In this document: positions 1 through 7,881 of the stretch, one piece after another
How the letters are laid out: each line of letters starts with the position of its first letter
Numbering within the stretch: the first letter of the stretch is position 1
Origin: a virus
Taxonomy: Duplodnaviria > Heunggongvirae > Uroviricota > Caudoviricetes
Strand: one strand, 5' to 3'
Length of the DNA: 7,881 bases
Virus record (IMG/VR): IMGVR_UViG_3300029498_000057
The notes under the pieces: model-generated
What the model was told of the DNA's origin: nothing
Seen by the model: the letters and a program-made list of their open reading frames with translations, nothing else
The model's database searches: none
Program-made: the position numbers and the translations under genes

Positions 1-67
1 CCCGTTTTCCTGTCATCAGGTCATGCAGTGCCGCACGGGCAGCGGCAAGTTCTTCCTGTCGCGTCAT
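1..67 (-). CDS. W: Head-tail joining protein W (gpW), N-terminal 22 codons only; gene continues beyond the window start
   Basis: Reverse complement of 1..67 translates to [22 protein letters not shown], which I recognise as the start of phage lambda gpW. Its ATG (67..65) overlaps the TGA stop of the terminase large subunit gene (66..64) in an ATGA arrangement. Absent from the ORF track because it is cut by the window edge. Confidence 0.8.
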   Translation of the reverse strand, partial: MTRQEELAAARAALHDLMTGKR

Positions 68-1989
68 TCATCCTCTCCGGATAAGGCACGGGCGTAATCT
101 GCCAGTGTTTTCTTGTTGGTTGCTGCACCATCCTCTTCCTGCAGGCTCGCCAGCAGCGCACTGAGATCCAGCTGCCAGCGGGAAATACTGATGCGCAGCG
201 CCGCCAGCGCATAAACGAAGCAGTCGAGTGCCTCATTGCGTCGCTTTTTGCTGTCCCACAGTATTTTTTTCCTGCCATCCACCCATTTTTCGACCTGCTC
301 TTCAGCAGTCAGCTGCTGCGCTTCGGTCAGATCAAAAATATCCGGGTTATTCGGGAAGTGAACGGCACCGGGAAGCGGTTCATCCCCTTCCGGCGTCAGT
401 GTGAAGCGGTTATAAATCTGCTCTTTCGCGGTATCCGTACCGATTTCGGTAAGGTAAACCCCGTTTTTGTTTCGCTTACGTGGCATGCTGGCCACCGGCT
501 TTCCGTAGACGGATGCCCCTTTAATGGGGATCACCCGGAACAGCCCATGTTTTTTCGAGCGTTCATACACAATGGTCGGGTCAATCCCGCCAGTATCCCA
601 GCAGATACGGGATACCGACATCTCTGCACCATTCCGGCGGGTATAGGTTTTATTGATGGCCTCATCCACACGCAGCAGCGTCTGTTCATCGTCGTGGCGG
701 CCCATAATAATCTGCCGGTCAATCAGCCAGCTTTCCTCACCCGGCCCCCATCCCCATACGCGCATTTCGTAGCGATCCAGCTGGGAGTCGATACCGGCGG
801 TCAGGTAAGCCACACGGTCAGGAACGGACGCTGAATAATGCTCTTTCCGCTCTGCCATCACTTCAGCATCCGGACGTTCGCCGATTTTCGCTTCCCATGT
901 CTCACCGAGCGTGGTGTTCACGAAGGTTTTACGTTTTCCCGTATCCCCTTTCGTCTTCATCCAGTCTTTGACAATCTGAACCCAGGTGGTGAACGGGCTG
1001 TACGCCGTCCAGATGTGAAAGGTCACACTGTCCGGCGGCTCAATCTCTTCACCGGATGACGAAAACCAGAGAATGCCATCACGGGTCCAGATCCCGGTCT
1101 TTTCGCAGATATAACGGGCATCAGTGAAGTCCAGCTCCTGCTGACGGATGACGCAGGCATTATGCTCGCAGAGATAAAACACGCTGGAGGGATCATCCGG
1201 CGTCCATTTGAGGCCAAACGGCGTCTCTTTATCGCCAAATTTAAGGTACTGCTCCTCCCCACAGTGCGGGCAGGCAACATGAAAACGCATAAAATGCGGG
1301 GATTCACTGGCTGCACGCTCAATCTGGCAGGTGCCTCTCACTTTGGGCGTGGAGCCACGGATGGACTTTGGCCAGACCGAGCCTTCAATACGCTTATCGC
1401 CCAGGAACGTTGGAGAGCCTTCCTGTTCAATATCCTCATCAAAGGCAGCAAGTTCATCATAACCCGCCACATCCACTGACTTTTCACGGTAGTTTTTTGC
1501 CGCTTTACCGCCCAGGCACCAGAAGCCACGCCCATTGGTGAAACGCTTCATGGTGAGCGTGTTATCCCGGTGCTTTTTGCCATACCACGGGGCCAGCGCC
1601 AGCAGCGACGGAATATCACGAATAGTCGGCTCAACGTGGGTTTTCATAAAGTTCTCGGCATCACCATCCGTCGGCAACCAGATAAGGGTGTTGCGCTGCT
1701 TATGCTCTATGAAGTAGGCATAAACACCCAGCAGCATTTTGGAATAACCGACACGGGCAGACTTCACCACATTCACCTCACGGATGTAGTCGCTGCCCAT
1801 CGCATTCATGATGGCCCGCTGAAAGGGCAGTGTTTCCCAGCGCCCTTCCTGGTATGCGGATTCTTTCGGGAGATAGTAACTGGCATCCGCCCATTCAACG
1901 GCAGTCTGTGGCTCCGGCCTGAACAGGGCTCGCAGCCCGGCGCGTACATCACGCCGCAGAATATCAATCTGACTGTTCGATATATTCAC
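64..1989 (-). CDS. A: Terminase large subunit (lambda gpA-like), 641 aa, apparently intact
   Basis: 641-aa ORF; translation (MNISNSQ...[18 protein letters not shown]...[37 protein letters not shown]) is near-identical along its length to lambda gpA as I recall it, including the Walker-A-like KSARVGYS segment. Same length as lambda gpA. Start overlaps the 3' end of the small-subunit gene by 26 nt, as in lambda. Gene order W-A-Nu1-cos matches lambda. Confidence 0.97.
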
Positions 1990-2509
1990 TCAGCAACCCC
2001 GGTATCAGTTCATCCAGCGCGGCTGCTTTGTTCATGGCTTTGATGATATCCCGTTTCAGGAAATCAACATGTCGGTTTTCCAGTTCCGGAAAACGCCGCT
2101 GTACCGAGAGAGGGATCCCGTCAAGAATACTGGCAATTTCACCTGCGATCCGTGACAGCACGAAAGTACAGAATGCGGTTTCCACCACCTCTGCGGAGTC
2201 TTTGGCATTCTTCAGCTCCTGTGCGTCGGCCTGCGCACGCGTAAGTCGATGGCGTTCGTACTCAATAGTCCCAGGCTGGAGATCTGCCTCACTGGCAGCC
2301 CTGTAATCCACAACCTCTTTACGGAGTTTTTCATTTTCGATATCAGCTTCCCTCTGCGCATACCACTGAATTGCCATGGCGGTATCAAATACAGATTCAA
2401 CGCCCTTACCACCTCCGGAGACGCAAGGGAGTCCCTGAGACTGCCAGCGTTCAATCGTTCGCGGATCCACGTTGAAAATTTCGGCAAGTTTCTTTTTATT
2501 AACCTTCAT
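1964..2509 (-). CDS. Nu1: Terminase small subunit (Nu1-like), 181 aa; C-terminal two thirds lambda-like, N-terminal DNA-binding region divergent (phage 21-like)
   Basis: 181-aa [32 protein letters not shown]...; from about [19 protein letters not shown] to the C-terminus it matches lambda Nu1 as recalled almost residue for residue, and the first ~70 aa are related but clearly different. Sits directly downstream of a cos site and overlaps the A gene. Confidence 0.95.
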
Positions 2510-2519
2510 GAAACAGTCT

Positions 2520-2685
2520 CACAATAAATACAGGGGCCGACATGAAAGTGCCCGAAAATGACTTTTTTAGGCGTTTTCATGTCGGACCTTTTACGGATTC
2601 GATATTAGAAAAAACAAATAGTTATGTTCGAGAAGTACCGACATGATTTTCCCCGGAAAATTTTCATAAATAGCGAAAACCCGCG
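2520..2685 (-). promoter_or_regulatory. cosB (terminase small-subunit binding region) with three R-type repeats (core CATGTCGG) and an A/T-rich I1-like segment
   Basis: Between cosN and the Nu1 start codon. On the minus strand the 8-mer CATGTCGG occurs direct at plus 2638..2645 (R3 position), inverted at 2578..2585 (R2 position) and direct at 2537..2544 (R1 position). This reproduces the direct/inverted/direct R3-R2-R1 architecture of lambda cosB, but the repeat is not lambda's CGTTTCC-type motif. The segment between R3 and R2 (minus strand CATAACTATTTGTTTTTTCT) resembles the lambda I1/IHF region CATAACTTAATGTTTTTATTT as I recall it. Confidence 0.75.
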
Positions 2686-2697
2686 AGGTCGCCGCCC
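2686..2697 (-). other. cosN: 12-nt cohesive-end region (minus strand GGGCGGCGACCT)
   Basis: Reverse complement of 2653..2697 is GGGCGGCGACCTCGCGGGTTTTCGCTATTTATGAAAATTTTCCGG, which is identical to the first 45 nt of the phage lambda genome (left cohesive end) as I recall it. Confidence 0.85.
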
Positions 2698-2753
2698 CGT
2701 AACAGCCCGGATCGCCGGAAAGGACCCGCAAAAATGATAATGGTTATCATTTT
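2698..2753 (-). other. cosQ-side region of cos (lambda right-end-like), including a 10-bp perfect inverted repeat
   Basis: Minus-strand sequence ATGATAACCATTATCATTTTTGCGGGTCCTTTCCGGCGATCCGGGCTGTTACG immediately precedes cosN and closely resembles the last ~55 nt of the lambda genome (...GATGATAATCATTATCACTTTACGGGTCCTTTCCGGTGATCCGACAGGTTACG, from memory). Plus 2731..2740 AAAATGATAA and 2744..2753 TTATCATTTT form a perfect inverted repeat with a 3-bp spacer. Confidence 0.6.
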
Positions 2754-2950
2754 CAATGTAGTCCGGTTTCTTCCACCATCGCACCGGACAGGCGACTATG
2801 AGGGGACAACGCCGCGCTCCGTTAACGCGGTAAACCCCGGTGTGTATCGTTTTTGATTATCCCCGCACACTCGCGCAGAGGAGTCTCCCGGTCGGGCTGC
2901 GGTCTCTGTTAATGCGGGGATACGGCGACAATACCGCGCATCAGCAAAAC

Positions 2951-3418
2951 TTATTTCAGGCACTGAGTGCGGATATATTCCTGCGCCACTTCCAGCTGCT
3001 TCTGCATCAGCATCAACCGCTCTCTGAGAGTGAAATAATCCCGTTCAGCGGTGTCTGCCAGTCGGGGGCCGGTTGCATTATCCACGCCGGAGGTGGTGGG
3101 GGCTTCACGCACGGTACCGGGGCAGGTGGCGTTGATCCGCAGGCGCTTACGACCAGCGGCAACGTCAGCGCGCAGAGTTTCATTTTCAGCTCTCGCATCG
3201 GCTAATTCCCTCGAGTATCTGGCATCAAGTGCAGCAACATCACGCTGGCGCTGCTGCATATCAGTAATGGTTGCATTTGCCTGCTCCAGCTCACTGACTT
3301 TTTTATCGCGCTGCTCTTTGTAGGTTATGGCGTTATCACGGTAATGATTCAGCCCCAGACTAAGCGCACCACAGGCCACCAGCAGGGCAATGATGACCAC
3401 GCACAGTACGCGGTTCAT
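2951..3418 (-). CDS. Rz: Spanin inner-membrane subunit (i-spanin, Rz-like), 155 aa
   Basis: 155-aa ORF with an N-terminal transmembrane segment (VLCVVIIALLVACGALSL) followed by a charged, coiled-coil-like region. Clear similarity to lambda Rz (shared NHYRDNAITYK, ITDMQ.RQRDVAALDA, GVDNA..PRLADTAERDYFTLRERL). Contains an embedded +1-frame Rz1 gene and lies last in the lysis cassette. Confidence 0.93.
   Translation of the reverse strand: MNRVLCVVIIALLVACGALSLGLNHYRDNAITYKEQRDKKVSELEQANATITDMQQRQRDVAALDARYSRELADARAENETLRADVAAGRKRLRINATCPGTVREAPTTSGVDNATGPRLADTAERDYFTLRERLMLMQKQLEVAQEYIRTQCLK
3013..3198 (-). CDS. Rz1: Spanin outer-membrane lipoprotein subunit (o-spanin, Rz1-like), 61 aa, entirely embedded in Rz in another frame
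   Basis: 61-aa ORF MRELKMKLCALTLPLVVSACGSTPPAPVPCVKPPPPPAWIMQPAPDWQTPLNGIISLSESG. Has a lipoprotein signal with lipobox ending at Cys20 and a proline-rich mature part; closely matches lambda Rz1 (CVKPPPPPAWIMQPPPDWQTPLNGIIS). The true start may be the internal Met6. Confidence 0.9.
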   Translation of the reverse strand: MRELKMKLCALTLPLVVSACGSTPPAPVPCVKPPPPPAWIMQPAPDWQTPLNGIISLSESG

Positions 3419-3419
3419 T

Positions 3420-3518
3420 TCACCACCAGCGTATCTGACCGATGAAATAACCGGAGGCCATAATCACAAACACCAGCCAGATAAGAATGAACTTCCAGGT
3501 GGATAATTTTTCAGCCAT
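3420..3518 (-). CDS. Hypothetical small hydrophobic protein (32 aa from ATG 3518; 45 aa if the in-frame GTG at 3557 is used), translationally coupled to Rz
   Basis: Not in the ORF track (below its size cutoff). Minus-strand reading gives MAEKLSTWKFILIWLVFVIMASGYFIGQIRWW then TGA (3422..3420), one nucleotide before the Rz ATG (3418..3416). An in-frame GTG at 3557..3555 is preceded by AAGGAG at a 5-nt spacing; the ATG at 3518 is preceded by GGGAG. One predicted transmembrane helix. No homolog recognised. Confidence 0.4.
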   Translation of the reverse strand: MAEKLSTWKFILIWLVFVIMASGYFIGQIRWW

Positions 3519-3593
3519 CACTCGAATCTCCCGAATCAGTTTGCTAAAATCAAACACACTTTCTCCTTTGACTTTTCCAGAGTCAGGAAACAC

Positions 3594-3636
3594 AAAACCC
3601 CGCTTGCAGCCAACAAACGGGGTTTTTACTTTTATT
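3594..3636. terminator. Rho-independent-terminator-like hairpin with T-runs on both sides (potentially bidirectional) between endolysin and spanin genes
   Basis: Plus strand AAAACCCCGCTTG-CAGCCAA-CAAACGGGGTTTTTACTTTTATT. On the minus strand (the gene strand) the stem is CCCCGTTTG/CAAGCGGGG, 9 bp including one G-U pair, with a 7-nt loop, followed by TTTTGTGTTT. On the plus strand the same hairpin is followed by TTTTTACTTTTATT. Confidence 0.5.
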
Positions 3637-3716
3637 CACTTAGTTTTTGTCAGTTCGCAGGATTTCGTGTTATCCGTCCGTGTAAGCAAACCGCATTTTT
3701 CAGCAAAATATTCTGC

Positions 3717-4250
3717 TTATCTGTCGATACCCCAGCACGCCAGCGCGCTCTCCTGGTCACGACGGGATACCTGACCGTAGCAGTTGTTTGAACGAATACG
3801 GCAGTCTCTGCCACCGTCCTTAATCCACCAGCGAATCGCCTCACACGCTCCCCTGCGATCACCTGCATTAATTCGTTTATAAAACGTCGACGGGAAACAC
3901 TTACCGGGACCAATGTTGTACGGACAGAATGACGCGATCCCCGCTTTCTGGGGTTCGCTCAATGGCACTTTGATGTTTTTCTCCACCCATGCCAGCGCCT
4001 TATCACGCTCAATGGCGTTAACCCGGTCGCATTTTTCCTTCGACAACTTCATGCCCGGAACGACAGGTTTGCCATCCACCAGGATGGCACCGCGGCAGAT
4101 GGTCCAGATACCCGCGCCATCACGGTATGCCGTGGTGTGGTTACCTTCCTTTTCATCCAGAAACTGGTCGAGAATGTCAGGCGCAGGCGCACCAGCGGCA
4201 ATCAGCGCCAGAACGGCAGCCGACAGGCCGTATTTGATTTTGGTGTTCAT
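3717..4250 (-). CDS. R: Endolysin, GH24 (T4-lysozyme-like) family with an N-terminal SAR/signal-anchor-like segment (R of 933W/Qin type), 177 aa
   Basis: 177-aa ORF MNTKIKYGLSAAVLALIAAGAPAP... followed by the lysozyme catalytic region EGNHTTAYRDGAGIWTICRGA (Glu-8aa-Asp-5aa-Thr pattern). The N-terminal Gly/Ala-rich weakly hydrophobic stretch is typical of SAR endolysins. Strong resemblance to the prophage endolysins I recall from Qin (RrrQ) and Stx2 phages. Lies between the holin and Rz. Confidence 0.93.
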   Translation of the reverse strand: MNTKIKYGLSAAVLALIAAGAPAPDILDQFLDEKEGNHTTAYRDGAGIWTICRGAILVDGKPVVPGMKLSKEKCDRVNAIERDKALAWVEKNIKVPLSEPQKAGIASFCPYNIGPGKCFPSTFYKRINAGDRRGACEAIRWWIKDGGRDCRIRSNNCYGQVSRRDQESALACWGIDR

Positions 4251-4313
4251 GGATATTTATCAGGATTTATCGGTTTCTGCCCACGGACAGGTTTATCTGT
4301 TCCGGTCAGTGAC

Positions 4314-4664
4314 TTAAGGTTGTGATTCCGGAGGAGTCTTCAGAGAACCAGTAATTCTTCCCGGTAGCTTTCCTTTGTAGGTTATCCATACATTCTGCGC
4401 CTCTAAAATTACGGGGCGCTTTTCCGGCGACTGCTCATCCCCTTCACATAACCCGGCAGCAACATCCAGGAAGACCTGTCTGATGCTCATTCTGGCTGCT
4501 GCCTCATAAAACTCCAGCGCGGCACCTTCAACACGGTCCAGCGAGATGTCCAGGTCAAAAATTTCACCGTCAAAGCGTTTTTTGTCCCGTAACGCTAAAG
4601 TTACCGTAACTTTATTCTCAAAATTGCGGATCCCTTTCACAATCAGTTCATAGTTTTGAGTCAT
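4314..4664 (-). CDS. ydfR: YdfR-like protein of unknown function (DUF1327-type, family name from memory), 116 aa, inserted between holin and endolysin
   Basis: 116-aa ORF MTQNYELIVKGIRNFENKVTVTLALRDKKRFDGEIFDLDISLDRVEGAALEFYEAAARMSIRQVFLDVA... Start is 4 nt after the holin stop and preceded by GGGGAGAG. The N-terminal ~75 aa resemble E. coli K-12 Qin prophage YdfR as I recall it, which sits in the same position. No transmembrane segment and no catalytic motif recognised. Confidence 0.85.
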   Translation of the reverse strand: MTQNYELIVKGIRNFENKVTVTLALRDKKRFDGEIFDLDISLDRVEGAALEFYEAAARMSIRQVFLDVAAGLCEGDEQSPEKRPVILEAQNVWITYKGKLPGRITGSLKTPPESQP

Positions 4665-4668
4665 TGAA

Positions 4669-4884
4669 TTACTCTCCCCGTGCCGCCTTACGACGGTCCT
4701 CTCTGATTTTGAAATACAGGTTAGTCAGATATGTCAGCAGCCCAAACAGCAGACTCCCCAGCACGCCTATTGCCGCCCACTGAGACGGGGAAACCCTGTC
4801 CAGCAACTGCAGGAACCAGTAGCCCGTTCCCACCGCTGACGTGGTGTATGACACACCTGTTGTGATTTTTTCCATCTGGTCCAT
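4669..4884 (-). CDS. S: Class II holin / pinholin of S21 (phage 21 / Stx-phage S) type, 71 aa, with dual-start motif
   Basis: [71 protein letters not shown]: two transmembrane segments and a charged C-terminus, near-identical to S21/933W S as recalled. Met1 and Met4 give the dual-start arrangement; GGGAGA lies ~8 nt upstream of Met1. The ORF track's 108-aa version (4669..4995) is an upstream over-extension that runs into the IS66 terminal repeat. Confidence 0.9.
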
Positions 4885-4903
4885 ACCCCGTCTCCCGTTA
4901 TCC

Positions 4904-4929
4904 GTAACCGGCTCATTTAAACCGTCTGG
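4904..4929 (+). repeat. IS66-family left terminal inverted repeat (IRL), approximate extent
   Basis: GTAACCGGCTCATTTAAACCGTCTGG aligns in inverted orientation with the right end GTAAGCGACTCGTCAGAACCGTATTG (shared GTAA.CG.CTC...AACCGT.T). Boundary placed by the family's characteristic GTAA terminus; exact inner extent uncertain. Confidence 0.6.
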
Positions 4930-4956
4930 TCTGTTTCCTCCGGCTCTACAAAAATA

Positions 4957-5634
4957 ATGTCCATCATTTTTAATGGACACTATCGTATGAAACACCGGAC
5001 CTGGATCACTGAAGCTTTACGTCTTCACTTTGAAGAACATTTACCCCGGGTTGTGGCCGGGCGTCGCCTGGGTGTACCAAAATCAACAGTTTGTAGTATG
5101 TTCGTGCGCTTTCGGAGAGCTGGCCTTTCGTGGCCTTTGCCCGCAGGCATGTCGGAGCAGGAACTTGATGCCTGCCTTTACGGACAATTTTCCACGGTAC
5201 CAGTCGTACGTCCTGAAAGCACCGTTATATCCGAAGCCCCCGTGGTAAAAAAACGTCCCCGGCGGCCCAACTTCCCTTATGAGTTTAAAATCGCCTTAGT
5301 GGAGCAGTCACTGCAGCCCGGAGCCTGTGTGGCGCAGATCGCCCGGGAAAACGGAATCAACGATAACCTGCTCTTCAACTGGCGCCATCAATACCGGAAA
5401 GGTGGCCTGCTGCCTTCCGGAAAAAATATGCCGGCACTGCTTCCCGTGACGTTAACGCCGGAGCCGGATAATAAAATCCCGGCCCCCGCACAGGAACCAG
5501 AGCAGATAAATACACCGTCCGACAGTCTGTGTTGTGAGCTGGTTCTGCCGGCCGGAACTCTCAGGCTTAAAGGTAAACTGACGCCGGCGTTATTACAGAC
5601 ACTTATCCGCGAAATAAAAGGGAGCAGCCACTGA
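4957..5634 (+). CDS. tnpA: IS66-family accessory protein TnpA (Orf1) with an N-terminal helix-turn-helix-like extension, 225 aa
   Basis: The C-terminal half contains the IS66 Orf1 signature ([49 protein letters not shown]). The N-terminal ~100 aa carry an additional HTH-like segment ([21 protein letters not shown]). The start codon is uncertain: ATG 4957, or an in-frame ATG 30 nt downstream. Stop overlaps the tnpB start. Confidence 0.8.
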
Positions 5635-5981
5635 TGATATCTCTCCCTGCAGGTTCGCGTATCTGGCTGGTTGCAGGTATCACCGATATGCGAAATGGCT
5701 TTAACGGCCTGGCATCAAAAGTTCAGAACGTCCTGAAGGATGACCCGTTCTCCGGACACCTGTTCATCTTCCGCGGACGCCGGGGTGACCAGATAAAAGT
5801 GTTGTGGGCTGACAGTGACGGACTGTGCCTCTTCACCAAACGCCTGGAGCGGGGCCGCTTCGTCTGGCCAGTCACCCGTGACGGCAAGGTGCACCTTACT
5901 CCGGCTCAGTTATCCATGCTTCTTGAAGGTATCAACTGGAAGCACCCGAAACGAACGGAACGCGCTGGAATCCGCATATAA
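5634..5981 (+). CDS. tnpB: IS66-family Orf2 (TnpB accessory protein; not the IS200/IS605 TnpB nuclease), 115 aa
   Basis: [79 protein letters not shown]... is the highly conserved IS66 Orf2 sequence pattern. Its ATG overlaps the upstream stop (TGATG), a typical translational coupling in this family. Confidence 0.93.
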   Translation: MISLPAGSRIWLVAGITDMRNGFNGLASKVQNVLKDDPFSGHLFIFRGRRGDQIKVLWADSDGLCLFTKRLERGRFVWPVTRDGKVHLTPAQLSMLLEGINWKHPKRTERAGIRI

Positions 5982-6000
5982 CCCGTTGTAAAGTGAGGAT

Positions 6001-7572
6001 ATGGACACCTCACTTGCTCATGAGAACGCCCGCCTGCGGGCACTGTTGCAGACGCAACAGGACACCATCCGCCAGATGGCTGAATACAACCGCCTGCTCT
6101 CACAGCGGGTGGCGGCTTATGCTTCCGAAATCAACCGGCTGAAGGCGCTGGTTGCGAAACTGCAACGTATGCAGTTCGGTAAAAGCTCAGAAAAACTTCG
6201 TGCAAAAACCGAACGGCAGATACAGGAAGCACAGGAGCGAATCAGCGCACTTCAGGAAGAAATGGCGGAAACGCTGGGTGAGCAATATGACCCGGTACTG
6301 CCATCCGCCCTGCGCCAGTCTTCAGCCCGTAAACCGTTACCGGCCTCACTTCCCCGTGAAACCCGGGTTATCCGGCCGGAAGAGGAATGCTGTCCTGCCT
6401 GTGGTGGTGAACTCAGTTCTCTGGGATGTGATGTGTCAGAGCAACTGGAGCTTATCAGCAGCGCCTTTAAGGTTATCGAAACACAACGTCCGAAACAGGC
6501 CTGTTGCCGGTGCGACCATATCGTGCAGGCACCAGTACCTTCAAAACCCATTGCACGCAGTTATGCCGGAGCGGGGCTTCTGGCCCATGTTGTCACCGGG
6601 AAATATGCAGACCATCTGCCGTTATACCGCCAGTCAGAAATATACCGTCGTCAGGGAGTGGAGCTGAGCCGTGCCACACTGGGGCGCTGGACAGGTGCTG
6701 TTGCTGAACTGCTGGAGCCGCTGTATGACGTCCTGCGCCAGTATGTGCTGATGCCCGGTAAAGTCCATGCTGATGATATCCCCGTCCCGGTCCAGGAGCC
6801 GGGCAGCGGTAAAACCCGGACAGCCCGGCTGTGGGTCTACGTCCGTGATGACCGTAACGCCGGTTCACAGATGCCCCCGGCGGTCTGGTTCGCGTACAGT
6901 CCGGACCGGAAAGGTATCCATCCACAAAATCACCTGGCCGGTTACAGCGGTGTGCTTCAGGCCGATGCTTACGGTGGTTACCGGGCGTTATACGAATCCG
7001 GCAGAATAACGGAAGCCGCGTGTATGGCTCATGCCCGGAGAAAAATCCACGATGTGCATGCAAGAGCGCCCACCTACATCACCACGGAAGCCCTGCAGCG
7101 TATCGGTGAACTGTATGCCATCGAGGCAGAGGTCCGGGGCTGTTCAGCAGAACAGCGTCTGGCGGCAAGAAAAGCCAGAGCCGCGCCACTGATGCAGTCA
7201 CTGTATGACTGGATACAGCAACAGATGAAAACACTGTCGCGTCACTCAGATACGGCAAAAGCGTTCGCATACCTGCTGAAACAGTGGGATGCACTGAACG
7301 TGTACTGCAGTAATGGCTGGGTGGAAATCGACAACAACATCGCAGAGAACGCCTTACGGGGAGTGGCCGTAGGCCGGAAAAACTGGATGTTCGCGGGTTC
7401 CGACAGCGGTGGTGAACATGCGGCGGTGTTGTACTCGCTGATCGGCACATGCCGTCTGAACAATGTGGAGCCAGAAAAGTGGCTGCGTTACGTCATTGAA
7501 CATATCCAGGACTGGCCGGCAAACCGGGTACGCGATCTGTTGCCCTGGAAAGTTGATCTGAGCTCTCAGTAA
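6001..7572 (+). CDS. tnpC: IS66-family transposase TnpC (Orf3), 523 aa
   Basis: 523-aa ORF preceded by GTGAGGA. Has an N-terminal coiled-coil/leucine-zipper-like region, a Cys-rich zinc-finger-like motif (CPACGGEL...CRCDH) and a large catalytic core, typical of IS66 transposases. Ends ~30 bp before the right terminal repeat. Confidence 0.93.
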
Positions 7573-7576
7573 ATAT

Positions 7577-7602
7577 CAATACGGTTCTGACGAGTCGCTT
7601 AC
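7577..7602 (-). repeat. IS66-family right terminal inverted repeat (IRR), approximate extent
   Basis: Reverse complement of 7577..7602 is GTAAGCGACTCGTCAGAACCGTATTG, beginning with the canonical IS66-family terminal GTAAGCG and matching the left end at about 18 of 26 positions. Confidence 0.6.
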
Positions 7603-7881
7603 AAGAGGAACGAGAACCATTCATAGAGCCTAACACACTAAATGCCGCATTGAATCCCACGACTCGGCACGATCAACGTAAGATAATCGGAGCTTGCTGC
7701 ATGGTGACAAATGGAAAATGTGAAGGTAAAGAAAACGACATTACTAACTGACGTTTGTATCTAACACTGGGGACAGGTCACCTTGAATCGATGGAAGTCT
7801 CATTATGGATTTGCCCCTATATTTCCAGACATCTGTTATCACTTAACCCATTACAAGCCCGCTGCCGCAGATATTCCCGTG

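Follow-up and report, generated by a model that had tools for sequence, protein, structure and literature searches.

Lambda 21hy51 is a hybrid phage that was selected in the laboratory from lambda × 21 crosses (Frackman, Siegele and Feiss, 1985, as cited in PMC4669245 and PMC9026076) and has been in use since 1985. As outlined in PMC4669245, it carries cosB of phage 21 together with the 5′ part of gene 1, which encodes the helix-turn-helix and is joined in frame to lambda Nu1's 3′ part, giving the chimeric small terminase subunit TerS-hy51; according to the same account this hybrid works with lambda gpA and is viable and 21-specific. The positions that discriminate between lambda and 21 are residues 20 and 24 of TerS and bp 56 and 59 of the R3 site in cosB (Feiss et al., 2015, PMC4669245). 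Here we describe a window of 7,881 nucleotides (IMG/VR record IMGVR_UViG_3300029498_000057, Caudoviricetes) which very probably holds the site where DNA packaging begins in a lambda-like prophage of E. coli, in the form of a natural lambda/phage 21 hybrid. With phage 21 (M81255, OL657228; PDB 7LWR) the locus shares the R3-I1-R2-R1 layout and its distances, the TCATGTCGG core of the R sites, and a TerS DNA-binding domain that is 87-91% identical in amino acids, recognition helix included, and it differs from 21 in that its TerS is of lambda type from codon 72 on and its large subunit is that of lambda. With lambda (J02459; PDB 1J9I, 6HN7) it shares cosQ, cosN, the first 45 bp, the overall architecture and the Nu1/A overlap, whereas lambda has CGTTTCC-type R sites in cosB and a DNA-binding domain of only 58% identity.

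Organization of the cos site

The cos site and the terminase genes all lie on the minus strand, so that position p from the left end corresponds to window coordinate 2698-p (Table 1). For cosN we presume an extent of about 22 bp, as for lambda. The cosQ heptamer was kept in all ten aligned sequences.

Table 1. Positions of cos subsites, terminase genes and the joint in the window
Feature	Position	Strand	Remarks
cosQ, GGGTCCT	2721..2727	-	Packaging-termination subsite, -30..-24 from the left end; heptamer and offset as annotated in phage 21 OL657228
cosN nicking region	2681..2702	-	Identical to lambda and 21
12-nt cohesive end, GGGCGGCGACCT	2697..2686	-	12-nt end annotated in OL657228
45 bp from the left end, including the I2 region	2653..2697	-	Positions 1-45 identical to lambda
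cosB R3, AATCATGTCGGTACTT	2633..2648	-	Left-end bp 50-65; of 21 type and placed like the R3 annotated in 21
Putative IHF site I1, AAACAAATAGTTA	2612..2624	+	Between R3 and R2; one mismatch to WATCAANNNNTTR
cosB R2, TTTCATGTCGGACCTT	2575..2590	+	Inverted relative to R3 and R1; homologous and identical to 21 R2
cosB R1, TTTCATGTCGGCCCCTG	2531..2547	-	Homologous to R1 annotated in 21
Nu1 (TerS), whole gene	1964-2509	-	181 aa
Nu1 codons 1-71, winged helix-turn-helix DNA-binding domain	2297..2509	-	Phage 21 type
Crossover interval, Nu1 codons 71-72	2294..2298	-	Left-end bp 400-404
Nu1 codons 72-181, part for oligomerisation and for binding TerL (gpA)	1964..2296	-	Lambda type
Large terminase subunit gpA, full length	64..1989	-	641 aa; lambda type; Pfam GpA_ATPase and GpA_nuclease

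A preliminary description of this DNA had taken the 45 bp at the cohesive end as identical to lambda and the cosQ-side flank as lambda-like, and both statements hold: the identity runs from 2697 down to 2653, and the flank has four differences from lambda, at -10 to -7, in a spacer that is variable among relatives too. Phage 21 differs at four of the 45 positions (18, 24, 42 and 44), all of which have the lambda state in the window. On this basis we considered a further crossover, at bp 45/46 between cosN and R3, and set it aside, given that four sites, their power limited by a divergence of the adjoining block from 21 of about 10-15%, cannot separate a crossover from derived changes specific to 21. 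Nor is such a crossover required, because PhiR5_1, which represents a third lineage, has the lambda state at three of the same four sites. The left boundary of the 21-type block may instead reflect the conservation of cosN.

In cosB, the preliminary description had noticed three repeats with a non-lambda core in a direct-inverted-direct layout, which is borne out. The motif CATGTCGG is found five times in the window against 0.36 expected, a count reached by none of 200 shuffles, and three of the copies lie in cosB (2638-2645, minus strand; 2578-2585, plus; 2537-2544, minus). As 16-mers, the R sites read AATCATGTCGGTACTT (R3), TTTCATGTCGGACCTT (R2) and TTTCATGTCGGCCCCT (R1); an inverted repeat, I3, pairs R2 with R3, and a direct repeat, D1, pairs R1 with R3. 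Aligned to the annotated cosB of phage 21, this cosB is 84.6-86% identical, and the offsets of R3, I1, R2 and R1 from the left end are those of 21 save for a 1-bp indel between I1 and R2. R3 has G at both bp 56 and bp 59, as in 21, where lambda has T and C, and its sole difference from the R3 of 21 is an A for G at bp 54, the A matching the core of R2 and R1. Moreover, the CATGTCGG repeats are kept in every examined phage or prophage that has the same N-terminal domain. I1 is assigned by position, which is homologous to that of the I1 annotated in 21 (bp 74-86). The IHF consensus itself was rejected as independent evidence, with seven matches in the window against 4.9 expected, a difference that is not significant, and hence only the positional homology of I1 is used. 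A further, fourth copy of CATGTCGG is located in the 3′ part of Nu1 at 2068-2075, in lambda-derived sequence, and is present in lambda too; the idea that it acts as an R site at a distance, in the manner of rR2 of N15, finds no support.

Judged from sequence, the cohesive end and cosN, the spacing of cosQ, and the R3-I1-R2-R1 order of cosB with an inverted R2 all have the form of a lambda-like cos, and the reading frames of Nu1 and gpA are both intact. We regard it as highly likely that the locus is a functional-type cos site and terminase operon in a lambda-like prophage.

A single joint inside Nu1

The small subunit matches the Pfam family Phage_Nu1 (PF07471) over the entire profile (E = 9.6e-90, positions 1-164 of 164), and its two parts have different affinities. 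Residues 1-71 are 87.3% identical in amino acids to gp1 of phage 21 and 57.7% to lambda Nu1, and the same holds for the third codon positions, which match 21 in 58 of 71 codons and lambda in 26 of 71. Residues 72-181, on the other hand, are 97.3% identical to lambda and 49.1% to 21, with 316 of 330 nucleotides matching lambda. These figures agree with the earlier suggestion that Nu1 is chimeric, with a divergent N-terminal domain of about 70 residues. The large subunit, which had been called lambda-type, is indeed 98.3% identical to lambda gpA and 64.4% to gp2 of 21. Both TerS, in its C-terminal half, and gpA being of lambda type, the two would form a TerS-TerL pair of lambda type. A lineage-specific patch is made up of gpA residues 8-21, where six substitutions relative to lambda are clustered, and Nu1 residue 181.

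The switch between the two types is sharp. In a three-way scan, the last informative site of 21 type is left-end position 400 and an unbroken run of lambda type starts at 404, which places the crossover at codons 71-72 and agrees with megablast matches limited to the lambda-like part of the junction, beginning at query position 115, or window 2296. Between positions 46 and 400, 123 of 139 informative sites have the phage 21 state, compared with 776 of 801 in the lambda state outside this block, and the maximum chi-square reaches 650.7, the highest value among 100 permutations being 47.1. In sliding 60-nt windows, the block has an identity of 0.69-0.93 to 21 and of 0.43-0.68 to lambda; past the block, identity to 21 lies at 0.33-0.90 (mostly 0.5-0.8) and identity to lambda at about 0.9-1.0, with one dip to 0.78 at the Nu1/A overlap. 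Positions 383-398 give a mixed signal that resembles PhiR5_1. From these comparisons, which cover three lineages, a contiguous block of about 355 bp (window 2652-2298) can with high confidence be assigned to the phage 21 lineage, whichever arrangement is ancestral. Within the block lie cosB (R3-I1-R2-R1) and codons 1-71 of the gene for the small terminase; what remains of Nu1, together with gpA, is 95-100% identical to lambda, and the 45 bp next to cosN are likewise lambda.

It could be argued that no recombination took place and that the N-terminal domain and cosB diverged rapidly from lambda under diversifying selection for a new specificity, given that DNA-recognition modules evolve faster than catalytic parts and that the boundary observed here is a domain boundary. 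We consider this highly improbable, because the block agrees with an existing lineage, that of 21, at the 123 of 139 sites mentioned above, including synonymous positions and the non-coding spacers between R sites, and because the switch takes place within about 5 bp. Uniform fast divergence without recombination is ruled out by the informative sites and the third codon positions. The proposal of a recombination joint inside Nu1 thus stands.

Structures of the DNA-binding domain (1J9I, 7LWR) span residues 1-54 to 1-68, and the joint falls just after them and before the TerL-binding region. Compared with 7LWR, the sequence of which is that of 21 TerS residues 1-54, 49 of the 54 residues are identical, and the recognition helix (residues 17-27) is identical to that of 21 gp1 and of 7LWR. 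TerS carries E20 and S24, as does 21, lambda having Q20 and E24, and with G56 and G59 in R3 all the published lambda/21 specificity determinants are in the 21 state. The cosB and the N-terminal domain are of phage 21 type itself, and no new specificity is predicted. The preliminary description had seen in this locus a natural counterpart of the lambda/21 specificity swap; the hybrid itself is supported, whereas its 21 origin had gone unrecognised, the swap being literally of the lambda/21 type. A single in-frame joint with a 5′ part of 21 type and a 3′ part of lambda type is also the make-up of TerS-hy51, with differences in detail. The 21 segment of lambda 21hy51, which we compare by its description, is given as about 600 bp or about half of the gene, the joint here being at bp 400-404. 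Furthermore, the donor of hy51 was phage 21, while the natural donor was a relative of 21 and not 21, with about 88-93% nucleotide identity in the coding part.

Distribution of the hybrid

Among 5,426 complete E. coli genomes, some 490-515 (approximately 9%) have the hybrid allele, O157:H7 included. The upper figure counts the 515 genomes in which 80% or more of a 1,061-bp query, running across cos and the joint, is covered; in addition, the junction region of phage 21 is matched over 96% of its length by about 487 records that show only 60-80% identity, the signature of the hybrid. The identical joint was found at five independent loci, O157:H7 among them, in line with a single origin, and the upstream neighbours vary by copy, being Rz directly, an anti-repressor, YlcI/PerC, or TonB/DUF3950. 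Escherichia phage IdasGreatGrand (PP925829), deposited as a complete phage genome with swamp mud as its source, carries this hybrid with an identical joint and is 97-100% identical in nucleotides across cos-Nu1-A; like the laboratory hybrids, it speaks for the viability of this architecture. The TerS of the window is 99% identical to that of IdasGreatGrand and to the E. coli prophage alleles WP_000867489 and WP_000867498, and it is set apart from them by a private E67V, along with a slightly different cosQ-cosN spacer. An assembly chimera was discarded as an explanation, since hundreds of complete genomes, and a sequenced phage as well, have the same joint.

The hybrid is thus neither rare nor unrecorded as sequence. 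A literature search for a prior description of a natural hybrid found laboratory hybrids only, and a mention in papers beyond those searched is possible. The hybrid is real and common, a natural version of a laboratory construct of the 1980s, and it introduces no new mechanism: the domain swap made in the Feiss laboratory, in which cosB and the DNA-binding domain of TerS are exchanged and the TerL-binding part is kept, also occurred in nature. The natural swap was fixed with a single joint and has spread to roughly one sequenced E. coli genome in eleven, EHEC serotypes with many lambdoid prophages among them. It offers an example of mosaicism at a protein-domain boundary, in which a DNA-binding domain is co-inherited with its sites.

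Predicted packaging specificity and state of this copy

From the lambda/21 literature we infer how the module would operate. IHF would bend the DNA at I1, and the 21-type winged helix-turn-helix domains of a TerS dimer would dock on the CATGTCGG sequences of R3 and R2. The lambda-type C-terminal part of TerS may then recruit the lambda-type gpA, which would nick cosN to give the 12-nt ends and translocate DNA toward Nu1 and A, that is, in the direction of descending window coordinates, with termination expected at the cosQ/cosN of the next cos. By analogy with lambda 21hy51, we predict that the module has the packaging specificity of phage 21 in combination with the head-assembly machine of lambda. 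By specificity of the 21 kind we mean that cos-21 DNA is preferred to cos-lambda DNA by a factor of more than 1000 in vivo, in the helper-packaging assay of PMC4669245.

Identity between the 21-like block and phage 21 amounts to only about 85-93%, and an altered or broadened specificity is conceivable because the wing loop, bp 54 of R3 and the 3′ flank of R1 differ from 21. The architecture might accordingly be of 21 type while the specificity is the module's own, distinct from both lambda and 21. At five positions the DNA-binding domain (residues 1-54) departs from 21, and four of these changes (V30, G32, G34 and V37) fall in the wing loop, which reads CVSGGGKGV here and CASKGSKGI in phage 21; R3 has A for G at bp 54, R1 has GGCCCCTG for GGGCCTTG, and cosB as a whole is only about 85% identical to that of 21. 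Related lineages with other R cores and helix residues, such as PhiR5_1 with D20/T24 and CATGTCA, indicate that specificity drifts in this family. Against this, helix 17-27, the R2/R1 core TCATGTCGG and both genetically discriminating base pairs are identical to 21, and the change at bp 54 brings R3 to the very core that 21 has in its own R2 and R1. We thus consider a distinct specificity unlikely, and equally so that the different wing loop, an R3 equal to the R2/R1 core and the N-terminal patch of gpA together make specificity or efficiency measurably unlike that of lambda and 21. If they did, for example through IHF independence or exclusion of true 21 DNA, the module would represent a further natural specificity class by which co-resident lambdoid prophages in EHEC avoid packaging one another. 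The hybrid may also help to predict mutual packaging among co-resident prophages, helper phages and cos-bearing islands. For annotation, the label "lambda-like terminase" does not imply the packaging specificity of lambda.

The copy in the window has been truncated. An IS66-family element (4904-7602) lies 18 bp upstream of the holin gene, where the prophage ends and unrelated island DNA lies beyond; the element, which lacks a target duplication, connects the holin gene with non-prophage DNA and is followed by an IS2 end. The late promoter region is therefore missing, and the prophage copy is probably unable to express its late operon unaided. One may therefore ask whether the module is an inert remnant in a decayed prophage, its cos and terminase genes out of packaging here, which we hold to be possible, if somewhat doubtful. 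Nu1, gpA, Rz, endolysin and holin are all full length, prophages whose late region is complete, such as AR_0372, have copies of the module at 99.7% identity, and an unexpressed cos would still be usable by a co-resident helper of matching specificity, as argued in PMC4669245. Decay of this kind would concern the state of the window's copy and not the identity of the module.

The cos site and its phage 21-type repeats

On its minus strand the window contains a lambda-like prophage's late region, with the cohesive-end sequence GGGCGGCGACCT at 2697..2686, so that left-end position p equals window coordinate 2698-p. A preliminary description had given the 45 bp at the cohesive end as identical to lambda and had seen three cosB repeats of common core in direct-inverted-direct layout, and both observations held: lambda identity is complete over left-end bp 1-45, where phage 21 differs at four positions, and the repeats R3, R2 and R1, predicted binding sites of the small terminase subunit (TerS; Nu1 in lambda, gp1 in phage 21), were located in that order. 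Their core, CATGTCGG, has five occurrences in the window where 0.36 would be expected, and no shuffle gave as many.

Features of the window, with cosQ in left-end numbering
Feature	Position	Strand	Remark
gpA	64-1989	-	
Nu1	1964-2509	-	
R1	2531-2547	-	CATGTCGG copy in cosB
R2	2575-2590	+	CATGTCGG copy in cosB
IHF site I1	2612-2624		near-consensus, between R3 and R2
R3	2633-2648	-	CATGTCGG copy in cosB
cosQ	-30..-24		GGGTCCT; same offset in lambda and 21
cos region			210 bp
Rz/Rz1	2951-3418	-	
Lysozyme	3717-4250	-	
DUF1327 gene	4314-4664	-	
Holin	about 4669-4885	-	phage-21 family
IS66-family element	4904-7602	+	

In a search of phage genomes, cosB showed 84.6-86% identity to annotated phage 21 cosB, and the lambda alignment was restricted to the cosQ/cosN end. 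The annotated R3, I1, R2 and R1 of phage 21 map to the window repeats at equal left-end distances, with a 1-bp indel after I1. Nu1 residues 1-71 share 87% identity with 21 gp1 and about 58% (58-58.6%) with lambda Nu1, and residues 72-181 are 97% identical to lambda Nu1, bearing out the chimeric Nu1 proposed from the sequence. Over 21 TerS residues 1-54, the sequence of PDB 7LWR, the window is identical at 49 of 54 positions; the recognition helix is the same, and the wing loop holds four of the five differences. Specificity of lambda versus 21 is set by contacts and clashes involving TerS residues 20 and 24 and R3 bp 56 and 59 (Feiss et al., 2015; PMC4669245), and the window has the phage 21 states at all of these (E20, S24, G56, G59). 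These determinants, together with the homologous sites and TerS domain, identify the CATGTCGG repeats as the phage 21 R sequence.

The lambda-derived 3′ part of Nu1 contains another CATGTCGG core, the fourth, oriented like R2 (window 2068-2075, plus strand; left-end bp 623-630), and lambda has this sequence too; it could by chance offer a 21-specific hybrid an additional TerS site, similar to N15's rR2. The short cosQ-cosN spacer (window 2698-2707, minus strand) varies to an unusual degree, unlike the invariant sequence on either side, reading GGCT at -10..-7 where lambda, 21 and most hybrids have ACAG, with still other variants in the E. coli copy AR_0372 and in phage PhiR5_1.

The recombination joint within Nu1

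In sliding windows, identity changes from 21-like to lambda-like close to window 2300. Among 940 informative sites, where lambda and 21 carry different bases and the window shares one of the two, the best two-breakpoint partition delimits left-end 46-400 (window 2652-2298), with 123 of 139 sites of 21 type inside this block and 776 of 801 of lambda type outside (chi-square 650.7; maximum over 100 permutations 47.1). The final 21-type site is position 400 and the first site of the lambda-type run is 404, so that the joint suspected inside Nu1 falls at codons 71-72. The 21-likeness extends to synonymous sites and non-coding spacers, which identifies the block as a product of recombination rather than of fast divergence; third codon positions match 21 at 58 of 71 and lambda at 26 of 71. 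Positions 383-398 give a mixed signal with likeness to the third lineage PhiR5_1, suggesting a donor related to 21 and not 21 itself. The left block edge (bp 45/46) may simply mark where the cosN region, which is conserved universally, comes to an end, and PhiR5_1 has three of the four lambda states within the first 45 bp.

The joint lies shortly C-terminal to the DNA-binding domain, whose solved structure covers residues 1-68 (1J9I), and precedes TerS's C-terminal half, which binds the large subunit (TerL; gpA in lambda) and carries TerL-binding specificity (PMC9026076). Codon 67 (window 2310), where the DNA-binding domain ends, has a private E67V change (GAG to GTG), not found in the five other hybrid copies examined.

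gpA is 98.3% identical to its lambda counterpart (10 of 641 residues differ). Six of these differences (I8, D9, I10, R13, D14, A21) fall within residues 8-21, in the Nu1/A overlap (window 1925-1989, minus strand), accompanied by Nu1 G181D; the patch is present in all five other hybrid loci and absent from lambda and a lambda-cosB Stx1 phage. This part of gpA is the one reported to contact TerS, and the cluster could represent a small third patch of mosaicism or could be linked lineage variation only.

Known hybrids, spread and proposed working

The window shares its architecture with the laboratory hybrid lambda 21hy51, whose left end, in the accounts of PMC4669245 and PMC9026076 citing Frackman et al. 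(1985), joins cosB-21, along with gene 1's 5′ part, to the Nu1 3′ part, and which is described there as viable, 21-specific and used for domain mapping; its 21 segment is given as about 600 bp, compared with 400 bp in the window. The lambda/21-like specificity swap proposed earlier is supported as an interpretation, but the foreign block had gone unrecognised as itself of phage 21 type, and the module is a natural, widespread instance of an already known hybrid kind. Its significance is modest, residing in the natural occurrence of a 21hy51-type architecture widespread in E. coli; in the part of the literature searched, no paper describing the natural hybrid was found.

The natural hybrid is not rare. 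Escherichia phage IdasGreatGrand carries the same module at 97-100% identity, and a 1,061-bp query running across cos and the joint is covered to at least 80% in 515 of 5,426 complete E. coli genomes. Against a phage 21 junction query, about 487 records bear the hybrid signature and about 584 are of pure 21 type. About 3,900 records are of lambda type, cryptic-prophage noh genes included. The joint and R sites are identical in five independent loci (AR_0372, O157:H7 H6437, E2865, DCE7 and IdasGreatGrand) while the DNA upstream of cosQ varies among them, which points to one ancestral event, after which the module spread. PhiR5_1 (PV340545, about 1206-1950) has a further cosB/TerS lineage, with R3 reading AAGCATGTCAGTTCTT, R cores CATGTC[A/G], D20/T24 in TerS, and a TerS C-terminus and gpA N-terminus matching neither lambda nor 21; this lineage is a candidate for a further packaging specificity among lambda-like phages.

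If the module works as its lambda and 21 homologues do, which is most likely, IHF would bend cosB at I1, a dimer of the 21-type winged-HTH domain would bind R3 and R2 across the bend, and the lambda-type TerS C-terminal part would position lambda-type gpA on cosN to nick, with packaging expected to run toward Nu1 and A. The cosN-to-R3 distance, which is reported to be critical (PMC4669245), is kept exactly in the window. The module is predicted to let 21 packaging specificity power a lambda head-assembly system, though this specificity may be altered by the small departures from 21 in the wing loop, at R3 bp 54 and in gpA residues 8-21.

State of the prophage copy

The IS66-family element (ISCro1-like), with three ORFs (HTH, TnpB_IS66 and DDE_Tnp_IS66), lies 18 bp from the start codon of the holin gene, on the upstream side. 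To its right, 7603-7806 matches an island region of other E. coli that is not prophage, followed by an IS2 end (7807-7881), and no 8-bp target duplication was found at the flanks 4896-4903 and 7603-7881 (CGTTATCC versus AAGAGGAA). The element beside the holin and the non-prophage far flank indicate that the prophage is truncated upstream of S and lacks the late promoter region, and it is probably defective; despite this truncation, neither the cos site nor either terminase gene is damaged. The lysis cassette (window 3717-4995, minus strand) is of phage 21 kind: the Pfam match of the holin is 'Bacteriophage P21 holin S', the DUF1327/YdfR gene sits between lysozyme and holin, and a hydrophobic stretch at the lysozyme N-terminus is suggestive of a SAR endolysin. 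A membrane-like ORF of 57 aa (3420-3593) precedes Rz.

Follow-up and report, generated by a model that had tools for sequence, protein, structure and literature searches.

The hairpin between the endolysin gene (R) and the spanin genes of the lambdoid lysis cassette analyzed here is, with a probability that we put at about 0.55, a bidirectional Rho-independent terminator that lies at the junction between the endolysin module and a slot for variable cargo, and ends a constitutive cis-antisense RNA. The cassette is part of a stretch of DNA of 7,881 nucleotides from a tailed virus (IMG/VR record IMGVR_UViG_3300029498_000057), the whole of which is referred to below as the window. The hairpin itself is real, conserved and widespread. 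Elements of this kind are known; the hairpin and the antisense RNA, as members of the kind, are undescribed.

Under this reading, the junction would join the S-ydfR-R genes and a 90-nt 3' untranslated region (UTR), on one side, to the variable cargo preceding Rz, on the other side. The plus-strand face of the hairpin would end a short antisense RNA that is produced constitutively from a sigma-70 promoter located within the first small membrane-protein gene and would cover the ribosome-binding region of that gene; in the lysogen, this RNA would pair with leaky sense transcripts of the small ORF and the coupled Rz gene, blocking these transcripts. The minus-strand face would stop RNA polymerase molecules that are unmodified by the Q protein after they pass R, and polymerase modified by Q, in lytic growth, would transcribe across this sense face, in agreement with the established biology of lambda, where Q-modified polymerase ignores terminators.

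The lysis cassette and its prophage setting

All phage genes of the window are located on the minus strand. The features of the cassette and its surroundings are:

4908-7660, plus strand: IS66-family element, with ORFs at 4957-5634, 5634-5981 and 6001-7572
4669-4884, minus strand: S, pinholin of the S21 type (PF04971)
4314-4664, minus strand: YdfR/DUF1327 protein gene
3717-4250, minus strand: R, SAR endolysin (Phage_lysozyme, PF00959)
3627-3716, minus strand: conserved 3'UTR of R, 90 nt
3420-3557, minus strand: gene for a small single-pass membrane protein of 45 aa (full-length match to phrog_6632)
2951-3418, minus strand: Rz, i-spanin (PF03245)
3013-3198, minus strand: Rz1, o-spanin, embedded in Rz

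The stop codon of R is TAA (3717-3719). The small ORF starts with GTG at 3557, next to a Shine-Dalgarno sequence, AAGGAG, at 3563-3568, and its stop codon is 1 nt away from the ATG of Rz. Beyond Rz/Rz1, in the late-gene order, come a cos-like region and the genes for the small and large terminase subunits, and in a near-identical prophage that lacks the IS element (E. coli 120899), the gene for the Q antiterminator is located about 2.4 kb upstream of S. From this gene order and the Q gene of the E. coli 120899 prophage, we conclude that the window contains the section of a lambdoid late operon that is responsible for lysis, and the succession of genes named in the original prediction (pinholin, YdfR, SAR endolysin, small ORF, Rz/Rz1) is correct.

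The IS66-family element is inserted about 23 nt upstream of the start codon of S, and the phage homology to the IS-free relative ends at 4907. Because this element separates the lysis cassette from Q and from the pR' promoter, the prophage of the window is probably defective, and any transcription of S-R in the window would involve unmodified polymerase.

A stem-loop with a U-tract on either strand

Positions 3594-3636 of the window read aaaaccccgcttgcagccaacaaacggggtttttacttttatt and encompass most of the following elements:

3594-3607 and 3613-3626 (arms), 3608-3612 (loop), either strand: stem-loop, from the sequence, folding and a terminator scan
3586-3597, minus strand: U-tract of the late-operon strand, UUUUGUGUUUCC, the first four U of which double as the stem base
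3623-3636, plus strand: U-tract of the antisense strand, UUUUUACUUUUAUU

Strand-wise folding together with the terminator scan bore out the description of a stable hairpin with T-runs on both strands. In RNA of the minus strand, that is, the strand of the lysis genes, the stem consists of 14 uninterrupted pairs (6 of these G-C and 2 U-G) and is closed by a 5-nt loop; in its 71-nt context, the fold reaches -23.4 kcal/mol (z = -3.9), and none of the 200 shuffled sequences folded as well. In RNA of the plus strand, the U-G pairs become C.A, leaving 9 + 3 bp with a C.A mismatch inside and a larger loop, and the context folds at -16.3 kcal/mol (z = -2.0). The lower 9 bp of the stem (AAAACCCCG/CGGGGUUUU) are intact on both strands. 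A U-rich tract lies directly 3' of the stem on each strand, UUUUGUGUUU on the minus strand and the already listed tract on the plus strand; the latter is the better U-tract and is combined with the weaker fold.

The G+C-rich stem, the short loop and the adjacent U-tract, which characterize intrinsic terminators, are located just downstream of a transcription unit on either strand, namely, 90 nt after the stop codon of R (and 37 nt before the start of the 45-codon small ORF) on the minus strand, and 59 nt after an antisense start site mapped in E. coli O157 strain EDL933 on the plus strand. In a consensus scan, the hairpin was the strongest of the 8 terminator-like sites detected in the window; given that shuffled sequences contain 8.3 such sites, the scan alone is not evidence.

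The hairpin was identified at the same place in more than 150 related loci. Its stem is about 3 times less variable than the loop or the third codon positions of R: among 59 distinct sequences, the mean diversity was 0.014 and 0.081 in the two arms, compared with 0.151 in the loop, 0.087 in the UTR and 0.158 at the third codon positions of R. Changes in the stem tend to preserve pairing, with one pair position represented by UG, AU, GC and UA, and three others alternating between Watson-Crick and G-U pairs. Three differing stem versions are all able to fold, and for the two diverged ones, CCCCGAUUG...CAGUCGGGG and CCCCGGCUG...CAGUCCGGGG, the z values are about -3 to -3.6. The U-richness next to the stem is retained even across the homology break described below, for example, as UUUUGUUUUUAUGG in the class with a distance of 643 nt between R and Rz. 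Judging from the recurrence, the low variability of the stem and the compensatory pair changes, the hairpin is no chance feature.

The two strands are not equivalent. In the window, the stem alone reaches -20.5 kcal/mol in the sense orientation vs -13.6 kcal/mol in the antisense orientation; across 20 distinct variants of the hairpin, pairing is preserved in 92.1% of the cells on the sense strand and in 82.0% on the antisense strand, and in 19 of the 20 variants, the sense strand is the more stable one. Hence the RNA of the late-gene strand forms the better hairpin, which implies that the sense RNA is selected at least as strongly as the antisense RNA. This bias, along with the wobble substitutions that keep the pairing in the sense RNA and not in the antisense RNA, is an argument for another explanation, which follows the original prediction and under which the hairpin would be simply a terminator of S-ydfR-R operating on the sense strand only, silent under Q and effective on unmodified polymerase alone, the plus-strand T-run and the antisense RNA being incidental. 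We consider this explanation possible and rather unlikely, in view of the observations on the Ant class of cassettes and on the antisense strand that are presented in the following sections.

The hairpin marks a mosaic joint

In a survey of 208 related loci (with some contigs fetched twice), in which homology to the window was followed through the 3' end of R, homology breaks were recorded at these places:

3707-3715, the stop codon of R: 10 loci
3620-3631, the 5' edge of the hairpin: 12 loci
3588, 6 nt past the hairpin: 55 loci
3560/3561, the start of the small ORF: 71 loci

Thus, in 138 of the 208 loci, the break is located between positions 3560 and 3631 of the window, and the BLAST coverage classes agree with this picture. 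The distance between the stop codon of R and the start of Rz likewise falls into discrete classes of 299 (the window), 336/337, 427/439, 479-488, 643, 979-996 and 1425 nt, and there are relatives in which the flanking genes are contiguous. The clustering of the breaks within about 70 nt around the hairpin confirms that this region is a mosaic module joint, as had been proposed from the sequence of the window.

The inserts that occupy the slot between the hairpin and Rz are made up, in varying combinations, of genes for small membrane proteins (phrog_6632, 1115/4493, 4906 and 12997), an Ant antirepressor or a DNA methyltransferase, all encoded on the late-gene strand. In most of the cargo classes, the last small ORF ends with ...IRWW and is translationally coupled to the ATG of Rz. 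We compared the cargo slots of the window (3420-3557, minus strand) and of five other loci (L086, L122, L155, L002 and L203); searches with five small cargo proteins produced no match in Pfam, and the PHROG families that they matched have no assigned function. Within 250 nt after the hairpin, no promoter-like site in the sense orientation was detected in any of the 8 clusters of cargo sequences, and the terminator-like hairpin is located upstream of the cargo, which is coupled to Rz, rather than downstream of it as in a moron.

Four viral contigs (L203, L210, L225 and L239) represent a diverged R lineage, with a TAG stop codon and a variant of the hairpin. Sequences of the L203 type contain perfect TTGACA and TATAAT hexamers right after the hairpin, followed by a different small membrane-protein ORF; we do not regard these as a sense promoter because the hexamers are only 13 nt apart.

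Distribution of the hairpin and the R 3'UTR

Among 163 loci encoding relatives of R, collected from genomes and viral contigs, the combination of the hairpin, the TAA stop codon and the 90-nt 3'UTR was confined to loci whose R allele shares at least about 95% identity with the R of the window, and all loci with the hairpin come from E. coli, Shigella or Stx phages. A 55-nt segment containing the hairpin is present in 1941 of the 5426 complete E. coli genomes (about 36%), in 1 to 7 copies per genome, as expected from the number of prophages. Among the matches listed, the segment is unannotated, with the exception of one "hypothetical protein" call, and no annotation of the hairpin was found in phage H-19B or the other phage records opened. 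All 316 phage matches to the hairpin include the R 3'UTR and belong to Stx or lambdoid phages of E. coli and Shigella; a REP/BIME-like or integron attC-like element is ruled out by the presence of a single copy per cassette, always after R.

Outside this set, in Citrobacter, Enterobacter, Klebsiella, Kluyvera, Morganella and the Qin prophage of E. coli K-12, nearly all R genes end with TGA. In 70 of the 77 such distant loci, the next ORF begins no farther than 30 nt from the stop codon of R (in K-12 Qin, R overlaps Rz; rrrQ/rzpQ), and an intergenic terminator-like hairpin after R was detected in none of the 77. Some of the distant genera carry small ORFs between R and Rz, without the hairpin.

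The large Ant/933W-like class, which includes the EDL933 prophage at 1.65 Mb and Sakai Sp10, retains the R 3'UTR and lacks the hairpin of the window. A short alternative hairpin in this class, GGCACCGTAATGGTGCC, was considered as an equivalent terminator and rejected because the fold is weak (z = -1.2 and +0.1) and the sequence is degenerate in Sp9. Thus, the hairpin is dispensable and is not an obligatory end of the R module, which weighs against the bidirectional terminator as well as against a terminator dedicated to the sense transcript of S-ydfR-R; in favor of the latter, the hairpin travels with R and the UTR across at least 4 downstream contexts. The suggestion, in the original prediction, of a terminator that belongs to the S-ydfR-R unit accordingly holds only in part.

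Within the R 3'UTR, invariant blocks flank a hypervariable patch of about 11 nt (approximately 3676-3692), of which there are at least 4 unrelated versions; no ORF, structure or motif that we found accounts for this pattern. Several candidates were discarded, namely, an 8-codon ORF that is not conserved among the variants, in-frame read-through of the R TAA codon, which is blocked in some UTR variants, a boxB-like sequence, GCUGAAAAAUGC, the pairing of which is not maintained, and CAG-N9-CTG, which is no LexA box.

An antisense promoter and RNA directed at the hairpin

The original prediction concentrated on the late-operon strand and overlooked the antisense strand; termination of an antisense RNA was not among the options that it considered. 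On that strand, two features are predicted in the window:

3435-3464, plus strand: predicted sigma-70 promoter, CTGACC-18 nt-CATAAT, within the small ORF and aimed at the hairpin
3472-3632, plus strand: predicted cis-antisense RNA of about 160 nt, by analogy with the RNA of EDL933 CP-933M and Sakai Sp4

The former is the sole promoter-like site near the hairpin, with a predicted start at about 3471-3472; the match is weak (9 of the 12 positions, with an 18-nt spacer), and across the whole window, promoter-like matches are fewer than in shuffled sequences. The predicted RNA would be complementary to codons 1-29 of the small ORF, its Shine-Dalgarno sequence and its 5' leader and would end at the hairpin; its overall fold is unremarkable (z = -1.3). 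Promoter-like sites in the antisense orientation are also present in other cargo classes, in unrelated sequences. Exactly one such match within 250 nt of the hairpin was found in 7 of the 8 cargo clusters, compared with none of the 8 in the sense orientation and an expectation of 1.25 clusters per strand from local shuffles, in a post hoc test on the same loci, which represent about 3 independent classes. Conservation of the promoter hexamers within a class is uninformative because the diversity is too low.

Experimental data on two O157 strains, EDL933 (prophage CP-933M) and Sakai (prophage Sp4), show an RNA that starts in the cargo region and extends on the antisense strand into the hairpin; both prophages belong to cargo class B' (phrog_4493), and the window to class A (phrog_6632), of which another example is an Stx1 phage about 95% identical to the window. 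In the Cappable-seq data on EDL933 (Supplementary file 7 of PMC10469882), an antisense start is listed at NZ_CP008957.1 1272098 (plus strand) under 8 of 8 conditions and is put in the category upstream-antisense with respect to the small ORF RS06270, located between the lysozyme gene RS06275 and Rz in CP-933M. This start lies 7 nt after the TATACT of a promoter that we predicted in this locus (TGGACA-18-TATACT), and 59 nt before the hairpin. With 19,975 start sites reported genome-wide for EDL933 (PMC10469882), there is one start per about 555 nt per strand, so that such an exact match between the start and the promoter is unlikely to occur by chance. The RNA, of about 97 nt, begins beside the GTG of the small ORF in its 50-aa model and spans the Shine-Dalgarno sequence of this ORF; it folds into three hairpins (-26.5 kcal/mol, z = -3.1). 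A mapped primary 5' end and an overlap with the translation initiation region, two attributes of a cis-antisense RNA, are thus both found in class B'.

The RNase E-CLASH data on Sakai (Supplementary file 4 of PMC5286369) include an "unknown" antisense-strand (plus) RNA represented by the fragment 1184766-1184813, the start of which differs by no more than 1 nt from the EDL933 start site as transferred to Sakai. A second fragment in that file, 1184788-1184864, is an intramolecular hybrid, CCAACAAACGGGGTTTTT/AAAAACAAAACCCCGCTTGCTG (PMC5286369); these are the two arms of the hairpin, and one of the pieces ends in the U-tract, at GGGGUUUUU (...ACGGGGUUUUU), this end being a ligation junction as distinct from a mapped 3' end. 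The prophage copies in O157 are nearly identical, and some reads may therefore have been attributed to a copy other than their source.

Since the constitutive antisense RNA was found in two O157 strains, experimental support for a use of the hairpin exists solely for the strand that opposes the late operon. Several observations speak against the sense-only terminator: the experimental start and RNA fragments are aimed straight at the hairpin from the antisense side, and on the other side, no known transcript reaches the hairpin without Q, no promoter-like site on the minus strand was found upstream of it within the window, the EDL933 start-site file (PMC10469882) lists no sense start between 1271800 and 1272399, and the Sakai CLASH rows examined (PMC5286369) include no sense-orientation read at the hairpin.

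Other searches were negative. Rfam, searched with the window and the EDL933 copy, yielded only generic matches of the terminator type that stayed below the threshold (rimP leader, with 29.9 and 24.8 bits where 47 are required). Hfq crosslinking in Sakai shows no orphan peak in the R-Rz gap, a weak negative because the Sakai cells used did not express the late operon and an antisense RNA can do without Hfq. The known small RNAs of these prophages, StxS, AgvB, AsxR, PasA-D and HnrS, all map elsewhere, and none overlaps the hairpin. No connection was found between the endolysin promoters of ExPEC (PMC9621596) and this R family, and the literature search turned up no paper describing the hairpin or the antisense RNA.

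Alternative roles of the hairpin

A more ambitious interpretation, which we treat as speculative, is that the hairpin terminates a family of constitutive antisense RNAs, undescribed so far, that function in Stx-type cassettes as a switch, either similar to a toxin-antitoxin system or controlling the timing of lysis. In such a switch, each antisense RNA would pair with the start region of the small gene between the endolysin and the spanin, and would restrain the small protein and, through coupling, the spanin until late transcription outruns the antisense RNA; in the lysogen, stray transcription from upstream would be kept out of the module by the hairpin's sense face.

The hairpin may, as also suggested in the original prediction, lead to differential expression of the endolysin and spanin modules. 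That the hairpin serves as a stabilizer or processing barrier at the 3' end of the mRNA appears improbable. In that role, it would form post-transcriptionally within the long Q-antiterminated late transcript and, once this is cut farther downstream, would guard the S-R message against 3' exonucleases, resulting in a higher yield of endolysin than of spanin. The great stability of the sense hairpin, its position in an untranslated gap of 90 nt that is absent in the distant relatives, and the conservation of the stem are all compatible with this role; however, a stabilizer needs neither a U-tract nor a matching A-tract, both of which have been retained, including on the far side of the homology break, and the antisense promoter and RNA are left unexplained. 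Finally, the hairpin and the UTR might be remnants of an ancient insertion into the R-Rz interval that have no role as RNA and are maintained, as a recombination linker, because they offer shared homology for cargo swaps; this reading would account for the breakpoints that cluster around the hairpin, the absence of the hairpin from the Ant class and all distant relatives, and a UTR without a recognizable function, but is highly improbable because the stem varies less than both the loop and near-neutral sites, the changes in it are compensatory or wobble changes, three diverged versions fold, and an expressed RNA runs into the hairpin.

Comparison with known elements

The bidirectional intrinsic terminators that separate convergent transcription units in E. 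coli have a G+C-rich stem placed between an A-tract and a T-tract. The hairpin resembles these in that either strand yields a hairpin followed by a U-run and in that R converges with a short RNA; it differs in that one of the units belongs to an operon read by the terminator-resistant, Q-modified polymerase, so that its sense face would be active only when the phage is not growing lytically.

Type I toxin-antitoxin loci, such as hok/sok and symE/symR, consist of a gene for a hydrophobic protein and an antisense RNA. The parallels are the hydrophobic protein of 45-60 aa and the constitutive antisense RNA over the ribosome-binding region. Unlike these loci, the small gene considered here resides within a lysis operon and is coupled to Rz; no Pfam toxin was matched by the five small proteins, which match no known toxin family, and no sense promoter-like site that could serve a toxin gene was found.

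In the late operons of lambdoid phages HK97 and HK022, morons are described as promoter-gene-terminator units in the sense direction (Juhala et al. 2000, as cited in PMC4104026). Compared with morons as described there, the cargo slot shares the insertion between late genes that are contiguous in relatives, the sharp homology break, a terminator (here, putative) at the edge, and a site that tolerates many alternative inserts. It is distinguished by the terminator-like hairpin that precedes the cargo, the coupling of the cargo to Rz, and the lack of a detected sense promoter, the only promoter found being antisense.

Among the phage cis-antisense RNAs covered in a review (PMC12197685), lambda OOP, aQ, P22 sar and the endolysin-associated PAK_P4as15 are similarly short, overlap a translation start region and end at an intrinsic terminator, as is predicted for the RNA considered here. 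The latter differs from these examples in its location between the endolysin and the spanin genes and in its target, a small membrane-protein gene, and the hairpin RNA shows no sequence or Rfam relationship to them. The named small RNAs of Stx prophages (StxS, AgvB, AsxR, PasA-D and HnrS) also come from the late region of the same prophage family, have intrinsic terminators and lack annotation or received it only recently; unlike the hairpin RNA, these map downstream of pR' or of Rz, or to the interval that separates the esterase gene from S.

Taken as a whole, the gap between the endolysin and the spanin is a hot spot for the swapping of small genes, bounded by a conserved hairpin that probably terminates transcription both ways, and at least one common variant yields a constitutive antisense RNA that, so far, is an unnamed row in two supplementary tables. 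The lysis cassettes of Stx phages set the timing of host lysis, which releases the toxin (as stated in PMC7547250). Should the antisense RNA turn out to regulate the spanin or the small membrane protein, the timing of lysis would have an additional layer of control in prophages carried by about 36% of the sequenced E. coli; if not, the hairpin would be a clean example of terminators marking module boundaries in operons read by a terminator-resistant polymerase.

Other features of the window and of related prophages

Positions 2825-2895 of the window (plus strand) are 95% identical to a region of Sakai Sp9 that contains the Hfq peak EcOnc12, a small RNA that represses Hha and is now named HnrS (PMC13502914). 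In the window as in Sakai, this segment is located just downstream of Rz, antisense to the late genes; from the identity and the position, the window probably carries a copy of hnrS. Farther along, 20-120 nt upstream of the small terminase gene, there are a 30-nt imperfect inverted repeat (2529-2593) and a third copy of the motif CCGACATGA (2633-2646); the repeat and the copies of the motif near the small terminase gene are probably cos or terminase-binding sites, and weak Rfam matches to microRNAs at the same positions are artefacts of the palindrome.

In the record of phage H-19B (L287, AF034975.3), Rz is annotated as 573 nt long, exceeding the length in other records by about 105 nt; its start was placed upstream of the usual ATG of Rz and within the region of the small ORF.

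The start-site file for EDL933 includes a second constitutive antisense start in the same cassette (L290), at 1272853 (plus strand), just upstream of the start codon of R. It leads into a gene for a hypothetical protein on the plus strand, RS06280 (1272972-1273244), which is antisense to the R-S interval; a segment of about 280 bp that matches this antisense region of EDL933 is missing from the window. For BP-933W, an Stx2 phage of the Ant class, the same source lists an antisense start at 1360912 (minus strand) under 4 of 8 conditions. This start follows a 570-nt gene, probably ant, judging by its length and position, at a distance of 6 nt and coincides with the place where, according to the sequences of this class, a small ORF of the phrog_4906 type appears to begin.

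Follow-up and report, generated by a model that had tools for sequence, protein, structure and literature searches.

Classical morons of phages carry a promoter and a terminator of their own. Accessory regulators of lysis include the antiholin LydB of phage P1 and the releasin of phage Mu, and phage-encoded modulators of RNase E or the degradosome include Srd of T4 and gp0.7 of T7. The genes reportedly described as morons, by Juhala et al. in 2000 and Cumby et al. in 2012, are said to include bor and lom of lambda and gp15 of HK97.

Closest to the locus analysed here is ydfR of Escherichia coli K-12 (P76160), which is located in the Qin prophage between essQ/essD and rrrQ. Its family, DUF1327, is named in one paper only, in passing, and the sole informative work on YdfR is that of Göpel et al., RNA Biol 2026 (PMC13232886). 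In a bacterial two-hybrid screen, codons 1–72 of K-12 ydfR were isolated three times (PMC13232886). Both the YdfR fragment and full-length YdfR interacted with Rne 1–597, and no interaction of full-length YdfR with shorter or full-length Rne constructs was obtained (PMC13232886). Strep-YdfR co-purified Rne 1–598 and also RNA (PMC13232886). Overproduction of YdfR left growth unimpaired and changed few transcripts, and the gene was essentially silent under standard conditions (PMC13232886).

Layout of the window and state of the prophage

The window, by which the whole stretch of 7,881 nucleotides that was analysed is meant (virus record IMGVR_UViG_3300029498_000057), holds, by its gene content, the late region of a lambdoid prophage, read on the minus strand. 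In order of increasing coordinates and all on this strand, it encodes the terminase large subunit (64–1989), the terminase small subunit (1964–2509), Rz (2951–3418) with the embedded Rz1 (3013–3198), a small single-pass membrane ORF (3420–3593; phrog_6632, unknown function), the SAR-type lysozyme R of 177 aa (3717–4250; PF00959, E 5.5e-24), the ydfR-like gene of 116 aa (4314–4664; DUF1327/YdfR, PF07041, E 5.3e-42) and the S21-type (class II) holin S of 71 aa (4669–4884; PF04971 'Bacteriophage P21 holin S', E 9e-33). The holin carries the MDQM dual-start motif. R has the E-8-D-5-T motif and, at its N-terminus, a hydrophobic Gly/Ala-rich stretch of the kind known from SAR endolysins. The first-pass annotation had placed the gene 4 nt after the S stop, with an S21-type holin on one side and a SAR-type lysozyme on the other, and this was borne out. 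No RNA family was detected in an Rfam search of the whole window.

In the annotation of relatives, the membrane ORF at 3420–3593 has a length of 45 aa (3420–3557); it contains MAEKLSTWKFILIWLVFVIMASGYFIGQIRWW and ends 1 nt before the start of Rz. A strong 14-bp hairpin (3594–3626, minus strand; AAAACCCCG…CGGGGTTTT) is located between the endolysin stop and this ORF. It is terminator-like, but without a clean T run.

An IS66-family element (4904–7602, plus strand), composed of tnpA (4957–5634), tnpB (5634–5981) and tnpC (6001–7572), starts 20 nt ahead of the holin ATG and splits the cassette from its former upstream sequence; homology to locus L002 ends at 4904. The element ends in GTAACCGG... 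/ ...GCTTAC, its inverted repeats are imperfect (GTAACCGGCTC... / ...GAGTCGCTTAC) and its flanks (CGTTATCC versus AAGAGGAA) show no 8-bp target-site duplication, which suggests an IS-mediated rearrangement. Past the element (7603–7881), 204 nt correspond to unannotated E. coli chromosome and the final ~75 nt to IS2. As IS66, chromosomal and IS2 sequence occupy the upstream side, the Q/late-promoter region lies outside the window and may be lost. With the IS66 element only 20 nt from S, expression of this cassette from a late promoter is doubtful. An 'IS66-like element accessory protein TnpA' adjoins the holin in 35 E. coli genomes (95.8% identity across the junction for the best match), and none of 5426 complete E. 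coli genomes contained the exact configuration of the window. The window is probably an IS-ridden prophage remnant, possibly of Shigella origin.

The ydfR-like gene and its product

The product of 4314–4664 matched DUF1327 (PF07041) over residues 1–112 with 142.4 bits against a gathering cut-off of 25, which confirmed the membership in the YdfR family that had been proposed from the sequence. Matches to phrog_406 and phrog_2091 were obtained with E-values of 1e-67 to 1e-68. Five PHROGs (406, 2091, 1085, 2735 and 34145, all 'unknown function') have a common N-terminus and differ in their C-termini, and the closest cluster, P0001, annotated as 'YdfR family protein', is 99% identical to the window protein. 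When calculated against diverged homologues (Nei–Gojobori), dN/dS amounted to 0.22–0.32 in the N-terminal core and 0.10–0.49 in the tail. Since it stays below 0.5 in both halves, 4314–4664 is a genuine coding gene under purifying selection and not a chance ORF.

By hydropathy, the protein (pI 5.2) has neither a membrane segment nor a signal sequence. Its highest 19-residue Kyte–Doolittle mean is 1.03, as compared to 1.7 for the holin and R, in line with the earlier description of a soluble product devoid of transmembrane motifs. No match was obtained in an NCBIfam search, among the PADLOC defence-system profiles at E up to 0.1 or in a PDB sequence search at E up to 10. The protein displays neither sequence nor fold similarity to Dip-like phage RNase E modulators.

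The family is small: when 1.84 billion representative proteins were searched with a profile, only 90 clusters were found. With one genome per species scanned, the Escherichia type was confined to Escherichia/Shigella and a few mislabelled MAGs. A 521-nt probe spanning the gene matched 4389 of 5426 complete E. coli genomes. The window protein is an ordinary and intact member of the already-known DUF1327/YdfR family. The finding itself is already known, because gene, family and position are annotated in thousands of genomes, with K-12 ydfR as type example.

Conserved core and exchangeable tail

Two parts can be distinguished in the protein. The conserved core (residues 1–74; 4443–4664, minus strand) was delimited by the AlphaFold model (pLDDT 87.8), the family alignment and the identity to K-12 YdfR. 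The exchangeable tail (residues 75–116, GDEQSPEKRPVILEAQNVWITYKGKLPGRITGSLKTPPESQP, with the stop codon; 4314–4442, minus strand) was defined by pLDDT, the comparison with K-12 and synonymous divergence. By BLASTP, residues 1–74 are 80% identical and 95% similar to K-12 YdfR (103 aa), which aligns at 1–74 only. The impression of the first-pass annotation, that the C-terminus differs from that of K-12 YdfR and forms a variable tail on a conserved core, proved correct. It is the 74-aa N-terminal core alone that defines the family.

In the AlphaFold model the core consists of three strands (5–14, 18–27 and 33–43) and a helix (50–72). Structure prediction thus returned a strand-strand-strand-helix core, and fold comparison found no relative of the protein. 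Across the family (alignment A2, 26 sequences, down to 24% identity) Y5 is nearly invariant and Y53–E54 is invariant. The core of the window protein is acidic (pI 4.9), and a core pI of 4.3–5.5 was computed for 17 of 19 family members. Acidic cores are what would be expected of a protein binder and not of a general RNA binder. A direct RNA-binding protein, with the order of strands and helix resembling the C-terminal part of a dsRNA-binding domain or a hibernation-factor-like fold, is a most improbable reading.

The tail shows a pLDDT below 50 and is predicted to be disordered as a monomer; its 42 residues are unrelated to the 29-aa tail of K-12 YdfR. In comparison with L028 (O55:H7 allele) and L029 (Stx1-phage allele), the synonymous divergence was about 1.8 in the core and 0.22 in the tail. 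Such high values in the core next to low ones in the tail point to a recombination joint near codons 74–77. It was also considered whether the tail derives from a lost partner gene (see below), as an antisense or read-through remnant; this was rejected, as no DNA similarity to the partner region of L036 was found.

The core thus exists as two alleles that have diverged deeply, MTQNYELIVKGIRNFENK… and MKKKYELVVKGINNYPDK… (window versus L028:1602–1946 and L029), with 55% amino acid identity at this dS of about 1.8. The tails behind them are almost the same (dS 0.22), a sign of recent recombination at the AAGLCEG linker.

In the ORFs found at the holin–endolysin junction, four modules were recognized: the core (A, residues 1–74), the tail of the window protein (B, PEKRPIILEAQNVWITYKGKLPGRITGSLKTPP), a coiled-coil segment (C) and a further C-terminal domain (D). 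The combination A+B is represented by the window and by the 114- and 116-aa forms, A+B+C by the 176- and 183-aa forms, A+C by L025 and A+C+D by P0128. L026 consists of C+D with the core absent, P0154 of C+B, and the K-12 protein of A with a different tail. The tail variants yield proteins of 103, 114, 116, 176, 183 and 287 aa, plus the core-less variant. The ORF at the S–R junction therefore reads as a mosaic of exchangeable modules.

Optional presence at the holin–endolysin junction

At the S–ydfR junction (4665–4679, minus strand), the S stop codon TAA (4669–4671) and the ydfR ATG (4662–4664) are separated by a spacer of 4 nt (TTCA, 4665–4668). The ribosome-binding site noticed in the first-pass annotation corresponds to the Shine-Dalgarno-like sequence GGGGAGAG (4672–4679), which is located 8–15 nt upstream of the ATG. 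The gene had been called co-translated with the lysis genes; co-transcription with S stands, and translational coupling to S is only possible. In a crude consensus scan, no promoter or terminator signal above shuffled background was detected near the gene.

The S-to-R segment matched 455 phage records, 101 of which encode the DUF1327 core. In many of the 455, including 933W-type Stx2a phages, the match is made of two aligned pieces spanning 754 nt that correspond to S plus R alone. In the annotation of Stx2a_F422 (Traversvirus tv933W), 4 nt separate the holin from the endolysin, and the proteins of a 933W-type phage (L027) are 97% (S) and 93% (R) identical to those of the window. Among 21 Escherichia/Shigella loci, the S stop and the R start were 4, 312, 374, 399, 418 (window) or 671–1098 nt apart. 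As with morons, the flanking genes are conserved whether or not the gene lies between them, but a promoter and a terminator of its own, a further mark of morons, were not found. Obligatory co-occurrence with holin and endolysin was not observed either, considering the 933W-type phages and the distant family members outside S–R. The S–R junction appears to be a hypervariable accessory locus. Based on these comparative data (optional presence and occurrence at other sites), the gene is seen as an accessory insert and not as a lysis gene, and that it is not required for lysis is held with good confidence.

The insert also changes the sequence context of R. The GGGGAGAGTAAnnnnATG junction found here ahead of ydfR directly precedes R in the insert-free 933W-type phages, where R is served by the GGGGAGAG site that lies within the final part of S. 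In the window, 63 nt (4251–4313, minus strand) separate the ydfR stop from the R start, and the last 23–27 nt of them form the conserved leader CCGATAAATCCTGATAAATATCC (4251–4277, minus strand), without a Shine-Dalgarno sequence and with no GGAG. This leader stands directly before the R ATG in all insert-bearing junctions examined, except for the K-12 type, in which the stop of ydfR and the start of rrrQ share bases (ATGA). The insert could thus act mainly in cis by capturing the strong ribosome-binding site embedded in S and leaving R with a leader from which its translation would be lowered or uncoupled, in which case the protein itself would matter little. Such an explanation is at odds with the purifying selection on the protein sequence and with the conservation of the core, down to 25% identity, in genera where no endolysin adjoins it; it is considered very unlikely.

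DUF1327 genes at other prophage positions

Outside Escherichia (Pantoea, Cronobacter, Yersinia-type and other enterobacterial prophages, hosts being given as named by the source), the core occurs as a stand-alone gene of 72–99 aa. In L012 (Pantoea) it is located between the antiterminator Q and a PF05106 holin, and in the viral contigs L034 and L035 it is preceded by a hicAB-like pair and followed by a different holin with a GH24 lysozyme. It is found after the spanin and before the terminase in L017 (Cronobacter) and in L022–L024, between the tail genes M and L in L014 and L020 (Yersinia), and between the tail genes I and J in L021. None of the distant DUF1327 members examined lies between holin and endolysin. 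The fixed position suggested earlier was therefore retained for Escherichia/Shigella, where the neighbourhood survey places the gene between S and R, but is no feature of the family as a whole, whose other members are located upstream of the holin, after the spanin or in the tail module.

These data bear on the lysis-related role that the first-pass annotation had drawn from the position of the gene, namely that of a cytoplasmic modulator tuning pinholin triggering or SAR-endolysin release. The gene lies 4 nt after S, its stop overlaps the rrrQ start in K-12, and the arrangement occurs in most E. coli genomes, as judged from the 4389 probe matches mentioned above. In addition, a Keio ydfR mutant was picked up in a screen for envelope integrity (PMC3879167, supplement). 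This phenotype is likely a polar effect on rrrQ, because of the same stop–start overlap. On the other side, nearly identical S and R proteins adjoin each other and function without the gene in 933W-type phages, and the ORF at the S–R junction may wholly lack the DUF1327 core (L026). The core was never found between S and R outside Escherichia, it belongs to the tail module in two types of context, and the holins and endolysins that it accompanies are of unrelated types (PF05106 with GH19; other holins with GH24 lysozyme). Finally, the protein has no membrane segment, and overproduction of K-12 YdfR causes no growth defect (PMC13232886). The role derived from the position is left unsupported; a lysis modulator of this kind is improbable, and so is any modulatory effect of the gene on lysis. 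As a membrane protein within the lysis cassette, the product of the small ORF at 3420–3593 is arguably a better candidate than YdfR for an uncharacterised lysis-related function.

A recurrent convergent partner gene

In six of six look-ups, the distant DUF1327 genes were followed by an ORF of 74–101 aa on the opposite strand, the two stop codons being at most 24 nt apart or overlapping. Overall, the partner ORFs encode helical proteins of 74–104 aa and overlap with the DUF1327 stop by up to 53 nt. They were located at L003:2657–2929 (plus strand), L025:2146–2406, L026:2162–2476, L036:2501–2797, L012:4240–4542, L014:4247–4486, L017:1469–1765, L020:4278–4529, L021:4282–4506 and L022:942–1232. 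A reverse ORF is present at 6 of the 21 Escherichia/Shigella junctions and missing from the other 15, which include K-12 and the window. Compared with L003, the gap of the window at 4251–4313 misses about 300 nt, including a reverse ORF of 90 aa.

A homologue of the Cronobacter partner was found at an E. coli S–R junction, convergent with a core-only DUF1327 gene of 72 aa, and further homologues in Serratia and Escherichia tail modules are convergent with an unrelated ORF of 93–95 aa. A convergent small ORF was present in all four look-ups that started from this partner family. The family (60–84% identity among its members) accompanies the core at three different prophage positions. Two simplifications were rejected. 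The partners do not constitute one family, as phmmer all-against-all linked the Pantoea–Cronobacter pair only; they fall into at least six PHROGs of unknown function without mutual similarity. The 93–95-aa forward ORFs are not cryptic DUF1327 members either (HMM E >0.09, hhalign probability 0.9%).

A hicA/hicB-like toxin–antitoxin pair (L035:1688–2329, L034:160–342) was observed directly upstream of the pair of DUF1327 and partner genes, ahead of the holin.

The gene of the window could be the orphaned half of a mobile cassette, in which a small gene on the late strand and a convergent small gene for a helical protein overlap or have their ends no more than ~25 nt apart. Expression would alternate between them, with the reverse gene active in the lysogen and the forward gene during lytic growth, and the two would act jointly, for instance in exclusion or defence with a late antagonist; the partner would have been lost from the copy in the window. 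The look-ups from either side (6/6 and 4/4), the six Escherichia/Shigella junctions with a reverse ORF, the ~300 nt containing one by which window and L003 differ, and the movement of one partner family with the core among three prophage positions all speak for such a cassette. However, the partners are spread over at least six unrelated PHROGs, among which no homology was detectable, and the partner family that moves with the core also pairs with an unrelated forward ORF. Because of these two observations, the convergent pattern may only reflect stereotyped accumulation of morons. Moreover, the partnerless E. coli copies (15/21) are still under purifying selection, and no PADLOC match was obtained. 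An orphaned cassette half is therefore rather unlikely. Less likely still is the larger proposal of an undescribed two-gene convergent cassette that hops among late-operon sites of enterobacterial prophages, the window holding an orphan half with a new tail. Its sites would be located before, inside and after the lysis cassette and between tail genes, and the 3' overlap may make the two products mutually exclusive. Its role could be prophage exclusion or defence with a late-expressed antagonist, possibly through RNase E.

RNase E as candidate target

The preferred explanation is that ydfR is an optional, moron-like accessory gene at the hypervariable S–R junction of Escherichia/Shigella lambdoid prophages and no part of the lysis machinery. 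It lacks a promoter and would share the transcript of S, which starts at the late promoter. For translation it would rely on the Shine-Dalgarno sequence located within the final codons of S, the same site that serves R directly where the insert is absent. The product is a small acidic cytoplasmic protein whose 74-aa core is most likely a protein-interaction module, the 42-aa tail being an exchangeable module.

The best-supported target would be the catalytic N-terminal half of host RNase E. The K-12 region bound by RNase E (1–72) is covered by the core of the window protein with 80% identity and 95% similarity, and by homology to this interaction region the window protein would bind RNase E as well. 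At a late stage after induction, YdfR would then tune the decay or processing of RNA by RNase E, an effect that is deduced from the binding. That RNase E is the physiological target is a tentative proposal, and a doubtful one. The explanation as a whole, i.e. a moron-like accessory insert with an RNase E-directed core, is the one preferred here, at somewhat less than even chances.

Comparison with known systems and significance

Roughly four in five complete E. coli genomes carry genes of the YdfR family, and Stx1 and Stx2c phages are among the carriers. New in this analysis are the optionality of the gene at the S–R junction, the recombination of its modules and the repeated occurrence of a convergent partner. 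As an optional and recombining insert, YdfR would be removed from models of pinholin/SAR-endolysin lysis, and attention moves to the targeting of a host factor (RNase E) and to the convergent partner gene. The hypervariable S–R locus should also be of help in annotating Stx and other lambdoid prophages. The window itself offers nothing unusual apart from an ordinary member of the family, in what is probably a prophage remnant disrupted by IS elements.

Like the antiholin LydB of P1 and the releasin of Mu, it is an extra small gene inside a holin/SAR-endolysin cassette; unlike them, it shows no sequence similarity to these regulators and no membrane segment, and it is dispensable for the same S/R alleles. 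With Dip of phiKZ (PMC4980113) it has in common that it encodes a small phage protein, the K-12 homologue of which was reported to bind RNase E. Phage morons are resembled in that the gene is optional between conserved late genes, occupies varying intergenic sites in related phages and is found beside the lysis cassette or between tail genes. It departs from them in being set in the translational context of S, with no promoter or terminator detected. Structurally, the window protein is no different from the DUF1327/PHROG members. It differs from K-12 YdfR in the length of the tail (42 versus 29 aa) and in the 63-nt gap that takes the place of the overlap with rrrQ, and shares with it the Pfam family and the location 4 nt after an S21-type holin and ahead of a SAR-type lysozyme.

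Follow-up and report, generated by a model that had tools for sequence, protein, structure and literature searches.

An ISCro1 copy with unlike flanks beside the lysis genes of a lambda-like prophage

RESULTS

Prophage DNA and genomic-island DNA on the two sides of ISCro1

The DNA analyzed, a viral sequence of 7,881 nt referred to here as the window, contains a complete ISCro1 element whose ends were placed to the base and whose two flanks are unrelated. The left flank is the late module of a lambda-like prophage. The right flank is a stretch of genomic-island DNA plus the end of an IS2, and the segment from nanS-p to Q is absent; ISCro1 thus appears to join phage DNA to non-phage DNA in the window. 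At the same base pair of other prophages, the same element is found with a perfect 8-bp duplication and with the phage late region beyond it. We lean towards a real rearrangement, which would have left the window copy with one flank from each of two sites. The features of the window are listed in Table 1.

TABLE 1. Features of the window
Feature	Position	Strand	Evidence or remark
Terminase large subunit, gpA-like, 641 aa, intact	64-1989	-	PF05876, PF20454
Terminase small subunit Nu1, 181 aa	1964-2509	-	PF07471
Rz spanin, 155 aa	2951-3418	-	PF03245
Rz1, embedded in Rz	3013-3198		ORF list
Phage lysozyme (endolysin), 177 aa	3717-4250	-	PF00959
YdfR/DUF1327 protein, 116 aa, between holin and endolysin	4314-4664	-	PF07041
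Class II holin (phage 21 S-type), 71 aa	4669-4884	-	PF04971
Left flanking 8-mer, CGTTATCC	4896-4903		Half of the duplication that is intact in 01_3327
Complete ISCro1 (IS66 family), 2699 bp	4904-7602	+	100% identity to annotated copies
Left terminal inverted repeat (GTAACCGGCTCATTTAAACCGT)	4904-4925	+	Inverted-repeat search
tnpA, 225 aa	4957-5634	+	PF01527
tnpB, 115 aa	5634-5981	+	PF05717 (TnpB_IS66)
tnpC, DDE transposase, 523 aa	6001-7572	+	PF03050, PF13817, PF13007, PF13005
Right terminal inverted repeat (ends ...GAGTCGCTTAC)	7581-7602	+	Inverted-repeat search; junction with the duplicated 8-mer in 01_3327
Noncoding fragment of Ag43-type genomic island, 204 bp, starting with AAGAGGAA	7603-7806		100% identical to AR435 and CUWW11
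IS2 terminal 75 bp (TGGATTTGCCCC...), running off the window	7807-7881	-	Same sequence as the annotated IS2 end of CUWW11

Identity and ends of the element

Positions 4896 to 7602 were 100% identical to copies annotated as "IS66-like element ISCro1 family" in many complete Escherichia coli genomes. The three genes tnpA, tnpB, and tnpC characteristic of the IS66 family were all intact, with Pfam matches far above the cut-offs, and tnpA of the reference ISCro1 copy in UTME-2 is likewise 678 nt long and annotated as an IS66-like TnpA. The terminal inverted repeats are of the kind expected for this family (imperfect, of about 20 to 30 bp and beginning with GTAA): they are 22 nt long, are 73% complementary, and start with GTAA, with GTAACCG... 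pairing with ...CGCTTAC. All eight full-length copies measured, which lie in different contexts, had the same length of 2699 bp. Judging by sequence, the element is ISCro1 itself and not a new IS. The earlier note on this DNA, made from the letters alone, had recognized an IS66-family element, an assignment that the full identity to ISCro1 and the IS66 Pfam domains bear out. It had given the element the span 4896-7610, which takes in the two flanking 8-mers and has to be shortened accordingly to 4904-7602. Its placement 20 bp upstream of the holin gene was sound, with the holin ATG starting at position 4884 and 19 nt separating it from the IS.

Three independent comparisons (with an IS-free relative, with island DNA, and with copies that have duplications) fixed the ends to the base. 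On the left, the match of the IS-free relative to the window stopped exactly at 4903, and on the right, the island DNA of other strains matched from exactly 7603. Furthermore, perfect 8-bp duplications bordered these same ends in five of the eight sampled ISCro1 copies, the duplicated 8-mers being GATCAAAC, CGTTATCC, AACAGAAC, AGATGACC, and GAAGGCAC. Copies lacking a duplication were also present in finished long-read genomes (L003 and L027), where they are genuine and not rare.

With the ends so placed, the 8-mers flanking the window copy are CGTTATCC on the left and AAGAGGAA (7603-7610) on the right, which agree at none of their positions. No second CGTTATCC was found when the whole window was searched. 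This copy of ISCro1 has therefore no target-site duplication, as had been proposed before the ends were known. Given that five of eight other ISCro1 copies do have one, the missing duplication is a matter of the history of this copy and not of the identity of the element.

The prophage late module

The genes to the left of the element, all on the minus strand, make up a lambda-like late module according to their Pfam matches and the ORF list. The lysis cassette is of the phage 21 type, with a class II dual-start holin (PF04971) followed by the endolysin (PF00959) and Rz/Rz1 (PF03245). The holin begins with MDQMEK, in which Met1 and Met4 form the dual-start motif, and its Shine-Dalgarno-like GGGAGA is still present beside the IS. 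The endolysin has a hydrophobic N terminus (GLSAAVLALIAAGA), as judged by eye, at the place where a signal-anchor-release (SAR) domain would be expected in a cassette of this type. The terminase large subunit is identical to the protein of the IS-free relative L015, and the window carries the K103 variant of Nu1, a rare one. Neither the Q antiterminator nor pR'/qut, both of which a functional lambdoid late operon would have upstream of the lysis genes, was found within the window; to the right of the holin gene it holds only ISCro1, the 204 bp of island DNA, and the IS2 end. In other genomes (L033, L023, and L007), other IS elements are inserted in the same lysis cassette.

The same site in related prophages

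The IS-free prophage L015 (CP170329.1/NZ_CP170329.1), the closest IS-free relative, was 99.76% identical to positions 1 to 4903 of the window, with 12 substitutions and no gaps. Aligning the two placed the left junction at 4903, from which point L015 continues into phage DNA. At the site it reads CCCGTTATCC followed directly by GGAAGCTGAC (in the form of the junction 8-mers, CGTTATCC followed by GGAAGCTG). To the right, in the orientation of the window, come a strong hairpin (12-bp stem) resembling a terminator, nanS-p (for a 617-aa esterase), an iraM/pmrD-like gene, a DNA methylase gene, and Q, in that order. Neither the hairpin nor any of these four genes was found within the window.

The canonical allele was searched for with a chimeric query composed of the right end of ISCro1, CGTTATCC, and the IS-free phage sequence, which aligned over its full length, at 99%, with two complete genomes, namely, those of E. 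coli 01_3327 and 03_3013 (NZ_CP074961.1 and NZ_CP074958.1). Both strains share with the window the position of ISCro1 to the base pair, its orientation, and the left 8-mer CGTTATCC. Unlike the window, they have the perfect CGTTATCC duplication on the right, after which the prophage goes on with nanS-p and Q. Strain 01_3327 reads ...CTCC-CGTTATCC-GTAACCGG...GTCGCTTAC-CGTTATCC-GGAAGCTG..., and then nanS-p and Q. An 8-bp repeat with late-regulatory phage DNA immediately to its right, the arrangement that the earlier note had named as contrary to its view, is thus realized in 01_3327 and 03_3013, whereas the window contains neither. The canonical right junction was absent from IMG/VR.

A further group of about 30 complete genomes, of the UTME-2 type, resembles the window in having the same left junction, no duplication, and a replaced right flank. 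Here, through an ISCro1-associated rearrangement, the right flank is made up of tccP2 and a tail-fibre fragment, together with 439 bp remaining from a second ISCro1 copy and a truncated nanS-p. Unlike in the window, Q still follows about 3.4 kb further on, the late region being rearranged and not removed. Finished genomes of this type show that ISCro1 at the holin site takes part in secondary rearrangements that erase the duplication.

Outside the complete genomes, the left-junction pattern was found in one IMG/VR contig (L041), which has a STEC-like haplotype and not that of the window, and was not matched in the GTDB representatives or the JGI metagenomes. When YdfR, TerL, and Rz were looked up as exact proteins, the only hits were IS-free prophages, these proteins being too common.

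The site taken by ISCro1 has the terminator hairpin after nanS-p 20 nt upstream of it and the holin ATG 19 nt downstream. Two prophage haplotypes carry the element at this very base pair and in the same orientation. The holin flank of 01_3327 and 03_3013 belongs to the other haplotype and is about 92% identical to the window over the last 240 bp; that is, about 8% of the positions differ between the window and the 01_3327/UTME-2 lineage. The nearest differences are at 4881, 4858, and 4828, the closest one being 22 nt from the junction. It is conceivable, though we rather doubt it, that ISCro1 has a genuine insertion hot spot here, through target recognition or through repeated selection for silencing of prophage lysis. 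IS66-family transposases are not known to be site specific. Alternatively, gene conversion may have extended across the holin region as far as the IS border.

The right flank

The 204-bp fragment corresponds to an intergenic stretch of AR435 (L001, 6001-6204) and of CUWW11, with 100% identity in both. The island to which it belongs in these two strains is of the Ag43/Cah type and carries GTPase, DUF2971, GNAT, and hypothetical genes. In AR435, it lies about 915 kb away from the prophage with the homologous holin. An independent IS2 insertion, bordered by a normal 5-bp duplication, is found in the island of CUWW11, 28 bp further along.

The right junction, from ISCro1 into AAGAGGAA, gave no match in 5,426 complete E. 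coli genomes or in the phage and plasmid collections, and none in IMG/VR, the GTDB representative genomes, or the JGI metagenomes. Look-ups of two junction-spanning ORFs gave no record of either. As the right junction was found nowhere else, no independent sequence confirms both flanks on one IS copy. A plasmid-borne module made up of ISCro1, the 204 bp, and IS2 was also considered and was rejected, as the plasmid collection contained no such junction.

DISCUSSION

From the flanks of the window copy we infer the following order of events. An active-looking ISCro1 would first have entered a lambda-like prophage between the terminator after nanS-p and the holin ribosome-binding site, at a distance of 19 nt from the holin start codon, duplicating CGTTATCC. 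The DNA to the right of this copy would later have been exchanged. This might have occurred by RecA-type homologous recombination with a putative second ISCro1 residing in the Ag43-type island, with AAGAGGAA as its own duplication, or else the holin-site copy might have transposed intramolecularly into the island. How the two sites are oriented to each other would decide whether an inversion, a deletion, or a translocation resulted. In any case, the surviving copy would be a hybrid, with its left flank from the holin site and its right flank from the island site, and this would explain the lack of a duplication. Deletion, inversion, and two-copy recombination cannot be separated from the window, which does not include the reciprocal junction. 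The secondary event suggested in the earlier note fits the comparisons, given the canonical allele in other strains and the island DNA on the right, but its mechanism cannot be told apart, and the two flanks may also belong to two canonical copies.

After such an exchange, the holin, YdfR, endolysin, Rz/Rz1, Nu1, and terminase genes would no longer lie downstream of nanS-p, Q, and pR'. These lysis and packaging genes had been described in the earlier note as possibly cut off, and the window indeed has no Q, pR', or late-region DNA to their right, so that within it they are unlinked from the late promoter; that the prophage is defective, as was also thought likely there, we can only infer. Intact as they are in sequence, the genes probably lack a promoter and are silent, making this stretch probably a cryptic prophage remnant. 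No sigma-70-like promoter leading from the left end of the IS towards the holin gene was detected, and the idea of an outward promoter in that end driving the holin was rejected for that reason.

The main competitor of a real rearrangement is an error of assembly, in which at least two canonical ISCro1 insertions present in the strain or the community, one at the holin site with CGTTATCC and one in the island with AAGAGGAA, would have been wrongly joined by a short-read assembler through the identical 2.7-kb repeat, the left flank of the one to the right flank of the other. We regard this as a serious contender, if somewhat improbable. Joining two canonical copies would yield exactly the mismatched 8-mers observed, and a canonical insertion at the holin site does exist in nature, in 01_3327 and 03_3013. 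Moreover, only four or five contigs, none longer than 10 kb, carry precisely this Nu1 variant (JGI/IMG, ENA, and Logan); no NCBI isolate has it. Two of these contigs (L042 and L043), from the human-gut metagenome run ERR1190697, are 100% identical to the window and break off within ISCro1, after 126 nt and 29 nt, a pattern typical of a repeat that branches at k=127 and k=31. Exact matches to the window came solely from metagenome contigs that are short and break off at the edge of ISCro1. Similarly, the window itself runs out 75 nt into IS2, as contigs do at repeats. These two breaks, together with the end of the window in IS2, show that the left junction is real, confirmed at the read level by two independent assemblies, and that ISCro1 has more than one context in sample ERR1190697; they also make the window probably a short-read contig. 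On the other hand, assemblers normally break at a multi-copy IS, as happened here at IS2, and the crossing of ISCro1 suggests a single dominant path in that assembly. That duplication-less copies are genuine in finished long-read genomes (L003 and L027) also argues against an artifact. Were the contig nevertheless a chimera, which we rate as the lesser possibility, the prophage late region would be intact save for a simple IS insertion.

It is very improbable that ISCro1 moved together with adjacent island DNA by means of a surrogate right end, in which case the true boundary and the second CGTTATCC would lie beyond the window. Mobilization of a flank in this manner is known in other IS families, and the window is too short to see past IS2. 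However, no CGTTATCC occurs to the right within it, the right inverted repeat of ISCro1 is intact and is the end used in the five canonical copies, and IS2 interrupts the supposed unit after only 204 bp. Besides, we know of no such case documented for the IS66 family. For a simple insertion with an 8-bp duplication that escaped notice through misplaced IS ends, there was no supporting point, and this reading is effectively ruled out, since the IS-free relative, the island match, and the five duplicated copies fix the ends to the base, the flanks match at no position, and the DNA on the right is not of phage origin.

Should the join be real, the window represents one more case of an IS cutting the lysis and packaging genes of a prophage off their late promoter, a routine step in the decay and domestication of prophages in E. 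coli. The observation would then be of use mainly in annotation, where it speaks against scoring the contig as an inducible phage. A chimera, in turn, would illustrate how the passage of a contig through a multi-copy IS can look like a rearrangement. Either outcome leaves the knowledge of IS66 elements and lambdoid phages unchanged, a mildly interesting thread being the occupation of the same base pair in two prophage haplotypes.

The phenomenon itself is already known and is ordinary biology. In enterohaemorrhagic E. coli, IS elements mediate deletions, inversions, and prophage decay, IS629 being one example; an IS with mismatched flanks is a textbook sign that IS-mediated recombination or an intramolecular transposition has taken place, and the late and lysis modules of prophages are frequent casualties of IS rearrangement. 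The IS629 cases differ from the window in the IS family involved. For the IS66 family, the chemistry of transposition is poorly characterized, and "adjacent deletion" would therefore be ascribed to ISCro1 by analogy only. ISCro1 was first named in Citrobacter rodentium ICC168, which has 24 copies (PMC3072379), and in both E. coli and C. rodentium IS elements are biased towards mobile elements, being concentrated in prophages and islands (PMC3072379). The window copy has the same 2699 bp, genes, GTAA inverted repeats, and ends as ISCro1 in complete E. coli genomes, and it differs from five of the eight sampled copies in that it is not bordered by an 8-bp duplication.

Target site of ISCro1

The same base pair upstream of the holin gene is occupied by ISCro1, in the same orientation, in two prophage haplotypes, that of the window and that of the 01_3327/UTME-2 lineage, as seen when the corresponding stretches of the window, L025 and the IS-free prophage relative L015 were compared. 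The left flanks of the two ISCro1-bearing haplotypes are about 92% identical across the last 240 bp, with differences at 4828, 4858 and 4881. The shared position points either to an insertion hot spot or to gene conversion extending up to the IS border.

In L015, at the place that corresponds in the IS-free state to just right of position 4903 in the window, nanS-p is followed by a strong hairpin of terminator type, with a 12-bp stem and a T-run, whose end lies 20 nt short of the ISCro1 target 8-mer. The landing site falls between this hairpin and the ribosome-binding site of the holin gene.

Features of the window and of related loci
Feature	Sequence	Coordinates
Lysozyme	window	3717-4250
Holin	window	4669-4884
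IS2 terminus (TGGATTTGCCCC...)	window	7807-7881
Left flank up to the ISCro1 junction	window	4882-4903
Corresponding stretch	L025	3385-3406
Corresponding stretch	L015	7087-7108
Terminator-like hairpin	L015	7039-7067
tccP2/tail-fibre locus	L003 (UTME-2)	14584-16506
Full-length ISCro1	L027 (VTB96929v)	306-3004
ISEc8-like element	L033	6612-8947
IS21-family element	L023	3670-5972
IS3-family element	L007	11920-13148

Other IS copies and the ends of the window

In Escherichia coli VTB96929v, a finished genome, another full-length ISCro1 has no target-site duplication, its flanks reading CCTTTATC and GAATAGGA; therefore, hybrid-flank copies are not unusual. In E. coli UTME-2, a full ISCro1 and a 439-bp remnant of an ISCro1 left end bracket the effector gene tccP2 plus a C-terminal tail-fibre fragment. 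This block, which lies between the holin gene and Q and stands there in place of most of nanS-p, is a composite-like, IS-bounded module within the prophage late region.

To the right, 204 bp separate ISCro1 from an IS2 terminus, of which the window includes 75 nt before it stops. In strain CUWW11, the same island carries its own, independent IS2 28 bp further on, flanked by a 5-bp duplication, TTCTC. Within positions 1 to 5029, the window is 100% identical to two human-gut metagenome contigs from run ERR1190697, which end 126 nt (L042) and 29 nt (L043) into ISCro1. Since these matches break inside the element, and the Nu1 variant K103 of the window is found on only a few contigs, none longer than 10 kb, the window itself is probably a short-read metagenome contig.

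The lysis cassette

It appears that IS elements often insert into prophage lysis modules, or that such insertions are often retained. Other E. coli genomes carry different IS elements inside or beside the same cassette: an ISEc8-like IS66 element in ydfR, an IS21-family element, and an IS3-family element near bor. In the window, a YdfR/DUF1327 gene lies between the holin gene and that of the lysozyme, whose hydrophobic N terminus resembles a SAR domain. The holin begins MDQMEK, with paired methionines three codons apart, the same two-methionine start as in the dual-start pinholin of phage 21.
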